Part shown: one piece after another, positions 1 to 32,457 of the stretch | How positions within the stretch are numbered: the first letter of the stretch is position 1 | Layout of the letters: the number at the start of each line of letters is the position of its first letter | Source: a virus | Direction: 5' to 3' (one strand) | UHGV virus genome: UHGV-0096747 | Length of the DNA: 32,457 nucleotides | Translations under genes and position numbers: made by a program | Notes under the pieces: model-generated | What the model was told of the DNA's origin: nothing | Seen by the model: only the letters and a program-made list of their open reading frames with translations | Databases searched by the model: none

Positions 1-144
1 TTAATTTCGATTATTTTTCCCGGATGGAAAATTCTTAGAAACCGATCACATACAGCTGCATTTATTAAGGTTATCATCCGTTTCGCTGAAAAACATAACC
101 CATAAAATGCTAGCTGTACCAGGAACCACCTCCTTAGCCTGTGT

Positions 145-171
145 AATCTCCCTTACACGGGCTTATTTTTT
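145..171. other. Phage att core (attR copy), AATCTCCCTTACACGGGCTTATTTTTT
   Basis: Reverse complement matches my recollection of the 27-bp P2 att core AAAAAATAAGCCCGTGTAAGGGAGATT; it sits about 100 bp outside ogr, as in P2. Confidence 0.6.
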
Positions 172-234
172 ACGCGTAATACAATGAAATAAAAGGATTT
201 ATTTCTGGTCACGTCCACACATTGACCACATCGA

Positions 235-260
235 CAAAAAAGCCCCTCGACTGAGGGGCT
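235..260 (-). terminator. Rho-independent terminator downstream of ogr
   Basis: 8-bp GC-rich stem AGCCCCTC/GAGGGGCT with 4-nt loop, followed on the minus strand by a T6 run. Confidence 0.5.
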
Positions 261-272
261 TCCTGTTTGTAA

Positions 273-491
273 TTACATCCACATAATTTGCTGCCCTGAC
301 GGCAACGGGTGCGGCCTTACGGCGTGGACTTCTCCCGGCTTCACGATGTATCGCTGTACCGACTCATAAGTGATGAACGTGGCGCTGCAATTCACGTTCT
401 GGCACTGGTGATAACGCTCTTTTGTCGTATCAGTGATATAGCGACTTGTACGCGCATGTGCGGCATGCTGGCATAAAGGACAATGAAACAT
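273..491 (-). CDS. ogr: Late gene transcription activator Ogr (zinc finger)
   Basis: 72 aa from the ATG at 489..491; C-x2-C-x22-C-x4-C zinc finger; sequence MFHCPLCQHAAHARTSRYI is familiar as P2 Ogr. The longer 97-aa ORF in the track is an upstream extension. Confidence 0.9.
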   Translation of the reverse strand: MFHCPLCQHAAHARTSRYITDTTKERYHQCQNVNCSATFITYESVQRYIVKPGEVHAVRPHPLPSGQQIMWM

Positions 492-572
492 CGCGAGCAC
501 CTCTTCCGGTTTTGTTGATGGTGCCATTTTAGTTAATTTAACCTTATAAAACAAACAGATAAACAAAAGATA

Positions 573-1736
573 TCACTCATCATCTTCTGTTTCGTACTCC
601 ACATCAGAAAGCCTGACCTCAAGTTCTAAGGACGTCGTGAAGCCGCTATTATTCAGAAAGTGAGTCACCTTAGTGATTGTCCAGTCCTGCTCGTCTATGA
701 CGCGCTTAAAGCCTGACACTTTAACCGGTGTTTCCGTGTAAATATCTGCCCGACCGGTAGCCAGGCTGATGGAGAACTCCGCCACACCCCGTTGCAGTTT
801 ATCCCACTTCGCCTGAGCGGCGCGCATGGCCTGCGCTTTTGTGGCATATACCGTGGTCAGGGCAAAAACGTTGTCAGCCTCACCGGCCATGTATTCACCT
901 TCGCGCGCTTCCGGTACTTTTGGCGCTTTCTTCTGCGTGACCGGTTTCGCTTTCGGGTGCTCCAGTGCGCGCAGGTGTTTTTCTTTCTTTTTGCGTTTCA
1001 GTTTTACCTTCTGCTTTTGCGGCTTCGGGTCTTTGGTGTGTAACCACTTTGCCGTTACGCCTGTGTAGGCTCCGCGGTCAGCAATCGAAAAATGATGACG
1101 GTCACCGTCGCTGCGGGTGATGGTAATCTGCGGGATTTTTTTACCGCTGGCAGTCACCCCCAGCCCCGCTTTGAGAAACAGCAGTTTTCCCATTTTTACC
1201 GACACCTCACCGCCGTTGCGTTCAGCAAGACGGGTCAGGAATTTCGCATCGGACTCCTGCGACTGGTCGATGTGCGGGATTTTAATTCCGGCCAGTGACG
1301 GCGCGACACTGGCTTCCAGCCTGTTACGGGAGGCTATTGCCTCAACAATCGCACCGAGCGTGGTGTCATGCCAGGAGCCTTCACGGCGGGAATTGAGCGT
1401 CCCGCGAAAATCTGCACTCCGGGCGCGGATGGTGACCACATCCGGCGCGCCCCGGTGTTCAACCTCATCAACGGTAAATTTCCCTTTGCATACCAGGGCA
1501 AAGCCTTTCCAGCCGATATACACCGTCAGGACAGCGCCACGAATCGGCAGCCCGACCTGCCCGTCGGCATCGTTCAGTTCAATATCAAGCTGGTCAGCCT
1601 CAAAGCCCCGGTTATCCGTCAGGGTCATGCTCATCAGACGGTCGCTGATATTGCCGGTAATATCCCTGCTGTCGAGCATCAGCATGTAATCCGGCGTCAG
1701 CGTACTGCCTGCATCAAATGTCAGCGCATCCAGCAT
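573..1736 (-). CDS. D: Tail protein D
   Basis: 387 aa, same length as P2 gpD; position between ogr and U. Confidence 0.88.
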   Translation of the reverse strand: MLDALTFDAGSTLTPDYMLMLDSRDITGNISDRLMSMTLTDNRGFEADQLDIELNDADGQVGLPIRGAVLTVYIGWKGFALVCKGKFTVDEVEHRGAPDVVTIRARSADFRGTLNSRREGSWHDTTLGAIVEAIASRNRLEASVAPSLAGIKIPHIDQSQESDAKFLTRLAERNGGEVSVKMGKLLFLKAGLGVTASGKKIPQITITRSDGDRHHFSIADRGAYTGVTAKWLHTKDPKPQKQKVKLKRKKKEKHLRALEHPKAKPVTQKKAPKVPEAREGEYMAGEADNVFALTTVYATKAQAMRAAQAKWDKLQRGVAEFSISLATGRADIYTETPVKVSGFKRVIDEQDWTITKVTHFLNNSGFTTSLELEVRLSDVEYETEDDE

Positions 1737-2215
1737 TATCCCGCCCCCGTCATACCCGTGAATCTGGTCGCCATACTGCCAGCCTTACCGATGAGCGATT
1801 CCGCCTGTTTACCGATATCGCCATAAAGCGCGGCCAGTGATTCATCAACGCGGGTGAGCGACAGCGTAAAATCAATTTTCCGGGGGGTGCCGTCTGCAAA
1901 GAAAATACTCCCTGTTTCACTCACCTTGCTGATGACATACATGCCGTAAATCATGCCAGTGCCATCCAGCAACGGCCACGCCCGGCCTTCCTCTGCCATC
2001 AGCCTGAGCGTGGTCATCGTCAGCTTCCCGCCGGTCAGTTCGGGATAAAGCACGCCGGCAAGCGTCATGTTTTCCTCACCCACACCGAGAAACTGAAAGG
2101 CATCCCGTTTACCGATACGGGAATTTGACGGCCAGCGATAATCTGATTCGCGCTGCATGGTCTGATGTGGCAGCGTCTGGCGCATAAAAACAAACATACC
2201 TAACGCGAGCATCAT
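1736..2215 (-). CDS. U: Tail protein U (tail terminator)
   Basis: 159 aa as in P2 gpU; position between D and T. Confidence 0.88.
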   Translation of the reverse strand: MMLALGMFVFMRQTLPHQTMQRESDYRWPSNSRIGKRDAFQFLGVGEENMTLAGVLYPELTGGKLTMTTLRLMAEEGRAWPLLDGTGMIYGMYVISKVSETGSIFFADGTPRKIDFTLSLTRVDESLAALYGDIGKQAESLIGKAGSMATRFTGMTGAG

Positions 2216-2229
2216 TTTTCGTCACCTCC

Positions 2230-4677
2230 TTAACCGTCATGCATCATGCTGGCACGGGCGCGCACACGTTTATCCCGCTCGTATTTTTCGAGCGCATCCT
2301 GTAACTGGCGGTCAAGCTGTGTCCCCGGCGCAGTACCACCCGTCAGGCTGATGTGATATTCGTTTTTACTCTGGTCCACATAAGAGCGGCCAGCCGGTGC
2401 CGTGACCGGCTGATAAGCCTGATAGCCTGCATAAGAGCTGGTCGCCGGAATATAACCACCGGTGCCATACGTGGCGGCATGAGTTCTGGCGGCGGTCTGG
2501 TCAAGTGTGTCTGACTCTTTGTTGATAACACCGAGTTTTTCCAGTACCCAGTCAATACCGCTGCGCAGTTTGTTGAACGCATTAAGCGGCAGCATCAGCG
2601 CGTCAGCCAGTGCCTGCCCGAACATGACGCCCGTGTCACGGCAACGGTTCAGGGTGTCCTGTGTGGCTTTAACCGGAGCAATCAGGTTTGTAAACCACTG
2701 CCACGCGGCCTGTAACTTTTCGCCCAGCCAGTCAAACACCGGCTTAAGTGGCGTGAACAGCTCCCCCACCGGCGCAAATGCCGCTTTCAGCCCTTCAACC
2801 ACACCGCCAAAGAATGCGCTGACAGGCTCCCAGTATTTACGGATAAGCAACGCCCCGGCGACAATGGCAGCCACCACGGCCACAACCGGCCAGCTAATCG
2901 CACCGATGGCCGTCATAACGGCACTACCAACCGTCGTGAAGATTGCCCCCATTGCGCCTGCTGCCGCGATAATGGCATTGATGCCGGTGATAACCGGCCA
3001 GGCTACAAGGCCAATGGCACCGATGATGCCAGTCAGCGCCAGTGCACCGCCGGCAATGATGCCGATGGTTGACGCCAGTGATTTGTTTTTCTGTATCCAG
3101 CCGTCGAGTTTTAACACATACTTTGTGGCCGTCTGCGTGAGCTTACGCAGCGCGCCTTCCTGCTGGTCAAACAGGTCAGTCCCCACAGCCTCATAAGCGG
3201 ACTGAAACTCCTTAAAGTCACCGCCGAGGTTATCCTGCATGATTTTAACCAGCTCTTCCGTTTTACTGTCCGAGGCTTTCAGCGTGGCGGTCAGCGTATC
3301 CAGTTTTCCGCTTGCTGCCGCTGCCAGTAAAACGTTCGCTGATTTCAGGGCTTCCTCACCAAAAATGGTTTTAAGGTATTCCCCCTTCTGAGACGTTCCC
3401 AGCTTGTGTTTATCAAAGCTGGCCTGAATCTCTTTCAGAATGGTGAACAACGGACGCATATTTCCCTTTTTGTCCGAGGTTTTAACGCCAAGCTCTTTGA
3501 GTGCATCCCATGCTTTTCCAGTCGGAGCCTGTAATCGGGTGACAACGGCACTACTACCCGTACCCGCCATTGACCCCCTGATGTTATTGTCATGCAGCAC
3601 ACCGGTCATGGCTGCTGCCTGCTCAAGACTTACACCTGCCGTTCTTGCGACCGGACCGAGGTAAGTCAGTGCATCACTGAGTCCCTGAAAATCAGCCGCC
3701 GACTTATTCATCGTTGCCGACAACACGTCGCCCACATGGCTGACATCATCATTTGACAGTTGAAAGGATGCCTTAGTCCCCAGCAACAGTTGCGCGTTTT
3801 CTTCCATCGACCGCTGATTCGCCAGCGCCATATTCAGCGTGACCGGCGTTGCCGCCTGAATGGCATCAACATCCCCACCCGCTTTCGCGATGATTATCTG
3901 TGCACCGGCCGCATCATCCGCCGAGGCGGCGGTATTGTCGCCGAGCTGGCGCGCCTGTTTGCGTAGTGCGGTCATTTCGGCGGAGTCTTTTGCCACTCCG
4001 AGCACGGCCTGCAATTCTGAGTTTTTCTGCGCAAACTCATAACCGGGCATCAGCAACTTAACTCCGGCCATCGTTCCCGCCGCCGCAATCCCCACACCGG
4101 CAGCGCCCACTGAGGCCATATTTCCGGCCAGTTCCTTTCCGGCCTGATAACGCTGTTTTACTGCGTTAAGTTTTGCCTGTTGCGCACTGACACGCGCCAG
4201 CGCGTCACGCTGACGGTTAAGCTGTGCGGTGGTTTCACTGATACGATTTTTCAGTCCCTGCTCATCATGTGCAAGATTGCGGGTATTAATTCCCACAACG
4301 GCCAGTTCCCGCTGCTGGCGTTTAACGGAATCCGTCAGGCGGTTATATTTCGCCTGTAAGTCCTCCGCCGCACGCTTTGCGGATTCCAGCACTTTCGCCT
4401 GAGCACGGGTCGGACGTTCGGTGTTTTTAAACTGTGTGGCAAGGGCTTCGGCCTCCTGCCGTGCCTTTTCAAGTGCATGACCAGTTACGGCGAGCTGTGC
4501 ACTGGTCTTGCGAAATCCCTCAATACGGGATGCGTGACCGTTCAGCTCGCGCAGTGATTTTTGTGTTTCCCGGATATCCCCCGACAGCGACTTACTCGCT
4601 GTGCGGATGGATTTAAACGGGCGGGATGCCTGGTCAACAGCCCTGAGCAATACCTGTAATTTTACATTGTTACTCAT
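2230..4677 (-). CDS. T: Tail tape measure protein
   Basis: 815 aa as in P2 gpT; Ala/Gly-rich hydrophobic central region and coiled-coil N-terminus typical of tape measure proteins. Confidence 0.9.
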   Translation of the reverse strand: MSNNVKLQVLLRAVDQASRPFKSIRTASKSLSGDIRETQKSLRELNGHASRIEGFRKTSAQLAVTGHALEKARQEAEALATQFKNTERPTRAQAKVLESAKRAAEDLQAKYNRLTDSVKRQQRELAVVGINTRNLAHDEQGLKNRISETTAQLNRQRDALARVSAQQAKLNAVKQRYQAGKELAGNMASVGAAGVGIAAAGTMAGVKLLMPGYEFAQKNSELQAVLGVAKDSAEMTALRKQARQLGDNTAASADDAAGAQIIIAKAGGDVDAIQAATPVTLNMALANQRSMEENAQLLLGTKASFQLSNDDVSHVGDVLSATMNKSAADFQGLSDALTYLGPVARTAGVSLEQAAAMTGVLHDNNIRGSMAGTGSSAVVTRLQAPTGKAWDALKELGVKTSDKKGNMRPLFTILKEIQASFDKHKLGTSQKGEYLKTIFGEEALKSANVLLAAAASGKLDTLTATLKASDSKTEELVKIMQDNLGGDFKEFQSAYEAVGTDLFDQQEGALRKLTQTATKYVLKLDGWIQKNKSLASTIGIIAGGALALTGIIGAIGLVAWPVITGINAIIAAAGAMGAIFTTVGSAVMTAIGAISWPVVAVVAAIVAGALLIRKYWEPVSAFFGGVVEGLKAAFAPVGELFTPLKPVFDWLGEKLQAAWQWFTNLIAPVKATQDTLNRCRDTGVMFGQALADALMLPLNAFNKLRSGIDWVLEKLGVINKESDTLDQTAARTHAATYGTGGYIPATSSYAGYQAYQPVTAPAGRSYVDQSKNEYHISLTGGTAPGTQLDRQLQDALEKYERDKRVRARASMMHDG

Positions 4678-5097
4678 TCGTGTTTCCGCTTCGCCGGAGC
4701 GCCTTTTCGCGCCATGTGATGAGTTCGGTCAGGCTCATGGGATACAGTTCTGATGGCGGCCAGTGAAATATCACAGCCACATCCGCCATCAGGTCATCGA
4801 CCGACAGATTTTTCGGAAACGTCACTGCACCGAGTTCGGCGACAAAAAACCGACCACCTTACCGGCCAGCGCCACAAGGTCAGGCAGTTCCAGCGCGGCG
4901 ACTTCCTGCTCGGTCAGCATCGGTGCCGTCATGCGCGGCAGCACCTTAATCAGTGCATCGACTTCGGAGTTTGCGACCGCAGCCAGACTGACACCGCGCA
5001 GCGTCCCGGCATTGGGTTTCATCAGCGTGACCTGTTCGATAACCTGCTCACCACGCTTGACCGGATTGTCCAGGGTAATCACATTTTCTTTGTTCAT
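4670..5097 (-). CDS. E+E': E+E' tail assembly chaperone extension made by -1 programmed frameshift at TTTTTTG
   Basis: Slippery heptamer T6G (minus strand, 4843..4849) near the 3' end of E; my hand translation of the -1 frame stays open to a TAA at 4670..4672, overlapping the T start codon (4675..4677). Confidence 0.7.
4822..5097 (-). CDS. E: Tail assembly chaperone E
   Basis: 91 aa as in P2 gpE; directly upstream of T. Confidence 0.88.
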   Translation of the reverse strand: MNKENVITLDNPVKRGEQVIEQVTLMKPNAGTLRGVSLAAVANSEVDALIKVLPRMTAPMLTEQEVAALELPDLVALAGKVVGFLSPNSVQ

Positions 5098-5153
5098 GGT
5101 TTTCTCACTTCTGAATCAGGGTTAACCGGTCAGCCATGCTGACCGGATGAAAA

Positions 5154-5672
5154 TCACAGGCCGATATTTCGGCGGTGTTGCTCCAGCCGGTCGACGCCGT
5201 TCACCTTCTCAATCATGTTGATGGTGTCGATTTCGACCAGCTCCTTGCCGTCCATCGTCAGCCGGAAATAGGTGCAGACCACGGAGATTTTCGACTCGGT
5301 GTCTTCTCCCTGTTTACCCTCGCCGGTGTCGATTTCTTTCTGACGTCCACGCATGACCACTTCGACGGCCACCGTTTCGCCGGTATCGTCACGCTGGTAA
5401 GAGCCTGCAAAACGAATCGGCACAGCATCCACACCGGTTGCGGCGTAAAGCTCCCAGATAACCGAATCCGGGAAGCCACCGAGCGACCACTCCATTGACA
5501 GCGCATCGTCATCAAGGCCGAGGTCTACCGGTGCGCTGCCGTTCATCCCCGCACCGCGATAGTTTTCGAGCTTACGGGTCAGTTTTGGCAGCGTGAGGGA
5601 CTTTGCAACGCCCTGATAGCTGTAGCCGTTCAGAAAGACGTTCATTAACTTGAGTTTGCGCGGCATTGCCAT
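5154..5672 (-). CDS. FII: Tail tube protein FII
   Basis: 172 aa as in P2 gpFII; position. Confidence 0.9.
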   Translation of the reverse strand: MAMPRKLKLMNVFLNGYSYQGVAKSLTLPKLTRKLENYRGAGMNGSAPVDLGLDDDALSMEWSLGGFPDSVIWELYAATGVDAVPIRFAGSYQRDDTGETVAVEVVMRGRQKEIDTGEGKQGEDTESKISVVCTYFRLTMDGKELVEIDTINMIEKVNGVDRLEQHRRNIGL

Positions 5673-5684
5673 CGGTCAGGCTCC

Positions 5685-6875
5685 TTAATTGCTGTTAACC
5701 GAGGTGACCAGATTTGCCAGATATTTATCGGTGATACGCTGGCGCAGGGTCAGGTTTTCGAGAGGAGGCACCGGGGTATAGTCGTAGTCGATATACAGTT
5801 TTCCGGCCTTGAGGGTTTCCGCATCGTTGGATTCTTCGCTGAACCAGCAGGTCGCATCCACGATATAGCCGTTTGTTTTCAGCTCACGGAATTTGGCATT
5901 GATGCCGTCAACGATGTCGCGAATCAGCGTTGCAGTGATGGGCTTGTCCACCGCCCACATGTGCGCCTCAGCCATCGTGTCGGCCAGCACCTGCGCGGTG
6001 CGGGTGTAGTTTTCAAAGAGGAACAGCGGGTCATCAGAGCAGGTACGGTTACCCCAGAAGCGGAAACCGTCACGGCGAATCAGCGTTGTGACACCTGACT
6101 CGTTCAACAGGTCAGCATCGGTGCCGGACTCCTGCAAATCCCAGAATACAGAGGCACTGATGCCGGTAACGCCGTTTACCCCGACGTTGGACAGCGTTTT
6201 ATGCCAGCCCTGCTCCTGGTCGATTTTAGCGCGCAGACCCAGCGCACGGGCGGTGGCATACGCGGTGGCGGTGGTGCTGCTGACCGTATCCCATGCGAGG
6301 AAATCCGGCCAGATGACCATCAGCTCACGCTGGCTGAAATTCTGGCGGTAGGCTTTCACCTCGGAAATGGTTTTACAGCCCCATGCGCTGATATACCCGA
6401 AAGCGCGCAGCTTCTGACAGACGGATACCAGTGCAACAGCCACCTCTTTGGTGTCCAGTCCCGGCACACCGAGAATACGCGGTTTAACACCGGTTACCGA
6501 CTCCGCCGCCAGCAGGGCTTTCAGTCCGGTGTACTGACCGTTTTCGTCGGTGGTGCCGATGATATTGGAAACGGTCTGCGCGAGTTTCGTTTCTTCGTCT
6601 TCGCCGGTGCCGTCTTCCACACGCACGACAACGGTGACCGGTTTTGACTGGTCGGCGATGGCCTGCAACGATGCCGCCAGCGTGCCTTTTTTACCGGCCT
6701 TCGCAATTGCGCTCTGCACATTGGTAATCAGCACCGGTTTATTGAGGGGGAAGGTTTCCGCATCCGCATCGCTGGCCGTGCAGACCATGCCGACAATGGC
6801 CGTGGATACGGTGGAAATGACGCGGGTGCCGTCGTTAATCTCCAGCACCTGCACGCCATGATGATAGTCACTCAT
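5685..6875 (-). CDS. FI: Tail sheath protein FI
   Basis: 396 aa as in P2 gpFI; position. Confidence 0.9.
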   Translation of the reverse strand: MSDYHHGVQVLEINDGTRVISTVSTAIVGMVCTASDADAETFPLNKPVLITNVQSAIAKAGKKGTLAASLQAIADQSKPVTVVVRVEDGTGEDEETKLAQTVSNIIGTTDENGQYTGLKALLAAESVTGVKPRILGVPGLDTKEVAVALVSVCQKLRAFGYISAWGCKTISEVKAYRQNFSQRELMVIWPDFLAWDTVSSTTATAYATARALGLRAKIDQEQGWHKTLSNVGVNGVTGISASVFWDLQESGTDADLLNESGVTTLIRRDGFRFWGNRTCSDDPLFLFENYTRTAQVLADTMAEAHMWAVDKPITATLIRDIVDGINAKFRELKTNGYIVDATCWFSEESNDAETLKAGKLYIDYDYTPVPPLENLTLRQRITDKYLANLVTSVNSN

Positions 6876-7052
6876 CCGTTTAACTCCGTGGTTAATGGGT
6901 GCAACTATTTTCTGTTGGGCAGTGCATGAGACGCTATTTGACCTGGCTGGTCAGTGGATGAAACAACAGATAAAGAAAAGGCGGGCAATCAGCTTGCCTG
7001 CCTTGATTTGTACTCTCTCTGTTTCCAACTGACAAATTACGTAACCAAAATT

Positions 7053-7068
7053 CTGTCAAATCTGACAG
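7053..7068. terminator. Possible weak bidirectional terminator hairpin between the cargo gene and FI
   Basis: CTGTCA-AATC-TGACAG perfect 6-bp dyad flanked by 4-T runs on both strands, 68 nt downstream of the 7136..7828 ORF. Confidence 0.3.
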
Positions 7069-7135
7069 CCTGTTTTGAGCGAAGAGCGGACCTGAGATTG
7101 TGGTATGCTAATTTATGGGGAGCAGGTCAATTGTA

Positions 7136-7828
7136 TTAGTTATCTTTTTGCTTTTCTTTATCCCATTTCTTTGCAGTGGTCTGATACCACTCTTCACGTG
7201 CTCGTTGTTCCTCGGCTCTGTCACTTGAATTATAGTTGTCTGTTTTAATTTTTTTGCTTCCCTGGGAAATCGGCCTCCAGTCTTCTCTAATCTTTTTCAT
7301 CTGCTCAGCTATCTGTGTCATTGGACTCCTTGCACCTAAGTAGCTAACCCCCTCGAAAGAAGCCATATCATAAGAATACTCATTCCGCTCTCTTTCAGTT
7401 GAGCCCGGCTGTTTAGACCAGCTAATACTAACAGAATAAACTTGATCTTTAATCTGGTCATACTTACAAAGACTGCTGTTAAGGGAATGGCCGTTTTTCA
7501 ATACGCTAACCTTGCTAAATGGTATACCTTCATTTTTTCTATGTTCTGCATTAACCAGTGGGGGATTAAATCCGACTTCAATATCATAGGCTGGGGCATT
7601 TCCGGTATTAGCAATATTGATATCAAAATAAAAAGCAGCCCAAGAATTTGGTTCAAGAGTCACAACGACATGAGGTTGAACTGATGCGTCAACCATCCTT
7701 TTTGTCTCGTCTGCTAATAGCCTTGTTACTCTCCACAAGAAAAATGTAGCAACTGCTGTTAGCAATGCTGCCAAAGCGGAGATAAGTGTACTTACTGTGT
7801 TTATATGCTCTGCGATAAATTCGATCAT
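7136..7828 (-). CDS. Hypothetical single-pass membrane protein, AT-rich cargo at the Z/fun position
   Basis: 230-aa ORF with ATG start and AAGGA Shine-Dalgarno 7 nt upstream; N-terminal hydrophobic helix (VSTLISALAALLTAVATFFLW) then a charged soluble domain; AT-rich unlike the flanking tail genes. Confidence 0.6.
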   Translation of the reverse strand: MIEFIAEHINTVSTLISALAALLTAVATFFLWRVTRLLADETKRMVDASVQPHVVVTLEPNSWAAFYFDINIANTGNAPAYDIEVGFNPPLVNAEHRKNEGIPFSKVSVLKNGHSLNSSLCKYDQIKDQVYSVSISWSKQPGSTERERNEYSYDMASFEGVSYLGARSPMTQIAEQMKKIREDWRPISQGSKKIKTDNYNSSDRAEEQRAREEWYQTTAKKWDKEKQKDN

Positions 7829-8319
7829 GAGTTGTCCTTGGGGGCGTACTAATTGTTTTCAATACTAAAATAGCGCCGGGCTTGAAAAATTGCACACTTA
7901 TGGTTCGATTTACCTCAACAGTTAAGGCTTCAACTTCCCCCATGCACCTCACCCAGCCCAAGACTGTATGAGGTCTGACAAAGAACTTCCTGACACTTGA
8001 AAACGAGGCAACGGCTAGGGTTTCTCGTAGGGCAAGGATTGAATACGAAGCCTGTATATTGCTCCGCGAACGCTGCTGAGGGCAGTTTAAATGTTGGGCG
8101 TTTATGTAGCCTTTCACTCACCAGCATGAGTTCAATGTCTGTGAGTTACCGACAACAATATAAAGGGGGTGGCATCATCATATATCCAAGCTAGAGTCAA
8201 ATCCTATAACTGGTTTTATGATCAGTGTCAATTGTTTGATTATTGAACGTTTACGAAGCAGCACGGGAGCCATATAACTAATGGGCAGGTATAAGCCTGT
8301 ATCACGAGGAATCAGTAAA

Positions 8320-8499
8320 ATGGCTGATGATAAGACCAAAATCGGTACCCCTGACAATGATTTAATAAGTATCAAACAGGATTACGAGAGACGTGATTGG
8401 GCTGAAAAGTTTGGAGTTAGCGAGGCCAAACTTGTTCAAGCCGTACAGGCTGTAGGTCATTCGGCTAAGAAAGTACAGGCATGGCTTAAAGACCATTAA
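8320..8499 (+). CDS. Small hypothetical protein (59 aa), resembles the DUF3606 family
   Basis: Internal ATG at 8320 with GAGGAA Shine-Dalgarno 8 nt upstream (the track ORF starts earlier at 8281); WAEKFGVSEAKLVQAVQAVGHSAKKV matches my memory of the DUF3606 pattern; followed by a terminator. Confidence 0.5.
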   Translation: MADDKTKIGTPDNDLISIKQDYERRDWAEKFGVSEAKLVQAVQAVGHSAKKVQAWLKDH

Positions 8500-8505
8500 T
8501 ATATG

Positions 8506-8528
8506 AGCGCCTTTCTAGGCGCTTTTTT
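8506..8528 (+). terminator. Rho-independent terminator between the two small cargo ORFs
   Basis: AGCGCC-TTTCTA-GGCGCT hairpin followed by TTTTTT. Confidence 0.5.
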
Positions 8529-8551
8529 CTTTGTCCTTTGGGAGATGATTT

Positions 8552-8830
8552 ATGGCTAATAATTTATTTATTACTTACGACCTCATTAAAACGAAAGATT
8601 ATGCGGCTGTGTATGATGCAATTAAATCTTTAGGAAATTGGGCTTTAACAACTGAATCGAACTGGTATGTTAACTGTAGTTACTCTGCCGAGGATGCAGC
8701 CAAAATTGTGAGGGCGGTCATGGATAGTGATGATAAGCTTATTGTTGTAGACGCAACCAATAACTCAGCTTATTGGTACAATCTCTCAGATGAAGTTAGT
8801 AACCAAATTCTGACTGAGTGGAACAAGTAA
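8552..8830 (+). CDS. Small hypothetical protein (92 aa)
   Basis: ATG with GGGAG Shine-Dalgarno upstream; AT-rich; alternating hydrophobic strand-like and helix-like segments (LFITYDL, KLIVVDA, AYWYNL); no family assigned. Confidence 0.5.
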   Translation: MANNLFITYDLIKTKDYAAVYDAIKSLGNWALTTESNWYVNCSYSAEDAAKIVRAVMDSDDKLIVVDATNNSAYWYNLSDEVSNQILTEWNK

Positions 8831-8856
8831 TTAAAGGGGGTGGGTACCCCCTTTAA
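8831..8856. terminator. Perfect 10-bp inverted repeat (TTAAAGGGGG / CCCCCTTTAA), likely bidirectional terminator closing the cargo island
   Basis: Palindrome with 6-nt loop immediately after the stop of the 92-aa ORF. Confidence 0.4.
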
Positions 8857-9049
8857 TTCAGAAACTATCATGATTGAAACATTAAATATACTGGGTTAAT
8901 TCTTTCATCCTTGCTCCCTTGCTATATGTCCTGAAAGCGTCCTTTTTAGCCTTCTGCTCAGTATGTCCGGTAATGGCACAGAGCGGACTGTCAGATTAGG
9001 CTTTACTCTGTGCCATAGATATGTAATCTCACACCAGAGCTTATACAAC

Positions 9050-9577
9050 TTATTGCGGCATTTCCGGCCATTCAGGATTTGCAGGATCCACACGACTGAC
9101 CAGAACGCTGTAGCGTTCCCAGATCTCCAGCCGTGTGCGCTCCTCATCTGTTGCCATGTTCAGTCTGACCGCGCGCTCCAGCGGCAAAATCACGGATTCA
9201 GCATCTGCTAGAAGTCTGGCTTTCCGATTTTCTGCCTGCTGCTGCAATTCCTCCGCCGTATAAATTCGTTTAATCACTGTGCCGTCCTTAAACATCCAGT
9301 TCCCTGAAATGTCCGCCCGTCGGTTAGCGGTAATATCCGGCACTTCAACAACACTTAATCCATCTGGTCTGATAGCTGTCACATCCTTTTCCACATAGCG
9401 GATAATATTATCTTTGTCGTACGCTATTTTTATCGTGTCATCAGCAAAATACTTTTGTTCTTCGTACCAGTTCTTACCATCTTCTGAAAAAAACCAGACA
9501 ACATCAAAACCCTTTGTCAATTGATATTGTTCAACCGTTTTTGGATTACCCGCCGTAATATTTTTTAAATGCTGCAT
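9050..9577 (-). CDS. G: Tail fibre assembly protein
   Basis: 175 aa as in P2 gpG; immediately downstream of the tail fibre gene. Confidence 0.88.
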
Positions 9578-9580
9578 AAA

Positions 9581-11578
9581 TTATACCTGTGCCACGTTAT
9601 ACCATGTCCCGTTAATGTATTTCTGAACCGGTCTGTAATATACGCCACCAATGTTATCGGCAGAGTTTGAGCCGGTATCCTGAACAATAATGCCGGAATA
9701 TATACACCCGGACGGTGCCTGATGTGTCCATGTCATGCCATTGTTCGCAGGTTTGTATGTGGCAGCACCACCAAGCCGGATATCCCGGACATAGCGGGAA
9801 TCAAAGTTACCGTAATCTGTGGGATTAACACGCCCCGTAATATTTATGGTTTTATTACTTTGAATGCTACCGGAGACAAAGCGCATAACATGGACGTTAT
9901 TAGCATAAACATCCAGATTACCGTCGCCATTTTGTTTAAAGCCCGTGTCATTATCACCCAAAACAATCGAGTTACCGCCAAGAGCACTGGATGTACCGAT
10001 GCCCAGTGCACCATTCAATTGACCTCCAGATAATGATAACGCCCCAACATCAGCAGCAGTCGGTTTAATGTGCGAACTGTAAATTACATATACAGTTCCA
10101 TCTGTCAGGCCTGTTGGTTTATTCGCTGTATAAGTTGGTGATGTATGAATCGTTACGCTGGCGTTACTGGTATAATCCCACTGAATATTAACACCTGTGG
10201 CGTAATTACCTATTTCAACATAAACATCATAGGTATCACCGGATGTATTCACCCATGCAAAATTAGTAAATCCAACCGATGTCCGTCGCCATAACGCACC
10301 AGTAAGACCTTTTGGATTTCCATTCCCCGCACGAAGAACAAGTTCAGATATACCAGCCTGCATAGGGGAGTTAACATTATATCCGGCACCACCAATCAGA
10401 CTTATGTAAACCACGGAACTGGCCTGTGGCATGGTTACAGTTGCCAGCCTGAACCATCCTGTACCACCACTAAAAGACATGGTTGTTGAATTTGTTGCTC
10501 CAATATTGCGCAGGAATAATCTTTTATCAGGAATATCCGCGCCATTTTGATCTTTCTGAAGACGTTTTTCAGCATTGTCATAGGCAGACTTCACCGCTTT
10601 TGGTGTTGCGGCCAGCGTTTCCGAATCACTGTTGGTGGCGCTACTGAGCTGAACAAGCCCTTTTCGCGCTGTGGTGGCATCCTGTGCAGTGTATTTCCCG
10701 TTAGCAAGGTCATACGCGACCTTTACCGCCTTTGGCGTTGCGGCCAGCGTTTCAGAATCGCTGTTGGTGGCGCTACTGAGCTGAACAAGGCCTTTTCGCG
10801 CTGTGGTGGCGTCCTGTGCGGTATATTTCCCGTTAGCAAGGTCATATGCTGCTTTTACCGCTTTTGGTGTTGCAGCGAGCGTTTCAGACGTGCTGTTGGT
10901 GGCACTACTGAGCTGGACAAGGCCTTTTCGTGCTGTGGTGGCGTCCTGTGCGGTATATTTCCCGTTAGCAAGGTCATATGCGGCCTTTACCGCCTTTGGC
11001 GTTGCAGCCAGTGTTTCAGACGTGCTGTTGGTCGCACTGCTTAACTGAGTAAAACCTTTTGCGGTCAGCGAGGCGTCCGGGTGACGTCGTGACTGTTCAT
11101 GTTCTGCAATTTTGTCATCAACGTAATCCTGCGTCGCCATCACCGTTGTGGTGTCAATGGTCAGCGCCACTGAGGTCACACTGCTGACGATGATGACCAT
11201 ACGGCAGGTCTGCGAACGCCCTGAGCCTTCGGCAAGAGCTGGCTTATAACTTTCGGCCATGTTCGCCACAGCAATTAACGTTCCCGCATCATCGTACAGG
11301 CCAAGCTCACGCATCCAGAAACCGCCCACCTCCGGCGGAATAACCAGCTCTGCGATAATATAATTACTGTTTCGTTTGTCCTGGCTGATTTTGTTCAGCG
11401 CATGTCGCCAGACTTCGTGGATAAGCCCGGTCTGTCCGGCATCCGGGACAGGCAATTTACCACCGCCATCCCCGACGGCCATCGTGGTAATGTTGACCTT
11501 CCGCCCTCCCGGTGCGGTTGCCGCTGCCAGCTTTGCTGCACCGGCAGTGGTGATAACGGTTCTGAATTTTGTGCTCAT
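9581..11578 (-). CDS. H: Tail fibre protein
   Basis: 665 aa (P2 gpH is about 669); position between I and G; contains internal tandem repeats. Confidence 0.88.
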   Translation of the reverse strand: MSTKFRTVITTAGAAKLAAATAPGGRKVNITTMAVGDGGGKLPVPDAGQTGLIHEVWRHALNKISQDKRNSNYIIAELVIPPEVGGFWMRELGLYDDAGTLIAVANMAESYKPALAEGSGRSQTCRMVIIVSSVTSVALTIDTTTVMATQDYVDDKIAEHEQSRRHPDASLTAKGFTQLSSATNSTSETLAATPKAVKAAYDLANGKYTAQDATTARKGLVQLSSATNSTSETLAATPKAVKAAYDLANGKYTAQDATTARKGLVQLSSATNSDSETLAATPKAVKVAYDLANGKYTAQDATTARKGLVQLSSATNSDSETLAATPKAVKSAYDNAEKRLQKDQNGADIPDKRLFLRNIGATNSTTMSFSGGTGWFRLATVTMPQASSVVYISLIGGAGYNVNSPMQAGISELVLRAGNGNPKGLTGALWRRTSVGFTNFAWVNTSGDTYDVYVEIGNYATGVNIQWDYTSNASVTIHTSPTYTANKPTGLTDGTVYVIYSSHIKPTAADVGALSLSGGQLNGALGIGTSSALGGNSIVLGDNDTGFKQNGDGNLDVYANNVHVMRFVSGSIQSNKTINITGRVNPTDYGNFDSRYVRDIRLGGAATYKPANNGMTWTHQAPSGCIYSGIIVQDTGSNSADNIGGVYYRPVQKYINGTWYNVAQV
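10565..11059 (-). repeat. About 3.7 tandem copies of a 132-bp (44-aa) unit inside the tail fibre gene
   Basis: Peptide unit KG(F/L)(T/V)QLSSATNS(T/D)SETLAATPKAVK(A/V/S)AYDLANGKYTAQDATTAR repeated; DNA period of 132 bp confirmed by identical strings at 10640 and 10772; boundaries derived from protein positions. Confidence 0.8.
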
Positions 11579-11588
11579 TATTCCTCAC

Positions 11589-12119
11589 TTATCCGGGGTA
11601 AACCGTAATTACATCGCCGTCGTAAGCCACACCACCGGCGAACAGGTAGCCGGGAATGTCCCGGGTAATGTTCAGGCCAATAAGGTGGCGGCTTGCAGGT
11701 TTGGCATCAGCAATCAGCCGTTCCATTTCCTGATACATTGCCTCTGTGATGCCGCTTTCCAGTACACCAATATCAAGCCGGAAGGTGCCAGGCGGGTCAC
11801 TGTTTTCCCACCACTCCGTCACGTTGATGAGATAGCCGAGCGGCTCCACCACACGCCGGATTGCACCTATTGTGCCTTTATGACAGTGGATGAAATACGC
11901 ATCGCGGATAACGGCGCGTTTTGTCGCTTCCGGCCACTTTTCATCCCACCTGTCGACCGAAAACGCCCACGCCAGCCACGGCAGCAGATTTGCCGGACAG
12001 GTGTCCGGGTTCCACAGCTCACGAATACTGACCGGCGTTTTTTCAATTTCCGCACAGGCTTTTGCGGCGGCGACCTCAAGCGGTGATGAGCCGGTCGGCA
12101 GCAGTCGCGAATCACTCAT
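11589..12119 (-). CDS. I: Baseplate assembly protein I
   Basis: 176 aa as in P2 gpI; position. Confidence 0.88.
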   Translation of the reverse strand: MSDSRLLPTGSSPLEVAAAKACAEIEKTPVSIRELWNPDTCPANLLPWLAWAFSVDRWDEKWPEATKRAVIRDAYFIHCHKGTIGAIRRVVEPLGYLINVTEWWENSDPPGTFRLDIGVLESGITEAMYQEMERLIADAKPASRHLIGLNITRDIPGYLFAGGVAYDGDVITVYPG

Positions 12120-13020
12120 CCGAGCCTCCGGTCACGACGCGGTATTCGGTACAGAAAGACGCCTGCGTACTGTTGAGCACGATGTCGGCCAGTGGTGCAG
12201 CCAGTTCGACACGCTGCACACCTTCCACATGCAAAGCGGCATAAATGGCAGACAGACGGATGTCGCGCCCCAGCCGGTGCTGTGCCGTGATATACGCTTC
12301 CAGCTTTTTCACAGCGGCAGCGCGGATGGGTTCGCTTTCGGGACCAGGGTAAAGGTAAAGCGTGGCGTTTATCTGGTATTCAACGATGGCGGCAGACTGC
12401 ACGGTCACGCGGTCGGCCACCGGCCTGACGTCCTCGCCATTAAGGGCGTTACGCACCACAGCCAGCAGGTCTTCGGATGCGACGCCGTTATTTTCACGTG
12501 ACAGCACAGAGATAGTGACGCAGGCCGGAGACGGACTGGTGACAGAGATATCCGCGACACGCCCGTCGGCACTGCGGCCATGATACTGATAGGCACCCAC
12601 CGACCCGGCGACGCTTAAACCTTCAAACGCCTGCTGAATACGCAGCCGATAATCGGTGTCAGATTCCATCACTGCCGGTGTCGGCGGAATGGTCGAATCA
12701 TCTGCCGGGGTGATAGTCAGGCGCGTGGTGTTGTAATTGGCACCAATCACATCAAGGTCATTACCGGCGGCACAGGCCAGCATCACCGCCCGTGCGGCCT
12801 CATTCACACGCTGACGCCAGATAAGCTCACGATAAGCATTTTCTTCCAGCAGTTTGACGAGAGACTCAGATTCCAGTGTCAGGGTACGGGCGACCGCCTC
12901 CTGCTGATCTTCCGGGTAAAGGGAAATCAGTGTCGCCTTGCGTTCAGCGAGAATGCTTTCAAAGTCCAGCTCCTCGACCACATCCGGTGCGGGTAGCTGG
13001 TTCAGGTCGATAATCGGCAT
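12112..13020 (-). CDS. J: Baseplate protein J
   Basis: 302 aa as in P2 gpJ; position. Confidence 0.88.
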   Translation of the reverse strand: MPIIDLNQLPAPDVVEELDFESILAERKATLISLYPEDQQEAVARTLTLESESLVKLLEENAYRELIWRQRVNEAARAVMLACAAGNDLDVIGANYNTTRLTITPADDSTIPPTPAVMESDTDYRLRIQQAFEGLSVAGSVGAYQYHGRSADGRVADISVTSPSPACVTISVLSRENNGVASEDLLAVVRNALNGEDVRPVADRVTVQSAAIVEYQINATLYLYPGPESEPIRAAAVKKLEAYITAQHRLGRDIRLSAIYAALHVEGVQRVELAAPLADIVLNSTQASFCTEYRVVTGGSDE

Positions 13021-13024
13021 GGTT

Positions 13025-13372
13025 TCAACTCACAGGGATGGTTAATGAAAGTGGCTGGCCGGTGTCGTTGTGCTGGCCGGTTAACGTGACCGTCATTCGC
13101 CCGTCAAAACTGCGCTCAGTGGTGACGGATGACAGGGTGACGCGGGGTTCCCATTTCAGCACCGCCATGTAACAGGCGACCTTAATCTGCAACTCAAGCG
13201 CCGGGGTCTGCGGCTGGTCAATCATTGATGCCAGCAACGAGCCGTAATCACGACGCATCACCCGTGAGCCGACCGGTGTGCGCAGGATATCGCCGATACT
13301 CTGGCTGATATGCTCAAGGTCAGTGACAGTCAGGCCATCACTGCGATTCATTCCGAGATAACGCGCTGTCAT
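13025..13372 (-). CDS. W: Baseplate protein W
   Basis: 115 aa as in P2 gpW; position. Confidence 0.88.
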   Translation of the reverse strand: MTARYLGMNRSDGLTVTDLEHISQSIGDILRTPVGSRVMRRDYGSLLASMIDQPQTPALELQIKVACYMAVLKWEPRVTLSSVTTERSFDGRMTVTLTGQHNDTGQPLSLTIPVS

Positions 13373-14004
13373 AAAGGACTCCCGGTTGTGCCGCCGCTGT
13401 CGCCGGGGTGTTTATGGGTATGCAGTACCTTACCGTTTGATGAGAGTTCACCGCCGGTGTGTTCAATGTTGCCGCGCATCGTCCCGCCCTTCTGCACTTC
13501 CAGCATGCCGGTAGTCAGTTTGTTGGTGCAGACCACTTCCGGTGTGTCCAGGGTGATGCGGGTTGATGCTTTCACCATAACCACCGGCACCGTGGCAGTA
13601 ACAGAATCAGAAGCCATCACGCTGGCCGTTTTAACTCCGCTTACCGTGAGCGCACTGGTTTCAGGTTCATACTCAATCACCGCCCCGTCAGGGAAACGGA
13701 TATGCAGGGCATCCGCCGACGCAGACGGCGCGGGGTTATCGCCGGAATAAATCCCCGGCAGAACGAACGCCGTGTCGAGTTCACCGCCCACGGCCAGAAT
13801 CAGCACCTGTTCCCCCACGGAAGGTGCCCACCATGTGCGCGAACGTCCGGCGCGATGGGTCAGCCACTGAAGCCAGTCGGTGCACATGCCGCCGGTCTGC
13901 ACACGGCAGCGACCGGCGTTAAGGTCGGTTTCGACGATAATGCCGGTGCGAATCATGTTGCGCAGTGCGCGCGCGAGTTCCTGAATATTTGCGAGAGTGT
14001 TCAT
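13369..14004 (-). CDS. V: Baseplate spike protein V
   Basis: 211 aa from the ATG at 14002..14004 (MNTLANIQ), matching P2 gpV length; the track ORF extends 6 codons further upstream. Confidence 0.85.
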   Translation of the reverse strand: MNTLANIQELARALRNMIRTGIIVETDLNAGRCRVQTGGMCTDWLQWLTHRAGRSRTWWAPSVGEQVLILAVGGELDTAFVLPGIYSGDNPAPSASADALHIRFPDGAVIEYEPETSALTVSGVKTASVMASDSVTATVPVVMVKASTRITLDTPEVVCTNKLTTGMLEVQKGGTMRGNIEHTGGELSSNGKVLHTHKHPGDSGGTTGSPL

Positions 14005-14087
14005 GCATGTGAGATTGCACAATATATAAAAGTTATGCTATCTGGATTCATTTGTAGAACTACCAGACAACATTCAAGGAGAGCGTA

Positions 14088-14873
14088 ATGGTCAGCTATA
14101 ATGTGACTAATGTGTGGGGGCTAATCGTTTTTTTCCTTTGTAGCTTTGCAGTATTAGCATTTTTTAGCTTTGGTAAAAGTAACCTTATGAGGCTTATTGC
14201 ACATTATTTCAATTTTGGATATTCAGACAAAAAATTAAAAAGACTTGACCGCGAGTGGCGCGACATTCAACTATTTAAAATAATTAACGGAATCAATGTA
14301 TCAGGCATTGAAAATGTGAGAATGATACAGCAGGGACTGATTGATGGAAAACTAAAAACATCGTATTTTTTCCTTACTCGCATCTGGGGTGACATAACAA
14401 AAACACCACACATAATTAAAACAATAATTGTAATTCTGTCCAGTATTTTTTACATTCTCCTCGCATGTTACATACACAACGAACAATCCGTTATAGTAAG
14501 GGATGCCATAGGCATACCATATAAAAACATGATGTACTATGTTTATAGTGACAAAGTTCTTTTATCCTTCAAAAATAAAGCAGTTGAATTTAATAAAACT
14601 TATAGCCTTGCCGATTGCAAGAGACTGCAAAACGTATTTATAAAAGACACACTTCCTGAAATCGCCTGCAATAAGCTCTTACAGCTAAACGAGGAGGACT
14701 CCGAATGGTTAAGCCAGGAGATTAAAGATAATAACAGTCACAAAAAAGCATTATCAATACTATCCCTCGTCTATTTCACTTCAGGTCTGGTTATATTCCT
14801 GTCATATACAAAATTCTTTTACGCCAATAAGAAGGTTTTAGAATACAAAGCATCAAATAAAAATCACTCATAA
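14088..14873 (+). CDS. orf30-like AT-rich membrane protein, antisense to the late operon
   Basis: 261 aa (786 bp, the size I recall for P2 orf30); ATG with AGGAG Shine-Dalgarno; three hydrophobic helix-like segments; very AT-rich; opposite strand to flanking V and S. Confidence 0.7.
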   Translation: MVSYNVTNVWGLIVFFLCSFAVLAFFSFGKSNLMRLIAHYFNFGYSDKKLKRLDREWRDIQLFKIINGINVSGIENVRMIQQGLIDGKLKTSYFFLTRIWGDITKTPHIIKTIIVILSSIFYILLACYIHNEQSVIVRDAIGIPYKNMMYYVYSDKVLLSFKNKAVEFNKTYSLADCKRLQNVFIKDTLPEIACNKLLQLNEEDSEWLSQEIKDNNSHKKALSILSLVYFTSGLVIFLSYTKFFYANKKVLEYKASNKNHS

Positions 14874-14878
14874 ACCTC

Positions 14879-14915
14879 TAAACATTGAGCGACCAGCATG
14901 GCCGCTCAATGTTTA
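14879..14915. terminator. Bidirectional terminator between convergent orf30-like gene and S
   Basis: 13-bp perfect inverted repeat (TAAACATTGAGCG / CGCTCAATGTTTA) with 11-nt loop, T-rich flank. Confidence 0.5.
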
Positions 14916-14944
14916 ATTGCGCATCAGCCTCTGCCTGGATAAAA

Positions 14945-15397
14945 CTAACGCTCAAGGTGAGCCAGGATAATCTCTTCAATCATCTGCACATCCTCACCGG
15001 TAAAGCCGAGCAAAGGACGCGCCGGATAATCAATTGTCTTACCGTCTTTCCGGGTTTCTTCCGACAGACCGAACTGATGCACACTGGCGATTTTCGGCGA
15101 CTTCCCGCCGTAAAATTCCATTGATGCCTGTTCCGGGCTGGCGCGGATATGCAAAAAACGACTGGTGATAAGTTTCGCAAACATTTTTCGCTTAACACGA
15201 CCGGTCTTTTTTCTGGCGCTCTGCTGCTGGCGTGGCGCGTAGGGTGTGCCGTCCGGGGCTTTCTGTGCCATCACCCGACGCTGCTGACTCTGCCGCAGAC
15301 GCTTCGCCAGCTCTGCACTCAGCCGCCGACGCCCTGACGGTGACAGCGACTCAATAAGTCCGGTCAGCCGGTCTTCAAAACGCTTAAACTCATTCAT
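14945..15397 (-). CDS. S: Tail completion protein S
   Basis: 150 aa as in P2 gpS; position. Confidence 0.88.
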   Translation of the reverse strand: MNEFKRFEDRLTGLIESLSPSGRRRLSAELAKRLRQSQQRRVMAQKAPDGTPYAPRQQQSARKKTGRVKRKMFAKLITSRFLHIRASPEQASMEFYGGKSPKIASVHQFGLSEETRKDGKTIDYPARPLLGFTGEDVQMIEEIILAHLER

Positions 15398-15857
15398 CCC
15401 ACTTGCTCACCAGTTCGCCATTGATATAAAGCTCCATCGGGCGGGTGACCGGTTCCGGCGGCGGGGGTTCCGGGATATTCTTCACATGCAGTGCGCCGTC
15501 AACCTCACTGACCAGCGTGCGCTCGGTCAGCATCAGGCTGATACTGATATCAAAGCTGCTGTCATTGTTGATGTCTGCATAAAATGTGAAGCCCTTTTTC
15601 TGGCCTTCGTCGGTGGTCATGATGTCGGGCTGATTTTCCCGCAGCCACGCCAGCACCGGCACGATGAGCAGGTCAAAATCACCGGTAAAGTCGGTCACAA
15701 TGACATTGAGCGTGTAACGCTTTTCGAATGACAGCGACGCAGCCAGTGTGGAGGCAATACTCCCGTTATCCACGAATATCCGCAGCATCTCGGGGCTGGT
15801 TTTCAGCACCGTGACGGCATCAGTCAGTGCCCTGCGCAGGCTGTCGGGTTTGAGCAT
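15390..15857 (-). CDS. R: Tail completion protein R
   Basis: 155 aa as in P2 gpR; position. Confidence 0.88.
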   Translation of the reverse strand: MLKPDSLRRALTDAVTVLKTSPEMLRIFVDNGSIASTLAASLSFEKRYTLNVIVTDFTGDFDLLIVPVLAWLRENQPDIMTTDEGQKKGFTFYADINNDSSFDISISLMLTERTLVSEVDGALHVKNIPEPPPPEPVTRPMELYINGELVSKWDE

Positions 15858-16110
15858 CGTTTTCGTCCTGACAGTGTTTAATCATTTTTACCTGGCTGGC
15901 ACAGCGTGCCAGCGCGTTCTCAAGCTGCCGGATATCGGCACTTAAATCGCCGTTCGTCTCCGGGTCACTGCCCGGCATCGGGCAAAAACTCACTTTCGGG
16001 CAGGCGTTGTGGACAATCACTGGCGTCGGTGCAGGCCGGGCGCTGGTGCAACCGGCGCACAGCATCAGGCAGGTCAGCACCGTACCAGCGGCGAAAATCT
16101 TCGTTTTCAT
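15820..16110 (-). CDS. lysC: LysC, Rz1-like outer-membrane spanin lipoprotein, starting inside lysB in another frame
   Basis: 96 aa as in P2 LysC; signal peptide with lipobox LCAGC; starts within lysB and extends past its stop. Confidence 0.8.
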   Translation of the reverse strand: MKTKIFAAGTVLTCLMLCAGCTSARPAPTPVIVHNACPKVSFCPMPGSDPETNGDLSADIRQLENALARCASQVKMIKHCQDENDAQTRQPAQGTD

Positions 16111-16390
16111 TCAGTAACCTCGTGATGGTTTTCTCGCGCTGTGCTTCACGCTTCGCGGCGTTCTCCAGTTCCTGACGCAGTGCCACCTGCGCCAGCTCGT
16201 TTTTGTCTGCCCTGGTGAGCGCAACATGAAGCTGATTTTTCAGCATGGTGATGGTCGTCTGCTGCCCGCTGGCGACGCTGTTCGCCCTGTCCAGCGAGTC
16301 GCGCAGTCTGGCGTTTTCATGCTTCACCAGAAACAGCCCCGCCACCGCCAGTGATAACAACACAACCAGCACAATCATCAGCTTTGACAT
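15965..16390 (-). CDS. lysB: LysB, Rz-like inner-membrane spanin
   Basis: 141 aa as in P2 LysB; N-terminal transmembrane segment then charged coiled-coil region. Confidence 0.82.
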   Translation of the reverse strand: MSKLMIVLVVLLSLAVAGLFLVKHENARLRDSLDRANSVASGQQTTITMLKNQLHVALTRADKNELAQVALRQELENAAKREAQREKTITRLLNENEDFRRWYGADLPDAVRRLHQRPACTDASDCPQRLPESEFLPDAGQ

Positions 16391-16803
16391 GGTTCCCGCC
16401 CCTCAAAACGCTGACGACAGGCCGTGCGTATCAGCCGGAAGAACACCGACGCCACGAGGTAAATCAGCGCGGTAAAAATCCACCCGGCAGCGACCAGCGA
16501 GATAAACGTCGCCACCATCACCACCAGAGCCGCCGCCCGTCTGCGCCACGGCACCGGCTGCAAAAACAGCGACGCGACAATCTTCACGGCCAGCGATTCC
16601 GGCGGCAGCTCCCGCCCGTAGCGTTCCAGCACATACTCAGTGGCATACACGCCGACACCACCGGCAACCACACAGATAACCGTCGCCAGAATCGCCCAGG
16701 CGGCGACAAAATTGACGGCCACGCTCTGCGGGTAAATCAGGGACAGTGCCAGCATCAGCGCCAGCGACACGTGCAGCATCAGTGAAAGGGATAATTTCTT
16801 CAT
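16378..16803 (-). CDS. lysA: LysA, membrane protein of the lysis cassette
   Basis: 141 aa as in P2 LysA; several hydrophobic helices. Confidence 0.8.
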   Translation of the reverse strand: MKKLSLSLMLHVSLALMLALSLIYPQSVAVNFVAAWAILATVICVVAGGVGVYATEYVLERYGRELPPESLAVKIVASLFLQPVPWRRRAAALVVMVATFISLVAAGWIFTALIYLVASVFFRLIRTACRQRFEGREPCQS

Positions 16804-16817
16804 GGTGTTTACTCCGT

Positions 16818-17315
16818 TTAAGCCGGTACGCCGCCAGCGGTACGCCAGACGGTGACCAGTTTTTCCAGTGAATGCTCACGCTGACCGTAACCGGCACCCG
16901 GCAGGGACGCCCAGATATTGCGACAGCGTGAAATGGCGCGTTCAATGCGTCCCGCCCGGATGTCATCCAGCGCACCGCGTTCGCGGATCAACTGAATGGC
17001 GAGTCTGTCCTGTGACAACGGACTGAAATCCGGCAGGGCAAGCTGTTTGCGGTAATGCGGCCAGAACAGGTAAAGCTGCTGATAGCGACCGGAGGCCGTG
17101 GATTTTTCACCGCGACGGTTAAACACCTTCGCCGGTCGGCCATGCGCGAACGGGTGGTCACTGTAGTCGGTGAAGATTTCCGGCTTTCCGTCCAGTCCGG
17201 TGACTATCACGTCATAGCCCCGGTTTTTCGTCAGCGGATGGTTCGCCGTCCCTTCGGACACGGCCAGCATGTCGAGAAAGGCGGCGATATTCTGATGCGT
17301 GTTAATAACCGGCAT
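16818..17315 (-). CDS. K: Endolysin
   Basis: 165 aa as in P2 gpK; position between holin and lysA. Confidence 0.88.
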   Translation of the reverse strand: MPVINTHQNIAAFLDMLAVSEGTANHPLTKNRGYDVIVTGLDGKPEIFTDYSDHPFAHGRPAKVFNRRGEKSTASGRYQQLYLFWPHYRKQLALPDFSPLSQDRLAIQLIRERGALDDIRAGRIERAISRCRNIWASLPGAGYGQREHSLEKLVTVWRTAGGVPA

Positions 17316-17596
17316 TACGGTTTCCCCCTGCCCTTAAAGCGGCGCTGAATGGCAATCTCAATCACCTGATAACCGGCGATACCCAGCATGGAGCCGATGC
17401 CGCACACCGCAGGCAGTGACAGGTCAGGAAACTGCACCAGAACAACACCGGCAACCATCGAGACAAAACCACCGAGCAACATGCGCCCGATAAACAGACG
17501 CGGGGTAATGGGTTCACCACCGGCAAGCACCTTGCCGACAACAATCAGCACCCCAATCATGAAAAGCGACAGGACGCTTTTTTCTTCTGCTGTCAT
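17315..17596 (-). CDS. Y: Holin
   Basis: 93 aa as in P2 gpY; hydrophobic helices and charged C-terminus. Confidence 0.85.
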   Translation of the reverse strand: MTAEEKSVLSLFMIGVLIVVGKVLAGGEPITPRLFIGRMLLGGFVSMVAGVVLVQFPDLSLPAVCGIGSMLGIAGYQVIEIAIQRRFKGRGKP

Positions 17597-17599
17597 GCG

Positions 17600-17803
17600 T
17601 TACTCCCACAGATTGACAGTTTCAGCCACGGGCGCGGTCTGAACGTCGGGCAGTTCGACGGCGGTGCCGTGTGGCAGCACCGCACCCAGTTCAGCCAGTC
17701 CCGGATTTGCGGCGAGCACGGTCTCAACCACGCCCTCAGTGCGCCCGTAATACCGGACACAGATGGCGTCGAGCGTGTCGCCCTGTAGCGCAAAGGTCTT
17801 CAT
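17600..17803 (-). CDS. X: Tail protein X
   Basis: 67 aa from the ATG at 17801..17803 (MKTFALQGDTLD), matching P2 gpX length; start overlaps the L stop. Confidence 0.85.
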   Translation of the reverse strand: MKTFALQGDTLDAICVRYYGRTEGVVETVLAANPGLAELGAVLPHGTAVELPDVQTAPVAETVNLWE

Positions 17804-18312
17804 CAGATTTGACTCACGATGCAGCGCGGCTTGTCCTGGATGCGCGCCACCGCCCAGCGCATATCCCGCCACAGCTCATCAATGGTGCTGTCTATGCTGT
17901 CGGCCTTTTTGTCGCCTTTCGCACTGGCATCCACGCCGCGATAACGCTCATAAAGCGACGCGGTCGCCATCGCACACACGGCGCGCTCGTAGTAAAAAAC
18001 TTTGATGCTTTCACCATCGATGTCGTCCGCCGGGACGTCCGCCAGACGCGTAAAACCGGCAGCAATTTTCTGTTCGCGGTACTCGTACAGCTCCGCATTC
18101 GTTTCCGCCATGCCTGACTTGATGGCCTCACGCAGACGGGCGGGGGCGACGGTCTGCTCAAGGCGCATACGTTCCCGGACGCGCTTCGGGTCGATATCGG
18201 GAAAAAAGAACGTGTTTTTAATCACCGGCTCGTCGCCTGCCGGTTGCGGGATGACCACCGTACCCTCACCGGACACGGGAGCCTCCTTTCGCGGAATAAT
18301 CAGCGTCATCAT
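17803..18312 (-). CDS. L: Head completion protein L
   Basis: 169 aa from the ATG at 18310..18312, matching P2 gpL; the track ORF is an upstream extension from an alternative start. Confidence 0.85.
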   Translation of the reverse strand: MMTLIIPRKEAPVSGEGTVVIPQPAGDEPVIKNTFFFPDIDPKRVRERMRLEQTVAPARLREAIKSGMAETNAELYEYREQKIAAGFTRLADVPADDIDGESIKVFYYERAVCAMATASLYERYRGVDASAKGDKKADSIDSTIDELWRDMRWAVARIQDKPRCIVSQI

Positions 18313-18411
18313 GACTACCTCTGAAAAGTCGGGCGGTGGACGCCGGTGCAGTGTCAGGTGATTCACCCTCACTGACCGGCGTGCCGCCCTGGCGCGGGGC
18401 GCATTCGGTTG

Positions 18412-19155
18412 TTAACTGGCTTTCTTTTTCGGGCGTCCACGTTTTGCCGGTGTCACGCTCCGGGTCTTACGCGTGGCACGGGTGGCCGCTTTGGGCTGCG
18501 GCTCCGGCTTCGGTTTCAGCTCCCGCTCCAGTCGTTCAATCTCTTTTTTGACGCCTGCCTGACAGTCGAGCTGTGTCGCACGTTGCAGGTGAGCCAGCGC
18601 ACCGGCGGCATCACCAGCGTCACGCAGAAACAGACCGGTGATTTTGTGCAGCTTTGCGCGCACTTCATCAGGCATGTCTGCCGTGGCGGTCAGTGCAAGG
18701 GTCTCCGTCAGCAGGCGGGTATCCACAGACTCACCGGCAGCGTGGGCGCGCATGGCCGCGAGCGCCACCTCCTCGGTGAACATGTACGGCGGGGTGCGGC
18801 GGTGTTTACCCGGCATGGTCAGGCCGTACTTCAGGGCGTAACGGGCAATCTCCAGCGCACCGGCAATATCGCCGGTATCCAGACGCCACAGCATGACCGT
18901 CATCAGAATGTCATCCTGTGCACCTTTGCCCTGCTCCAGCACGCCGTTCACCCACGGCAACCAGAACGGCAGCAGTTCGCGCTTTTTCGCGGCCTTAAGC
19001 TCTTTTGAATAAATCGCTTTCAGTGTGCGCTGGTCTGCGGCGAGCTTAACCAGCATCTGCTCATAGACAGTTGCATGTCGCAGCGGGGCGGCTTCCCGCT
19101 GCGCGGTCATCGCTGCCGAGACCCGCATCATGTGGCGCTGTGCGGGACTCGTCAT
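18412..19155 (-). CDS. M: Terminase small subunit
   Basis: 247 aa as in P2 gpM; position. Confidence 0.88.
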   Translation of the reverse strand: MTSPAQRHMMRVSAAMTAQREAAPLRHATVYEQMLVKLAADQRTLKAIYSKELKAAKKRELLPFWLPWVNGVLEQGKGAQDDILMTVMLWRLDTGDIAGALEIARYALKYGLTMPGKHRRTPPYMFTEEVALAAMRAHAAGESVDTRLLTETLALTATADMPDEVRAKLHKITGLFLRDAGDAAGALAHLQRATQLDCQAGVKKEIERLERELKPKPEPQPKAATRATRKTRSVTPAKRGRPKKKAS

Positions 19156-19158
19156 CGG

Positions 19159-20232
19159 TTACGCTCCCGGCTCTGCGGTCGCTTTAGCCAGTGTGGAGAA
19201 ATCACCGACCTTAATTTTTTCCACCAGACAACCGGCGGCGTAGTCTTCCACCACGTAATCAATGTTCATTGACTCGTAGTTCTCCACGCGGTCGAGTTTC
19301 GGGTTTTCCTCAATCACGCGGCGATGGCTGTCATCCATGTAGTAGATGGACAGGTTTTCCAGCTTCGTGATGAGCATCGCATCCGCCGGGAAGTACGGGA
19401 CGCGTACCGCCGGCAGGTTACCGATGCGTTTCTGGCTGATGATGACGTCAGCGGCCAGCATTTCGCTGTTGTCCTGCTCCTTGTTAACGATGGGGAAATA
19501 CTTGTCCGCCAGTAACTGACGCCCCACAATCACCACAAGGTCAGGGTCTTCCTGATACCACGGCTCAATCAGGTTGTTGGTCGCATCCATCACCAGTGCA
19601 TCAAGGCTGGCATAATCACCGCCCTTACCCACGCGGATAACCTCAGAGGTCGTGTGACCTTCCTCGTCAGTGACCTTGCTCATCACGCGCGCCGGGGCTT
19701 CATTGCGGTATTTCTGCAGCCAGCCGACCGCCACATCCTGCAGCATCGGATTGCTGCTGCGGTCAGAGGTTTCGGCACGCCTCACGCCGTTAAAACCGGC
19801 CATGATTAAATCAAGGGACTGGCGTTTGATAATGGCGTTACGGATACGGAGCTGGAAATCCTGATAACGCGCCCACAGGTCCAGCGTTTTGTAGCGGATA
19901 TAAAAATCGAAGTTAATCTGGTCGCATTCGTACTTGTTTGACGCCAGCTTCGAGAAGTCCTTCGGCTGACGCTCGGTACCACCGGCAGTGTCGGTAGTGC
20001 TGGCGATGGAGCCGGTGACACCGATACCAATTTTTTCCCCTTTCATTTCGCTGACCGGCACAATGTTGATGCGGGTCAGAAAGTCAGAGGACTCCTGCAT
20101 GGTGTTCATCAGGGTCTGGGTGACCGACGGTTCAACGGTGAATTTTTTCGACACATCACCGGCGTCGATGCCGTTCAGTTCGGCAACACGGGACAGGTAA
20201 GCATTAAATTTAAAGCGGGTTTCCTGGCGCAT
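19159..20232 (-). CDS. N: Major capsid protein
   Basis: 357 aa as in P2 gpN; position. Confidence 0.9.
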   Translation of the reverse strand: MRQETRFKFNAYLSRVAELNGIDAGDVSKKFTVEPSVTQTLMNTMQESSDFLTRINIVPVSEMKGEKIGIGVTGSIASTTDTAGGTERQPKDFSKLASNKYECDQINFDFYIRYKTLDLWARYQDFQLRIRNAIIKRQSLDLIMAGFNGVRRAETSDRSSNPMLQDVAVGWLQKYRNEAPARVMSKVTDEEGHTTSEVIRVGKGGDYASLDALVMDATNNLIEPWYQEDPDLVVIVGRQLLADKYFPIVNKEQDNSEMLAADVIISQKRIGNLPAVRVPYFPADAMLITKLENLSIYYMDDSHRRVIEENPKLDRVENYESMNIDYVVEDYAAGCLVEKIKVGDFSTLAKATAEPGA

Positions 20233-20290
20233 AGTTTTTCCTGAAATTAAGGGTTAATCGTGAAGGTTTTCCCGGACTGACTGACGCCGG

Positions 20291-21145
20291 TCAGCAGTTC
20301 GTCATCAGGGCGTCACCGCCACCACCGGTGGCCTTGCTGCGGCGCTGCTGGGTCAGACTTTCGGTGTGGTCGAGACTGTTTTTCAGGCGGGTGAATGCCT
20401 GGCTGGTTTCATCCGCCCTGTCAGTCACCTCCTGCTTAAGTGCGGAAAAGGCGGTTTCCATCTCAGCAAGGCGCTGCTCAGTGGCGCTCAGTTTTTCCTG
20501 CACATGTTCAGCAACAGCGGTCACCGCTTCATGCACGTCATTCAGACGGGCGTCATCGCTGGCCTGTTTGCGGCCAAAAATGGATTTCACCTTTTCGGTC
20601 AGGGCGGTGAACACGGTTTCAGGCAGGTCTTCAAATTCCAGCTCAACAGGCGTTGCCACTGAAATCAGGTTTTCAGGGCTTAATTTGAAGCGGTTCAGGG
20701 GGTTGTGTTTTGCCGTGCGGCAGAATTCCAGGTATTCCGTGCCGAGGCTTGCCGGGTCATCGGTGACGGCCAGCCCCACCAGATAACATTTGCCGGTGTT
20801 GGCAAAGTTCGGCTGAATTTCCATTGAGGTGTAGACCTTCTGCGCGGCCTTGTTCATCGCGATAAGGTCATCGGTCGGGGTGATTTTCGCAAACAGCGCC
20901 CATTTGCCTTTCAGCGCCGAATCATCGTCAATCTTTTCGGCCTTCAGTTCGACCACATCGCCATAACGCTTAAAAATACCGTCAGGCAGGATGCCGCGCA
21001 GATGTTCCAGGTTAATGCGGCAACCATAGACTCGCGGGTCAAAGGTTTCGGCCATTTCCTGAATATCCTGCGCACTGATGACACGCCCGTCACAGGTGTC
21101 ACCCTCAACGCCGATACGAAAGAATTTTGAGACTTTTTTTGCCAT
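20291..21145 (-). CDS. O: Capsid scaffolding protein
   Basis: 284 aa from the ATG at 21143..21145 (MAKKVSKFFRIG), matching P2 gpO; the track ORF is an upstream extension. Confidence 0.85.
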   Translation of the reverse strand: MAKKVSKFFRIGVEGDTCDGRVISAQDIQEMAETFDPRVYGCRINLEHLRGILPDGIFKRYGDVVELKAEKIDDDSALKGKWALFAKITPTDDLIAMNKAAQKVYTSMEIQPNFANTGKCYLVGLAVTDDPASLGTEYLEFCRTAKHNPLNRFKLSPENLISVATPVELEFEDLPETVFTALTEKVKSIFGRKQASDDARLNDVHEAVTAVAEHVQEKLSATEQRLAEMETAFSALKQEVTDRADETSQAFTRLKNSLDHTESLTQQRRSKATGGGGDALMTNC

Positions 21146-21318
21146 TGTCAGGAGTCCTGAATAGTGATTAGAGGAGTCACATGTCGGCATCAGTTTCCCG
21201 ACGATGCGCATCCTCCGCCATCAGTCCCGGATGGCTTATCACTGACACAACAGCACCTTAGCGAATCGCGGGGCGCGACTCAGTAGCCTTGCCGTGTATT
21301 CATCACGGCGAGGTATTC
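21146..21318. promoter_or_regulatory. Divergent late promoter region between O and P
   Basis: 173-bp intergenic gap between divergently transcribed O and P, where P2 has Ogr-dependent late promoters; I could not locate an exact TGT-N12-ACA activator site. Confidence 0.4.
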
Positions 21319-23091
21319 ATGACCATCACCACAGACACCACTCTTTTGCACGACCCGCGTCGTCAGGCGGCGCTGCTGTACTGGCAGGGGTTTTCCGTGC
21401 CGCAGATTGCCGCCATGTTGCAGATGAAACGCCCGACGGTGCAGAGCTGGAAACAGCGCGACGGCTGGGACAGCGTTGCCCCCATCAGCCGTGTCGAAAT
21501 GAGTCTGGAAGCGCGGCTGACCCAGCTCATTATCAAACCGCAGAAAACCGGCGGTGACTTCAAGGAAATTGACCTGCTCGGACGCCAGATTGAACGACTG
21601 GCACGGGTAAACCGCTACAGCCAGACCGGCAACGAGGCAGACCTTAATCCGAACGTCGCTAACCGCAACAAAGGCGGGCGTCGCAAACCGAAAAAGAATT
21701 TTTTCAGTGACGAGGCCATCGAAAAGCTGGAGCAGATTTTCTTTGAGCAGTCTTTCGAATATCAGTTGCACTGGTATCGCGCCGGGCTTGAGCACCGCAT
21801 CCGCGATATCCTGAAATCCCGTCAGATTGGCGCGACGTTTTATTTTTCCCGTGAGGCGCTGCTGCGCGCCCTGAAAACCGGCCATAACCAGATTTTTCTG
21901 TCGGCCAGTAAAACGCAGGCGTATGTGTTCCGCGAATACATCATCGCCTTTGCCCGGCTGGTTGACGTTGACCTGACTGGTGACCCGATTGTCCTGGGCA
22001 ATAACGGCGCAAAACTGATTTTTCTCGGCACCAACTCCAACACCGCACAGAGCCATAACGGCGACCTGTACGTCGACGAGATTTTCTGGATCCCGAATTT
22101 TCAGGTACTGCGTAAGGTGGCATCAGGTATGGCCTCACAGAGTCACCTGCGCTCGACCTATTTCTCCACCCCGTCCACGCTGGCGCACGACGCCTACCCG
22201 TTCTGGTCCGGTGAACTGTTCAACCGGGGACGCGCCAGCGCCGCTGAACGCGTGGAAATCGACGTCAGTCATAACGCCCTTGCCGGTGGGCTTCTCTGTG
22301 CGGACGGACAGTGGCGGCAGATTGTCACCATTGAGGACGCCCTGAAAGGTGGCTGCACACTGTTCGACATTGAGCAGCTCAAACGTGAAAACAGCGCCGA
22401 CGATTTTAAAAACCTGTTCATGTGTGAATTTGTTGACGACAAGGCGTCGGTGTTCCCGTTCGAGGAACTGCAACGCTGCATGGTCGACACGCTGGAAGAA
22501 TGGGAAGACTATGCCCCCTTTGCCGCAAATCCGTTCGGCTCCCGCCCGGTATGGATTGGTTACGACCCGTCACACCGTGGCGACAGCGCCGGATGCGTGG
22601 TGCTGGCACCGCCGGTGGTGGCCGGTGGCAAATTCAGAATACTTGAGCGTCACCAGTGGAAAGGCATGGACTTTGCCACTCAGGCGGAATCCATCCGCAA
22701 ACTCACCGAAAAATACAACGTCGAATACATCGGTATCGATGCCACCGGCCTCGGTGTCGGCGTGTTCCAGCTCGTGCGCTCGTTCTATCCCGCCGCGCGC
22801 GATATCCGCTACACGCCGGAAATGAAAACCGCAATGGTACTCAAGGCAAAAGACGTTATCCGCCGTGGCTGTCTGGAATACGACGTCAGCGCCACCGACA
22901 TCACCAGCTCGTTTATGGCTATCCGCAAGACCATGACCAGCAGCGGACGCAGCGCCACCTATGAGGCCAGCCGCAGCGAGGAAGCCAGCCACGCCGACCT
23001 CGCCTGGGCGACCATGCACGCTCTGTTAAATGAGCCACTCACCGCCGGTATCAGCACCCCGCTGACATCCACCATTCTGGAGTTTTACTGA
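21319..23091 (+). CDS. P: Terminase large subunit (ATPase)
   Basis: 590 aa from the ATG at 21319 with GAGG Shine-Dalgarno, matching P2 gpP; the track ORF begins at an upstream TTG. Confidence 0.9.
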   Translation: MTITTDTTLLHDPRRQAALLYWQGFSVPQIAAMLQMKRPTVQSWKQRDGWDSVAPISRVEMSLEARLTQLIIKPQKTGGDFKEIDLLGRQIERLARVNRYSQTGNEADLNPNVANRNKGGRRKPKKNFFSDEAIEKLEQIFFEQSFEYQLHWYRAGLEHRIRDILKSRQIGATFYFSREALLRALKTGHNQIFLSASKTQAYVFREYIIAFARLVDVDLTGDPIVLGNNGAKLIFLGTNSNTAQSHNGDLYVDEIFWIPNFQVLRKVASGMASQSHLRSTYFSTPSTLAHDAYPFWSGELFNRGRASAAERVEIDVSHNALAGGLLCADGQWRQIVTIEDALKGGCTLFDIEQLKRENSADDFKNLFMCEFVDDKASVFPFEELQRCMVDTLEEWEDYAPFAANPFGSRPVWIGYDPSHRGDSAGCVVLAPPVVAGGKFRILERHQWKGMDFATQAESIRKLTEKYNVEYIGIDATGLGVGVFQLVRSFYPAARDIRYTPEMKTAMVLKAKDVIRRGCLEYDVSATDITSSFMAIRKTMTSSGRSATYEASRSEEASHADLAWATMHALLNEPLTAGISTPLTSTILEFY

Positions 23092-24125
23092 TGAGCAAGA
23101 AAAAAGGGAAAACACCGCAACCTGCGGCAAATAAAATGACCGCCAACGCCCCGAAAATGGAGGCATTCACCTTTGGTGAGCCGGTGCCGGTACTCGACCG
23201 CCGTGACATTCTGGATTATGTCGAGTGCATCAGTAACGGCAGATGGTATGAGCCACCGGTCAGCTTTACCGGTCTGGCAAAAAGCCTGCGTGCTGCCGTG
23301 CATCACAGCTCACCGATTTACGTCAAACGCAATATTCTGGCCTCGACATTTATCCCGCATCCGTGGCTTTCTCAGCAGGATTTCAGCCGCTTTGTGCTGG
23401 ACTTTCTGGTGTTCGGTAATGCGTTTCTGGAAAAGCGTTACAGCACCACCGGTAAGGTCATCAGACTGGAAACCTCACCGGCAAAATATACCCGCCGTGG
23501 TGTGGAAGAGGATGTTTACTGGTGGGTGCCGTCCTTCAACGAGCCGACACCTTTCACGCCCGGCTCCGTGTTTCACCTGCTGGAGCCGGATATTAATCAG
23601 GAGCTGTACGGCCTGCCGGAATATCTCAGCGCCCTTAACTCTGCCTGGCTGAATGAGTCGGCCACGCTGTTCCGCCGCAAGTATTACGAAAACGGCGCTC
23701 ATGCCGGATACATCATGTACGTCACCGATGCCGTGCAGGATCGCAACGATATAGAAATGCTCCGCGAAAACATGGTTAAGTCGAAAGGCCGCAACAACTT
23801 TAAAAATCTGTTCCTCTATGCCCCACAGGGGAAAGCCGACGGCATTAAAATTATCCCGCTCAGTGAAGTCGCAACGAAGGACGATTTTTTTAATATCAAA
23901 AAAGCCAGCGCCGCTGACCTGCTGGACGCGCACCGCATCCCCTTTCAGTTGATGGGCGGCAAGCCGGAGAACGTCGGATCGCTGGGTGATATTGAGAAAG
24001 TGGCAAAGGTCTTTGTCCGCAATGAGCTTATCCCGCTACAGGACAGGATCCGCGAGATAAACGGCTGGCTCGGTCAGGAGGTCATCCGCTTTAAAAACTA
24101 CTCACTGGACACTGACAACGGCTGA
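23091..24125 (+). CDS. Q: Portal protein
   Basis: 344 aa as in P2 gpQ; start overlaps the P stop. Confidence 0.9.
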   Translation: MSKKKGKTPQPAANKMTANAPKMEAFTFGEPVPVLDRRDILDYVECISNGRWYEPPVSFTGLAKSLRAAVHHSSPIYVKRNILASTFIPHPWLSQQDFSRFVLDFLVFGNAFLEKRYSTTGKVIRLETSPAKYTRRGVEEDVYWWVPSFNEPTPFTPGSVFHLLEPDINQELYGLPEYLSALNSAWLNESATLFRRKYYENGAHAGYIMYVTDAVQDRNDIEMLRENMVKSKGRNNFKNLFLYAPQGKADGIKIIPLSEVATKDDFFNIKKASAADLLDAHRIPFQLMGGKPENVGSLGDIEKVAKVFVRNELIPLQDRIREINGWLGQEVIRFKNYSLDTDNG

Positions 24126-24130
24126 ACATC

Positions 24131-24152
24131 GCCGCCTGCGGGCGGCTTTTTT
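24131..24152 (+). terminator. Rho-independent terminator after Q
   Basis: GCCGCC-TGCG-GGCGGC hairpin followed by TTTTTT, 6 nt after the Q stop. Confidence 0.6.
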
Positions 24153-24217
24153 ACACCCCGCCATCACGACGCGCTCAGACGCTGAAAAAATAAAATCAGC
24201 ACCACCGCCAGCGCGCA

Positions 24218-24236
24218 GTGCTTTCCCCGCCTCGCC
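24218..24236. other. cos: cos site (19-nt cohesive-end sequence)
   Basis: Reverse complement GGCGAGGCGGGGAAAGCAC matches my recollection of the P2 cohesive end; it sits just beyond Q as in P2. Confidence 0.6.
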
Positions 24237-24368
24237 CGCCCGCTTCATGGGGCGGTTTTAATGCAGGTGCATGATATCTGCCGTAGCCAGTCAGGGCAGG
24301 CTGATTTTAGCCAAAATAATTCGTAAAACCTCATGCATTTTCATGCACCAAACTCATGCATGGCTATC

Positions 24369-24698
24369 TTAAAACTTGATGGTATTTAATAAAACGCGAA
24401 AAGCCACACACTTTGTAGAAATAGCAGAAACCTTTGCCTTATCCTGCTTCCTTGCCTGAGACTCAAAATCATCACCTGTTATAATATCAAAAAGTTCGTC
24501 ATGAAAAACCCTTAACTGAGCTTCAATATCCTTTCTTTTCCATCGCGACTCTTGCTGAACATATATTGTTATAGTCGAATTTATTATATTTAAACTCGCC
24601 TTAATTCTCATTTCCTCTTCTAAGAGAGACTTCGCCGACTTTTTTGAATACCCCTTCAACCAATAACTAATAGCATCAGAACGCAACTCATTAACCAC
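24369..24698 (-). CDS. Hypothetical protein, fourth ORF of the old/tin-position cargo operon
   Basis: 109-aa ORF with GTG start and GGAGAG Shine-Dalgarno 10-11 nt upstream; AT-rich; overlaps the preceding ORF by 43 nt in another frame. Confidence 0.4.
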   Translation of the reverse strand: MVNELRSDAISYWLKGYSKKSAKSLLEEEMRIKASLNIINSTITIYVQQESRWKRKDIEAQLRVFHDELFDIITGDDFESQARKQDKAKVSAISTKCVAFRVLLNTIKF

Positions 24699-25030
24699 AT
24701 CTGAAATACTCTCCAGGAGTTTGGTTTTAGTCTCCCGTTTAACAACAGAACGCCAATGGACTTTATTATATGCAAATGCGGCAGTGGCCGCAAAATAGTA
24801 CTAATAAGAGCCGTAATAAGTGATGACGATAAAATAGGCGTTTCAGGTGGATGCCGTATTGCATCAACAATATTAGAACTAGCTACTTCAATTATCGTAT
24901 TAATATCCTTAACTGCATGAGTAGCACTCAGGCCTTCTTCATTATCCTTCTTGATAAAAAGCAAACTAGGTGAGAACTCACCAGAACCCTCACCTAAAAT
25001 AAACATCGGATTATTCGACTGTTGGCTCAT
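24656..25030 (-). CDS. Hypothetical protein, third ORF of the cargo operon (C-terminal half may be out of frame)
   Basis: 124-aa ORF with ATG start overlapping the end of the upstream ORF by 20 nt; AT-rich. Confidence 0.4.
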   Translation of the reverse strand: MSQQSNNPMFILGEGSGEFSPSLLFIKKDNEEGLSATHAVKDINTIIEVASSNIVDAIRHPPETPILSSSLITALISTILRPLPHLHIIKSIGVLLLNGRLKPNSWRVFQMWLMSCVLMLLVIG

Positions 25031-25400
25031 ATCGTTTCGAATTAAACTGCGCCTCGTTGATATATTGTTCTATTTTCTTTTTATAGAAATCAAAATCAGG
25101 ATTAGTATATTTAATTTCAATTTTAGACAATAACTCATTGGCATGCATATATCCATATTTTACCATGCCCGCAAAGCCCTCCACCAAAAAAGACGAACCA
25201 TATCCTTCGACATCATCATCGATGACTATCTGCAATTTTTCCCCAGCAGAAAGCAAGCTTAGACGCTTTCTTAAGAAATCTTCTCTAAACCGTTCACCAC
25301 TTGCTGTCCCGTCAGTACGATAGCGGCCTCTGGGAACTTTCGAGAACTCTGAACCAATCTTCAATGTTTTCATGAGGCTAGCAACCAATCTAGTAATCAT
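25011..25400 (-). CDS. Small protein (129 aa), possible STAS-like fold, translationally coupled to the upstream ATPase gene
   Basis: The ATG at 25398..25400 overlaps the upstream TGA (ATGA coupling) and has a GGAG Shine-Dalgarno; the track ORF starts earlier at a TTG. Segment IVIDDDVEGYGSSFLVEGF loosely resembles the STAS core. Confidence 0.5.
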   Translation of the reverse strand: MITRLVASLMKTLKIGSEFSKVPRGRYRTDGTASGERFREDFLRKRLSLLSAGEKLQIVIDDDVEGYGSSFLVEGFAGMVKYGYMHANELLSKIEIKYTNPDFDFYKKKIEQYINEAQFNSKRYEPTVE

Positions 25401-26527
25401 AGCTTTGTACTCCATACTATAAGTGTACCACAAACAGGCAGAGCGAAGCTTACTGATTTTACCTCAGATTTTTTATCATGTTGTGAGTATTTGTAAAGGC
25501 CTTTACCACTCATAATTGAAAGATAACCTTCACCACGTTGCTTTATGAACTCCAACAAGTCCTGCAAGCCTTTACCCCGATCCTCTTCCCCCGTACTAGA
25601 ACGTTTGATTTCAACTGCAGCCTTTAACAATTGTTCATCTCTTTTTCGTTCTGCAAGCGGTAACTTCGAAAGGTAATTTAAAACCTTTTCATGGAGTTTA
25701 GATTCCGGCAAAGACCCAGGAATTGTAATACCTTGATCATAAAACACTACTTTTATTATTCTACTTGAACTATCATATGAAGCAGTTAAATACCATTTTT
25801 TATCATGCTCATGATAACCTTTATTATCTGGATAAGCATGATGAACAACATTTGTAATAGCTTCGGACAAACCACTATATAGGAAAGTCCATTTACCAAG
25901 GTCTTCTCCCACAATACGCTTTATTTCTTTTTTTAAATGCTGAGTTTTTTCATCATCATGTAAATGTCCTTTCATATACTTAACAAAACGGATATTACTT
26001 GGTTCCTTTTCTTTTTCAAGCTCAAAACTATCTTTATTTCTAAATAAGTCAAAAAAACCCAACTCATCAAATTGAGAGAGTATGTTTTTATTCCACGTTT
26101 TCACTTTTGGGCGAATGCGTTGCCTTACCGAATCATCCCATTTTGATAATTCCGCGGTCAATACCAATGCGGCAGATGCAGAAATATATTCAATCTTCGA
26201 AAAGTCAACAAAACAAAGACGGTAACATTGGTTATTAAATATCTTCCGCCCCGTAAGATGCCTAATCGTTTGTATGGCTTGCATTGTACGATGGTAATTA
26301 CTTGAAAAGTTCATCTTTTTAGGTAAAGTAAGGAAAAGGTCTCTATTTTTCCTTATTTCGCAATTTAATCCATCTTTAATTTGCGCATTTATCCAACGAT
26401 TTATTTTTGATGCTTTTGAAATAGGATTAATCTTAGAGCGCCCTGCAGATACAACATCTCTTCCTGTACGATGTAAATAGGATCGTAAAATATCTCTCTC
26501 TCTTTCTCTCTTGGTTATTTTTTTCAT
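25397..26527 (-). CDS. GHKL-family ATPase or kinase-like protein with N-terminal STAS-like segment, first gene of the cargo operon
   Basis: 376 aa; ATG with strong AAGGGGGG Shine-Dalgarno; C-terminal motifs EAITNVVHHA (N-box-like), FYDQGITIPG (G1-like) and DRGKGLQDL (G2-like); N-terminal VDFSKIEYISASAALVL resembles the STAS phospho-site region; AT-rich. Confidence 0.55.
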   Translation of the reverse strand: MKKITKRERERDILRSYLHRTGRDVVSAGRSKINPISKASKINRWINAQIKDGLNCEIRKNRDLFLTLPKKMNFSSNYHRTMQAIQTIRHLTGRKIFNNQCYRLCFVDFSKIEYISASAALVLTAELSKWDDSVRQRIRPKVKTWNKNILSQFDELGFFDLFRNKDSFELEKEKEPSNIRFVKYMKGHLHDDEKTQHLKKEIKRIVGEDLGKWTFLYSGLSEAITNVVHHAYPDNKGYHEHDKKWYLTASYDSSSRIIKVVFYDQGITIPGSLPESKLHEKVLNYLSKLPLAERKRDEQLLKAAVEIKRSSTGEEDRGKGLQDLLEFIKQRGEGYLSIMSGKGLYKYSQHDKKSEVKSVSFALPVCGTLIVWSTKL

Positions 26528-26752
26528 CTTCCCCCCTTAGAAAACTGACGCATTTAACAGCTTTTTTATCATTTTTTCAATCAGTTGTATCAATTTTTGA
26601 TGTGCGCATCAAACTTCTCAAACCCACACAAACACAAACTATCTCGCCCATCCCCTCTAGCCAACCTCAAAACTGTACATAATATGCTCTTTTTCCCGCA
26701 AGGTTATGCGCGAGCCACTCATTCAGCATTAACTTATCATTACAAAACATAA

Positions 26753-28870
26753 TCAGATTGGGCGTTGGCTAGCCCTTCCTTTGAATACCATCAATTCCCG
26801 TGAGTAATCTTTTAATCTCTTCCTAAGAACTGTCATCACCTCAGCATCATTCCAACTAACCACCCCTATATCAATCAAATCCAACACTGCTGCAGCGTGC
26901 TCAGAAGGTGTGGGAGCCGGTAACGAAGTATCACCACCAGTGAGCTTTCCACAGTTATTGACAGGACTCCGAGGCGCGGCGATGCCGCTTTTTAAAGTCA
27001 AAGGCTCAACGACCGGAACTTTCGGCACAATGCGCCAGTCCGTCGTTCTGGTGATATGAATATGACGCGCGCCGAGATGCGGCGCGTAAATGCCGACCAC
27101 TCTCTCGACTTCTTCCTCGTACTCGTTAACGTCATCCGACGGGCTACGGGCGACTCTGACAGTCTGGCAATCACGCGGAACATTTGCCCCACCCTGCGCG
27201 CTGATATACAACGCAAAATCACCACTGTCTGCGGCGGCACGTGCAGCCTCAACGCGTTCGTCAAACTCATCAGCAATGCTGACGCCGCGAGGCAATTTGC
27301 GTAGTTCACGGTAAGCCCCCATTGTCGGCAGGCCAACCGTTTTAAATTGCGGGATGCGCCACGTTGACGCCCATGCGGTAACAGCCGCAGCAGTATCTTT
27401 CAGCGGCCTGCCGGTATCGTTATCGAGCTGACCATCCAGTGCATAGCCATCGATGTTTTTTGAGATGTATTTCGCGATATACCCCGCAGCACCGCCCCGG
27501 TTAAGATGTTTTGCCTGAAAACGGTTTCGCGCGGCTCCTCTTTCGTCGCCATCCTCTTTGAGCGCATAGCGACGCATGATTTCGATAATCTGGTTACGCT
27601 GGCGTGGATTACAAAAAAGCATCATATGCCAGTGCGGCGTTCCGTCGTGGTGTGGCTCGACGACTCGCAAACCGTAGACCTGTAAATCATTATCCTTGAA
27701 TGCCGTGCGCATCAGGCTCCAGATACGACAGAGATAACGCTGCGCATCCTTTGGATTAAATGCCTCATCGTTCCAGCCGTGATTAAGCTGAACGGTTTTA
27801 CTTTCGCCTTTTCTGACCTGACGAGTCGGGTGATACTTTGACGGCGCGGTCAGCGTGATAAACATCCCCACATCACCCTCTGCGGCGGCGTAACGCTCAA
27901 TACCGGCAATGGTGTTCATCAGCTCCATCCGGCGAATTTCAGGATTAGAAATACTGCCCATCACCTTACTGATAAGGTCGATGCGCTCGCCGGTTTCCCT
28001 GTTTTCAAGGTCACACGATTTAAGAAATTCCAGATTTGCCTGGCGGCGCGCACGCACATCACGAATGGCGTGTTTACTGGCATAAGGAGAACGGTCTTTA
28101 TTGACCTCCCCGACAGCTATCAGTAACGCTTCATGCCAGCGCATACGCTGGCCTTTAAGCTGATGAGTCCACCACTCATCGTTAAACAGACGGGCAATGG
28201 CAGAATATGCCTGCCTCGTGGTCATCTGCCCTTTACGGTATTTTTTCCAGTAGAGAGGGGAAATATTGAAAGCACGTGCAGCGCCAGCAACATGACCATA
28301 GAGGTGAGCCTGCGCCTCATCCGTAAACAGCGATTCTTTTTCGCCATGCGCATCCACCCAGGCATCGCTGAGTTCCTCATACATCATGAAAAGCTGCGAT
28401 GAGATACGGGCAGCAAACTTTTTCAGCTCCTTGTCATTCATTCCCGGCAGGCGCGCATAGTGGTCACGCTCTGCCAGAAACAGTAACGACGCGTCGGTGT
28501 TCATTTCATGGCGCTGATTCACACGCTCAATGCGCGGCCATAAACGACGCTGAAAAGTGGATGTGAGGAAATAAAACCCGTGTACCGGGCTTTTATTGCG
28601 CCGGATGTAGTCATAGCGTGAAGTAAACAGCGAGCGCAAAAAGTAAGGCAGGCGGTTAATCGTGGATAAAACACCTTGCACCTGACGCATCTCGTCACGT
28701 GTAAGGGGTCTTTCGCGCCCGACGGCCTCGCGTGGCGCGTTCCATGCATAAGCACCGGTAAACGCCTTACCGGTGCCTGCAGCAAATGCTGAAGGAGGGA
28801 CAAAACGCCCGGAGGCTTTAACGGCCATATGAGCCAAAAGCCTCTGAACAACGCCTGCTGAGTTGCTCAA
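26753..28870 (-). CDS. A: Replication initiation protein A (rolling-circle nickase)
   Basis: About 700 aa in the P2 A position upstream of the old/tin island; HUH-like GTPHWHMML and tyrosine motif YIAKYISK. The track start is a TTG; an in-frame ATG at 28828 is an alternative. Confidence 0.85.
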   Translation of the reverse strand: MSNSAGVVQRLLAHMAVKASGRFVPPSAFAAGTGKAFTGAYAWNAPREAVGRERPLTRDEMRQVQGVLSTINRLPYFLRSLFTSRYDYIRRNKSPVHGFYFLTSTFQRRLWPRIERVNQRHEMNTDASLLFLAERDHYARLPGMNDKELKKFAARISSQLFMMYEELSDAWVDAHGEKESLFTDEAQAHLYGHVAGAARAFNISPLYWKKYRKGQMTTRQAYSAIARLFNDEWWTHQLKGQRMRWHEALLIAVGEVNKDRSPYASKHAIRDVRARRQANLEFLKSCDLENRETGERIDLISKVMGSISNPEIRRMELMNTIAGIERYAAAEGDVGMFITLTAPSKYHPTRQVRKGESKTVQLNHGWNDEAFNPKDAQRYLCRIWSLMRTAFKDNDLQVYGLRVVEPHHDGTPHWHMMLFCNPRQRNQIIEIMRRYALKEDGDERGAARNRFQAKHLNRGGAAGYIAKYISKNIDGYALDGQLDNDTGRPLKDTAAAVTAWASTWRIPQFKTVGLPTMGAYRELRKLPRGVSIADEFDERVEAARAAADSGDFALYISAQGGANVPRDCQTVRVARSPSDDVNEYEEEVERVVGIYAPHLGARHIHITRTTDWRIVPKVPVVEPLTLKSGIAAPRSPVNNCGKLTGGDTSLPAPTPSEHAAAVLDLIDIGVVSWNDAEVMTVLRKRLKDYSRELMVFKGRASQRPI

Positions 28871-29093
28871 CCTGCGCGTTTAAATCAGCAAAAGACTTTG
28901 CGCTTCCGGTCAGAATATCGTGATGCATCAGGCCGGAAACGAGCTGGCTTAATTTCGGATAATAACCAACCACCGCCAGCCATTCCTGACCGGCGTTTTT
29001 ACCGCTTTCCGCTCTCTTTTTCTCGTGGAGAATAAACTGAAAGCTGTCACTGGTAACGACATAACGTTCGCCAATTTCAATACGAATACTCAT
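28818..29093 (-). CDS. Early-region hypothetical protein
   Basis: 91-aa ORF in the block of small early ORFs between B and A. Confidence 0.55.
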   Translation of the reverse strand: MSIRIEIGERYVVTSDSFQFILHEKKRAESGKNAGQEWLAVVGYYPKLSQLVSGLMHHDILTGSAKSFADLNAQVEQLSRRCSEAFGSYGR

Positions 29094-29314
29094 ACCGTTC
29101 TCCGGTAATGTTTGTTTTTTGCTTCAAAGACTGACTGGCAGGAAACACAACGCGTGGCTGACGGATAAGCCGCACGACGGGCAGCAGGTATTGGCGCGTC
29201 ACACTCTTCGCAAACCAGCGCAGAAGCTCCGCAATGTTTTACCCTTGCCGCGTTAATCTGACGCTCCAGTAATTCAGCCTGTTGTTCCTGAATAAAATCT
29301 ACGTTGTCCGGCAT
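29090..29314 (-). CDS. TraR/DksA-family C4 zinc-finger protein
   Basis: 74 aa; CEEC-x17-CVSC spacing characteristic of TraR/DksA zinc fingers; P2 early-region position. Confidence 0.7.
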   Translation of the reverse strand: MPDNVDFIQEQQAELLERQINAARVKHCGASALVCEECDAPIPAARRAAYPSATRCVSCQSVFEAKNKHYRRTV

Positions 29315-29619
29315 TACCAGTTCCTTTTGTCGTTAAGTTTTTTAAATTCATCAGCGCAATAGCTGGCAATTTCTGTCGTTAATTTCGTCAGTTCATCCAC
29401 GGAGGAGATTTGCTTGTGAAATACAGCGCGTTTAACAAGTAAATTGACCACATCAGACAGGAGATTTAATTCGTTCTGATAAATCGCGATAACAGACTCA
29501 GTTATTTCGCGTTTTTCTTTATCAAGACCAAGTTGAATAAGAGATAGATCGCCATTTTTCATAACGGTGATTTTTAAGGCGTTATTCAGTAATACAACTG
29601 AACGAGAACAGGACATCAA
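29314..29619 (-). CDS. Early-region hypothetical protein
   Basis: 101-aa ORF, start and stop coupled to neighbours; position. Confidence 0.55.
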
Positions 29620-29873
29620 AGCACCTCCCCGCGAGACAATCCGATATTGTGAAATTTTTCCGACTCCTGACTGAGCAGCTCGACTATCTCTACGCGGGAT
29701 AACTCCGCCTTTGTGATGTGGCGAATCATGGCGTCAAGATGAGAAGAAAAGCGCGTCGCTGCGTCGGCCTGTGCTTCGGTTCTGGCCTGTTGCAGCAGTA
29801 ATGCGTATTTACCGCACTGATTTTCAGAAACTGTATGCATGACTTTCTCCAGGCAAAAAGAAGCCCCGCACAA
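29616..29873 (-). CDS. Early-region hypothetical protein
   Basis: 85-aa ORF; position. Confidence 0.55.
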
Positions 29874-29903
29874 TTAAGTGCGTTAAAAACTCTGGTTAAT
29901 TAC

Positions 29904-30404
29904 TTAATGCAGATATTGCTCTGGTTTTACCGACGTCAGAATTGTCGGTGCATACTCAAACAGGCTGAATAATTCACGTAATGCACGGAATAAGGCATCA
30001 CGCCAGTAACATGATTCTTCATTAATTCGCCAGTATGGCTGGTTGAATTCTTTTTCAGTCAATCCGGCATGCATAAATAAAGTACGGCGCTGACTGACAG
30101 TTAAAAAGCTAATATATGCATACTCACTTGCACCGACCTGACGGCGTTTTGAGAATGCCCCACGCAGTTCATCAATTGCACAAACCAGCCGTTCACGTTC
30201 GACGTCGTTCATTTCTTCAAAACGCATCGTTGCGTGACGCTGTTTTAACTGCGCATGGAAGCAAACCGTTAGCCGTTCGCGTTCCATCATCTGATTATAA
30301 TAATCGCATGTCTCCTGCCAGCGAGGGACGGCCAGATGCTTACCAATTATCCGGCGCATAGCTGCTGGCTGTTTTTCAACGAGATTGAGCGTCATCACTG
30401 TCAT
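29904..30404 (-). CDS. B: Replication protein B
   Basis: 166 aa as in P2 gpB; position between cox and A. Confidence 0.85.
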   Translation of the reverse strand: MTVMTLNLVEKQPAAMRRIIGKHLAVPRWQETCDYYNQMMERERLTVCFHAQLKQRHATMRFEEMNDVERERLVCAIDELRGAFSKRRQVGASEYAYISFLTVSQRRTLFMHAGLTEKEFNQPYWRINEESCYWRDALFRALRELFSLFEYAPTILTSVKPEQYLH

Positions 30405-30595
30405 TTCCAGACCCTCCGGCTTTTCAGAAAGGTCAGAGCCTTTTTTAACGGACTCTGTTTTTTGGTGCGGATAATGATTCCCTTACGCCCCTTACCGTGG
30501 GTGATGGTGAAGTCAATCGCCCTGGGGCTTTCGTTACGCAATAACTGAGCAATACAACGAGGCTCATTCATACGGTTCTCCTTAACGTGGTTCAC
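30401..30595 (-). CDS. Small basic early protein
   Basis: 64-aa ORF between cox and B, overlapping both ends. Confidence 0.5.
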   Translation of the reverse strand: MNHVKENRMNEPRCIAQLLRNESPRAIDFTITHGKGRKGIIIRTKKQSPLKKALTFLKSRRVWK

Positions 30596-30857
30596 CGAGA
30601 CCTAACCACATCAACCAGCCGTCACGAATCTCTTTAGGACGGCTTTCATAAGCCAGTTTTAGTCCGTTATTCCATGCCGGAAGGTATACCCAATATTCAC
30701 CAGCACGCCCCGATACTGACTGAGGGTCAGTAATCTCAATAACTGGTAATTTCCCTTTCTCAATCATGCCCCTTACAGCTCTTGGAGTTTTACCAATGAG
30801 TTTTGCAAACTCCTGATAAGGCACGGCATCAGTCACGCTTACAAGCTGTCTATTCAT
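30582..30857 (-). CDS. cox: Cox (excisionase and early transcriptional regulator)
   Basis: 91 aa as in P2 Cox; C-terminal GEYWVYLPAWNNGLKLAYESRPKEIRDGWLMWLGLGEPR is familiar; divergent from C. Confidence 0.85.
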   Translation of the reverse strand: MNRQLVSVTDAVPYQEFAKLIGKTPRAVRGMIEKGKLPVIEITDPQSVSGRAGEYWVYLPAWNNGLKLAYESRPKEIRDGWLMWLGLGEPR

Positions 30858-30872
30858 CTGCTACGATTCTCC

Positions 30873-30901
30873 CTTAGTGCTTCTAATGGCTCCTAATGGC
30901 T
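30873..30901. promoter_or_regulatory. Putative immunity operator: three helically phased direct repeats in the cox/C switch region
   Basis: CTAATGGCT at 30883..30891 and 30893..30901 (exact), and degenerate CTTAGTGCT at 30873..30881, all at 10-bp spacing between divergent cox and C. Confidence 0.45.
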
Positions 30902-30978
30902 AATTATTGCCTAAAAGGATAACTCCAGAAGCGCAACATTTCACACTATCAGCAAGAAATTACGCAATCGGAGTAATT

Positions 30979-31278
30979 ATGTCAATAGACGTTTCGGAGA
31001 AGTTGAAGCTAATCCGTGAATCTGAAAGGTTAAACCGTAAAGAATTCAGTGAATTAACTGGTGTAGCCTACAGCTCACTTTCGAGCTATGAGAGCCGGTC
31101 AAAAAACGCTGGAGTTGAAGCCATAATGAAGGTCTTACAACATCCCAGATTTACTAAATATACTTTGTGGTTCATGACTGATCAGGTAGCTCCAGAAGCC
31201 GGGCAAATTGCGCCCGCTCTCGCACACTTTGGGCAAAACGAAACAACGTCGCCCCACTCCGGTCAAAAGACTGGTTAA
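30979..31278 (+). CDS. C: Immunity repressor C
   Basis: 99 aa from the ATG at 30979 with GGAG Shine-Dalgarno; position between cox and int; helix-turn-helix-like N-terminus. The track ORF starts upstream at an alternative codon. Confidence 0.8.
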   Translation: MSIDVSEKLKLIRESERLNRKEFSELTGVAYSSLSSYESRSKNAGVEAIMKVLQHPRFTKYTLWFMTDQVAPEAGQIAPALAHFGQNETTSPHSGQKTG

Positions 31279-31393
31279 CAATTTATCGCGAATATATTCA
31301 TCACAAGTGCCTACTATTGGTGGCTAAATTTCAGCCACCACGAAAAAAGCGATTAGTAGTAGCAAAAAAAAGTACCACTCGGAGGGTTTTCTG

Positions 31394-32407
31394 ATGGCAA
31401 TCAAAAAACTCGATGATGGTCGATATGAAGTGGACATCCGCCCTACTGGACGTAACGGAAAACGCATCCGTAGGAAGTTTGATAAGAAAAGCGAAGCTGT
31501 CGCTTTCGAAAAATACACGTTGTACAACCACCACAATAAAGAATGGCTATCAAAACCAACAGACAAACGACGTCTGTCGGAACTGACACAGATCTGGTGG
31601 GATTTAAAGGGTAAACACGAAGAGCATGGGAAATCTAATCTTGGAAAAATTGAAATCTTCACAAAAATAACGAATGACCCATGCGCATTTCAAATCACGA
31701 AATCCCTTATCAGCCAGTACTGCGCCACCCGAAGAAGTCAGGGTATTAAACCTTCGAGTATCAATCGTGATTTAACATGTATTAGCGGCATGTTTACAGC
31801 CCTGATTGAAGCGGAGTTATTCTTTGGTGAGCACCCTATCAGAGGGACAAAGAGGCTTAAGGAGGAAAAACCAGAAACAGGCTATCTCACACAGGAAGAA
31901 ATTGCCTTACTGCTTGCAGCACTTGACGGCGACAACAAAAAGATTGCGATTCTTTGCCTGAGTACAGGAGCACGTTGGGGAGAAGCAGCTCGTTTGAAAG
32001 CAGAAAATATCATCCATAACCGCGTCACGTTTGTTAAAACGAAAACAAACAAACCACGCACCGTCCCGATCTCAGAGGCTGTTGCCAAAATGATCGCGGA
32101 TAACAAACGAGGTTTTTTATTCCCTGATGCTGATTACCCTCGCTTCAGAAGAACAATGAAAGCAATAAAACCGGATTTGCCAATGGGGCAAGCCACACAT
32201 GCACTAAGGCACAGCTTTGCCACTCATTTCATGATTAATGGAGGAAGTATTATCACGCTACAACGGATACTAGGTCACACGCGGATTGAGCAAACTATGG
32301 TTTACGCTCATTTTGCGCCAGAGTACCTTCAGGACGCCATTTCTCTTAATCCGCTAAGAGGTGGTACTGAGGCCGAGAGTGTCCACACAGTGTCCACAGT
32401 AGAGTAA
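31394..32407 (+). CDS. int: Tyrosine integrase
   Basis: 337 aa as in P2 Int; C-terminal R...H-x-x-R...Y tyrosine-recombinase signature (ATHALRHSFATH ... LGHTRIEQTMVYAHF); GGAGGG Shine-Dalgarno. Confidence 0.9.
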   Translation: MAIKKLDDGRYEVDIRPTGRNGKRIRRKFDKKSEAVAFEKYTLYNHHNKEWLSKPTDKRRLSELTQIWWDLKGKHEEHGKSNLGKIEIFTKITNDPCAFQITKSLISQYCATRRSQGIKPSSINRDLTCISGMFTALIEAELFFGEHPIRGTKRLKEEKPETGYLTQEEIALLLAALDGDNKKIAILCLSTGARWGEAARLKAENIIHNRVTFVKTKTNKPRTVPISEAVAKMIADNKRGFLFPDADYPRFRRTMKAIKPDLPMGQATHALRHSFATHFMINGGSIITLQRILGHTRIEQTMVYAHFAPEYLQDAISLNPLRGGTEAESVHTVSTVE

Positions 32408-32457
32408 CGTTTAAGGGCTTTCAGTGGTAATTTATGCCGCTCAAACCCGCATTGTAC

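Follow-up and report, generated by a model that had tools for sequence, protein, structure and literature searches.

A moron island of mosaic origin in the Z/fun slot of a P2-like prophage

Gene content and borders of the island

The window, which is the whole analysed stretch of 32,457 nucleotides from the virus genome UHGV-0096747, was confirmed to contain three intact ORFs between the tail sheath gene FI and the tail fibre assembly gene G. As described in the initial annotation, one of these encodes a 230-aa single-pass membrane protein on the strand of the late genes, and the other two encode a 59-aa DUF3606-like protein and a 92-aa protein on the opposite strand. The region corresponds to the Z/fun position, since P2 (NC_001895) carries fun(Z) between G and FI. 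The view of this slot as the second defence hotspot of P2-like phages agrees with the literature, where it counts as a second hotspot of defence or variability in P2 (Vassallo 2022, PMC9519451; Egorov 2024 preprint). The island is framed by the following features:

5685-6875, minus strand: tail sheath gene FI, flanking gene
6876..7091, minus strand: left P2 backbone, aligning with P2 and Wphi
6978-7004, minus strand: late-strand terminator hairpin within the left backbone (hairpin scan)
7059-7091: left inverted repeat, annotated as a repeat in AJ512682
~7092-8964: accessory cargo proper, ~1.9 kb, inside the flanking P2 backbone
about 8965-9049, minus strand: P2 backbone downstream of G, conserved, including the right inverted repeat
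8965-8997: right inverted repeat, in the backbone downstream of G
9050-9577, minus strand: gene of the tail fibre assembly protein G (Caudo_TAP match), flanking gene

The complete region of ~2.2 kb between FI and G (6876-9049) had been regarded as an AT-rich island bracketed by hairpin terminators. It is AT-rich, with a GC content of 0.409 in 7092-8964 compared to 0.516 for the rest of the window, but the cargo comprises only about 7092-8964 and the ends are backbone. Upstream of FI the left flank contains the P_F late promoter region, the P2 annotation places the F-operon activator site and the transcription start in this stretch (NC_001895), and matches to the flank are found in ~1000 E. coli genomes and in 70 phage records. 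Because 6876-7091 is conserved P2 backbone, the left hairpin is part of the backbone as well. The right hairpin (8829-8858) is indeed a cargo feature that came with the 92-aa gene, and the two small genes are separated by a third, conserved terminator (8505-8524). Scanning 6700-9300 against Rfam gave no match near any gathering score, and a sigma-70 consensus scan gave 0 sites, which is below the counts obtained with shuffled sequences. All three proteins match PHROG families (E 1e-146, 8e-39, and 1e-24), and homologues of each of them are numerous.

The 230-aa membrane protein and its gene

The left part of the cargo, which we call cassette A, consists of two features:

7136-7828, minus strand: gene of the predicted 230-aa bitopic inner-membrane protein (ORF and PHROG match)
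7829..8062, minus strand: non-coding region upstream of the 230-aa gene; homology to the copy in E2348/69 reaches 7966

The gene has an AAGGA ribosome-binding site with the ATG 6 nt further on. At the scan threshold its upstream region contains no sigma-70 consensus promoter, and the 327 nt upstream of the gene fold with a z of -0.9, so that there is no sign of a structured leader. The protein has a single hydrophobic segment at about residues 12-32, with a Kyte-Doolittle 19-residue maximum of 2.05 at residues 12-30. The flanks of this segment obey the positive-inside rule, the mean number of K+R in 56 homologues being 0.07 before the helix and 3.7 after it. The protein is predicted to be a single-pass membrane protein of N-out/C-in topology, with a short periplasmic N-terminus and a transmembrane helix that is strongly and unusually conserved. 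In the structure model a helix spans residues 2-49 and is followed by a cytoplasmic 7-strand Ig-like β-sandwich at residues 54-154 and two basic C-terminal helices. The gene is named ORF1, "putative lysogenic conversion protein", in the P2-EC53 record (AJ512682), and DUF8453 is the label of one RefSeq record for an identical protein.

Cassette A is a self-contained gene that travels by itself; conjugative elements, genomic islands, and prophages all carry it. In Xanthomonas it adjoins an integrase, in Erythrobacter it is part of a Mob_Pre/Prim-Pol element and located beside a SIR2-like gene, and further copies are found in a Klebsiella island and in a Pectobacterium conjugative element. The sphingomonad copy is an orphan insertion, and the copy in E2348/69 belongs to a tRNA-Leu-adjacent genomic island with a DpdF helicase 2.3 kb away. 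Comparing the neighbours of the gene across these loci revealed none that is conserved. This distribution also bears on the idea that the protein serves the cycle of the phage itself, for example in lysis timing or in tail or fibre assembly, as might be thought because the protein crosses the membrane once through a conserved helix and its gene directly follows the V-W-J-I-H-G operon on the late-gene strand. Such a role is extremely improbable given that most P2-like phages do not have the gene, that it is present in conjugative elements, non-phage islands, and an orphan chromosomal site, and that it has an early-region position in lambdoid prophages.

Origin of the DUF3606 and 92-aa genes

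The right part of the cargo, cassette B, contains the two small genes together with their signals and the remnants of two further genes:

8063..8200, plus strand: endonuclease VII-like remnant, last ~45 codons (tblastn with the NCTC11023 protein, E 1.6e-9)
8250-8278, plus strand: promoter-like site of the DUF3606 gene, TTTACG-17-TATAAC, read from the sequence
8320-8499, plus strand: DUF3606 gene, encoding a small, hydrophilic product of 59 aa
8505-8524, plus strand: intrinsic terminator that follows the DUF3606 gene and precedes the 92-aa gene (terminator scan)
8552-8830, plus strand: gene of the 92-aa protein (ORF and PHROG match)
8829-8858, no strand given: perfect 13-bp inverted repeat that arrived with the 92-aa gene (hairpin scan)
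8879..8983, minus strand: tyrosine integrase remnant, last 33 codons, AITGHTEQKAKKDAFRTYSKGARMKELTQYI* (tblastn E 8e-14)

Positions 8063-8974 of the window are 87% identical over 915 nt to a donor-type element (locus L086), whose genes encode a capsid protein, an HNH protein, an endonuclease VII, the DUF3606 protein, the 92-aa protein, and an integrase. The endonuclease VII-like protein of NCTC11023, which served as query for the left remnant, matches Pfam Endonuclease_7. At the other end, DNA homology with integrase-adjacent loci continues up to 8977. The 8829-8858 repeat is a bidirectional terminator in the donor, where it separates the convergent 92-aa and integrase genes. Judged by these alignments, cassette B is a 915-nt piece of a capsid- and integrase-bearing integrative element.

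The DUF3606 gene and its relation to the 92-aa gene

For the DUF3606 gene an alternative start at 8281 would give 72 aa, but the start at 8320 is favoured by an AGGA ribosome-binding site, the RefSeq start, and the promoter-like site upstream. This site is kept in donor-type elements and is regarded as a putative promoter because it scores below the threshold of the scanner. The 59-aa protein matches Pfam PF12244 over profile positions 1-54 of 54 (E 4e-18, 65.3 bits, gathering cut-off 24.3), and sequence and profile searches for PDB relatives gave chance matches only. The dN/dS of the gene is 0.035.

The two small genes, which are located on the same strand 52 nt apart, had been described as a two-gene module. 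This does not hold across the family of the 92-aa protein. A DUF3606 gene is found upstream of the 92-aa gene in only one of 48 species-level loci, and the remaining loci have other small upstream genes or none. DUF3606 is also found as a solitary gene elsewhere, for example adjoining Ku/LigD. Compared to another locus with both genes (L014), dN is 0.014 for the DUF3606 gene and 0.16 for the 92-aa gene, with synonymous sites saturated. In addition, the stem of the intrinsic terminator at 8505-8524 is preserved by compensatory changes in the donor elements. In these comparisons the two genes do not form an obligate or conserved functional pair.

It has to be considered in this context whether the proteins could be a VapXD-like type II toxin-antitoxin or abortive-infection pair, in which the upstream small protein would be the antitoxin and the 92-aa protein the nuclease toxin, with the effect of keeping the element stable or of killing cells that become infected. 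The Cas2/VapD-like fold of the 92-aa protein with an invariant Asp ending β1, the nuclease activity of BPSL1038 and VapD (PMC10491678), the small gene preceding the 92-aa gene on one strand at short distance, and the several enterobacterial elements that keep both genes together are consistent with such a pair. However, many homologues lack any small gene upstream, the conserved intrinsic terminator between the genes is unlike the arrangement in overlapping toxin-antitoxin operons, and the dN values indicate separate gene histories. The conserved two-gene operon of type II toxin-antitoxin systems is therefore not found here, given the single locus among the 48, the terminator in between, and the solitary DUF3606 genes elsewhere, and we consider a toxin-antitoxin pair to be quite improbable.

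Fold and neighbourhood of the 92-aa protein

The 92-aa protein is modelled with the succession β-α-β-β-α-β-β-α and is predicted to have a ferredoxin fold of the Cas2/VapD type. The residues Y9, D10, S36, Y39, D61, and W90 are invariant in the family, and Y9-D10, invariant in 50 homologues, lie at the end of the strand formed by residues 3-10 (β1). When the model was used for a fold search Cas2 was nearest, including E. coli Cas2, although the identity to Cas2 chains is 8-13% and the likeness thus restricted to the level of the fold. ACT and MTH1187 domains score nearly as high as Cas2, the ferredoxin-like fold being generic. Against the Cas2 family HMMs (PF09827 or the PADLOC Cas2 models) the protein itself reaches only E 0.019. 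Of the 50 homologues 16 match PF09827 with a best E of 2e-3, and several PADLOC Cas2 models are matched as well (best E 2.6e-5), all below the curated cut-offs. Searches of the PDB with single proteins and with two profiles gave chance matches only. When longer proteins that include the 92-aa domain were scanned against Pfam, no informative fusion was revealed; a seeming fusion with baseplate J probably results from faulty gene calling.

Like Cas2, VapD, and BPSL1038, the protein combines a β-α-β-β-α-β core with an Asp ending β1 and, where the chain turns from β2 to β3, a conserved Ser, and it shares an extra C-terminal helix with BPSL1038. It differs from BPSL1038 in the spacing of the motif, which is D11(x20)SST there and D(x25)S here, and from Cas2 in staying below the family HMM thresholds and in having neither Cas1 nor a CRISPR array nearby (neither was found in the island and its flanks).

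Phages and satellites both carry members of the family. The neighbours of the homologues include a type III restriction Res subunit, ThsB-TIR, DUF3800, Schlafen/AlbA2, and a type I-E cas operon, but such defence-type neighbours are anecdotal and do not represent a statistical enrichment. Adjacency to an integrase was considered as a general trait of the 92-aa gene and rejected, as it is limited to Enterobacterales and to 2 of the 48 species-level loci.

In two assemblies type I-E operons contain homologues of 53-58% identity, placed between cas3 and cas8e. Together with Cas2 as nearest fold and the presence of the family in phages and satellites, this could mean that mobile elements carry the 92-aa protein as a look-alike of Cas2, which would act on CRISPR-Cas by disturbing or replacing Cas2 in spacer acquisition, for example in E. 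coli type I-E, and that the cassette serves counter-defence. This is very unlikely, because just these 2 of the 48 loci are CRISPR-linked and they are close relatives of each other, because every match to a Cas2 HMM remains under the gathering score, because the similarity is only at fold level, and because the whole window lacks Cas1 and a CRISPR array. The chances are similarly slim for the most far-reaching reading, according to which the 92-aa protein would belong to a very large, cross-phylum, solo Cas2-like family of phages, satellites, and defence islands that interacts with CRISPR-Cas adaptation and, separately, the 230-aa protein would be a new single-gene membrane defence ranging from E. 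coli to sphingomonads. The 92-aa proteins of mobile elements would then be Cas2 mimics sabotaging or redirecting spacer acquisition, and those between cas3 and cas8e would be accessory subunits recruited by some type I-E operons.

Distribution, selection, and transfer of the island

Of 5426 complete E. coli genomes, 99 have the island, and these 99 are among 1029 E. coli genomes that match the flanks. Given this fraction of the flank-positive genomes the small ORFs are not backbone genes, and the island's status as cargo stands. All three ORFs are intact in ~100 genomes and in the viable phage R18C. In one copy the island is interrupted by an IS element. In lambdoid prophages a block of 1.96 kb with 95.8% identity is found together with ~60 nt of P2-type flank, and the 230-aa gene is part of the early region there.

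The initial annotation had treated the island as one unit. The borders of homology instead show a mosaic of two unrelated, separately mobile pieces that were joined by illegitimate recombination, and the whole 1.96-kb block later moved as one unit into lambdoid prophages. Accessory and non-essential, the island belongs to the morons and occupies the variable Z/fun slot of the P2-like prophage.

The dN/dS values of the three genes are 0.04-0.12, and purifying selection maintains all of them. This is relevant for the possibility that the island is selectively neutral baggage in the recombination-prone Z/fun slot, whose genes have no role in the prophage. The truncated remnants of donor genes look like a sloppy capture, an IS-interrupted copy exists, and the published mentions do not assign a function to the island. 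Neutral baggage is still unlikely considering the intact ORFs in ~100 genomes and a viable phage, the low dN/dS values, the large families that are conserved across phyla, and the regulatory signals that have been kept.

Relation to known systems

It had been left undecided whether the 230-aa ORF is a Z/fun homologue or novel cargo. It is not a Fun(Z) homologue, the best BLASTP match to P2 Fun(Z) (NP_046777, 528 aa) having E 1.7 over 25 residues, and it is also not homologous to Wphi gp44. P2 Fun(Z) occupies the same G-FI slot and is non-essential lysogenic-conversion cargo as well, but it is encoded opposite to the late genes, is 528 aa long, and is unlike all three island proteins in sequence (E 1.7). 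Novelty cannot be claimed either. The same island, including its three ORFs and the repeats at its flanks, is contained in the P2-EC53 Z-region (AJ512682) and in R18C (MN016939) at 97.8-98.2% identity over 2174 nt, so that it is already sequenced but uncharacterised, and not new. The P2-EC53 record annotates only ORF1, the R18C annotation misses the DUF3606 frame and has an antisense 44-aa ORF instead, and neither record gives a function or an origin for the island. In the R18C paper the two small ORFs are described as morons of unknown function (PMC6823313), and literature searches for P2-EC53 and DUF8453 found no papers.

The PD-type systems from the P2 Z/fun hotspot (PMC9519451) were derived from the same hotspot and from the same positional kind of evidence. 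They differ from the island in that its three proteins do not match any defence model of PADLOC-DB v2.0.0 (5027 models). The 230-aa protein had no match at E up to 1, the small proteins had only chance-level ones, and the comparison with a defence database thus did not bear out a known system. PADLOC v2 probably includes the PD-T4, PD-T7, and PD-Lambda models. The system of "three hypothetical genes" (Rousset 2022) was also considered and set aside, as it comes from the gpA-Q hotspot, a different slot.

Small inner-membrane proteins for exclusion or abortive infection, such as HK97 gp15, P22 SieA, and lambda RexB, are encoded as single-gene cargo in variable prophage slots. The 230-aa protein is not known to be related to any of these in sequence or fold, and it differs from them by its architecture of one transmembrane helix and a large cytoplasmic Ig-like domain.

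Possible function of the island

The best explanation, which we hold tentatively and with somewhat less than even confidence, is that the locus, a moron island assembled from two cassettes, protects the lysogen because its products interfere with mobile elements or other phages. Anti-phage cargo protecting the lysogen is a plausible best guess, and the lack of PADLOC matches for the three proteins is a point against a defence function. The island genes would be expressed from the prophage and the lysogen would gain from the interference. For the 230-aa gene, expression in the lysogen is an assumption because the gene lies on the late-gene strand and a promoter was not found. At the cytoplasmic face of the inner membrane its product might act in superinfection exclusion or abortive infection, in that the β-sandwich would bind a component of the phage or the host and the conserved transmembrane helix would mediate oligomerisation or perturb the membrane. 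The 92-aa protein may work as a small dimer that binds nucleic acids or cleaves them, in the manner of BPSL1038 and Cas2; its gene can be transcribed solely through read-through of the terminator. The DUF3606 protein would be an independent co-traveller, encoded by a gene with its own terminator and a putative promoter. The lytic growth of R18C with the island indicates that the island is at least not harmful to the phage, which fits cargo but also a role in the phage's own cycle.

Implications

About one in ten P2-like E. coli prophages carries the island, in a slot with validated defence genes, and all three of its proteins are still annotated as hypothetical. With the misleading assumption of a two-gene system removed, the island can be viewed as three separable units, the 230-aa, the DUF3606, and the 92-aa genes each standing alone. 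It provides a base-level record of how a hotspot gains cargo, in which a fragment of a satellite-like element was captured, with truncated donor genes at its two ends, and the whole block was then passed on to lambdoid prophages. If neither the membrane-anchored Ig-like family nor the solo Cas2-like family showed a phenotype, the island would be another uncharacterised set of morons; as two large families, both merit a phenotype screen.

Boundaries and gene content of the island

The three ORFs and the AT-rich stretch between tail sheath gene FI and tail fibre assembly gene G, proposed in the initial annotation, are present according to the ORF listing, Pfam matches and GC content.

Features of the island and its flanks
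5685-6875, minus strand: tail sheath protein, flank (Phage_sheath_1, E 7e-34)
within 6876-7091: P_F late promoter with activator site (P2 annotation and alignment)
6978-7004, late strand: terminator hairpin, left-end backbone
7059-7091: 33-nt repeat, left-end backbone
7136-7828, minus strand: 230-aa ORF
8281-8499, plus strand: DUF3606 ORF of 72 aa (59 aa if started at the ATG at 8320)
8552-8830, plus strand: 92-aa ORF
8965-8997: imperfect inverted copy of the 33-nt repeat
9050-9577, minus strand: tail fibre assembly protein, flank (Caudo_TAP, E 1e-33)

The GC content dips to 0.38-0.45 over the island region. Both ends of the interval 6876-9049 (about 6876-7091 and the last ~70-85 nt) were matched on their own by 70 phage records and 1029 E. 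coli genomes, and alignment with P2 and Wphi, read alongside the P2 annotation, identifies the left end as backbone. Therefore, the cargo comprises only about 7092-8964, with a GC content of 0.409 compared to 0.516 in the remainder of the window. The two repeats are annotated as left and right inverted repeats in the GenBank record of P2-EC53. Judged by sequence comparison, all three ORFs are real genes: they match PHROG families (E 1e-146, 8e-39 and 1e-24 for the 230-aa, DUF3606 and 92-aa ORFs, respectively), each has numerous homologues, and pairwise dN/dS values are 0.12, 0.035 and 0.063 in the same order. The middle ORF matches the DUF3606 Pfam model end to end (65 bits, cut-off 24). The island is under purifying selection, and it is unlikely that it is just neutral baggage of the prophage.

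The 230-aa ORF, considered a possible Z/fun homologue, is not one (BLASTP against P2 Fun(Z), E 1.7), and Fun(Z) differs in having 528 residues and in its orientation, which is opposite to that of the late genes. The protein is also unrelated to gp44 of Wphi, which several other P2-like phages carry as their cargo. A close Z/fun homologue combined with small backbone ORFs was thus not found, and the island is cargo, as had been claimed.

A membrane-anchored protein encoded by a solitary gene

The 230-aa protein has no match in Pfam, NCBIfam or PADLOC, and an identical copy is named "DUF8453" in one RefSeq record. With 234 clusters at an E cut-off of 1e-3, its family is sizeable and extends beyond Enterobacterales to Xanthomonas, Erythrobacter and sphingomonads (45-50% identity). 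In the family alignment, the membrane helix and the juxtamembrane stretch are unusually conserved (TAvATffLWRVT..LA.ETKRM), and the domain after the helix contains the conserved motifs EPN.W, NTGNA.AYDI and F.PPL.N. The AlphaFold2 model (pLDDT 86.7) shows a long helix (2-49), a seven-strand β-sandwich (54-154) and two C-terminal helices. Hydropathy indicates a single membrane segment, and because Lys+Arg per 15 residues rises from 0.07 before the helix to 3.7 after it in 56 homologues, the bulk of the protein is predicted to be cytoplasmic. The protein is accordingly predicted to consist of a membrane anchor and a cytoplasmic Ig-like domain.

The gene adjoins an integrase in Xanthomonas and a SIR2-like gene within a Mob_Pre/Prim-Pol element in Erythrobacter, lies in an island in Klebsiella, at an island edge in Yokenella and in conjugative-element cargo in Pectobacterium, and is an orphan flanked by ribBA and rodA in one sphingomonad. 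In E2348/69 it is part of a tRNA-Leu-adjacent genomic island with a DpdF helicase 2.3 kb away. No neighbour is common to these contexts: the gene travels alone. In the window it shares the strand of the flanking tail genes; a role in the phage's own cycle is nevertheless highly improbable.

The DUF3606 and 92-aa genes do not form a module

The two small genes had been proposed to form a two-gene module, which is not borne out. DUF3606 is directly upstream of the 92-aa homologue in a single one of 48 species-level loci, a 97%-identical Pantoea copy, and elsewhere this position is taken by a DUF2188-like protein, by another basic protein of 42-54 aa or by an unrelated gene, or is empty. DUF3606 in turn stands without a 92-aa companion in an island of Yersinia ruckeri and in Pseudorhodoferax, where it adjoins Ku/LigD. 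A GC-rich hairpin with T-run (8505-8524), preserved in donor elements by compensatory changes, separates the genes, and homology to elements lacking DUF3606 starts right after it (8518-8530). Compared with the locus L014, dN is 0.014 for the DUF3606 gene and 0.16 with saturated synonymous sites for the 92-aa gene. Such different divergence implies different histories. The three island genes are independent units, and a toxin-antitoxin pair of DUF3606 and the 92-aa protein, as their adjacency might suggest, is rather improbable.

Immediately upstream, 92-aa homologues often have a gene for a very small, basic and hydrophilic protein of one of several unrelated kinds (L031, L034, L035, L047, L049, L054, L056 and L061), such as DUF2188-like proteins, the 42-54-aa "KTGQFV…rhP.TTv.Et" family and Lys/Ser-rich repeat proteins.

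The 92-aa protein is predicted to have a Cas2-like fold. Its AlphaFold2 model (pLDDT 95.9) has the order β1-α1-β2-β3-α2-β4-β5-α3. In the fold search, other ferredoxin-like domains score similarly. Sub-threshold matches recur among the homologues: 16 of 50 match Pfam CRISPR_Cas2 (best E 2e-3), 26 of 50 DUF3884, and several PADLOC Cas2 models are matched as well (best E 2.6e-5). The invariant residues comprise the pair Y9-D10, where β1 ends, S36, in the turn joining β2 to β3, and Y39, D61 and W90. The Y9-D10/S36 arrangement echoes the Asp-plus-Ser/Thr-turn site of BPSL1038, a Cas2/VapD-like DNase (PMC10491678). The family is very large, with 2365 representatives at 50% clustering from many phyla. 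Several loci contain defence-type neighbours (type III restriction Res subunit, ThsB-TIR, DUF3800, a Schlafen/AlbA2 protein), and 7 of 48 loci encode an ImmA/IrrE-like peptidase no more than 3 kb away. Two related assemblies, a Bacterioplanoides MAG (L075 6001-6279) and one labelled Flavobacterium sp. (L038 6001-6273), have a 53-58% identical homologue between cas3 (cas3e) and cas8e of a type I-E operon. Because these loci are closely related they may represent a single lineage. A CRISPR-directed role of the 92-aa protein is very unlikely. Both operons have a WYL regulator upstream and, after cas6e, a match to the PADLOC candidate PDC-S22 instead of cas1.

Mosaic origin and transfer into lambdoid prophages

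E. coli islands with ~79% identity to window 8209-8977 carry the DUF3606 and 92-aa genes convergent to a DUF6538-type tyrosine integrase. The final 33 codons of this integrase remain in the window, at about 8879-8983 on the minus strand (tblastn E 8e-14). A closer donor type is the element in NCTC11023 (87% over 915 nt, window 8063-8974), with the gene order capsid protein, HNH endonuclease, two small genes, Endonuclease_7 protein, DUF3606, 92-aa gene, and opposite-strand integrase. The match extends into the endonuclease gene, covering its final ~45 codons (tblastn E 1.6e-9). Thus, the right part of the island is one uninterrupted piece of a capsid-encoding integrative element, with both cuts lying inside genes, and sequence comparison shows the island as a whole to be a mosaic.

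The three-gene arrangement has 20 copies in IMG/VR, with FI and G both undetected within the locus in five. These five (L102, L103, L105, L107, L109) and E. coli D217-5 (L117 4499-6190) are lambdoid prophages, which have the entire island as one block, corresponding to window 7076-9033 (1959 nt at 95.8% identity), with the replication genes on one side and hokD/rusA/Q on the other. Since the block carries ~60 nt of P2-type flank outside the cargo, transfer most likely proceeded from P2-like to lambdoid phages. Hotspot cargo of one phage family has hence moved into the moron region of another.

Other loci in the window

The main P2 defence hotspot (24126-26752, with portal gene Q on one side and replication gene A on the other) contains no known defence system among its ORFs. 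It encodes a 376-aa protein without Pfam or PADLOC match (25397-26527, minus strand), a 140-aa DUF4325 (STAS-like) protein whose gene overlaps the 376-aa gene and lies upstream of it (25011-25433, minus strand), and two further small ORFs. A 261-aa ORF without Pfam or PADLOC match (14088-14873, plus strand, opposite to the surrounding late genes) occupies the third P2 moron slot, the orf30 position, at which a 741-bp unknown ORF was reported for R18C (PMC6823313). Tail fibre protein H (9581-11578, minus strand) contains a ~40-residue unit four times in tandem, …KGLVQLSSATNS[TD]SETLAATPKAVK.AYDLANGKYTAQDATTAR…, especially at about 10550-11050, mirrored by long spurious opposite-strand ORFs.

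Earlier records and possible function

Phage R18C shares 98.2% identity with the island interval, and the record "Bacteriophage P2-EC53 proviral Z-region, ORF1" (AJ512682), in which the 230-aa ORF is labelled "putative lysogenic conversion protein", shares 97.8%. At the fun(Z) position of R18C, a pair of short ORFs with no known function, including DUF3606, has been described (PMC6823313). The deposited R18C annotation (L002, MN016939) has a 44-aa antisense ORF at the site of the DUF3606 gene (4486-4620), which is therefore missing from its protein set. Among 5426 complete E. coli genomes, 99 have the full island, roughly one in ten of the genomes that match the P2 flanks, and its two halves are found in virtually the same set of ~100 genomes. 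The copy in E. coli E6474 (NZ_CP116981) is broken by an IS4-like ISVsa5 transposase insertion.

The island sequence and its status as an unknown moron have thus already been published. New are the separation of the island into cassettes that are independent of each other, the remnants of donor genes, the folds assigned to the proteins, the P2-to-lambdoid transfer, and the two cas-embedded homologues. The island is a still uncharacterised prophage hotspot cargo, useful as a set of cloning targets and no surprise to the specialist. Three PD systems come from the P2 Z/fun hotspot (Vassallo et al., PMC9519451). Given this record together with fun(Z), and the mobile-element and defence-type neighbourhoods of the homologues, the island genes might be expressed in the lysogen and could aid the host through interference with competing phages or other mobile elements. 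Accessory cargo benefiting the lysogen is the composite explanation, to which we would give slightly less than an even chance.

Follow-up and report, generated by a model that had tools for sequence, protein, structure and literature searches.

The window, a stretch of 32,457 nucleotides from the virus genome UHGV-0096747, is a P2-like prophage. It carries a compact cassette of two co-oriented small genes that is probably an accessory (moron) operon, assembled from independent, recombined modules, in which a partial terminator allows readthrough to a Cas2-like protein. A promoter-like site probably drives the first gene, which encodes a 59-aa DUF3606 protein. A conserved intrinsic-terminator hairpin would then stop part of the transcripts, and the readthrough fraction would encode a 92-aa protein before transcription ends at a strong, putatively bidirectional hairpin overlapping the stop codon. 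The two genes appear to be independent modules that recombined near the hairpin, rather than two components that evolve together. The 92-aa protein is predicted to be a stand-alone member of the Cas2/VapD superfamily that is closest to BPSL1038 and that, by analogy, most likely acts on nucleic acid as a dimer. Its likely benefit to the lysogen would lie in conflict with other mobile elements. The relevant features are as follows.

5685–6875: FI tail-sheath gene, flanking the Z/fun slot
7059–8997, no strand assigned: Z/fun cargo region between FI and G, bounded by an imperfect inverted repeat
7136–7828, − strand: ORF1, a neighboring cargo gene of 230 aa (phrog_11802, E-value 1e-146)
8210–8858, + strand: mobile cassette (leader, DUF3606 gene, hairpin, 92-aa gene, terminal hairpin), delimited by comparison with locus L008
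8250–8278, + strand: promoter-like site (−35 TTTACG at 8250–8255, 17-nt spacer, −10 TATAAC at 8273–8278)
8320–8499, + strand: gene for the 59-aa DUF3606 protein, with Shine-Dalgarno GAGGA at 8306–8310
8505–8528, + strand: intrinsic-terminator-like hairpin (8-bp stem, TTCT loop, T6 run; terminator scan)
8552–8830, + strand: gene for the 92-aa Cas2/VapD-like protein, with Shine-Dalgarno GGGAG at 8540–8544
8829–8858, no strand assigned: perfect 13-bp inverted repeat, AATTAAAGGGGGT / ACCCCCTTTAATT, with a 4-nt loop, overlapping the TAA stop codon
9050–9577: G tail-fibre-assembly gene, flanking the Z/fun slot and convergent to the 92-aa gene

Prophage setting and limits of the cassette

The DNA between G and FI is non-core and variable, which is the hallmark of Z/fun cargo in P2-like phages. 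A repeat search found the two arms bounding it (7059–7091 and 8965–8997), which are 33 nt each and 73% complementary. These arms correspond to inverted repeats, left and right, that are marked in the P2-EC53 record, and the slot is annotated as the Z-region in AJ512682. The cargo is common to only 3 of the 70 matching phage records, the others matching the flanks only. Phage R18C and P2-EC53 have the same cargo in the G/FI slot, with a cassette that is 98% identical. In R18C, the cargo genes at fun(Z) were described in 2019 as “rare morons of unknown function” (PMC6823313). Two papers on P2/P4 hotspots, one of them PMC9122126, do not mention the cassette.

The other cargo gene, ORF1, has a probable N-terminal transmembrane segment, as read from its sequence, and is oriented divergently from the pair. 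It is labeled a “putative lysogenic conversion protein” in AJ512682. The L008-type islands have the pair but no ORF1, which sets ORF1 apart as a module of its own.

The limits of the cassette are apparent from a sliding comparison with L008, in which homology begins near 8210 and stops near 8860. The cassette is thus common to the P2 Z/fun slot and to integrase-adjacent islands. Identity to L008 is 90–97% across 8220–8499, versus 57–80% across 8500–8859.

Both genes are annotated by PGAP in at least 100 complete E. coli genomes. NCBIfam gave no match for either small protein, and a literature search on the RefSeq protein accessions and on stand-alone Cas2-like prophage proteins found nothing specific. 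Since the only PADLOC matches are sub-threshold (Cas2_II, E-value 0.019; PDC-M03B, E-value 0.023), the cassette is outside the catalogued defense systems.

The two genes and their hairpins

The preliminary description called the 59-aa protein DUF3606-like, and Pfam agrees: the match to DUF3606 (PF12244) scores 66.2 bits against a cut-off of 24.3 (E-value 2.2e-18) and is full length, residues 4–57 covering profile positions 1–54 of 54. Between the window and L008, the gene has a dN/dS of 0.035 at a dS of 0.41, and is under purifying selection. A 72-aa product starting at an in-frame ATG at 8281 was considered and rejected. This ATG lacks a Shine-Dalgarno sequence and falls at the predicted transcription start or before it, and the PGAP gene call is likewise 59 aa, which we accept as the true length. 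DUF3606 is a small binding module of three helices with no evident enzymatic potential, and a fold comparison gave no clear match to a DNA-binding fold. In Burkholderiales, DUF3606 occurs alone, in the chromosome, among other small genes.

The promoter-like site upstream of this gene is the top + strand site in 8130–8560, scoring 9/12, and its hexamers and spacing are identical in L008 and L108. It is this consensus matching and conservation from which we infer a promoter role. No sigma-70-like site scoring at least 8/12 was found between 8300 and 8560, and a stricter promoter scan of 6800–9200 found no site.

The 52-nt spacer between the two genes contains a hairpin whose stem (8505–8512 and 8517–8524) reads GAGCGCCT-TTCT-AGGCGCTT. 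The stem has 8 bp, including 5 G-C pairs, and is followed by TTTTTTCTTTGT, with the T6 run at 8523–8528. A terminator with such a run after the 59-aa gene had been noted earlier, and the terminator scan locates it in the same place. The hairpin has a free energy of −16.5 kcal/mol (z = −2.67 versus shuffles). Its stem is kept in nine spacer sequence variants, in which changes are limited to the loop and to A-U becoming G·U. An equivalent GCGCC hairpin lies between a 40–42-aa ORF and the 92-aa gene in six other loci (L003, L007, L014, L015, L016 and L079), and the hairpin accompanies the 92-aa gene whichever small gene stands upstream.

The preliminary description also suggested attenuated readthrough into the 92-aa gene. 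This idea is plausible, given that the hairpin is conserved and that there is no promoter-like site between 8300 and 8560. More generally, every element of the preliminary description is found where it had been placed, and the elements exceed chance, because the region has 7 terminator-like sites against 1.8 expected, the hairpin is kept in nine variants and the genes are under purifying selection.

The cassette ends in a second hairpin, whose repeat arms are at 8829–8841 and 8846–8858 (−18.3 kcal/mol, z = −3.07) and which the terminator scan assigns to the − strand. A perfect 10-bp palindrome had been reported after the 92-aa gene; the repeat is indeed perfect, but it is longer, at 13 bp. In nearly all enterobacterial loci, a G-run/C-run hairpin of different sequence occupies the same position after the gene. 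The terminal repeat has the appearance of a terminator that works in both directions, opposite the convergent gene G. A search of 6880–9060 against Rfam in E-value mode found no known RNA family, with sub-threshold chance matches on the terminal hairpin.

The 92-aa gene begins 23 nt after the T run and, as first described, has its own Shine-Dalgarno sequence. Between the window and L008, its dN is 0.16 and its synonymous sites are saturated; it is under purifying selection. The AlphaFold2 model of the protein (pLDDT 94) has the order β1-α1-β2-β3-α2-β4-β5-α3, with strands at residues 62–67 and 72–76 followed by a helix at 80–90. This order includes the ferredoxin-like β1-α1-β2-β3-α2-β4 fold of the Cas2/VapD superfamily. 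A small α/β fold of the kind seen in small nucleases, which had been suggested with very little confidence, is thus borne out by the model and by the hhalign match described below.

In profile comparisons, the 92-aa protein shows remote homology to Burkholderia pseudomallei BPSL1038 (PDB 7VXR), a Cas2/VapD-like DNase placed in a proposed nuclease sub-family (PMC10491678). In hhalign, our family profile A3 matches the BPSL1038 orthologs (A4) over 85 aligned columns with a probability of 92.3% and an E-value of 5.5e-7, which pertains to one pairwise comparison. When A3 was compared with PDB sequences, chain 7vxr_A was the second match (E-value 0.11), and VapD chains were absent among the matches at E ≤10. 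Only this broader profile reached BPSL1038 in the PDB; the single 92-aa sequence found nothing meaningful there and a profile of close homologs (A1) found only noise. A Foldseek search of viral structures (BFVD) gave no match at E ≤0.001. The window protein scores 12.7 bits against Pfam CRISPR_Cas2 (PF09827), below the cut-off of 23.8 (E-value 0.15), while 15 of 95 family members match this model at E ≤0.1 (best 8.6e-7).

The family comprises about 2,400 clusters at 50% identity, has no Pfam model, and retains 45–58% identity across phyla. D10 stands at the end of the strand at residues 3–10, the position of the metal-binding Asp that ends β1 in Cas2. It is invariant in an alignment of 70 sequences, and 80 of 95 divergent members have D or E at this position. 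D61 is invariant in the window family, and D10 and S36 are mostly conserved, making these three residues candidates for a functional role. Some relatives, of about 240 aa, have two domains in tandem, as would be expected if the protein works as a dimer. Pfam searches of ten longer relatives of the domain were uninformative bar one, a 1507-aa protein that carries Baseplate_J and CBM_5_12.

The window protein is acidic, with a pI of 4.3 (family median 5.8, range up to 9.7). This acidity is unusual for a nucleic-acid-binding protein, yet homologs of BPSL1038 are also acidic.

Gene partners and alternative readings

Of the 93 loci in which we found the 92-aa gene, 29 have a DUF3606 gene upstream of it. 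These comprise the window type (mostly near-identical copies), the L008–L012 islands, L013 and L078, all within one narrow enterobacterial clade. Among approximately 50 non-enterobacterial loci, we found neither an upstream DUF3606 gene nor any other conserved partner, and neighbors are heterogeneous across 47 other loci. Other Enterobacterales have an unrelated, basic 40–42-aa ORF upstream of the 92-aa gene. Across lineages the upstream partners are all small and hydrophilic, and several are very basic; Pfam assigned no family to the alternatives to DUF3606. In L108 (E. coli 90-1), the same leader runs straight into a 92-aa homolog, with no upstream ORF or hairpin.

The homologs occur in varied surroundings. 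Those of L003–L012 lie in integrase-adjacent islands, and those of L088 and L090 in the gpA–ogr region of P2-like phages. The slot itself is free of cas genes, as are most loci with a homolog, and only in L021 and L055 does a homolog lie between cas3 and cse1 of a type I-E locus. Other homologs are beside Thoeris genes (ThsB-ThsA-ThsB at L025, ThsA-ThsB at L030), Multiubiquitin/E1/DUF6527 systems (L039 and L031) or SIR2 plus nSTAND (L007), or are just downstream of ribonucleotide reductase genes (L035, L036 and L040). In a raw count, recognized immune systems adjoin only about 6 of the 47 non-enterobacterial loci.

In the VapXD system, the toxin VapD is preceded by a small antitoxin gene, VapX. 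The preliminary description likewise saw a toxin–antitoxin or regulator–effector pair here, in which the 92-aa protein would be a toxic nuclease, the DUF3606 protein its antitoxin or regulator, and the terminator a means of keeping the antitoxin in excess. The membership of the 92-aa protein in the Cas2/VapD superfamily, the co-orientation of the small upstream gene and a hairpin that would favor its expression all suit this proposal, and the unrelated small upstream proteins of different lineages could reflect antitoxin swapping. Nonetheless, we consider it quite improbable, and an obligate pair is not supported: DUF3606 is confined to 29 of 93 loci in a narrow clade, the leader in L108 feeds the 92-aa homolog alone, and the divergence of the two genes between the window and L008 is discordant (dS of 0.41 for DUF3606 versus saturation for the 92-aa gene). 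The obligate co-occurrence, tight operon and congruent evolution of type II toxin–antitoxin systems are absent, a 52-nt spacer with a terminator being atypical of their operons. Moreover, DUF3606 stands alone in Burkholderiales and lacks a clear DNA-binding fold match, while BPSL1038 is monocistronic and was expressed from a recombinant E. coli clone under IPTG, its authors excluding a toxin role by nematode and cell assays. DUF3606 was also considered as a conserved partner of BPSL1038 and rejected, BPSL1038 loci having no DUF3606 gene.

The evolutionary independence of the two modules would also suit a scheme in which the hairpin, with its canonical terminator features, fully terminates the DUF3606 transcript and the 92-aa gene has its own unrecognized promoter, e.g., one not of the sigma-70 type or one lying within the 3′-terminal part of the DUF3606 gene. 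Indeed, in many lineages the 92-aa gene is clearly accompanied by expression signals of its own. We nevertheless judge this scheme unlikely. No site reaches 8/12 between 8300 and 8560, the ATG follows the T run after only 23 nt, the sequence directly preceding the gene in L108 is the conserved upstream leader and not internal sequence, and the hairpin travels with the 92-aa gene regardless of the upstream small gene. Two further proposals concern function. The cassette could modulate host physiology as a lysogenic-conversion or stress cassette, e.g., in stationary-phase nucleic-acid turnover, with no relation to phage conflict. The small, hydrophilic and partly very basic upstream proteins, the chromosomal DUF3606 genes among small genes in Burkholderiales, the homologs following ribonucleotide reductase genes and the status of BPSL1038 as a core gene point in this direction. 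However, these upstream proteins have no identifiable Pfam family, and cargo slots and defense islands suit conflict functions at least equally; we regard this proposal as decidedly unlikely. Finally, an acidic, Cas2-like protein could inhibit or act as a decoy for Cas1-Cas2 spacer acquisition or another immune complex, protecting the prophage rather than the host. The pI of the window protein, its fold and the presence of homologs in the cargo slots of phages and within or next to CRISPR-Cas and Thoeris loci fit such a role, but it is very improbable, given that identity across phyla is very high for an anti-defense protein, that acidity is not family-wide and that the Cas1-binding C-terminal strand of Cas2 is replaced by a helix, as in BPSL1038.

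The partially terminated accessory operon is the reading we prefer. It removes a toxin–antitoxin label that is tempting but unsupported, and it assigns the product of the larger R18C moron gene, by fold and by homology, to the Cas2/VapD superfamily, with the BPSL1038 DNase as its nearest relative. This gene's family is very widespread in mobile-element cargo slots and defense islands, still with no Pfam model. The cassette is also a compact natural test case of a terminator within an operon, which may fix the proportions of two gene products. A broader proposal, which is doubtful, is that this large, uncurated family of stand-alone Cas2-like proteins is a single-gene player in mobile-element conflicts, whether anti-phage or counter-defense; small upstream genes (DUF3606, the 40–42-aa basic peptide and others) would in that case act as modulators that can replace one another. 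If so, the recurrence of the family in prophage and satellite slots and beside Thoeris, type I-E CRISPR-Cas and ubiquitin-like/E1 systems would be explained. A Cas2-like stand-alone module would join the known repertoire of defense or counter-defense, which would help to explain why Cas2-like proteins persist outside CRISPR loci.

Comparison with known systems

The cargo resembles that of the P2 Z/fun site and other moron hotspots of P2-like phages in being foreign, variable, non-essential and flanked by inverted repeats. However, P2's own fun(Z) gene, which has been called a phage immunity gene (PMC6823313), is unrelated to the cargo in the window. The gpA–gpQ region of E. coli P2-like phages is a validated hotspot for defense systems (PMC9122126), and homologs of the 92-aa gene also sit after gpA in other P2-like phages.

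In form, the inter-gene hairpin resembles leaky in-operon terminators that set expression ratios: it has a GC-rich stem and a U tract between co-oriented genes, and the spacer leaves no room for a downstream promoter. The terminator here is putative, however, and the hairpin could also stabilize or process the transcript.

The 92-aa protein shares with Cas2 and VapD an acidic residue that ends β1 in a Y-D-L context. Unlike Cas2, it is encoded at a locus with no cas1 or CRISPR array, and it has a C-terminal helix where Cas2 has its Cas1-binding strand. In contrast to VapD of the VapXD system, it has no obligate partner equivalent to VapX.

The closest resemblance is to BPSL1038, which is reported to be a dsDNA endonuclease and has an extra C-terminal helix and a long, kinked β4 strand (PMC10491678). 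Both proteins are stand-alone, have about 90 aa and are encoded away from cas1. The model of the window protein has the same β-α-β-β-α-β order, an extended or kinked β4 and an added C-terminal helix (α3), and the sequences share an N-terminal M-x-x-N-L-h-I motif and a W-Y motif in β3. On the other hand, profile identity is only about 19%, and the D11(X20)SST motif of BPSL1038 is only partly kept in the window family. In the hhalign alignment, S36 is opposite T34, the sole motif position that is aligned, and D10 is opposite a gap; the D-to-S spacing in the window family is 25 rather than 20, and positions 34 and 35 are variable. Conversely, the invariant D61 of the window family is not conserved in BPSL1038. 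The genes also differ in setting: in Burkholderia, BPSL1038 belongs to the conserved core genes and keeps its chromosomal synteny, whereas the window family is mostly cargo of mobile elements.

The cargo slot of the prophage

The 32.4-kb window is a nearly complete P2-like (Peduovirus) prophage, and the cassette lies between FI and G, the classical Z/fun cargo slot of P2. The features of this region are:

5685-6875, - strand: FI, tail sheath gene, one flank of the slot
7059-7091 and 8965-8997: imperfect inverted repeat bounding the cargo, corresponding to repeats annotated in P2-EC53
7136-7828, - strand: ORF1, encoding a 230-aa protein, divergent from the gene pair
8250-8278, + strand: best sigma-70-like site in a scan of 8130-8560 (TTTACG, 17 nt, TATAAC; 9/12)
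8320-8499, + strand: 59-aa DUF3606 ORF, with a GAGGA Shine-Dalgarno at 8306-8310
8505-8524, + strand: inter-gene hairpin GAGCGCCT-TTCT-AGGCGCTT, then a T6 run ending at 8528
8552-8830, + strand: 92-aa ORF, with GGGAG at 8540-8544; its start is 23 nt after the T run
8829-8841 and 8846-8858: terminal 13-bp inverted repeat, overlapping the stop codon of the 92-aa gene
9050-9577, - strand: G, tail-fibre-assembly gene, the other flank, next to the tail-fibre gene H

The cargo is common to only 3 of the 70 phage records found by megablast, namely two of R18C (98.2%) and AJ512682, the "Z-region" record of P2-EC53 (97.8%), given as identity to the window; the remaining records match the flanks alone. 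At the fun(Z) position of R18C, two short ORFs with no known function have been described as rare morons, one of them being sometimes labelled DUF3606 (PMC6823313).

The ORF1 protein has a Lys/Glu-rich C-terminus and a probable N-terminal transmembrane segment. It matches phrog_11802, a family without assigned function, has no family match in Pfam, PADLOC or NCBIfam, and is labelled "putative lysogenic conversion protein" in AJ512682. ORF1 is found together with the pair in a Pantoea locus (L013) as well as in loci of the P2 type, and is absent from islands of the L008 type, in which a related cassette adjoins an integrase gene. In E. coli E6474 (L109), the IS4-like element ISVsa5 (974-2182 of that locus) lies inside the 490-bp non-coding spacer between ORF1 and the DUF3606 gene. 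Since the adjacent cassette is 100% identical to that of the window, this spacer tolerates insertion.

Two other sites in the prophage also carry additional ORFs. A 261-aa ORF (14088-14873, + strand), oriented against the tail and baseplate genes and without a match in Pfam or PADLOC, occupies the slot of orf30 in P2, where a 741-bp hypothetical ORF was reported in R18C (PMC6823313). The gpQ-gpA hotspot (24656-26527, - strand), a published location of defence cargo in P2, contains three co-oriented ORFs of 124, 140 and 376 aa. The 140-aa ORF has a DUF4325 STAS-like domain (E 3.8e-5), the 376-aa ORF has a weak HATPase_c_2 match, and a PADLOC search with the three gave no match. The trio may be an uncatalogued candidate system.

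Genes, hairpins and expression of the cassette

The architecture of the cassette is well supported. Both ORFs are real genes. The Pfam DUF3606 match of the 59-aa protein is full-length (E 2.2e-18), in agreement with the preliminary description, which also rightly gave the 92-aa ORF its own Shine-Dalgarno. Relative to L008, the DUF3606 gene of the window shows 11 synonymous and 2 non-synonymous differences (dN/dS 0.035), and the 92-aa gene a dN of 0.16 with saturated synonymous sites. PGAP calls both genes, giving the DUF3606 product as 59 aa, and the full cassette occurs in 102 of 5,426 complete E. coli genomes.

For the cassette, two public records are wrong and misleading. RefSeq R18C (NC_049461) does not annotate the DUF3606 gene and instead lists an antisense 44-aa ORF at 4482-4616. 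In the P2-EC53 sequence of 2004, both the DUF3606 frame and the GC hairpin contain small indels, which are probably sequencing compressions. Because of these indels, a DUF3606 profile search finds no DUF3606 ORF there, and ORF1 alone is annotated in AJ512682.

The inter-gene terminator hairpin with its T6 run, noticed earlier, was detected by a terminator scan at 8505-8528. It folds at -16.5 kcal/mol (z = -2.67), and terminator-like sites in the scanned region number 7, versus 1.8 expected. Its stem is kept in nine spacer variants, in which the changes affect the loop or convert A-U pairs to G.U; no double compensatory changes occur among them. A perfect palindrome after the 92-aa gene is likewise present, but its arms are 13 bp rather than the 10 bp first described; it folds at -18.3 kcal/mol (z = -3.07). 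Nearly all enterobacterial loci have a terminal G-run/C-run hairpin at this point, with differing sequences. It points towards the convergent gene G (an integrase gene in the islands), as expected of a bidirectional terminator.

The TTTACG/TATAAC site is conserved in L008 and in the E. coli 90-1 locus (L108), and no sigma-70-like site of at least 8/12 was found between 8300 and 8560. The simplest reading is that this single promoter-like site would drive transcription of the cassette, that transcription would partially terminate at 8528, after the hairpin, and that, as the preliminary description proposed, readthrough transcripts would continue into the 92-aa gene.

Evidence against an obligate gene pair

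The two genes had been likened to a toxin-antitoxin or regulator-effector pair. We assembled a set of 93 loci with a gene of the 92-aa family, drawn from genomes and viral contigs and by exact-match look-ups, and DUF3606 is upstream in only 29 of them: loci of the window's own type (mostly near-identical copies), the L008-L012 islands, the Pantoea locus and L078. In islands of E. coli, Kosakonia, Pectobacterium and Serratia (L003, L014, L015, L016, L079), it is replaced by an unrelated, conserved and very basic protein of 40-42 aa (3814-3942 in L003; pI 10.5; MAKKTVVRSAITGQFVKPIEAKRHPDTTITETIK...), for which a Pfam search found no family. Because a similar GCGCC/GGCGC hairpin with a T-rich run also follows this gene, the hairpin moves together with the 5′ flank of the 92-aa gene. 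In E. coli 90-1, the conserved leader with TTTACG and TATAAC directly precedes the 92-aa homolog (about 70% DNA identity), with neither an upstream ORF nor a hairpin between them.

The closest neighbours differ widely among 47 non-enterobacterial loci, and no partner gene recurs. The gene for BPSL1038, described as a Cas2/VapD-like dsDNA endonuclease (PMC10491678), is syntenic and monocistronic, and the DUF3606 gene occurs alone in Burkholderiales chromosomes. Identity between the window and L008 falls from 90-97% in the leader and DUF3606 gene to 57-80% in the 92-aa gene, which places a recombination junction near the hairpin. An obligate pair of either kind does not fit these observations, which fit two independently mobile modules joined here by happenstance. 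Nothing about the DUF3606 protein points to enzymatic activity, and it gave no convincing match to a DNA-binding fold; we treat it as a putative small binding module.

The 92-aa protein and its relatives

Direct searches with the 92-aa protein gave sub-threshold matches to Pfam CRISPR_Cas2 (E 0.15) and, over nearly its full length, PADLOC Cas2_II (E 0.019), as well as a match to phrog_1090, which has no assigned function (E 1.4e-24). An AlphaFold2 model based on 70 homologs is confident (pLDDT 94, pTM 0.84) and has the order b1-a1-b2-b3-a2-b4-b5-a3. With a profile of 95 divergent family members, BPSL1038 (7vxr_A) ranks second in a PDB sequence set (E 0.11), near full length and in register, and hhalign against 32 BPSL1038 homologs gives 92.3% probability (E 5.5e-7, 85 columns). 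Fifteen of the 95 members individually match CRISPR_Cas2 (best E 8.6e-7). The model and the hhalign result bear out the small alpha/beta, nuclease-like fold that had been weakly suggested, and profile comparison places the protein in the Cas2/VapD superfamily.

In these 95 sequences, D61 is invariant, about 90% agree at each of N4, I24, G28 and W90, position 10 is D or E in 84%, and position 36 is S or T in 85%. The family comprises 2,388 clusters at 50% identity (E <= 0.001). Homologs 45-58% identical to the window protein come from Flavobacterium, Acidobacteria, Campylobacterota and Desulfobacterota and from several proteobacterial classes. Some relatives of about 207-262 aa (among P0181, P0194, P0210, P0216, P0238, P0287 and P0294) contain two tandem copies of the 92-aa domain, which fits a dimeric 92-aa protein. 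One 1507-aa relative, in which two domain copies are combined with Baseplate_J and CBM_5_12, could be either a fused phage structural protein or an artefact of assembly.

The contexts of the homologs have a mobilome and defence-island signature, given here as occurrences without a claim of enrichment. Homologs lie between gpA and ogr in other phages of the P2 type (L088, L090), and adjoin the integrase of capsid-encoding islands (L003-L012). Those with defence genes directly adjacent or surrounding them include:

L025 4342-6778, Blastocatellia genome: Thoeris genes ThsB, ThsA (SIR2-STALD) and ThsB, directly beside the homolog
L030 1730-3663, Shewanella genome: Thoeris genes ThsA and ThsB, directly beside the homolog
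L021 4001-4279 and L055 4001-4282, a Flavobacterium and a Bacterioplanoides genome: homolog between cas3 and cse1 of type I-E CRISPR-Cas

Others occur beside Multiubiquitin/E1/DUF6527 systems, including DUF6791-ThiF (L039, L031), with SIR2 plus nSTAND (L007), or near ribonucleotide reductase genes, Zot, TniB, MqsA or ImpB. In Pseudomonas and Cellvibrio (L035, L036, L040), a 98-aa homolog is located just 3′ of nrdA-like and nrdB-like ribonucleotide reductase genes, a chromosomal context that differs from those in mobile elements.

In the best-supported account, the 92-aa protein is a stand-alone, probably dimeric Cas2-like protein that would act on nucleic acid and give the lysogen an advantage when in conflict with other mobile elements, and DUF3606 would be an independent small protein co-transcribed with it. 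The biochemical activity and biological role are inferred. It is rather unlikely that the 92-aa proteins form a new Cas2-like single-gene family for defence or counter-defence.

Both the cassette and the DUF3606 label had been published before, and stand-alone Cas2-like proteins are an already known kind. The new results are the fold and homology assigned to the 92-aa gene, how large and widespread its family is (Pfam has no model for it), and the evidence that speaks against obligate pairing with DUF3606. In BPSL1038, the b4 strand is long and kinked and a further helix follows at the C-terminus (PMC10491678); the 92-aa model has both additions. However, the motif proposed for the BPSL1038 sub-family, D11(X20)SST, is only partly retained in the window family, which has a signature of its own. 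We conclude that the 92-aa protein is a distant relative of BPSL1038 and not a strict member of its sub-family.

Follow-up and report, generated by a model that had tools for sequence, protein, structure and literature searches.

Whole-unit copy-number variation of the PF03406 repeat array in a P2 gpH-type tail-fibre gene

Tail-fibre genes are said to be mosaics joined at shared motifs, a view reportedly held by Haggard-Ljungquist et al. in 1992 and by Sandmeier in 1994. PF03406 (Phage_fiber_2, or Pf2) is a fibre repeat that occurs in lambda Stf, P2 H, and Mu S. It was originally noticed in lambda Stf and its relatives, and its structure is little known (PMC3368898). Pf2 is also a domain of the collagen-like EPclP prophage fibres of EHEC, whose repetitive stalks differ in length between copies by whole multiples of the repeat period (PMC3368898). 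Phage Mu varies the distal part of its fibre by site-specific inversion, and a cryo-EM study of Mu gave an atomic model only for the N terminus of the fibre protein (PMC11915804). The mosaic view has been summarised for gpH of phage L-413C (PMC7460101). Our literature search found no paper on variation in PF03406 copy number in P2-like phages; a tandem repeat described in a Kayvirus paper was considered and is unrelated to the PF03406 array. Here, we used a computational approach to study such an array in the virus genome UHGV-0096747, of which we analysed a stretch of 32,457 nucleotides (hereafter the window), and to place it among its relatives.

The array lies within a minus-strand open reading frame of 665 residues, which the original prediction had called tail fibre gene H. 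This gene, carried by a P2-like prophage, is a P2 gpH-type tail fibre, and Pfam, nucleotide identity to P2-like phages, and gene order all bear out the name. Its first 151 residues match PF12571, the phage tail-collar fibre N-terminal domain, and four stretches behind them match PF03406, "Phage tail fibre repeat", with 264.1 bits against a cut-off of 22, the best of them covering profile positions 1 to 41/42. From gene nucleotide 1 to about 1050, the sequence is 94 to 99% identical to H of many P2-like phages from Escherichia and Yersinia, and the gene order matches the V-W-J-I-H-G ... FI order of annotated P2 (NC_001895), with H between I and G. The neighbouring cargo genes gave no match in PADLOC. 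The gene and its surroundings are as follows.

5685-6875: tail sheath gene (Pfam)
9050-9577, minus strand: tail-fibre assembly chaperone of the gpG type (Pfam PF02413, Caudo_TAP, E 1e-33), positioned as G is in P2
9581-11578, minus strand: tail-fibre gene H of the P2 gpH type, 665 aa (open reading frame, PF12571 plus four PF03406 matches, nucleotide identity, gene order)
11126-11578, minus strand: N-terminal baseplate-attachment domain (aa 1-151; PF12571, E 2.8e-58; AF2 pLDDT 80-94)
11589-12119: Tail_P2_I (Pfam)
12112-13020: Baseplate_J (Pfam)

Three approaches agree on the extent and period of the array. Tandem Repeats Finder reports a 132-nt period in 3.5 copies at 10577-11038 (89% matches, no indels, score 693), one of only two rows that it returns across the 32-kb window; a repeat search recovers three in-register copies of 226 nt starting at 10571, 10703, and 10835, the other two being 88% and 84% identical to the first; and the protein contains PF03406 units spaced 44 aa apart behind its tail-collar fibre N-terminal domain, about 3.8 units in total, with the following limits.

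10946-11077, minus strand: repeat unit 0 (aa 168-211), in register, with six fixed differences from unit 1 across relatives
10814-10945, minus strand: repeat unit 1 (aa 212-255), in register
10682-10813, minus strand: repeat unit 2 (aa 256-299), with no fixed difference from unit 1 among 47 distinct four-copy alleles
10571-10681, minus strand: repeat unit 3, truncated (aa 300-336; HMM limits), diverging from the other units after ...AVKSAYD

The array is thus a real, non-random tandem repeat of a catalogued fibre repeat in a known gene family. The 44-aa unit and the roughly 3.7 tandem copies of the original prediction are borne out by these counts, and its interval of 10565-11059 is correct to about 20 nt (the HMM limits are 10571-11077). 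Its description of the copies as near-identical holds for the protein and fails for the DNA, as the three full units differ from one another at 16 to 27 of 132 nt (80 to 88% identity; 82 to 88% for adjacent full units), mostly at synonymous sites (pS 0.29 to 0.42 and pN/pS 0 to 0.34 for unit pairs), and the figure of one or two substitutions per copy was overstated, with 2 to 8 of 44 residues differing between full units. The longest exact in-register tract between adjacent units of the window is 50 nt. Because the units are not near-identical as DNA, the array is only a modest substrate for exchange and is not hypermutable.

The period of the repeat is mirrored on the opposite strand, where two open reading frames overlie the array.

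10547-11044, plus strand: spurious antisense ORF over the array, 165 aa, TTG start, with a marginal PHROG match (E 0.0075)
10803-11048, plus strand: second spurious antisense ORF, 81 aa, GTG start, without a Pfam match and with matches to PHROG families of unknown function

That these are genes in their own right, encoded antisense within H, has one point in its favour, the match of the 81-aa frame to phrog_26766 at E 2.3e-14, but phrog_26766 is itself a family of unknown function, and we consider the idea scarcely credible: the translation of the 165-aa frame is a periodic mirror of the repeat, rich in Cys, Arg, Phe, and Gly, the two frames begin with TTG and GTG, and the 81-aa frame matches nothing in Pfam. 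Most simply, the PHROG families matched collect equivalent antisense frames that were wrongly called as genes elsewhere among phages. The periodic plus-strand frames are accordingly by-products of the repeat, as had been proposed, and such artefacts seem to be the origin of some PHROG families of unknown function.

To see how the number of units varies, we compared the window with 80 loci from IMG/VR that match its N-terminal domain at 98% identity or more and with 26 other loci, one genome per species. When proteins were searched with the N-terminal domain alone, nearly all of those recovered were "partial", shorter than 300 aa, and ended inside the array; since truncated proteins are unusable for counting, loci were taken as DNA from IMG/VR and GTDB, and units were counted with an HMM trained on those of the window. 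The 80 close relatives carry two units in 9 cases, three in 2, four in 55, and five in 14, and the 26 one-per-species loci carry none in 1 case, one in 5, two in 11, three in 7, and four in 2. Copy number is therefore not invariant: it ranges from one to five over the 106 homologues, apart from one remote match with none, and phage P2 H has two. Unit starts are 44 aa apart in nearly all homologues, which indicates that units are gained and lost only as wholes, and all complete length variants remain in frame, the unit of 132 nt being 44 codons. The difference also appears between genes that share the sequence behind the array. When genes were grouped into distal-module classes by their post-array sequence, four classes held both four- and five-unit forms, of 772/816, 665/709, 749/793, and 657/701 aa, the gap within each class being exactly 44 aa; in the window's own class, 11 of the 13 members have five units. 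Complete Escherichia coli genomes contain the allele type ungapped at 1998 nt in at least 19 records and at 2130 nt in at least 2, one of which (E. coli 101EVA) was examined and has five units, and forms shorter by one or two units are present in complete E. coli genomes as well.

Such counts invite the suspicion that the differences, including the one-unit gap described below, are assembly artefacts, produced by collapse or expansion of the array in short-read assemblies. Many of the IMG/VR loci come from such assemblies, so that a single comparison of a four- with a five-unit gene could be an assembly error; the array is evidently a place where assemblies often break, as the partial proteins testify; copies of the repeat DNA lie at a median of 2 places in an E. 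coli genome, the maximum being 11; and an identical tract of 62 nt, like the one at the gap, could be skipped in a de Bruijn graph. Copy numbers of this array taken from short-read assemblies are for that reason not to be trusted. As an account of the variation itself, however, we find artefact improbable, since complete genomes carry the four-unit, the five-unit, and the one- and two-unit-shorter forms, the P2 reference record has two units, an independent contig repeats the window's four-unit array without a gap, and the units, being 12 to 20% apart, are resolvable by 150-nt reads.

The closest view of a single change in unit number comes from one IMG/VR locus, L003. Its H gene of 2130 nt aligns to the 1998-nt gene of the window with no mismatch and a single gap of 132 nt, the junction of which lies in the following tract.

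10680-10741, minus strand: 62-nt tract with the gap junction (window against the five-copy L003 gene), identical between the third and fourth units of L003

Removing 132 nt from L003 at any start within gene nucleotides 837 to 899 yields the window gene with no mismatches. The two loci are about 1% apart in their flanks, whereas the shared bases of the gene are identical, so the change in unit number is younger than any point substitution in the gene. As for its direction, the extra unit of L003 carries three variants absent from all units of the window, and two further loci (L001 and L002) have the identical unit, so that this unit is older than the split. This makes the five-unit form the older one and suggests that the change was a deletion. 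The window allele is thus most likely a one-unit deletion derivative of a five-unit allele. The four-unit state is not peculiar to one assembly, as an independent metagenome contig (L006) has the same four-unit array as the window, ungapped and 99.4% identical over 5.8 kb. Among all allele pairs compared, the window and L003 are the only clean, that is, mismatch-free, one-unit pair: the other pairs of four- and five-unit alleles differ at 25 to 83 further sites, and no clean-gap pair was found for 1/2, 2/3, 3/4, 2/4, or 3/5 units. Inferred deletion positions in these diverged arrays are consequently unreliable. A clean gap of exactly one unit, with its junction in a 62-nt identical tract, reads as the footprint of in-register recombination or slippage. 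Together with the whole-unit variation in copy number, it supports the original proposal that the repeats are substrates for slipped-strand or recombinational expansion and contraction.

Population data point the same way. Across the 47 distinct four-unit alleles that form our diversity set, nucleotide diversity is 0.018 in the adjoining N-terminal domain and 3 to 4 times as high, at 0.049 to 0.076, in the units, and the same pair of alleles segregates in at least two units at 29 of the 58 polymorphic unit positions. Units 1 and 2 have no fixed differences and are 99% identical in some genes. As many as 41 distinct arrays occur among the 55 four-unit arrays, and greedy clustering of the units at 95.5% identity gives 61 types; with units that are fine-scale mosaics, typing them in this way proved unworkable. 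As far as sequences can speak to it, polymorphism that is both raised and shared in this way is the mark of in-register exchange or conversion between units. In part, diversity and sharing will be inflated by the comparison of non-orthologous units after gains and losses, which is itself a product of the same process. Partners for exchange may also lie outside the gene: repeat DNA is found in 1812 of 5426 complete E. coli genomes, and the places where it occurs include lambdoid "prophage tail fiber N-terminal domain" genes with 84 to 91% nucleotide identity. Given this spread, other prophages are plausible recombination partners. Tracts of 50 to 60 nt are longer than the minimum that RecA needs to pair efficiently in E. 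coli. Exchange may have proceeded by unequal crossing-over dependent on RecA, by slipped misalignment independent of it, or by recombination with another prophage.

Where the array sits within the fibre is suggested by the sequence that follows it.

10499-10570, minus strand: linker and mosaic joint (aa 337-360, NAEKRLQKDQNGADIPDKRLFLRNIG), marked by loss of homology, a drop in G+C, and the linker shared with Mu S
9584-10498, minus strand: distal exchangeable module (aa 361-665), presumed receptor-binding, with G+C of 0.42 to 0.44 and shared by only a subset of relatives

Of 53 four-unit relatives, 52 cease to resemble the window at about gene nucleotides 1035 to 1080, within QNGADIPDKRLFLRNIG, and many matches to phages stop at nucleotide 1049 or 1056. 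G+C is about 0.55 over the N-terminal part and the array, drops to 0.43 at the joint, and is 0.42 to 0.44 over the distal part; both Mu S and a short tail fibre from the PDB are similar to the C-terminal tip. These breaks directly after the array, with the Mu S linker at the joint, indicate that the repeats belong to the conserved proximal shaft and that the distal, presumed receptor-binding module is swapped just beyond them; such a joint fits the mosaic view of tail-fibre genes given above. This distal module, swapped at the joint after the array, is where receptor specificity is expected to lie.

A joint so frequently used raises the question of whether units are gained and lost solely through the exchange of whole fibre modules between different phages, the repeats serving as homology linkers and undergoing no expansion or contraction within the gene. 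The loss of homology behind the array in 52 of 53 genes and the break in G+C at the same place are what such exchange would leave, the single repeat of Mu S followed by the same linker and the lambdoid genes 84 to 91% identical to the units show where it could occur, and the 41 distinct mosaics among the 55 four-unit arrays can be read in the same sense. We nevertheless regard exchange of modules as the sole source of variation as unlikely, because the window and L003 genes are identical on both sides of the gap, distal module included, so that nothing was swapped, and because four and five units are found together within one distal class four times over. The two routes are not exclusive: inter-phage exchange confined to the array may occur and would look like intragenic change.

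We therefore return to exchange in register. In the explanation that we think likely, the PF03406 array is the proximal shaft of gpH, from which whole units are gained and lost by in-register exchange, the window allele being one such deletion. Four in-register copies, three full and one truncated, would form the proximal shaft of a trimeric P2 gpH-type fibre, placed between the baseplate-binding N-terminal domain and the exchangeable distal module. Purifying selection would keep the protein sequence of the units while their DNA diverged, and the exact tracts of about 50 to 60 nt left between adjacent units would permit occasional in-register homologous exchange, either within one genome, by unequal crossing-over, slipped misalignment, or gene conversion, or alternatively between co-resident P2-like and lambdoid prophages. 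Each event would add or remove whole 44-residue units or shuffle variants among them, and the four-unit allele of the window would most likely have arisen from a five-unit allele by the loss of one unit. From the position of the repeats and the purifying selection on their residues, we infer that every unit adds a constant increment to the length of the shaft. An AF2 monomer model of aa 1-361, built from an alignment of 37 sequences, has pLDDT 80 to 94 in the N-terminal domain and below 50 over the array, and the sequence matches in the PDB (Mu S) establish no more than the existence of a homologous stretch.

The original prediction had further suggested that repeat number might vary fibre length or receptor-binding geometry and hence host range. 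One form of this idea would make unit number a length dial that changes the reach of the distal receptor-binding module and tunes adsorption to the depth of O-antigen or capsule. We hold this to be unlikely; were it true, one-unit changes such as that between the window and its five-unit twin would be selected host-range adaptations and not neutral slippage. A stronger form, in which the array is a programmed contingency locus and fibre length is switched frequently to vary host range, draws on the in-frame, whole-unit variation in an organelle of host recognition, yet strikes us as highly improbable. The units have diverged at synonymous sites (pS 0.29 to 0.42), and their exact tracts in the window do not exceed 50 nt; the commonest state among close relatives is four copies (55 of 80), which implies that turnover is not fast and speaks against rapid programmed switching; no dedicated recombinase signature accompanies the gene, the only nearby inverted repeat flanking the cargo island and not H; and receptor specificity is expected to map to the other, swappable part of the gene. 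Two related kinds of switching were also considered. On/off switching by repeat change is ruled out by the 132-nt unit of 44 codons and the intact frame of the complete variants. An invertible segment of the Mu G or P1 C type was rejected as well, because a single inverted repeat, of 33 nt and 73% complementary, was found between 6900 and 11700, and it lies outside H, on the flanks of the cargo island (7059-8997); Pfam detected no recombinase domain in the neighbouring ORFs scanned.

Set against the systems described to date, the repeat itself is familiar. Its four units match, from end to end, the PF03406 model (264 bits) that also covers lambda Stf, P2 H, and Mu S, and nothing substantive differs except their number, which is four in the window, two in P2 H, and one in the alignment of Mu S. 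P2 gpH (NC_001895) is about 94% identical in nucleotide sequence over the N-terminal domain and the first two units and shares the V-W-J-I-H-G order and the G-type chaperone, whereas the window has two more units and, from about aa 350 on, another distal module. Closer still is the five-unit H gene of L003, of the same distal class, which is identical at all 1998 shared bases and has the one 132-nt unit that the window has not; the H protein of E. coli 101EVA (WP_112897359.1, 709 aa) has the same architecture and neighbouring genes, with five units and 55 further positions that differ. Mu S (PDB 5yvq and 9ki1) has a single PF03406 unit followed by the same linker, '...RL.KD.NGADIP.K.LF..N.G', and a related C-terminal tip. 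The distal part of the fibre is variable both in the Mu G and P1 C fibres and in H of the window, but in contrast to Mu, no inverted repeat or invertase was found at the H gene, and variation takes the form of homologous exchange and changes in unit number. The EPclP fibres vary in Gly-X-Y and heptad repeats of 3 or 7 residues, whereas the window varies in PF03406 units of 44 residues. The repeat, the gene family, and the mosaicism of fibres were thus already known, and the understanding of tail-fibre mosaicism is unchanged. To this, the locus adds a clean example of the loss of a single unit and evidence from populations that the units of a fibre shaft exchange with one another. For those who engineer fibres, two to five shaft units occur in apparently intact H genes, which is useful to know, and the position just after the array, at ...NGADIPDK..., offers P2 gpH a natural fusion joint that has been used repeatedly in nature.

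The tail-fibre gene H is compositionally divided, with a sharp break in G+C content at about 10560-10600 that separates the proximal part, including the 44-amino-acid PF03406 repeats (0.53-0.56), from the distal part (0.42-0.44), and this break points to a foreign origin of the distal module. The repeat units themselves share 84-91% nucleotide identity with lambdoid genes annotated as "prophage tail fiber N-terminal domain-containing" in complete E. coli genomes (hits H70, H71 and H162-H167), from which we infer patches of fibre-gene homology between P2-like and lambdoid prophages that share one cell. Besides the H array, the only tandem repeat in the window is a 16-nt unit present in two copies at 19654-19685, with 87% matches.

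An open reading frame at 10803-11048 on the plus strand, antisense to the repeats, matches phrog_26766 (E value of 2.3e-14), phrog_24241 and phrog_10142, all three labelled as unknown function in PHROG, and these families may be made up of spurious antisense frames from tail-fibre repeats. When the N-terminal 167 amino acids of H were used to search the protein database, nearly all matches (P0001-P0120) were "partial" proteins of 90-293 amino acids, many of them terminating within the array; the array is routinely a break point for short-read assemblies. In two homologous loci from IMG/VR, L066 and L070, the H frame terminates just past the array, at 322 and 289 amino acids, respectively, and a pseudogene, a rearrangement, or an insertion at the mosaic joint between array and distal module could account for each short frame. 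Two further loci, L094 (Vagococcus sp. WN89Y, a Firmicute according to its record) and L099 (Chryseobacterium sp. 18061, labelled Bacteroidota), lie on long contigs of GTDB genomes and have a P2 H gene of the enterobacterial type, whose N-terminal domain shows 74-78% amino acid identity. This suggests that both assemblies are contaminated or mislabelled.

An AT-rich island (7000-9000; G+C content of 0.39-0.45) separates the fibre chaperone gene from the sheath gene and contains three open reading frames:

7136-7828, minus strand, 230-amino-acid protein matching phrog_11802 (PHROG label, unknown function)
8320-8499, plus strand, DUF3606 protein
8552-8830, plus strand, 92-amino-acid protein, phrog_1090

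Searches of Pfam and PADLOC with the 230-amino-acid protein returned no matches. The island is bracketed by the arms (7059-7091 and 8965-8997, 1873 nt apart) of an imperfect 33-nt inverted repeat, 73% complementary and with the ends AATCTGACAG and CTGTCAGATT, which could be due to chance or could be the trace of the route by which the cargo was inserted. This region is a variable cargo hotspot: the equivalent site is occupied by fun(Z) in P2 and by a HEPN-domain gene in the prophage of E. coli 101EVA.

What the first reader, a model, noticed from the sequence alone, without database searches (positions are those of the whole stretch)
14088..14915. AT-rich antisense membrane-protein gene embedded in the late operon
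A 261-aa ORF on the opposite strand to all surrounding tail genes, between V and S, is very AT-rich. It has three hydrophobic helix-like segments and is closed off from S by a 13-bp perfect inverted-repeat terminator. It matches the position and the 786-bp size I recall for P2 orf30, whose function is unknown to me. A membrane protein expressed from the prophage in this position could mediate superinfection exclusion or abortive infection.
Basis: partly seen in the sequence, partly recalled or inferred. Interest (0 to 1): 0.5.

Follow-up and report, generated by a model that had tools for sequence, protein, structure and literature searches.

The report
Phage P2 orf30 membrane-protein cargo gene
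This is the long-known but still uncharacterised orf30 gene of phage P2, an AT-rich cargo gene for a three-helix inner-membrane protein that sits backwards between two tail genes; it probably protects the lysogen from other phages, but no function has been shown.

Summary
Bases 14088-14873 (+) hold a 261-aa ORF with 32-35% GC, antisense between tail genes V and S. It has three hydrophobic helices and is followed by a strong hairpin at 14879-14915. The region is 99.3% identical to phage P2, where the gene is annotated orf30, 'nonessential'. So the gene is already known, but its function is not.

New here:
- It is a real gene under selection. 75 of 76 close alleles are intact at exactly 261 codons, with overall dN/dS 0.46.
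- It belongs to a family of about 20 divergent lineages and is a remote relative of Pfam DUF6216.
- Relatives at only 24-39% identity keep the same antisense V|S position in Enterobacter, Serratia and Sodalis P2-like prophages.
- Intact copies survive in decayed prophages, including E. coli B.
- The same slot holds other cargo in other E. coli prophages, including a RelA/SpoT toxSAS-like candidate defence gene.
- The predicted topology is N-out/C-in, with an invariant cysteine pair in the periplasmic loop.
- A confident AF2 model matches no known fold.

No expression or phenotype evidence is available. My best guess is a prophage-expressed envelope-level anti-phage protein (about 0.35). A 2026 preprint I could not open may bear directly on this.

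The parts
14005..14944 (.). The 940-bp orf30 cassette. This is the whole V-S intergenic region, which replaces the 66-bp intergenic of 'empty' P2-like phages such as Wphi.
   Evidence: The W-V/S-R query spans 1959 bp in empty genomes and 2833 bp in orf30 genomes. Wphi's sequence diverges from the window immediately after the V start codon and rejoins at the S stop codon. GC is 0.32-0.40.
14005..14087 (.). The 83-bp V-orf30 divergent control region. It holds the pV late promoter and its activator (Ogr) binding site at about 14046-14073, and presumably the unidentified orf30 promoter.
   Evidence: Positions were transferred from the P2 annotation: L001 1647-1674 is the activator site and L001 1605 the V transcription start. 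The region is 98% identical across alleles whose orf30 coding sequences differ by 10-14%. Blocks are conserved even in 31-39%-identity lineages. No + strand sigma-70 match of at least 9/12 lies here. By eye there is only a weak extended -10-like TGcTATCT at 14036-14043.
14076..14081 (+). Shine-Dalgarno AAGGAG, 6 nt upstream of the ATG.
   Evidence: Read directly from the sequence.
14088..14873 (+). orf30 coding sequence, 261 aa. It is an allele of P2 orf30, in PHROG 2407 and a remote relative of DUF6216.
   Evidence: Of 76 close alleles, 75 are intact. dN/dS is 0.46.
14112..14174 (+). TM1 (aa 9-29). It follows an uncharged 8-residue N-terminus, predicted periplasmic.
   Evidence: Kyte-Doolittle scan and charge count. 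AF2 helix 7-28.
14175..14405 (+). Loop 1 (aa 30-106), a predicted cytoplasmic helical domain and the most conserved part of the family. It carries the motif D59-x-Q61-L-F-K-x-x-N-G68-I-N70-V...D76...G87.
   Evidence: 14 K/R against 7 D/E. Lowest column entropy, 1.97 bits. G68 and G87 invariant, Q61, N70 and D76 nearly so. AF2 helices 30-40, 48-67, 74-86 and 91-94. dN/dS 0.32.
14406..14480 (+). TM2 (aa 107-131).
14481..14744 (+). Loop 2 (aa 132-219), a predicted periplasmic domain with a four-stranded beta-sheet and two short helices. It holds the family-invariant cysteines C177 (14616-14618) and C194 (14667-14669). A disulfide between them is inferred, not shown.
   Evidence: AF2 strands 140-173, helices 174-179 and 189-198. 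C177 and C194 are invariant in 24 sequences. Net charge about +1. dN/dS 0.26.
14745..14810 (+). TM3 (aa 220-241), part of one long helix spanning aa 202-260.
14811..14870 (+). Basic C-terminal tail (aa 242-261), predicted cytoplasmic, with nearly invariant N247 and K254. It weakly resembles the juxtamembrane motif of HK97 gp15/YebO.
14879..14915 (.). Hairpin between the convergent orf30 and S genes. It is a putative bidirectional intrinsic terminator for orf30 on the + strand and for the O late operon on the - strand.
   Evidence: P2 annotation. No T-run follows the stem.
13369..14004 (-). Flank: baseplate spike gene V, first gene of the V operon.
14945..15397 (-). Flank: tail completion gene S, last gene of the O operon.

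Best explanation
SHOWN. The 940-bp AT-rich cassette at 14005-14944 is the phage P2 orf30 moron. It is a self-contained accessory unit inserted antisense between tail genes V and S, with its own strong ribosome-binding site and a hairpin shared with the convergent O operon. It encodes a 261-aa protein that selection maintains. The protein belongs to a fast-evolving family, remotely related to DUF6216, that has held this same slot in P2-like phages of E. coli, Enterobacter, Serratia and Sodalis.

INFERRED, structure. The protein is an inner-membrane protein with three transmembrane helices and an N-out/C-in topology. It has a conserved ~77-aa cytoplasmic helical domain. Its ~88-aa periplasmic beta-rich domain is probably stapled by a C177-C194 disulfide.

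INFERRED, function; this is my commitment. The prophage expresses it independently of the late operons, possibly at a low or H-NS-repressed level. It protects the lysogen against other phages at the cell envelope, most likely by interfering with genome entry across the inner membrane. That would make it a functional analogue of P22 SieA or HK97 gp15 rather than a cell-killing effector.

Confidence. Identity and anatomy: about 0.98. An anti-phage role of any kind: about 0.5. The specific entry-block mechanism: about 0.3-0.35. The confidence field gives the figure for the functional mechanism.
For: Identity: 99.3% to P2 orf30; PHROG 2407 at E 1e-147.

A real gene under selection: 75 of 76 close alleles are intact, all at 261 codons, giving 57 nucleotide and 48 protein variants. 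Overall dN/dS is 0.46, with 0.32 and 0.26 in the two soluble domains.

Family: 35 cluster representatives, about 20 of them full length at 19-34% identity and colinear. 10 of 24 members hit DUF6216, and P0027 passes its gathering score over the full length.

Fixed synteny: V(-)|orf30-like(+)|S(-) holds in nearly all of 80 IMG/VR loci (a few are cut off by a contig end) and in L004, L015 and L020. Protein identity falls to 24-39% while V stays at 64-85%. P22 sieA shows the same pattern: sequence types below 30% identity at one locus (PMC10883804).

Accessory status and a cargo slot: orf30 is in 464 of 5426 E. coli genomes, and 1671 carry the W-V/S-R block. Alternative occupants are a 359-aa RelA_SpoT protein matching PADLOC candidate PDC-S33, a 347-aa unknown protein and the R18C-type 246-aa protein. 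Burkholderia P2-likes carry other genes there, such as a DNA methylase (PMC3091744 and PMC13366799).

Retention after prophage decay: an intact copy sits next to a truncated S gene in the E. coli B defective prophage, and the same truncation appears in 5 IMG/VR loci. In Serratia, one copy sits next to a GpR fragment and others lie in an ASCH-ecotin island. Enterobacter has orphan chromosomal copies.

Topology: the positive-inside charge pattern, the invariant Cys pair in the loop predicted to be periplasmic, and an AF2 model with pLDDT 84 and pTM 0.74.

Precedent: HK97 gp15 is a moron inside a tail operon with its own terminator. It is expressed from the prophage and blocks genome injection (PMC3594210). 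A weak motif-level similarity links Orf30 TM3 plus tail to gp15/YebO (hhalign P 0.018; 0 of 120 block shuffles reach the score).

Unverified lead: a preprint on H-NS-silenced anti-phage activity mentions DUF6216, 'P2-like prophage' and BL21.
Against: - No expression data. No + strand sigma-70-like site of at least 9/12 lies upstream of the ATG. The conserved intergenic blocks can be explained by the pV promoter and Ogr site alone.
- No hit to any PADLOC model for Orf30 or six relatives. No Pfam hit for Orf30 itself.
- No sequence relation to P22 SieA, SieB or lambda RexB.
- No significant fold match in PDB or BFVD.
- The gp15/YebO similarity has only 2.6% hhalign probability.
- Most E. coli P2-type prophages lack the gene.
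- Papers on P2 defence hotspots do not name this locus or gene.
- No H-NS high-affinity motif lies in the cassette.
- From my own knowledge, decades of P2 genetics ascribe exclusion phenotypes only to old, tin and fun(Z).
- A cytoplasmic domain more conserved than the periplasmic one would fit an effector or signalling role as well as an entry block.
Confidence: 0.35

Rival explanations
1. Abortive-infection-type membrane effector. Orf30 stays inert in the inner membrane. Its conserved cytoplasmic domain senses an infection cue, and the protein then depolarises or permeabilises the membrane. The infected cell dies before phage release. This works like lambda RexB or other membrane-disrupting defence effectors.
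For: The context arguments are the same as for the best explanation. The cytoplasmic loop is the most conserved region, as expected for a sensor or effector core. The three TM helices form a helical bundle, and the top non-significant fold neighbours are channel or claudin-like membrane proteins such as LRRC8, CorA/MRS2 and TARP. AT-richness is compatible with silencing of a potentially toxic gene.
Against: No homology to RexB or to any PADLOC Abi model. No partner sensor gene sits in the P2 cassette. The gene is intact and stable in nearly all alleles, including decayed prophages, which is less expected for a self-toxic effector. The unreadable preprint that may concern this family contains 'adsorption' 4 times and 'abortive infection' 0 times; this is very weak evidence.
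Confidence: 0.15
2. Lysogenic-conversion gene unrelated to phage defence. An inner-membrane protein benefits the host in another way, for example as an immunity protein against membrane-acting toxins (pore-forming colicins, CDI or T6SS effectors), or as an envelope-stress or colonisation factor.
For: The gene is retained in decayed prophages and occurs as orphan chromosomal copies in non-phage contexts, so the benefit goes to the host whether or not the phage is alive. Among close alleles, amino-acid change concentrates in TM1 and TM3, where dN/dS is 1.24 and 1.37 and 71% of TM1 codons vary. That is the pattern expected if specificity is read inside the membrane, as for pore-forming-colicin immunity proteins (my own knowledge). 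One family member gave a noise-level hit to the colicin-K immunity family, E 0.11.
Against: The dN/dS values above 1 rest on 29 and 22 codons, have no significance test, and can reflect relaxed constraint on hydrophobic anchors. No significant similarity to any immunity family was found. No toxin gene accompanies the gene. Where other cargo at this slot and in P2 hotspots has been characterised, it is mostly anti-phage (PMC9122126).
Confidence: 0.2
3. Accessory function in P2's own lytic cycle. Given its position next to the lysis and tail genes, it could be a membrane protein that tunes lysis timing, tail or baseplate assembly at the membrane, or exclusion of the satellite P4.
For: It lies between the lysis/tail-completion operon and the baseplate operon. 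It shares the 83-bp control region with the Ogr-activated pV promoter, and that region is 98% conserved.
Against: It is annotated nonessential in P2. It is absent from most viable P2-like phages, which have a 66-bp intergenic region instead. It is antisense to the late operons. It is kept intact in prophages that have lost their head, lysis and S genes and in chromosomal contexts with no phage.
Confidence: 0.05
4. A non-functional ORF that is open by chance in AT-rich junk DNA.
For: AT-rich DNA has few GC-rich stop-free constraints, and no promoter was identified.
Against: AT-rich sequence is rich in stop codons, yet the frame stays open for exactly 261 codons in 75 of 76 alleles with dS up to 0.27. 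dN/dS is 0.26-0.32 in the soluble domains. Full-length colinear homologues go down to 19% identity with invariant G, C and I positions. The AF2 model is confident.
Confidence: 0.01

Closest known systems
Bacteriophage P2 orf30 (AAD03281.1; PHROG 2407)
   Same: It is the same gene. The locus is 99.3% identical in nucleotides, with the same 786-bp length, the same antisense V|S position and the same hairpin. The protein differs at 4 of 261 residues.
   Different: The window is not P2 itself. V and S are only about 96.5% identical to P2. The cargo at the other two variable regions differs from P2's old/tin and Z/fun.
Pfam DUF6216 (PF19723), an uncharacterised family of ~270-aa membrane proteins
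   Same: The length and three-TM layout match. 10 of 24 Orf30 relatives hit the model colinearly. The Sodalis relative P0027 passes the gathering score (28.9 against 27.3 bits) over positions 10-265 of 270, and it sits at the same V|S slot.
   Different: Orf30 itself gives no Pfam hit at E<=1, so the link is transitive (Orf30 to P0027, E 3e-7). DUF6216 has no known function, so membership does not explain the mechanism.
HK97 gp15 / E. coli YebO family (moron-encoded inner-membrane superinfection-exclusion protein; PMC3594210)
   Same: Both are morons embedded in a tail-gene region with their own terminator. gp15 is expressed from the prophage and blocks genome injection. The TM helix plus juxtamembrane motif, '(A/T)N..(V/I)...K', aligns weakly with Orf30 TM3 plus tail, including the nearly invariant N247 and K254.
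   Different: gp15 has 62 aa and one TM helix, and it is co-oriented with the tail genes. Orf30 has 261 aa, three TM helices and two soluble domains, and it is antisense. The similarity has only 2.6% hhalign probability, so it is a lead and not homology.
[quoted passage not shown]
   Same: Both are prophage cargo genes antisense at the end of a virion-gene block, each with its own expression signals (a promoter annotated for sieA; a ribosome-binding site and hairpin for orf30). Both are inner-membrane proteins. Both families have sequence types below 30% identity at a conserved locus.
   Different: No detectable sequence relation, hhalign probability 0.2%. SieA is 164 aa. A function is shown for SieA and not for Orf30.
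P2 morons old, tin and fun(Z), and the cargo hotspots of P2-like phages (PMC9122126, PMC13586616)
   Same: All are AT-rich, nonessential, horizontally exchanged cargo at fixed slots in a conserved backbone. PMC3091744 already names the orf30 locus as one of three variable regions.
   Different: Old, Tin and Fun are soluble proteins with demonstrated anti-phage activity. Orf30 is a membrane protein with none shown. Its slot is small, mostly single-gene, and is not analysed in the defence-hotspot papers I could read.

Membership tests
P2 orf30 / PHROG 2407 | High sequence identity to P2 Orf30 over the full length. | tested here: met
   99.3% nucleotide identity over 1101 bp. 257 of 261 residues identical. 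PHROG 2407 at E 1.4e-147 over positions 1-261 of 261.
P2 orf30 / PHROG 2407 | Position between V and S, on the opposite strand, followed by the O-operon terminator hairpin. | tested here: met
Pfam DUF6216 (PF19723) | Score at or above the gathering threshold (27.3 bits) against the family HMM. | tested here: not met
   Orf30 itself gives 0 Pfam hits at E<=1.
Pfam DUF6216 (PF19723) | Homology to bona fide members (transitive or profile level). | tested here: met
   P0027 scores 28.9 bits over the full length. Orf30 to P0027 by phmmer gives E 3.1e-7 over residues 17-256. 10 of 24 family members hit DUF6216 colinearly.
Moron (independent transcription unit added to a phage operon region; PMC3594210) | Absent from close relatives, atypical base composition, flanked by its own expression signals. 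| tested here: met
   Empty 66-bp site in Wphi and in most E. coli prophages. GC 0.32-0.35 against 0.55-0.61. Its own Shine-Dalgarno sequence and a downstream hairpin.
Moron (independent transcription unit added to a phage operon region; PMC3594210) | Own promoter, with expression from the prophage. | tested here: inconclusive
   No + strand site of at least 9/12 in 14000-14087. Only a weak extended -10-like element is visible by eye. No transcript data are available.
Intrinsic (rho-independent) terminator | G+C-rich stem-loop followed by a U-run. | tested here: inconclusive
   The hairpin is stable (-22.4 and -27.6 kcal/mol, z below -5). The only U-run is 3 U inside the base of the stem, and the scan did not call it. 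P2 annotates it as 'putative'.
Known anti-phage defence systems (PADLOC-DB v2.0.0) | Match to any defence-protein HMM. | tested here: not met
   0 hits at E<=1 for Orf30. 0 hits at E<=0.01 for six divergent relatives. DefenseFinder and newer libraries were not available.
P22 SieA / SieB superinfection-exclusion proteins | Sequence homology. | tested here: not met
   hhalign of A1 against SieA gives probability 0.2%, and against SieB 0.1%.
P22 SieA / SieB superinfection-exclusion proteins | Blocks DNA entry of a superinfecting phage when expressed alone. | not testable with these tools
   Needs a phage-challenge experiment.
HK97 gp15 / YebO | Sequence homology. | tested here: inconclusive
   hhalign against a three-sequence YebO/gp15 profile scores 19.7 with P 0.018 and probability 2.6% over 41 columns. 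The score exceeds all 120 block-shuffled controls, which have mean 13.3 and sd 2.1.
Lambda RexB | Sequence homology. | tested here: not met
   hhalign probability 0.2%.
Inner-membrane protein, N-out/C-in, 3 TM | Three hydrophobic helices with a positive-inside charge distribution. | tested here: met
   Kyte-Doolittle windows and K/R counts: loop 1 +7, loop 2 +1, C-tail +3. AF2 helices 7-28, 109-133 and 202-260. The layout is conserved in 24 sequences. No dedicated topology predictor and no experiment were used.

The most novel reading that the evidence does not exclude
Orf30/DUF6216 proteins are a previously unrecognised family of single-gene anti-phage proteins in the inner membrane. They have been resident at the V|S slot of P2-like phages since before the enterobacterial genera diverged. 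They are normally kept quiet, possibly by H-NS acting on the AT-rich cassette. They work through a new fold, a 3-TM bundle with a disulfide-stapled periplasmic beta domain and a conserved cytoplasmic helical domain. The host retains them after the prophage dies.
Probability: 0.35. Interest if true: 0.55.

Novelty: already known. Interest (0 to 1): 0.3.

Why it matters
orf30 is one of the last genes of the model phage P2 with no assigned function. From my own knowledge, it was first described in the mid-1990s.

The gene is common, present in about 9% of complete E. coli genomes, including the laboratory workhorse E. coli B/BL21. If it is a membrane-level anti-phage gene, it would add a new protein family and fold to superinfection exclusion. 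It would also add a fourth defence locus to the P2 model, and it could affect phage susceptibility of BL21-derived strains and of clinical E. coli.

The comparative data here turn a vague idea into specific experiments. They supply conserved residues to mutate (C177, C194, G68, G87, N247, K254), a predicted topology, natural allele series, and E. coli B as a natural single-copy background.

As a finding about this window, however, it is a correct re-identification of an annotated gene.

Tried and rejected
1. Direct annotation. Pfam, NCBIfam and PADLOC gave nothing for Orf30 itself. PHROGs gave only 'unknown function'.
2. Sequence search against PDB with the family profile gave only noise, E>=0.06.
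4. Homology to P22 SieA, SieB and lambda RexB was rejected.
5. Promoter search found no convincing + strand site upstream in P2. Scans in Serratia and Sodalis loci found only chance-level numbers of sites.
6. The H-NS high-affinity motif TCGATAAATT (up to 2 mismatches) has no copy in the cassette and is not enriched in the window.
7. The preprint 10.64898/2026.09.05.749240 is the only indexed text that mentions DUF6216 together with 'P2-like prophage'. It could not be opened. Only term counts were obtained.
8. Searches for accession numbers and family identifiers in the literature found 0 papers.
9. The search for related loci with the full divergent alignment failed for lack of a conserved stretch. 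A closer sub-alignment worked.
10. The 'chance ORF' reading and the 'P2 lytic-cycle function' reading were considered and rejected (see the rival explanations).
Full report
OBSERVATION

The window has an ATG-initiated ORF at 14088-14873 on the + strand, 261 aa, 786 bp with the stop. An AAGGAG Shine-Dalgarno sequence precedes the ATG by 6 nt. The surrounding genes are on the - strand. V is 13369-14004 and S is 14945-15397, with W and J upstream and R and the lysis genes downstream. GC falls to 0.32-0.35 across the ORF, against 0.55-0.61 on both sides.

A Kyte-Doolittle scan finds three hydrophobic segments, at aa 9-29, 107-131 and 220-241. Six bases after the stop codon lies an inverted repeat, 14879-14895 and 14899-14915. 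It has 13 perfect pairs, one mismatch and 3 more pairs, with a 3-nt loop. As RNA it folds at -22.4 kcal/mol on the + strand and -27.6 on the - strand, and no shuffle does as well. No T-run follows it, so the consensus scan does not call it a terminator.

IDENTITY

Window 13900-15000 is 99.3% identical to bacteriophage P2 (AF063097 9312-10412). P2 annotates the ORF as orf30, 'nonessential'. It annotates the hairpin as the putative terminator of the O operon, and the 83-bp V-orf30 spacer as carrying the pV late promoter with its activator-binding site. The protein differs from P2 Orf30 at four residues.

The window is not P2 itself. V and S are about 96.5% identical to P2, and the two other AT-rich cargo islands carry different genes from P2's old/tin and Z/fun.

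WHAT IS KNOWN

The readable literature treats orf30 as a gene of unknown function in one of three variable regions of P2-like genomes (PMC3091744). Other phages carry different genes there: R18C a 741-bp ORF (PMC6823313) and Burkholderia phage AB4 a DNA methylase (PMC13366799). The papers on P2 defence hotspots do not name the gene or this slot. Pfam, NCBIfam and PADLOC give no hit for Orf30, and PHROGs places it in family 2407, 'unknown function'.

IT IS A REAL, SELECTED GENE

I extracted the locus from 76 close relatives (IMG/VR, E. coli genomes, P2). 75 are intact, all at exactly 261 codons, with 57 distinct nucleotide alleles and 48 distinct proteins.

Pairwise dN/dS over all alleles is 0.46. 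By region it is:
- 0.32 in the first soluble loop
- 0.26 in the second soluble loop
- 0.50 in TM2
- 1.24 in the N-terminus plus TM1
- 1.37 in TM3

The last two values rest on 29 and 22 codons and were not tested for significance. The flanking V, S and W genes show dN/dS of about 0-0.26 and five- to ten-fold lower dN. So orf30 evolves much faster than the backbone while staying open.

FAMILY

The word-indexed search found only five clusters. The exhaustive phmmer scan of 1.84 billion representatives found 35, of which about 20 are full-length, colinear proteins of 250-270 aa at 19-34% identity.

Their alignment (A1) conserves the three TM segments. G68, G87, C177, C194 and I212 are invariant, and Q61, N70, D76, N247 and K254 are nearly so. 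The first loop is the most conserved region.

Ten of the 24 aligned members hit Pfam DUF6216 colinearly. One of them, P0027 from Sodalis, passes the gathering score over the whole model. Orf30 is therefore a remote, transitively linked relative of DUF6216, which itself has no known function.

STRUCTURE AND TOPOLOGY (INFERRED)

The charge distribution follows the positive-inside rule for an N-out/C-in protein. The N-terminus is uncharged, loop 1 has net +7, loop 2 about +1 and the C-tail +3. This places the two invariant cysteines in the periplasm, where a disulfide can form.

AlphaFold2 with A1 gives a confident model, with pLDDT 84 and pTM 0.74. It contains:
- TM1
- a four-helix cytoplasmic domain (aa 30-94)
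- TM2
- a periplasmic four-stranded sheet (aa 140-173) followed by two short helices that carry C177 and C194
- one long helix containing TM3

GENOMIC BEHAVIOUR

1. Fixed slot. In nearly all of the 80 IMG/VR loci the arrangement is V(-)|orf30-like(+)|S(-); a few loci are cut off by a contig end. This includes Enterobacter-type phages, where Orf30 identity is 31-39% while V is 70-85%. Serratia (L004) and Sodalis (L015) P2-like prophages keep the same slot at 24-25% identity. This looks like long residence with rapid divergence rather than repeated acquisition. The same pattern is described for sieA of P22-like phages (PMC10883804).

2. Accessory status. 1671 of 5426 complete E. coli genomes carry the W-V/S-R block, but only 464 carry orf30. 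Most have a 66-bp intergenic region, as in Wphi. The whole spacer, including the pV region, is exchanged with the gene.

3. A cargo slot. Other E. coli prophages hold different single genes there. These are an antisense 359-aa RelA_SpoT-domain protein that matches the PADLOC candidate PDC-S33, an antisense 347-aa unknown protein, and the sense-oriented R18C-type 246-aa protein.

4. Retention after decay. The defective P2-like prophage of E. coli B has lost the head and lysis genes and most of S, but keeps orf30 intact. The same truncation recurs in five IMG/VR loci. In Serratia, one homologue sits next to a GpR fragment in a decayed prophage, and others lie in a two-gene ASCH-homologue island at the same chromosomal site with no phage genes left. 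Enterobacter has orphan copies among ordinary chromosomal genes. Retention without the phage argues that the benefit goes to the host.

EXPRESSION SIGNALS

The ribosome-binding site is strong, but I found no convincing sigma-70 promoter upstream. The 83-bp spacer is 98% conserved among alleles whose coding sequences differ by 10-14%, and some blocks persist in 31-39%-identity lineages. These blocks coincide with where the pV promoter and activator site lie. A weak extended -10-like TGcTATCT at 14036-14043 is the only candidate I can name. The canonical H-NS high-affinity motif is absent from the cassette, so possible H-NS silencing rests on AT-richness alone.

COMPARISON WITH KNOWN EXCLUSION PROTEINS

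Profile comparisons show no relation to P22 SieA, SieB or lambda RexB.

HK97 gp15 gave a weak hit. gp15 is the first described moron; it lies inside a tail operon with its own terminator, is expressed from the prophage and blocks genome injection (PMC3594210). I built a three-sequence profile from gp15, a Klebsiella YebO-like protein and E. coli YebO. It aligns over 41 columns with Orf30 TM3 plus its tail, matching the nearly invariant N247 and K254. The score is 19.7, P 0.018, probability 2.6%. None of 120 controls, in which the TM and tail columns were shuffled separately, reached that score (mean 13.3, sd 2.1). I treat this as a lead, not as homology.

AN UNVERIFIED LEAD

The only indexed texts containing 'DUF6216' are an unrelated wastewater paper and the September 2026 preprint 'H-NS silences antiviral immunity through 3D chromatin compaction'. 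I could not open the preprint.

Term counts show it contains:
- DUF6216 once
- 'transmembrane' once
- 'P2-like prophage' four times
- BL21 29 times
- 'adsorption' four times
- no mention of orf30, of the ABC-three-component system or of glycosyltransferase

The ABC-three-component system and the glycosyltransferase are the other two cargo loci of the E. coli B prophage. The preprint may therefore report an H-NS-masked anti-phage phenotype for exactly this gene family. I cannot confirm that.

INTERPRETATION

Shown: a known P2 moron encoding a conserved, selected, three-TM membrane protein of a DUF6216-related family. The family is tied to one slot of P2-like phages and is retained by hosts after prophage decay.

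Inferred: the N-out/C-in topology, the periplasmic disulfide, and expression from the prophage.

Most likely function: protection of the lysogen against other phages (about 0.5 overall). I favour interference with genome entry at the inner membrane (about 0.3-0.35) over an abortive-infection effector (about 0.15). A non-defence host benefit, such as immunity to membrane-acting toxins, stays open at about 0.2. A role in P2's own lytic cycle is unlikely (about 0.05), and a chance ORF is excluded.

VERDICT

The finding is accurate, and the object is already known and annotated. Interest is modest. The function is an old but small open question that becomes directly testable with the residues, topology and natural backgrounds listed here, and it may already have been addressed by the preprint.

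Noticed in passing
L097 4916-5737 (-) and L004 11085-11879 (-): A second recurrent cargo gene lies between the orf30-like gene and S, convergent with it, in Enterobacter-type and Serratia P2-like phages. It encodes a ~270-aa protein with two N-terminal TM helices. The two copies are homologous (28% identity, E 2e-28) and have no Pfam or PADLOC match. It is absent from P2 and Sodalis. It may be an ancestral partner of the Orf30 family or independent cargo.
   Followed up: partly
L017 1126-2205 (+); L018 1091-2134 (+); L010 714-1454 (-) and L019 1058-1798 (-): The V|S slot of E. coli P2-like prophages is a small single-gene cargo hotspot. Its alternative occupants are a 359-aa RelA_SpoT-domain (toxSAS/CapRel-like) protein matching PADLOC candidate PDC-S33, a 347-aa unknown protein, and the R18C-type 246-aa protein in the sense orientation. 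The defence-hotspot papers I read do not describe this slot.
   Followed up: partly
L016 13275-14060 (NZ_CP115968.1, E. coli B): The defective P2-like prophage of E. coli B keeps an intact orf30 allele (WP_000490543.1) beside a 168-bp S fragment fused to a truncated portal gene. It also keeps an ABC-three-component system at the old/tin slot and a GT2 glycosyltransferase at the Z/fun slot. BL21-type strains therefore carry this gene.
   Followed up: partly
bioRxiv 10.64898/2026.09.05.749240 (not a sequence location): This preprint on H-NS silencing of antiviral immunity is indexed but unreadable with the tools. It mentions DUF6216 once, 'P2-like prophage' 4 times and BL21 29 times. It may contain direct experimental evidence on this gene family.
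   Followed up: partly
window 14745-14870 (Orf30 aa 220-261); L104 204-392; L106 43-276; L107 5262-5549: Orf30 TM3 plus its basic tail (F..AN..V...K) weakly resembles the TM plus juxtamembrane motif of HK97 gp15 and E. coli YebO. hhalign gives P 0.018, and the score is above all 120 block-shuffled controls.
   Followed up: yes
L005/L006 9180-10759; L002 8274-10768; L007 10001-11094: In Serratia, orf30-like genes sit at one chromosomal site between an Asp-Al_Ex transporter gene and ecotin, in three forms. One is beside a GpR fragment in a decayed P2-like prophage. One is a bare ASCH + orf30-like island. One is the same island with a fresh P2/186-like prophage integrated next to it. This looks like stepwise domestication.
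   Followed up: partly
L021 3968-4759, L022 and L003 1-788: Orphan orf30-like genes (35-39% identity) occur in Enterobacter chromosomes among ordinary genes (ECF sigma factor, MCP chemoreceptors, LacI-type regulator, OMP). No V or S gene lies within 4 kb.
   Followed up: partly
window 24400-27000 and 7100-9000: The window's two other AT-rich cargo islands differ from P2. At the old/tin slot, ORFs 24656-25030, 25011-25433 and 25397-26527 (-) have no close match in the phage collection and no PADLOC hit. At the Z/fun slot, the sequence matches P2-EC53 'putative lysogenic conversion protein' at 98%.
   Followed up: partly
window 14088-14174 and 14745-14810: Among close alleles, amino-acid replacements concentrate in TM1 and TM3. 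dN/dS is 1.24 and 1.37, and 71% of TM1 codons vary. The soluble loops are at 0.26-0.32. This could be relaxed constraint on membrane anchors or diversifying selection on intramembrane contacts. It was not tested for significance or for recombination, and the alleles look mosaic (for example L014 against L012 and P2).
   Followed up: partly
window 14004 (L001 1605): The P2 GenBank record places the V-operon transcription start on the first base of the V start codon. That would make the V mRNA leaderless. The ORF listing also offers an in-frame TTG 18 nt upstream, at 14022.
   Followed up: no

Follow-up and report, generated by a model that had tools for sequence, protein, structure and literature searches.

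What takes the place of the old and tin genes in the P2-like virus genome UHGV-0096747, and could it act against other phages? The stretch of DNA that was analysed, here called the window, is 32,457 nucleotides long. A sequence-only reading had pointed to a segment at 24126–26752 as cargo in the old/tin position, carrying four tightly packed ORFs on one strand that matched no named system and were a candidate for defence or superinfection exclusion.

A cargo island between cos and replication gene A

Comparison with P2 (AF063097) confirms the position: cos and replication gene A flank the slot, and in P2 this is where old and tin sit. On the left, portal side the backbone is marked by the 19-mer of the cos cohesive end (24218–24236, no strand assigned), the reverse complement of which matches P2 cosR, and in a blastn alignment window 24265–24218 is 97.9% identical to P2 33546–33593. 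Homology to P2 stops at 24265 and restarts at 26838. The cargo island between these points (24266–26837, no strand assigned) replaces P2 30025–33545, that is, the 3' end of A, orf91, tin and old. The island is therefore shifted relative to the segment originally drawn and overlaps the 3' end of replication gene A. In other P2-like phages, matches to 24126–26752 are limited to its first ~150 bases. Old is an ABC-ATPase/TOPRIM nuclease of about 586 amino acids, and the segment indeed holds no ORF of that size. Homology to Old or Tin was rejected, as blastn finds no similarity to P2 30025–33545 and no ORF in the island exceeds 376 aa.

The island is AT-rich, with 36.9% GC against 52.2% in the rest of the window, and 300-bp windows give 31–40% inside and ~50–60% outside. 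The contrast noticed earlier is thus real, but weaker than the 23–30% versus 57% first quoted: the median per 60-nt line in the island is 36.7%, and only 8 of 40 lines are at or below 30%. The island also supplies the final 28 codons of replication gene A (26753–26837, minus strand), giving it a chimeric, shortened C-terminus. P2 homology of this gene ends at 26838, corresponding to P2 30024; P2 A itself ends at 30319. In relatives the gene carries the PGAP flag 'missing C-terminus'. Between its stop and the cargo genes lies an AT-rich spacer of 225 bp (26528–26752, minus strand), as read from the sequence, with a GGGGGG ribosome-binding site at 26531–26536 and a weak sigma-70-like site at 26621–26593 that matches at only 9 of 12 positions. 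A scan for promoters and terminators gave a site density not above that of shuffled sequence. The spacer may be the cargo's own promoter region.

Three genes, the third one frameshifted

The ORFs, all on the minus strand, are 376 aa (25397–26527), 129 aa (25011–25400), 124 aa (24656–25030) and 109 aa (24369–24698) long, and the second becomes 140 aa when read from an upstream TTG (25011–25433). The sizes and the tight overlaps are as first described; the gene count is not. Where the window has the 124-aa and 109-aa ORFs, one continuous gene for a protein of 220 aa (212 aa by start choice) is present in E. coli PE15, OkiPb01716 and HCM-28C-2; the intact PE15 cassette with its spacer lies at about 1229600–1232060 of NZ_CP041628.1. 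Since these two ORFs form one gene in relatives, the operon consists of three genes, here called A, B and C, the third of which (24369–25030, minus strand) is frameshifted in the window. The stop of gene A and the start of gene B overlap as ATGA, the start of gene C overlaps the end of gene B by 20 nt, and the three are translationally coupled. That there are four independent small genes is very improbable: a mechanical ORF list does show four, but in every intact relative the last two correspond collinearly to the two halves of the 220-aa gene, and the layout is three-gene in all 45 loci surveyed (see below).

The frameshift is a deletion of one nucleotide between 24792 and 24793 (minus strand), in codon 80 and within a transmembrane helix, as located by alignments to two other loci (L002 and L050). 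The window reads GCCGCA-AAATAG where relatives read GCCGCACAAATAG. It follows that the window copy of the cassette may be inactive. A real deletion would leave this copy without its presumed effector, and we put the odds slightly short of even that it is an inactivated remnant without phenotype, with C truncated after residue 79 in the membrane helix. Such a remnant would fit with the fact that gene C is intact in all three of the closest E. coli prophages aligned, and that the exact 124-aa product was not found in a collection of 15 billion proteins. Among the 45 loci, one metagenome-assembled genome likewise has a split C, and in one Shewanella genome both A and C have decayed, as expected if the third gene is costly. 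On the other hand, the deletion site adjoins a T run, where a single-base indel can be a sequencing or assembly error, and over the rest of the cassette the identity to intact copies is 99.9%, with A and B sequences that are common alleles.

What the three genes encode

Scans of the four ORFs against Pfam, NCBIfam and PHROGs returned weak GHKL and STAS hints and PHROGs of unknown function only. The best reference for a closer look is VapKSC, which consists of the STAS-GHKL kinase VapK, the DUF4325 antitoxin VapS and the PIN toxin VapC (Chambers et al., EMBO J 2026, PMC13373217).

Gene A (376 aa, 25397–26527, minus strand) encodes a protein in which a STAS domain is joined to a GHKL serine kinase of the SpoIIAB/RsbW type. 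A basic helical region (about residues 1–55) is followed by a STAS-like domain (about 56–190), in which the invariant S116 and S118 precede a helix at 117–127, and by the kinase domain (about 190–376), in which every ATP-binding motif is intact. A profile of A found no PDB chain at an E-value of 10 or better. Against the kinase domain of VapK, hhalign gives a probability of 80% (E 1.4e-5) for the GHKL domain only, and HMMER gives 15.5 bits (E 0.064 at PDB-sized Z). Judged by these sequence scores, A and the VapK kinase appear to belong to a related superfamily and not to the same family. The STAS domains of the two proteins are not aligned by hhalign. In CapK, the kinase of another such pair, the activation cue is single-stranded DNA, which for VapK is a predicted cue; the aromatic residue that contacts the ssDNA is W68 in CapK and F54 in VapK (PMC13373217). 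By secondary-structure register, in a provisional manual alignment of the STAS domains, F54 falls on Y114 of A as a tentative equivalent. In the same alignment Y114 varies across the family, and A has no conserved counterpart of the aromatic residue.

Gene B (129 aa, 25011–25400, minus strand) encodes a DUF4325 STAS-like protein, with a match to the Pfam family just above threshold (E 3.8e-5, 23.8 bits, cutoff 23), and its names in RefSeq are 'DUF4325 domain-containing' or 'STAS-like domain-containing'. Ser69 and Ser70 form a conserved dyad (GYGSSF), and the C-terminal helix of the protein is conserved as well. Among 37 sequences S70 is invariant and S69 is conserved in at least 90%, and the dyad sits at the position of the phospho-serine in anti-sigma antagonists and in VapS. 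VapS belongs to the same Pfam family (E 2.7e-17 against DUF4325) and its Ser48 aligns on Ser69 of B, in an hhalign comparison with a probability of only 13%. A PDB profile search with B gave nothing significant.

The intact form of gene C encodes 220 aa. Its N-terminal region is variable and is followed by a single transmembrane helix (about residues 66–88) and, in the predicted structure, by a four-helix bundle with an invariant Y123-W124 and a TGGxFES motif. The bundle is predicted to be cytoplasmic because a basic stretch follows the transmembrane helix. C has no PIN or other Pfam match, no significant match in a PDB profile search and no detected enzymatic or pore-forming signature, and is unrelated to VapC. 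A role as sensor or scaffold is just as possible for C. A rather improbable reading is that C is no toxin but the sensor, or a protein that directly blocks injection at the inner membrane, while the kinase-STAS pair tunes or relays its action, resulting in exclusion without death, or else in partner-switching within the prophage cycle (e.g. in response to ssDNA from P2 rolling-circle replication). C evolves much faster than A (21% versus 54% mean column identity across the family), and its highly variable extracytoplasmic N-terminus is what would be expected of a surface in contact with phages. The bundle resembles the sensor domains, likewise of four helices, found in histidine kinases and chemoreceptors, and the cassette runs co-directionally with the early operon, with no terminator-like site found between replication gene A and the cassette. 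The bundle matches are generic, however, as de novo designed bundles score equally, short members of the C family have almost no extracytoplasmic part, and in the only characterised relatives the STAS protein inhibits the third component.

Distribution of the cassette

The order A-B-C on one strand was found in 45 loci from many phyla, including Proteobacteria, Desulfobacterota, Planctomycetota, Verrucomicrobiota, Bacteroidota and Nitrospinota. All but one of the 45 have B, and 41 have a C-family protein; three more have a divergent protein with a transmembrane helix in the place of C. Given that this gene order is kept across the loci, the cassette is not a set of chance ORFs. The family comprises 2535 clusters at 50% identity. 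A comparison of this locus across P2-like prophages bears out that the cargo recurs as a unit in the same slot in four genera: the gpA-portal slot holds it in P2/186-like prophages of E. coli, Raoultella, Pantoea and Serratia. A lambdoid Klebsiella prophage carries it as well, with a P2 portal fragment attached. In Marinobacter phage AS1 the cassette lies directly downstream of a repressor-like gene, and in Francisella phage KIRK the same trio layout adjoins CI (table in PMC7924643). A further copy, on a small Acinetobacter plasmid of 14 kb, lies beside a RelE/ParE toxin-antitoxin pair. In chromosomal islands the neighbours include integrases, MADS, Wadjet, JetA, type I restriction-modification (S subunit), Cas1, DRT and AriA-like genes, while many neighbours at chromosomal loci are housekeeping genes, and at one locus (L056) the cassette is a lone insertion among them. 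The cassette moves as a unit between temperate phages, plasmids and genomic islands.

These neighbourhoods also bear on another possibility, which we regard as unlikely: that the same kinase-STAS-effector wiring serves a stress-responsive toxin-antitoxin or addiction module that stabilises its carrier or answers DNA damage, with no dedicated anti-phage role. The plasmid copy next to RelE/ParE and the lone insertion among housekeeping genes would suit such a module, and the authors of the VapKSC study call the boundary between stress response and immunity fuzzy (PMC13373217). Against it stand the adjoining known defence genes and the recurrence of the cassette in those accessory slots of temperate phages that hold defence genes of lysogenic conversion (old/tin in P2, and the place after the repressor-like gene in AS1).

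Proposed function and its meaning

Given its context as a mobile unit and its VapKSC-like architecture, the suspicion of a defence or superinfection-exclusion system is strengthened for the family, and qualified in the window by the frameshifted third gene. Our main reading, with a probability of roughly 55%, is that A-B-C works in the manner of CapK/VapK, as a module for abortive infection or superinfection exclusion that is gated by a kinase. By analogy with VapKSC, unphosphorylated B would bind and neutralise C in a resting lysogen. An infection cue would switch on kinase A, which would then phosphorylate B at Ser69/70. Phosphorylated B would free C, and the freed C would halt growth or block the incoming phage at the inner membrane. 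Several observations count against this reading: the weak similarity of A and B to VapK and VapS, a third protein unrelated to VapC, the lack of a conserved aromatic counterpart and the invariant serines in the STAS domain of A, the many housekeeping neighbours, the weak signs of a promoter belonging to the cassette, and the frameshift in the window copy.

If A-B-C is moreover a family of immune modules in its own right (see the end of the last section), the signalling logic of CapK/VapK would extend from nuclease toxins and transcription to effectors that act at the membrane, and temperate phages would gain an exclusion device similar to rexAB. Should the intact cassette protect, a single-pass membrane protein would be a new class of effector for the kinase/STAS-gated immune modules described in 2026. 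Thousands of proteins labelled 'hypothetical', 'ATP-binding' or 'DUF4325' would receive a function, and one unannotated cargo of the P2 old/tin hotspot would be explained; a 2026 preprint reports 19% of P2-like phages without an identifiable defence gene. The cassette would also be a compact genetic system, with only a single kinase, serine and membrane protein to handle, in which to ask which signal a kinase of the anti-sigma type perceives during infection.

Comparison with known systems

The original finding that no named system matches stands as far as PADLOC is concerned: PADLOC-DB v2.0.0 gives no match at E ≤ 1 for A, B or both halves of C, and none for intact C. This absence is uninformative, because PADLOC also misses VapS and gives for VapK only a weak, unrelated match to DrmA (E 3.4e-4). 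What the literature does offer is a close architectural relative, VapKSC. The '3HP' system of Rousset 2022 and other named systems of the P2 hotspot were rejected, since that paper describes no such cassette under STAS, kinase or 3HP-type terms and there is no PADLOC match. Two hotspot preprints (one from 2026 on P2/P4, the other the iLund4u preprint) do not mention the cassette, and a literature search on partner-switching and phage defence found nothing besides the CapK/VapK paper.

With P2 old/tin the cassette shares the slot in P2-like phages. It is transcribed in the opposite direction, running co-directionally with replication gene A where old and tin converge on it, and has no relationship to them in sequence or fold. 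The likeness to lambda rexAB is again one of position, as the AS1 cassette directly follows a repressor-like gene in the way that rexAB does in lambda, with no relationship in sequence or fold. In RexB, too, a membrane effector is governed by a cytoplasmic partner. In contrast to the SpoIIAB-SpoIIAA and RsbW-RsbV pairs (and SiaB-SiaC), the kinase of the cassette is fused to a STAS domain of its own, and it is found among phage cargo, not in regulons for sporulation or stress. No sigma factor or PP2C phosphatase, as in classical partner-switching, was found in the cassette or its conserved flanks.

CapK and CapS, a kinase and its substrate, share their fold classes with A and B (PMC13373217), and CapK too has an extra N-terminal helical (HTH) domain ahead of its STAS-GHKL part. 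CapS, however, carries a winged-helix domain for DNA binding and acts as the repressor of an immune operon downstream of it, e.g. CBASS or Bub. Membership of this group was rejected: B, whose 129 aa match DUF4325 alone, lacks a DNA-binding domain, and no immune operon lies downstream of it, where gene C alone is followed by cos and the portal gene.

VapKSC is the closest described system. It has been shown experimentally to give 2-log protection against a phage, and its STAS protein inhibits the third component (PMC13373217). Both are three-gene operons with the same order of kinase, STAS protein and third protein, and both occur on mobile elements and near defence genes; for VapKSC the share with defence neighbours was 36%. 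VapK and A each combine a STAS domain with an anti-sigma-type GHKL kinase, the catalytic motifs of A being intact, and no PDB chain scores as well with the A profile as the VapK kinase domain does. VapS and B are both small DUF4325 STAS proteins that have a C-terminal helix and, where helix 2 begins, a conserved serine. The third protein differs, being a single-pass membrane protein with a predicted four-helix bundle instead of a PIN nuclease. The kinases differ as well: A has 376 aa against 302 in VapK and adds the basic N-terminal helical region, and its regulatory logic may be different because its own STAS domain has invariant serines without counterpart in VapK. As sequence similarity is marginal, A-B-C appears to be separate from VapKSC as a family. 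Tentatively, and with a chance we place not far below one half, it represents a distinct, very widespread and so far unnamed family of immune modules, carried by phages and islands, in which a STAS-fused kinase of the anti-sigma type controls a membrane-anchored four-helix-bundle effector through a phosphorylatable DUF4325 antitoxin.

Structure of the island

The island is flanked by portal gene Q (23091-24125) on one side and replication gene A (26753-28870) on the other, and the ORF list between them contains no Old-like ORF, in agreement with the sequence-only reading. Homology to P2 (AF063097), whose cohesive end is present as the cos 19-mer (24218-24236), stops at 24265 on the portal side and restarts at 26838 within replication gene A, which places the foreign segment at 24266-26837. 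It replaces P2 30025-33545, a stretch comprising the 3' end of A, orf91, tin and old; unlike old and tin, the cassette runs co-directionally with gene A. The AT-rich character of the island is real (36.9% GC against 52.2% in the rest of the window), but less pronounced than the 23-30% versus 57% first read from the sequence. Of 5426 complete E. coli genomes, 15 contain the whole segment, with identities of 98.9-99.9%; none of the sequenced phage records does.

Four minus-strand ORFs had been proposed as a defence operon: 376 aa (25397-26527), 129 aa (25011-25400; 140 aa from an upstream TTG), 124 aa (24656-25030) and 109 aa (24369-24698). In reality there are three genes. The RefSeq annotation in the related E. 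coli genomes lists a 376-aa 'ATP-binding/hypothetical' protein (A, a STAS-GHKL serine kinase), a 129-aa 'DUF4325 domain-containing protein' (B), and a 220-aa (or 212-aa) hypothetical protein (C), and alignment to these relatives shows that one base is missing in the window between 24792 and 24793. From codon 80 of C onward this deletion changes the reading frame, which produces the two smaller ORFs. The genes are closely coupled: a GGGGGG ribosome-binding site precedes kinase gene A, its stop overlaps the start of B in an ATGA, and the start of C shares 20 nt with the end of B. Confidence in the three-gene structure and in the assigned domains is very high.

The frameshift truncates C within its membrane helix. 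The exact 124-aa product is absent from ~15 billion public proteins, while the exact A and B sequences are found on 568 and 681 contigs. The deletion may be genuine or a sequencing error; if it is genuine, this prophage is without its presumed effector. Similar damage is seen elsewhere. In a metagenome-assembled genome of Pseudomonadales (L012:8514-9153), C is again broken into two ORFs that overlap, and in Shewanella decolorationis S12 (L017:7001-9103) A and C alike appear decayed. The third gene may have been lost repeatedly.

The edges of the island have their own peculiarities. Just left of cos (24159-24183), 78 bp are missing compared with 12 of 15 related E. coli prophages (cf. L002:3035-3120, an E. 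coli relative). The deletion is flanked by short direct repeats CGCCATCA(C/A)G, and the short form is common to three genomes (H13-H15). Replication gene A is chimeric, its last 28 codons (26753-26837) being island-derived; its protein falls ~70 aa short of the 761 aa of P2 gpA, and the gene keeps the ori nick site (about 26970). In relatives PGAP labels this gene 'incomplete, missing C-terminus', but the arrangement is common, with the linked kinase on 568 contigs.

Two further regions stand out. An AT-rich patch among the late genes (13900-14900, 33-37% GC) contains a 261-aa plus-strand ORF (14088-14873) without a Pfam or PADLOC match, and may be a further cargo slot similar to P2 orf30. Between the genes for tail-fibre assembly and the sheath, the Z/fun-position hotspot (6876-9050, 39-41% GC) holds a second cargo without assignment: minus-strand ORFs of 230 aa (7136-7828) and 142 aa (7689-8117), neither with a family match, and a plus-strand 72-aa ORF (8281-8499) matching DUF3606 (E 4e-18).

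Distribution and genomic settings

The cassette is widespread and uncharacterised. A word-index search gave 342 homologues of A, none of them named, and a HMMER scan of 1.84 billion representatives gave 2535 clusters at E<=1e-3 and 467 at E<=1e-30; the catalytic residues are conserved. A survey in which each species was represented by a single genome gave 45 loci, spread over Alpha-, Beta- and Gammaproteobacteria, Desulfobacterota, Planctomycetota, Verrucomicrobiota (including Akkermansia), Flavobacteriaceae, Nitrospinota and Rickettsiaceae. Iterative searches of six-frame ORFs placed B directly 3' of A in 44 of these, the remaining one ending at a contig edge, and C after B in 41. In three Verrucomicrobiota loci C was undetectable by these searches; there the next same-strand gene encodes 172-201 aa with an N-terminal hydrophobic helix.

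Comparison across prophages had been suggested as a check on whether the operon travels as a unit, and it does: the cassette recurs whole in the P2 slot of several genera, in other phages and on a plasmid. The gpA-portal slot of P2/186-like prophages holds it in Raoultella (90% identity), Serratia (58%) and Pantoea (53%). In a lambdoid Klebsiella prophage (L053:8001-10796), the replication genes and antiterminator Q enclose a 54%-identical cassette. Behind it stands a 128-aa piece of a P2-type portal gene, a sign that a P2-like phage was the source of this copy and that some flanking DNA moved with it. In Marinobacter phage AS1 (L057:2884-5262, AS1_42 to AS1_39) the trio comes straight after an HTH repressor-like gene and diverges from cro; rexAB has this position in lambda. 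The gene table of Francisella phage KIRK (PMC7924643) lists a 293-aa protein, a DUF4325 protein and a 125-aa transmembrane protein beside CI (Fhv_0046-0048), a layout that, judged from the published table alone, appears to match that of AS1. A divergent trio (330 aa, STAS-like 116 aa, and 191 aa with a transmembrane helix) is carried by the non-mobilisable 14 kb Acinetobacter indicus plasmid pB18-6 (L058:3149-5065), adjoining a RelE/ParE toxin and a NadS antitoxin-like gene. The cassette sits in an island with an integrase in Methylotenera, and alone among housekeeping genes in Cycloclasticus. The 150 nearest neighbours across the 45 loci include 7 integrases, mad3/mad8 of MADS at 2 loci, JetA, the specificity subunit of a type I R-M system, Cas1, reverse transcriptase/DRT, proteins of the WYL and AriA-like kinds and two PADLOC candidate families, as well as many housekeeping genes.

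Proteins B and C and a possible mechanism

B matches DUF4325 ('STAS-like') barely over the Pfam gathering score. Its invariant GYGSSF motif, which holds the candidate acceptor serines, has an S70 without variation and an S69 that is at least 90% conserved, and a C-terminal helix is also conserved. The N-terminus of C varies and is poorly predicted. After it come one hydrophobic helix (about residues 66-88), a basic segment and a four-helix bundle predicted with good confidence (pLDDT 87-96), with an invariant Y123-W124 and a conserved TGGxFES motif; fold searches gave generic helical bundles only.

Taken together, A-B-C is probably a kinase-gated defence or exclusion module (probability about 0.55). 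By analogy with VapKSC, B would keep C inactive until an infection signal turns on kinase A; A would then phosphorylate B at Ser69/70, and B would release C to work at the inner membrane, aborting or excluding infection. Alternatively, C could be a sensor instead of the effector.

Comparison with CapK-CapS and VapKSC

The operon could not initially be matched to a named system, and PADLOC 2.0.0 likewise gave no match for A, B or C. This silence weighs little, since the same version misses VapS of VapKSC and links VapK only weakly to DrmA. The closest described systems come from a 2026 paper (PMC13373217). There, single-stranded DNA activates CapK, an HTH-STAS-GHKL kinase, and CapS is a STAS-wHTH repressor, while VapKSC is a three-gene operon of a STAS+GHKL kinase (VapK), a STAS antitoxin (VapS) whose Ser48 controls binding, and a PIN toxin (VapC), protecting against phage Bas42 by ~2 logs.

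VapK and VapS were taken for comparison from the supplementary model file of that paper. VapS falls in the same Pfam family as B (DUF4325, E 2.7e-17), and both alignment methods place its Ser48 on Ser69 of B. The A profile matches the VapK kinase domain with hhalign (probability 80%, E 1.4e-5) and gives E 0.064 with HMMER (PDB-sized search space); against the PDB it found no chain at E 10 with default filters. In a provisional STAS-domain alignment, the ssDNA-contacting aromatic of CapK/VapK has no conserved counterpart in A. The STAS domain of A has invariant serines of its own, so its control logic may differ from that of VapK. The third gene encodes a PIN nuclease in VapKSC but a membrane protein here, and without VapC the cassette is not a VapKSC member. 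Nor does it belong to CapKS, lacking a DNA-binding STAS protein, or to the classical partner-switching modules, lacking a sigma factor and phosphatase. It is best described as a kinase/STAS-gated type with a candidate membrane effector.

Follow-up and report, generated by a model that had tools for sequence, protein, structure and literature searches.

Two overlapping open reading frames on the minus strand of the virus genome UHGV-0096747 are very probably the two parts of one 220-codon gene that was disrupted when a G was lost from codon 80. Throughout this text the window denotes the whole analysed stretch of 32,457 nucleotides, and positions are counted from its first letter. The broken gene stands last in a conserved, translationally coupled three-gene operon (K, S and the third gene), an uncharacterised cargo of a P2-like prophage, to which we refer as the cassette. 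The overlap is an ordinary pseudogene (or an assembly error) and neither an overlapping gene pair nor a programmed frameshift; taken by itself it is biologically unremarkable, and the surrounding cassette is the more interesting lead.

A single gene split by a one-base deletion

The ORF listing gives the two frames as 24369..24698 (109 aa, GTG start) and 24656..25030 (124 aa, ATG start), and it bears out the initial annotation, according to which they share 43 nt (24656..24698) in different frames. The same annotation had described the frame of the 109-aa ORF as open for 33 codons upstream of its start, as far as a stop at 24801..24803; in the minus-strand translation of 24369-24803 the TAG is found at this very place, and the open stretch counts 34 codons (24699..24800). 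As the first of its alternatives it had considered that an indel disrupts one gene of about 215 aa, and this is what near-identical loci and all homologues support, with an actual length of 220 codons (24369..25030, minus strand).

Positions 24300-25100 of the window were searched by megablast against 5426 complete E. coli genomes. The locus was present in 15 of them at 98.5-99.9% identity, and all 15 span 802 nt, as against 801 in the window. With strain 203740 (L001) the window differs by exactly one gap, the identity being otherwise 100% over 801 nt; the intact cassette of this strain lies at NZ_CP025913 2859324-2861483. In the alignment of the deletion region of the window with this locus and with that of OkiPb01716 (L002), the coding strand reads ATTTTGCGG in the window and ATTTGTGCGG, with the extra G, in the relatives. 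The alignment, a gap map against the strain 203740 prophage (L004) and an exact-string check place the missing coding-strand G (C on the plus strand) between 24792 and 24793, where it is the second base of the Cys80 codon (TGT), numbering from the ATG at 25030. The indel had been expected within 24800..24840, and its actual site lies 8 nt outside of this interval.

Alignment with intact homologues, proposed at the outset as a check, revealed a single continuous ORF in the relatives. At the 15 E. coli loci with the extra base a single CDS is annotated, for an uninterrupted protein of either 212 or 220 aa, and RefSeq carries one 212-aa CDS at the locus both in strain 203740 and in OkiPb01716, with an uninterrupted intact translation. 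Exact-string comparison showed the intact allele at 14 loci, and the deleted one in the window only; in 10 further loci, whose K protein is identical to that of the window, the third gene was intact every time (10/10, 220 or 212 aa). A pattern scan permitting either allele returned one intact copy from IMG/VR and none from GTDB representatives, and the deleted allele from neither. The initial annotation had named homologues that keep two overlapping ORFs as the observation which would speak against a single gene; the opposite was seen, so the single-gene reading stands.

Loss of one base accounts for both ORFs. Residues 1-79 of the 124-aa product of the 5' fragment (24656..25030, minus strand) align perfectly with homologues and residues 80-124 with none, and thus the C-terminal part of this product, suspected from the beginning to be read out of frame, consists of 45 out-of-frame codons. 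The 3' part of the gene (24369..24800, minus strand) follows in the -1 frame and contains native residues 81-220. Of these, the open stretch 5' of the GTG represents residues 81-111, and the 109-aa ORF represents residues 112-220, its GTG at 24698 being the internal Val112 codon of the intact protein and the earliest start available in this frame. The 43-nt overlap is therefore a by-product of the frame shift which the deletion brought about.

A search with the intact protein gave 28 homologue clusters with 52-100% identity in eight genera, represented by E. coli, Klebsiella, Raoultella, Citrobacter, Enterobacter, Yersinia, Cronobacter and Erwinia. Nearly all homologues are 209-233 aa long, mostly 220 aa, and among the three shorter ones (153-155 aa) at least one is a contig-end partial. 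Their most conserved block, SSSLITALISTxCAATAAFxYNKxHW, crosses the break site, and the deletion hits the invariant Cys80 within the sole predicted transmembrane helix of the protein. When 1.84 billion cluster representatives were searched with a profile, the family grew to 235 members, 146 of them at E <= 1e-10; the best 150 of the 235 have 138-279 aa and are nearly all matched in one stretch, typically at profile positions of about 70-218. An intact member of the family would be expected to have one ORF of about 150-280 aa, uninterrupted through the conserved block at codon 80. Homologues in which the codon-80 region is present are all continuous across it, whereas the window copy is split by the loss of one nucleotide and so is a disrupted member of the family.

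The N-terminus MxQLSNN is conserved in other genera and the second Met is not, which makes the ATG at 25030, giving 220 aa, a likelier start than the second ATG preferred by PGAP. It is this second ATG that RefSeq/PGAP uses for the 212-aa version of the intact gene (window 25006..25030, minus strand; L001:3095).

The third protein matched no family in Pfam, PADLOC, NCBIfam, PHROGs or PDB, and its fragments matched none in Pfam, PADLOC or NCBIfam. The AF2 model of the protein (pLDDT 71, good from residue 100 on) consists of a disordered N-terminus, a long helix (69-126) and a four-helix bundle. The sole hydrophobic segment falls at about residues 66-88, at the start of the long helix, with a KD19 maximum of 1.78, and the transmembrane helix is predicted from this hydropathy alone. 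A strongly basic stretch after the hydrophobic segment suggests that the bundle is probably cytoplasmic. Foldseek comparison of the model with the PDB returned generic four-helix and helical bundles, none at E <= 1e-3, and no meaningful match came from searching PDB sequences with K, with S or with the profile of the third protein.

Recoding, gene overlap and assembly error

The sequence as it stands could still yield a full-length protein if the ribosome slipped back by one base in the overlap, as in programmed -1 frameshifting, which was among the alternatives raised by the initial annotation. The downstream frame does lie at -1 and is open for 34 codons 5' of the GTG, so that slippage at any point of 24656-24800 would yield a nearly native protein. 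A scan of this productive shift window, however, found no slippery heptamer of the zero-frame form X_XXY_YYZ and no homopolymer of at least five; relatives, even at loci 99.9% identical, encode the protein in one frame and require no shift; and the slip would be needed exactly at the deletion to restore the invariant segment, with Cys80 lost even so. We regard the chance of such recoding as practically negligible. It is also very improbable that we deal with two real, separately translated genes, the second of which starts from the GTG. A GGAGAG Shine-Dalgarno, pointed out earlier as the start's own, is indeed found at 24714..24709 (minus strand), 10 nt 5' of the GTG, and each ORF is longer than 100 codons. 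The same GGAGAG-N10-GTG is, however, present unchanged within the intact genes, where it codes for the conserved LESISDV, and the overlapping arrangement is absent from every homologous locus examined; the 45 C-terminal residues of the 124-aa product represent an out-of-frame reading that is not conserved, and a large assembly collection holds no other record of this exact product.

An artefact of sequencing or assembly, in which the strain has an intact gene and the consensus dropped one base, is a serious possibility, though not the one we favour. Among all the loci examined the deletion occurs in the window sequence only, the other positions of the 801 nt do not differ from strain 203740, and the coding-strand T3 run becomes T4, a context in which long-read consensus errors may arise. 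Against this, the base lost is a G flanked by T, so no pre-existing homopolymer changed its length, and the deletion is the sole uncompensated coding indel over the roughly 23 kb that align at about 98% with the strain 203740 prophage (L004). As, besides, all the large P2 genes are intact ORFs, the assembly is not error-prone in general. According to a report on P2/P4 hotspot loci (PMC13586616), pseudogenes are common there, chiefly among genes of unknown function, and rare among recognised defence genes; a dead third gene agrees with this pattern. Since no pre-existing homopolymer was shortened and no further uncompensated coding indel occurs in these 23 kb, we lean, with modest confidence, to a true mutation rather than an assembly error. 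Should it nevertheless be an error of assembly, the third gene would simply be intact and still a single gene. For annotation purposes the two ORFs are to be merged and flagged as one frameshifted gene, and not as a case of recoding or of overlapping genes.

The cassette and its place in the prophage

The first gene of the cassette, K (25397..26527, minus strand), encodes a protein of 376 aa in which a STAS domain is joined to a GHKL kinase domain of the SpoIIAB/RsbW-like fold; 20 of its 25 homologues match Pfam HATPase_c_2 weakly. The second gene, S (25011..25400, minus strand), encodes a protein of 129 aa assigned to DUF4325, a STAS-like family, by its Pfam match (E 3.8e-5, 23.8 bits, just above the cut-off of 23), by the PGAP annotation of relatives and by an invariant Ser. 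DUF4325 is the only match that S has, and no wHTH domain was detected in it. The stop of K and the start of S overlap in ATGA, and the end of S overlaps the third gene by 20 nt. In PHROGs both K and S fall into families of unknown function only, and NCBIfam recognises none of the three proteins of the cassette.

The window is a P2-like prophage, with the terminase and portal Q genes at 21289..24125 on the plus strand. The cassette is located between the P2-type portal gene Q (23091..24125, plus strand) and the P2-type replication endonuclease gene A (26753..28828, minus strand, 691 codons), which are the boundaries of the cos-proximal gpA-gpQ hotspot. P2 itself has old/tin in this slot, and in other P2-like phages many anti-phage systems are found there (Rousset et al. 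2022, PMC9122126). Although it shares the slot, the cassette has no relation to old, tin or PARIS, and the systems tested in that study do not include it; its K, S and third-protein sequences are absent from the supplementary files, including Table S2, where the evaluated systems are given. The exact arrangement of a hypothetical protein, a DUF4325 protein and another hypothetical protein (WP_126123320, WP_032254618 and WP_126646822) does appear in Table S5 of the same paper. Five proteins, K, S and the third protein included, were run against PADLOC v2, and none had a match at E <= 0.01. We also considered whether the cassette could be the three-gene 'no clear domain' anti-P1 system of Rousset 2022; with no PADLOC match and no sequence match in the supplement, this identity found no support.

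The order of K, S and the third gene is kept in P2-like prophages of Erwinia billingiae and Serratia marcescens, in a non-P2 island of Yersinia enterocolitica (L007, L008), and in the betaproteobacterium Methylotenera sp. (L009). In Yersinia the neighbours of the cassette are deaminase-toxin genes, a gene for an LPD-domain protein of very large size and, at one locus out of two, a TIR-domain gene; in Methylotenera it stands beside DNA methylase, ParB-like and integrase genes, and the third protein there is a clear homologue (hhalign 97.5%, E 8e-12). Its presence in these two hosts outside P2 prophages indicates that the cassette moves independently of P2. Among 50,697 deposited phage genomes none has the cargo, and the only matches are to the P2 flank (24130-24274).

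Several further features of the prophage deserve mention. Gene A has 691 codons both in the window and in every cassette-bearing relative, and PGAP flags it as 'incomplete, missing C-terminus'. Its alignment with the 758-aa gpA of Erwinia ends at about residue 645, so that the recombination boundary of the hotspot seems to lie within the 3' end of the gene. The cos-proximal intergenic region (24126..24368) contains two strong terminator-like GC hairpins on the plus strand, 24131..24146 and 24236..24255, and its homology to P2-type phages is limited to 24130..24274. A second P2 variable region extends over 7050..8960, between the tail-fibre assembly and tail-sheath genes, and its cargo is absent from the 98%-identical prophage of strain 203740. 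It includes an ORF of 230 aa (7136..7828, minus strand), hydrophobic in a segment near its N-terminus, and two small plus-strand ORFs (8281..8499 and 8552..8830). The ORF at 7689..8117, which overlaps the 230-aa ORF, looks non-coding, and the pair was rejected as a second case of frameshift. In the prophage of strain 203740 an ISVsa5 (IS4-like) insertion splits the tail-fibre gene (L004:33019..34227), and the copy in the window (9581..11578) is intact.

Likeness to kinase-STAS systems and a proposed function

[quoted passage not shown] In the model put forward for it, partly shown and partly inferred, DNA damage activates VapK, Ser48 of VapS becomes phosphorylated, and VapC is released; the vapKSC operon protects E. 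coli against phage Bas42 (PMC13373217). That the kinase is activated by ssDNA also belongs to the features of VapKSC. In the cassette, too, the first gene encodes a STAS protein with a GHKL (anti-sigma-factor-like) kinase domain, the second product belongs to DUF4325 together with VapS, and the gene order is alike. The VapK and VapS sequences used here were taken from the deposited AF3 model of PMC13373217. VapS is a strong member of Pfam DUF4325 (2.7e-17), and the invariant Ser of S proteins, within GYGSSFL, aligns with VapS Ser48. The profile of the K family matches the VapK kinase domain at an hhalign E of 2.4e-5 (probability 76%). In direct BLASTP comparison the similarity of K to VapK is marginal (E 0.026), and that of S to VapS falls short of significance (E 0.16); as these matches were too weak to be used alone, profile and structure comparisons were necessary.

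There are also clear differences from VapKSC. The third gene of the cassette is no VapC and encodes no PIN nuclease; its product, about 220 aa long, is helical, is predicted to have one transmembrane helix and matches no family. K has 376 aa and an extra N-terminal helical region, as compared with 302 aa in VapK; the sequence similarity of K and S to VapK and VapS is marginal. Lacking a PIN nuclease as its third gene, it is VapKSC-like and not a member of VapKSC: a VapK/VapS-like kinase-STAS switch that is reused with a different membrane protein.

Other kinase-STAS pairs also invite comparison. In CapK/CapS, transcriptional controllers of immune operons, a STAS-containing GHKL kinase phosphorylates a STAS-wHTH repressor (PMC13373217), and the cassette resembles this pair in having such a kinase with a presumed STAS substrate encoded immediately downstream. 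CapK has, however, an N-terminal HTH, and CapS a DNA-binding C-terminal winged HTH; no winged HTH was detected in the 129-aa S protein, whose size and layout resemble those of the 116-aa VapS; moreover, S precedes one small gene here and not an immune operon. From SpoIIAB-SpoIIAA and RsbW-RsbV the cassette differs by having no sigma factor target, by the own STAS domain of K, and by its setting, which is phage cargo and not a stress or sporulation regulon. Tables S1/S5 of PMC9122126 list 'HATPase_c | DUF4325' with 9 occurrences in P4 and 'hypothetical + hypothetical + DUF4325 + DinI' in P2, and the 'hypothetical + hypothetical + PIN_12 + DinI' entries of the same paper might be vapKSC. Taken together, these recurrent arrangements give a hint that kinase-STAS modules may form a family in which the third gene is exchangeable.

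By analogy with these systems, it would be logical to suggest a signalling route from the kinase to the STAS protein and further to an effector, with effector toxicity and an anti-phage function of the whole. S would keep the membrane protein inactive via its cytoplasmic bundle; K would sense infection or DNA damage and phosphorylate the conserved Ser of S; once S is phosphorylated, the third protein, which passes the membrane once and has a four-helix bundle, would be set free or activated, and it may then act as the effector that arrests or kills the cell. In the genome of the window the deletion cuts the gene in the middle of the transmembrane helix. Most likely, therefore, the presumed effector does not function, nor does the cassette as a whole; the cassette here is probably dead, with K and S still intact.

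We may tentatively suggest, as a plausible proposal and not as a settled view, that the intact cassette is an undescribed anti-phage system of the abortive-infection type, in which a VapK/VapS-like switch would govern single-pass membrane effectors of a new family in place of a PIN nuclease. On this view the frameshifted copy in the window would amount to a natural knock-out of the toxic effector and to a rare instance of a decaying defence system in a P2 hotspot. If the cassette is a defence system, its broken copy is a ready-made negative control, with the effector lost in loci where pseudogenes of defence genes are reported to be rare, and the kinase-STAS switch would have to be seen as a modular controller for varied effectors.

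What the first reader, a model, noticed from the sequence alone, without database searches (positions are those of the whole stretch)
25397..26527. 376-aa protein combining a STAS-like segment with a GHKL-type ATPase or kinase domain
The C-terminal roughly 150 aa carry Bergerat-fold motifs in the expected order: EAITNVVHHA (N-box, E-x3-N-x3-H-A), FYDQGITIPG (G1, D-x-G) and DRGKGLQDL (G2, G-x-G-L). The N-terminal region contains VDFSKIEYISASAALVL, which aligns well to the STAS region around the phosphorylatable serine (compare LDLSGVSFMDSSGLGVL in SpoIIAA/RsbV-type proteins). A fused partner-switching module (anti-sigma antagonist plus RsbW/SpoIIAB-like serine kinase) in a prophage defence hotspot would be unusual. 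It could act as a phage-sensing switch.
Basis: partly seen in the sequence, partly recalled or inferred. Interest (0 to 1): 0.75.

Follow-up and report, generated by a model that had tools for sequence, protein, structure and literature searches.

The report
Prophage kinase–STAS–membrane protein cassette
The 376-aa protein really is a STAS domain fused to a SpoIIAB-like kinase domain, and it is the first gene of a conserved three-gene prophage cassette (kinase, small STAS substrate, membrane protein) that resembles the recently described VapKSC/CapKS phage-defence switches but has a different, uncharacterised output protein.

Summary

The gene is not alone. Its stop overlaps (ATGA) the start of a 129-aa DUF4325 (STAS-like) gene with an invariant serine. 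A third gene follows, encoding one transmembrane helix plus a four-helix bundle. This trio recurs in about 40 of 46 loci from diverse bacteria, in P2-like, lambdoid and Marinobacter phages, and in genomic islands.

The architecture matches CapK/CapS and VapKSC (EMBO J 2026). There, a STAS-GHKL kinase activated by ssDNA phosphorylates a STAS partner and so releases a toxin or de-represses an operon. Here the output is a membrane protein, not a PIN nuclease. HMMER does not link the kinase to VapK or CapK; only hhalign does (E 3e-5).

Rousset 2022 listed the cassette in the P2 hotspot, and I found no record that it was tested. In this window the third gene carries a 1-nt frameshift.

Verdict: a real feature and a new variant of a known kind. 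Function is inferred.

The parts
26593..26621 (-). Sigma-70-like promoter candidate upstream of gene 1 (TTGAGA-17-AAAAAT)
   Evidence: Consensus scan only, 9 of 12 matches. Weak evidence. It lies in the 225-bp gap between the gene A stop and the gene 1 start.
25397..26527 (-). Gene 1: 376-aa STAS-GHKL protein, the putative serine kinase (CapK/VapK-like architecture)
26363..26527 (-). Gene 1 residues 1-55: basic N-terminal extension (15 K+R, net charge +10) with two predicted helices; R20 and W45 invariant
   Evidence: CapK has an HTH at this position and VapK has nothing.
26000..26362 (-). Gene 1 residues about 56-176: STAS-like domain (strand-helix-strand-helix, ending in the ELGFFDLF helix)
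25400..25999 (-). Gene 1 residues about 177-376: GHKL (Bergerat-fold) domain with N, G1, G2 and G3 boxes
25011..25400 (-). Gene 2: 129-aa DUF4325 (STAS-like) protein, the predicted kinase substrate. Its ATG overlaps the gene 1 stop (ATGA). Invariant Ser70 (codon 25191..25193) lies in a GSSF..E motif.
   Evidence: Sequence. RefSeq calls it 'DUF4325 domain-containing protein'. All 32 homologues hit Pfam DUF4325, best E 1e-15. S70, F71 and E74 are invariant. The motif matches the CapS phospho-site DSS54F..E.
24369..25030 (-). Gene 3: 212-220 aa when intact (variable N-terminus, one TM helix, cytoplasmic four-helix bundle). In this window it is split by a 1-nt deletion into ORFs 24656..25030 and 24369..24698.
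24792..24793 (-). Frameshift site in gene 3 (one base missing relative to 15 complete E. coli genomes), inside the TM helix codons
   Evidence: All 15 matches span 2462 nt against a 2461-nt query.
24199..24214 (-). Terminator-like hairpin followed by a T-run, downstream of gene 3
   Evidence: Consensus scan only.

Best explanation
The finding is the first gene of a three-gene cassette carried in the P2 prophage variable hotspot. The cassette most likely works as a phosphorylation-gated anti-phage (abortive-infection or toxin-antitoxin-like) switch of the CapK/VapK type.

Gene 1 is a STAS-GHKL serine kinase. On an infection or DNA-damage cue (ssDNA in the characterised relatives), it phosphorylates the invariant Ser70 of the small DUF4325/STAS protein (gene 2). 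Unphosphorylated gene 2 protein is proposed to hold the cytoplasmic four-helix bundle of the membrane-anchored gene 3 protein in check. Phosphorylation would release it, and gene 3 protein would then damage or depolarise the membrane and stop growth.

Shown here: the domain folds, intact catalytic motifs, the invariant serine, strict three-gene synteny, and carriage on prophages and islands. Inferred by analogy: kinase activity, the substrate relation, the trigger, the toxin role of gene 3, and any defence phenotype.

In this window gene 3 is frameshifted. This copy is therefore probably inactive, unless the missing base is a sequencing error.
For: - ATP-binding motifs are invariant.
- Gene 2 overlaps gene 1 by ATGA. 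It is a DUF4325 member, as are all 32 homologues. VapS is also DUF4325, at 62.7 bits.
- Gene 2 S70, F71 and E74 are invariant and match the CapS phospho-site S54, F55, E58.
- Gene 1 is followed by gene 2 in 44 of 46 genome loci, and by a homologous third ORF in 41 of 43.
- Published precedent: CapK phosphorylates CapS S54 when activated by ssDNA. VapK/VapS/VapC protects against phage Bas42, and the phospho-mimic VapS S48E releases the toxin.
- hhalign of gene 1 against VapK: E 3.3e-5 over 138 GHKL columns.
- Gene 3 has a TM helix followed by a K/R-rich stretch, so the bundle is predicted to be cytoplasmic.
- Context: the P2 hotspot in E. coli and Serratia; a lambdoid Klebsiella prophage; a methylase/integrase island in Methylotenera; directly downstream of the CI-like repressor gene in Marinobacter phage AS1.
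- A related three-gene version lies in the P4 satellite hotspot.
Against: - No experiment exists for this family. I found no sign that Rousset 2022 tested it, and it has no PADLOC model.
- HMMER does not connect gene 1 to VapK (14.9 bits) or CapK (2.1 bits), nor gene 2 to VapS or CapS. The relation rests on architecture, fold, shared Pfam DUF4325 membership and a moderate hhalign hit (72% probability).
- The ssDNA-contact residues of CapK (W68, K237, K239) and VapK (F54) are not clearly conserved, so the trigger may differ.
- Gene 3 has no recognisable toxin domain, and its fold match is generic.
- A single TM helix is a weak basis for calling a pore-former.
- No g2-g3 or g1-g2 complex could be modelled with the tools available.
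Confidence: 0.55

Rival explanations
1. Classical partner-switching wiring. The kinase (gene 1) itself binds and sequesters the gene 3 protein, as an anti-sigma factor holds sigma. Unphosphorylated gene 2 protein displaces it, and phosphorylation of gene 2 resets or limits the response. Gene 3 is still the output, but the logic is inverted relative to VapKSC.
For: The best structural matches are SpoIIAB and RsbW with their antagonists SpoIIAA and RsbV, which work this way. The kinase carries its own STAS domain, which could occupy the active site in cis until displaced. S116 and S118 are invariant among close homologues.
Against: No PP2C phosphatase gene accompanies the cassette in any locus inspected, so antagonist recycling is missing. 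In the two characterised STAS-GHKL systems the substrate, not the kinase, holds the output. The fused-STAS serine is not conserved in distant members.
Confidence: 0.15
2. The kinase is the effector. Once activated, it phosphorylates phage or host proteins to block infection. Gene 2 is an inhibitor or decoy substrate, and gene 3 is a membrane-located sensor or anchor that detects phage DNA entry or envelope perturbation.
For: The kinase is the only enzymatic domain in the cassette. Gene 3 resembles the four-helix-bundle sensor modules of chemoreceptors and histidine kinases in fold. The ssDNA-contact residues are not conserved, which leaves room for a different input.
Against: The four-helix-bundle match is generic and includes designed bundles. 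The bundle is predicted to be cytoplasmic, not periplasmic. The invariant Ser in gene 2 points to a dedicated substrate, as in CapS and VapS.
Confidence: 0.12
3. The cassette is a stress-responsive toxin-antitoxin or addiction module, or a general DNA-damage response carried as a prophage moron, without a specific anti-phage role.
For: The CapKS/VapKSC authors themselves note that these systems respond to a global signal (DNA damage) and blur into stress responses. Several loci lie in ordinary chromosomal neighbourhoods.
Against: The cassette recurs in dedicated defence hotspots of P2 and, as a relative, of P4. It also sits next to repressor genes of temperate phages. In the 2026 P2/P4 survey, 6 of 8 P4 loci of unknown function protected against phages.
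Confidence: 0.12
4. The GHKL domain is an ATPase (MORC, MutL or Hsp90-like) rather than a protein kinase, and the STAS domains mediate nucleotide or ligand binding.
Against: The top hit, with the fullest coverage, is the serine kinase SpoIIAB. The weak profile hits are to RsbW, SpoIIAB and HATPase_c_2. The domain lacks the transducer domain of GHL ATPases. A partner STAS protein with an invariant Ser is the hallmark of the kinase branch.
Confidence: 0.05

Closest known systems
VapKSC (VapK STAS-GHKL kinase, VapS DUF4325/STAS antitoxin, VapC PIN toxin); Chambers et al., EMBO J 2026 (PMC13373217)
   Same: A three-gene operon in the same order: STAS-GHKL kinase, small STAS protein with a short C-terminal helix and an invariant Ser, then an output protein. 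VapS and gene 2 both belong to Pfam DUF4325. hhalign of gene 1 against VapK gives E 3.3e-5. VapKSC is found near defence genes.
   Different: The output here is a single-pass membrane four-helix-bundle protein, not a PIN nuclease. Gene 1 has an extra 55-aa basic N-terminus. HMMER does not link the proteins. VapK F54 has no conserved aromatic counterpart. No phenotype has been measured.
CapK-CapS transcriptional controller of CBASS, Bub and Thoeris operons (same paper)
   Same: An N-terminal extension, STAS and GHKL in one protein of nearly the same length (368 vs 376 aa; N-box Asn at 218 vs 226). The partner phospho-site motif is SSF..E in both. The LGFFD helix ending the STAS domain is shared.
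   Different: Gene 2 has no wHTH DNA-binding domain and no immune operon follows. hhalign gives only E 2.3e-4 over 53 columns. The CapK N-terminus is an HTH, which is not shown here.
SpoIIAB-SpoIIAA and RsbW-RsbV partner-switching modules
   Same: These are the best structural matches for both halves of gene 1. The chemistry is a serine kinase acting on a STAS serine at the N-terminus of helix 2.
   Different: In those systems the kinase and STAS are separate proteins, the target is a sigma factor, and a PP2C phosphatase resets the switch. None of this holds here.
Rousset et al. 2022 catalogue entries: P2 hotspot 'hypothetical + DUF4325 + hypothetical' (WP_032254602 + WP_032254618 + WP_126646822) and P4 hotspot system 69 'HATPase_c | DUF4325', with 1 TM in protein 3
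   Same: The first entry is this very cassette. The second is a family member at the HMMER level: gene 1 profile E 1.7e-8 and gene 2 profile E 7.7e-25 at a library size of 1.8e9. It has the same kinase, STAS, 1-TM layout.
   Different: These are catalogue entries only. I found neither in the paper's lists of tested systems. The P4 third protein is only marginally similar to gene 3 (hhalign E 4e-4).

Membership tests
GHKL / Bergerat-fold ATPase-kinase superfamily | N box (E-x3-N), G1 (D-x-G-x-G), G2 (G-x-G-L) and G3 (G-T) in order | tested here: met
   E222/N226, D264/G266, G318/G320/L321 and G367/T368 are all invariant in 28 homologues.
GHKL / Bergerat-fold ATPase-kinase superfamily | Bergerat alpha/beta sandwich fold | tested here: met
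GHKL / Bergerat-fold ATPase-kinase superfamily | Pfam HATPase_c / HATPase_c_2 score above the gathering threshold | tested here: not met
   16.9 bits against a cut-off of 27.4. 23 of 28 homologues hit at E of 0.1 or lower (best 9.4e-4); the window protein is below the cut-off.
GHKL / Bergerat-fold ATPase-kinase superfamily | ATP binding and phosphotransfer | not testable with these tools
   Needs biochemistry.
STAS domain | Pfam STAS (PF01740) profile match | tested here: not met
   No hit at E of 1 or lower for gene 1. A P4 relative reaches 17.8 bits, below the cut-off.
STAS domain | STAS fold | tested here: met
STAS domain | Conserved phosphorylatable Ser/Thr at the N-terminus of helix 2 in the fused STAS | tested here: inconclusive
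   S116 and S118 are invariant in 28 close homologues. They are replaced by P, A, G or C in distant members, N in VapK and A in CapK.
DUF4325 (STAS-like), for gene 2 | Pfam PF14213 at or above the gathering threshold | tested here: met
   24.1 bits against a cut-off of 23 for the window protein. All 32 homologues hit, best E 1.1e-15.
CapK/VapK-type STAS-GHKL kinase with STAS substrate | STAS and GHKL in one polypeptide, immediately followed by a STAS-protein gene | tested here: met
   Synteny holds in 44 of 46 loci.
CapK/VapK-type STAS-GHKL kinase with STAS substrate | Absolutely conserved Ser/Thr in the substrate STAS helix 2 | tested here: met
   Gene 2 S70 is invariant in 32 sequences, in a motif SSF..E as in CapS S54.
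CapK/VapK-type STAS-GHKL kinase with STAS substrate | Sequence homology to CapK or VapK, as used to define the families (BLAST level) | tested here: not met
   HMMER gives 14.9 bits (VapK) and 2.1 bits (CapK). Only hhalign detects a link: E 3.3e-5 and 2.3e-4.
CapK/VapK-type STAS-GHKL kinase with STAS substrate | Conserved aromatic and basic ssDNA-binding residues; activation by ssDNA | tested here: inconclusive
   The VapK F54 position is not aromatic across the family. Invariant F74 lies within two residues of CapK W68 in the alignment. K237 and K239 are not conserved. Activation itself cannot be tested here.
VapKSC | Third gene encodes a VapC-type PIN nuclease | tested here: not met
   Gene 3 has no PIN or other Pfam hit. 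The model is a TM helix plus a four-helix bundle.
CapKS | Substrate carries a wHTH domain, and the pair sits upstream of an immune operon | tested here: not met
   [quoted passage not shown] The cassette is followed by the portal gene on the other strand.
Classical RsbW/RsbV/RsbU partner switching | PP2C phosphatase and a sigma-factor target in the module | tested here: not met
   None is present in the cassette or its flanks in the loci inspected.
Rst_3HP (Rousset 'hp + hp + hp' P2 system) | Homology to the three validated proteins | tested here: not met
   The published sequences, read by eye, are unrelated in sequence and size. There is no PADLOC hit.

The most novel reading that the evidence does not exclude
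This is a distinct and widespread family of phosphorylation-gated defence systems. The profile search found 2534 50%-identity clusters for the kinase. In this reading a STAS-GHKL kinase controls, through a DUF4325 protein, a new type of single-pass membrane four-helix-bundle effector. It senses a cue other than the ssDNA sensed by CapK/VapK, perhaps through its unique basic N-terminal extension. That would extend the kinase/STAS module from nuclease and transcription outputs to membrane-targeting abortive infection.
Probability: 0.35. Interest if true: 0.65.

Novelty: new variant of a known kind. Interest (0 to 1): 0.5.

Why it matters
If the cassette is active, it would be a third output type for the newly recognised STAS-GHKL kinase / STAS-substrate signalling module in bacterial immunity: a membrane effector, alongside transcriptional de-repression (CapKS) and a PIN toxin (VapKSC). 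That would support the view that this kinase pair is a portable sensor wired to different effectors. It would also give a function to one of the unannotated gene sets that fill P2 and P4 hotspots, and to a large uncharacterised protein family (1657 clusters at E of 1e-10 or lower). The gene 3 family has no known function, so a phenotype would define a new effector class. The system is small (2.2 kb), comes from E. coli, and has obvious point mutants, so it is directly testable.

Tried and rejected
- **Sequence-only identification.** Pfam, NCBIfam, PADLOC and PDB sequence searches gave sub-threshold or no hits for gene 1 and gene 3.
- **PHROGs.** Only families of unknown function: phrog_3364 for gene 1 and phrog_5816 for gene 2.
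- **Rst_3HP.** I suspected the cassette was the validated 'three hypothetical proteins' P2 system. The published sequences are unrelated, so I rejected this.
- **Direct homology to VapK/CapK and VapS/CapS.** Tested with HMMER profiles at library scale and not detected. hhalign is moderate for the kinases and not significant for the substrates.
- **AFDB Foldseek.** Unavailable.
- **Deepening the gene 3 alignment.** The second and third homologue searches mostly returned close relatives, so the gene 3 model rests on 20 sequences.
- **Motif chance estimate.** A regular-expression estimate for the GHKL motifs failed because my pattern did not match the protein itself. I discarded it in favour of conservation and fold evidence.
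- **Phage collection.** Only two distant matches.

Full report
**Observation.** The ORF at 25397..26527 on the minus strand encodes 376 aa. It starts at an ATG five bases after a GGGGGGAAG Shine-Dalgarno sequence.
- EAITNVVHHA, residues 222-231
- FYDQGITIPG, residues 262-271
- DRGKGLQDL, residues 316-324
- VDFSKIEYISASAALVL, residues 107-123
- a G3-type GT in CGTLIVWS, residues 366-373

The protein is identical to a cluster seen on 568 contigs. All of its relatives are annotated as hypothetical. In an alignment of 28 homologues averaging about 50% identity, the ATP-binding residues are invariant: E222, N226, H230, D264, G266, R317, G318, G320, L321, G367 and T368.

**Profiles versus fold.** Sequence profiles almost fail on this protein.
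- Pfam HATPase_c_2 scores 16.9 bits against a cut-off of 27.4.
- No STAS model is hit.
- NCBIfam gives only E of about 0.02-0.2 to RsbW and SpoIIAB.
- PADLOC and PDB sequence searches find nothing.

- a basic N-terminal extension, residues 1-55, net charge +10
- a STAS-like domain, residues about 56-176
- a GHKL domain, residues about 177-376

**The locus.** The window is a P2-like prophage. It carries GPA replication protein, portal, terminase, GPD baseplate hub and integrase genes. The finding lies in a 2.4-kb island of 35-38% GC between gene A and the portal gene. This is the P2 hotspot that holds old and tin in P2 itself.

The island holds three co-directional genes:
- **Gene 1** is the finding.
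- **Gene 2** (25011..25400, 129 aa) starts at an ATG that overlaps the gene 1 stop as ATGA. It is a Pfam DUF4325 'STAS-like' protein.
- **Gene 3** is a single 212-220 aa protein in 15 complete E. coli genomes that carry the island at 99% identity or higher (15 of 5426 genomes). In this window one base is missing at about 24792, which splits it into 124-aa and 109-aa ORFs.

**Conservation.** A pattern scan of one genome per species returned 46 loci. They come from gamma-, beta- and alpha-proteobacteria, Desulfuromusa and Desulfocapsaceae, Nitrospinales, Binatia and Entotheonella.
- Gene 1 is immediately followed by a gene 2 homologue in 44 of them.
- A third plus-strand ORF of 126-283 aa follows within 49 bases, or overlaps by up to 49 bases, in all 43 loci where this could be examined. 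41 of these are homologous to gene 3 by iterated search.
- All 32 aligned gene 2 proteins hit DUF4325. They share invariant P23, G25, R26, G35, F38, R39, S70, F71, E74 and G78.
- A profile search of 1.84 billion cluster representatives found 2534 relatives of gene 1 at E of 0.001 or lower, and 1657 at 1e-10 or lower. Most are 340-400 aa and cover both the STAS and GHKL parts.

**Context elsewhere.**
- The cassette sits in the same gene A-portal hotspot of diverged P2/186-like prophages in Serratia.
- In Methylotenera it lies in an island with a DNA methylase, a ParB-like gene and an integrase.
- In Klebsiella it lies in a lambdoid prophage, next to a 128-aa fragment of a P2-type portal gene. 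This suggests it moved there together with a piece of its P2 flank.
- In the isolated temperate Marinobacter phage AS1 it lies directly downstream of the CI-like repressor gene (AS1_41, AS1_40 and AS1_39). I confirmed all three with local profiles.
- In Cycloclasticus it lies between ordinary chromosomal genes.

This is the distribution expected of a mobile moron or defence cassette. It does not prove function.

**Literature.** Rousset et al. 2022 list this exact trio in their P2 hotspot table as 'hypothetical + DUF4325 + hypothetical' (WP_032254602 + WP_032254618 + WP_126646822). They also list a P4-satellite system 69, 'HATPase_c | DUF4325, 1 TM in protein 3'. I found neither in their lists of tested systems. 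Their validated 'hp + hp + hp' system is unrelated. At a library size of 1.8e9, the P4 system is a family member for gene 1 (E 1.7e-8) and gene 2 (E 7.7e-25). Its third protein has the same layout but only marginal similarity.

The key precedent is Chambers et al., EMBO J 2026 (PMC13373217).
- CapK is an HTH-STAS-GHKL kinase. When activated by ssDNA it phosphorylates Ser54 of CapS, a STAS-wHTH repressor.
- VapKSC is a three-gene anti-phage toxin-antitoxin system. VapK (STAS-GHKL) phosphorylates VapS (STAS plus a C-terminal helix) and so releases the VapC PIN toxin.

I recovered the VapK, VapS, CapK and CapS sequences from that paper's supplementary files.
- VapS is a strong DUF4325 member (62.7 bits).
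- hhalign of the gene 1 alignment against VapK gives E 3.3e-5 over 138 GHKL columns. Against CapK it gives E 2.3e-4 over 53 columns.
- The substrates align only weakly (E 0.009 and 0.26). However, the gene 2 motif GSS70F..E74 matches CapS DSS54F..E58.
- HMMER does not detect VapK, CapK, VapS or CapS with the family profiles.

The cassette therefore shares the architecture and probably the ancestry of these systems, but it is a separate family.

**Which STAS is the substrate.** S116 and S118 are invariant among close homologues. In distant members of the same family that position is P, A, G or C. In VapK it is N and in CapK it is A. By contrast, gene 2 Ser70 is invariant in every member. The separate protein is therefore the better candidate acceptor, as in CapS and VapS. 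In CapK and VapK the fused STAS is predicted to form the ssDNA-binding groove together with the GHKL domain. The published ssDNA-contact residues are not clearly conserved here. The VapK F54 position is variable, and CapK K237 and K239 have no counterpart. Only the invariant F74 lies near CapK W68 in the alignment. I therefore treat the trigger as unknown, with ssDNA as the default guess.

**Mechanism and rivals.** The best-supported model, at confidence about 0.55, has three steps:
1. The kinase senses an infection or DNA-damage cue.
2. It phosphorylates gene 2 Ser70.
3. This releases the membrane-anchored gene 3 protein, which arrests growth.

The folds, motifs, invariant serine and synteny are shown here. 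All the biochemistry is inferred. The rivals are:
- inverted, classical partner-switching wiring
- the kinase as effector, with gene 3 as a membrane sensor
- a non-defence stress or addiction module
- an ATPase rather than a kinase

No phosphatase gene accompanies the cassette. That argues for a one-way switch.

**Caveats.** The copy in this window has a frameshift inside the TM-helix codons of gene 3. It is probably inactive unless the missing base is an assembly error. One MAG locus (L014) also has a split gene 3. The gene 3 model rests on a shallow alignment of 20 sequences. No complex could be modelled.

**Verdict.** It is best classed as a new variant of a known kind, of moderate interest and directly testable.

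Noticed in passing
window 24792 (gene 3, 24369..25030, minus strand): A 1-nt deletion relative to 15 complete E. coli genomes splits the third gene of the cassette into 124-aa and 109-aa ORFs. It is either a strain-specific inactivation of the putative effector or an assembly error. Locus L014 (a Pseudomonadales MAG) also has a split third gene.
   Followed up: partly
window 26753..28870 (minus strand): The P2-type replication gene A ORF is 705 aa here. RefSeq flags the orthologous CDS in NZ_AP038246 as 'incomplete, missing C-terminus'. Serratia relatives with the same cassette have 738-749 aa. Acquisition of the cassette may have replaced the 3' end of gene A.
   Followed up: no
window 7000..9000: A second low-GC (41-42%) island lies between the ORF at 5685..6875 (not annotated here; tail-sheath position in P2) and the tail-fibre assembly gene (9050..9577). 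It holds ORFs 7136..7828 (230 aa, phrog_11802), 7689..8117 and 8552..8830 (phrog_1090). All are of unknown function with no Pfam or PADLOC hit. The position corresponds to the P2 Z/fun variable locus.
   Followed up: partly
window 14088..14873 (plus strand): A 261-aa ORF in a 36% GC island, on the opposite strand to the neighbouring ORFs (not annotated here). It matches phrog_2407 (unknown function) and has no Pfam or PADLOC hit. It may be another moron.
   Followed up: partly
L054/L055 12410..12796 (Klebsiella lambdoid prophage): The same three-gene cassette is followed by a 128-aa fragment of a P2-type portal gene inside a lambdoid prophage. This is a footprint of transfer from a P2 hotspot together with flanking DNA.
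   Followed up: no
L056 2884..5262 (Marinobacter phage AS1, MK088078): In an isolated temperate phage, the cassette (AS1_41, AS1_40, AS1_39) lies directly downstream of, and co-oriented with, the CI-like HTH gene AS1_42. The position is analogous to rexAB downstream of cI in lambda.
   Followed up: partly
L052 1456..3447 (Serratia P2-like prophage): The int-CI hotspot of the same prophage carries an AAA_15/AAA_21 (OLD/PARIS-type ATPase) gene, so both variable loci of that phage hold candidate defence genes.
   Followed up: no
phrog_5816 (441-position profile), matched by window gene 2 at positions 340-439: The PHROG family that matches gene 2 is a 441-position profile, and the STAS-like part falls at its C-terminus. 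This suggests that fused versions with a large N-terminal part plus DUF4325 exist in phages.
   Followed up: no
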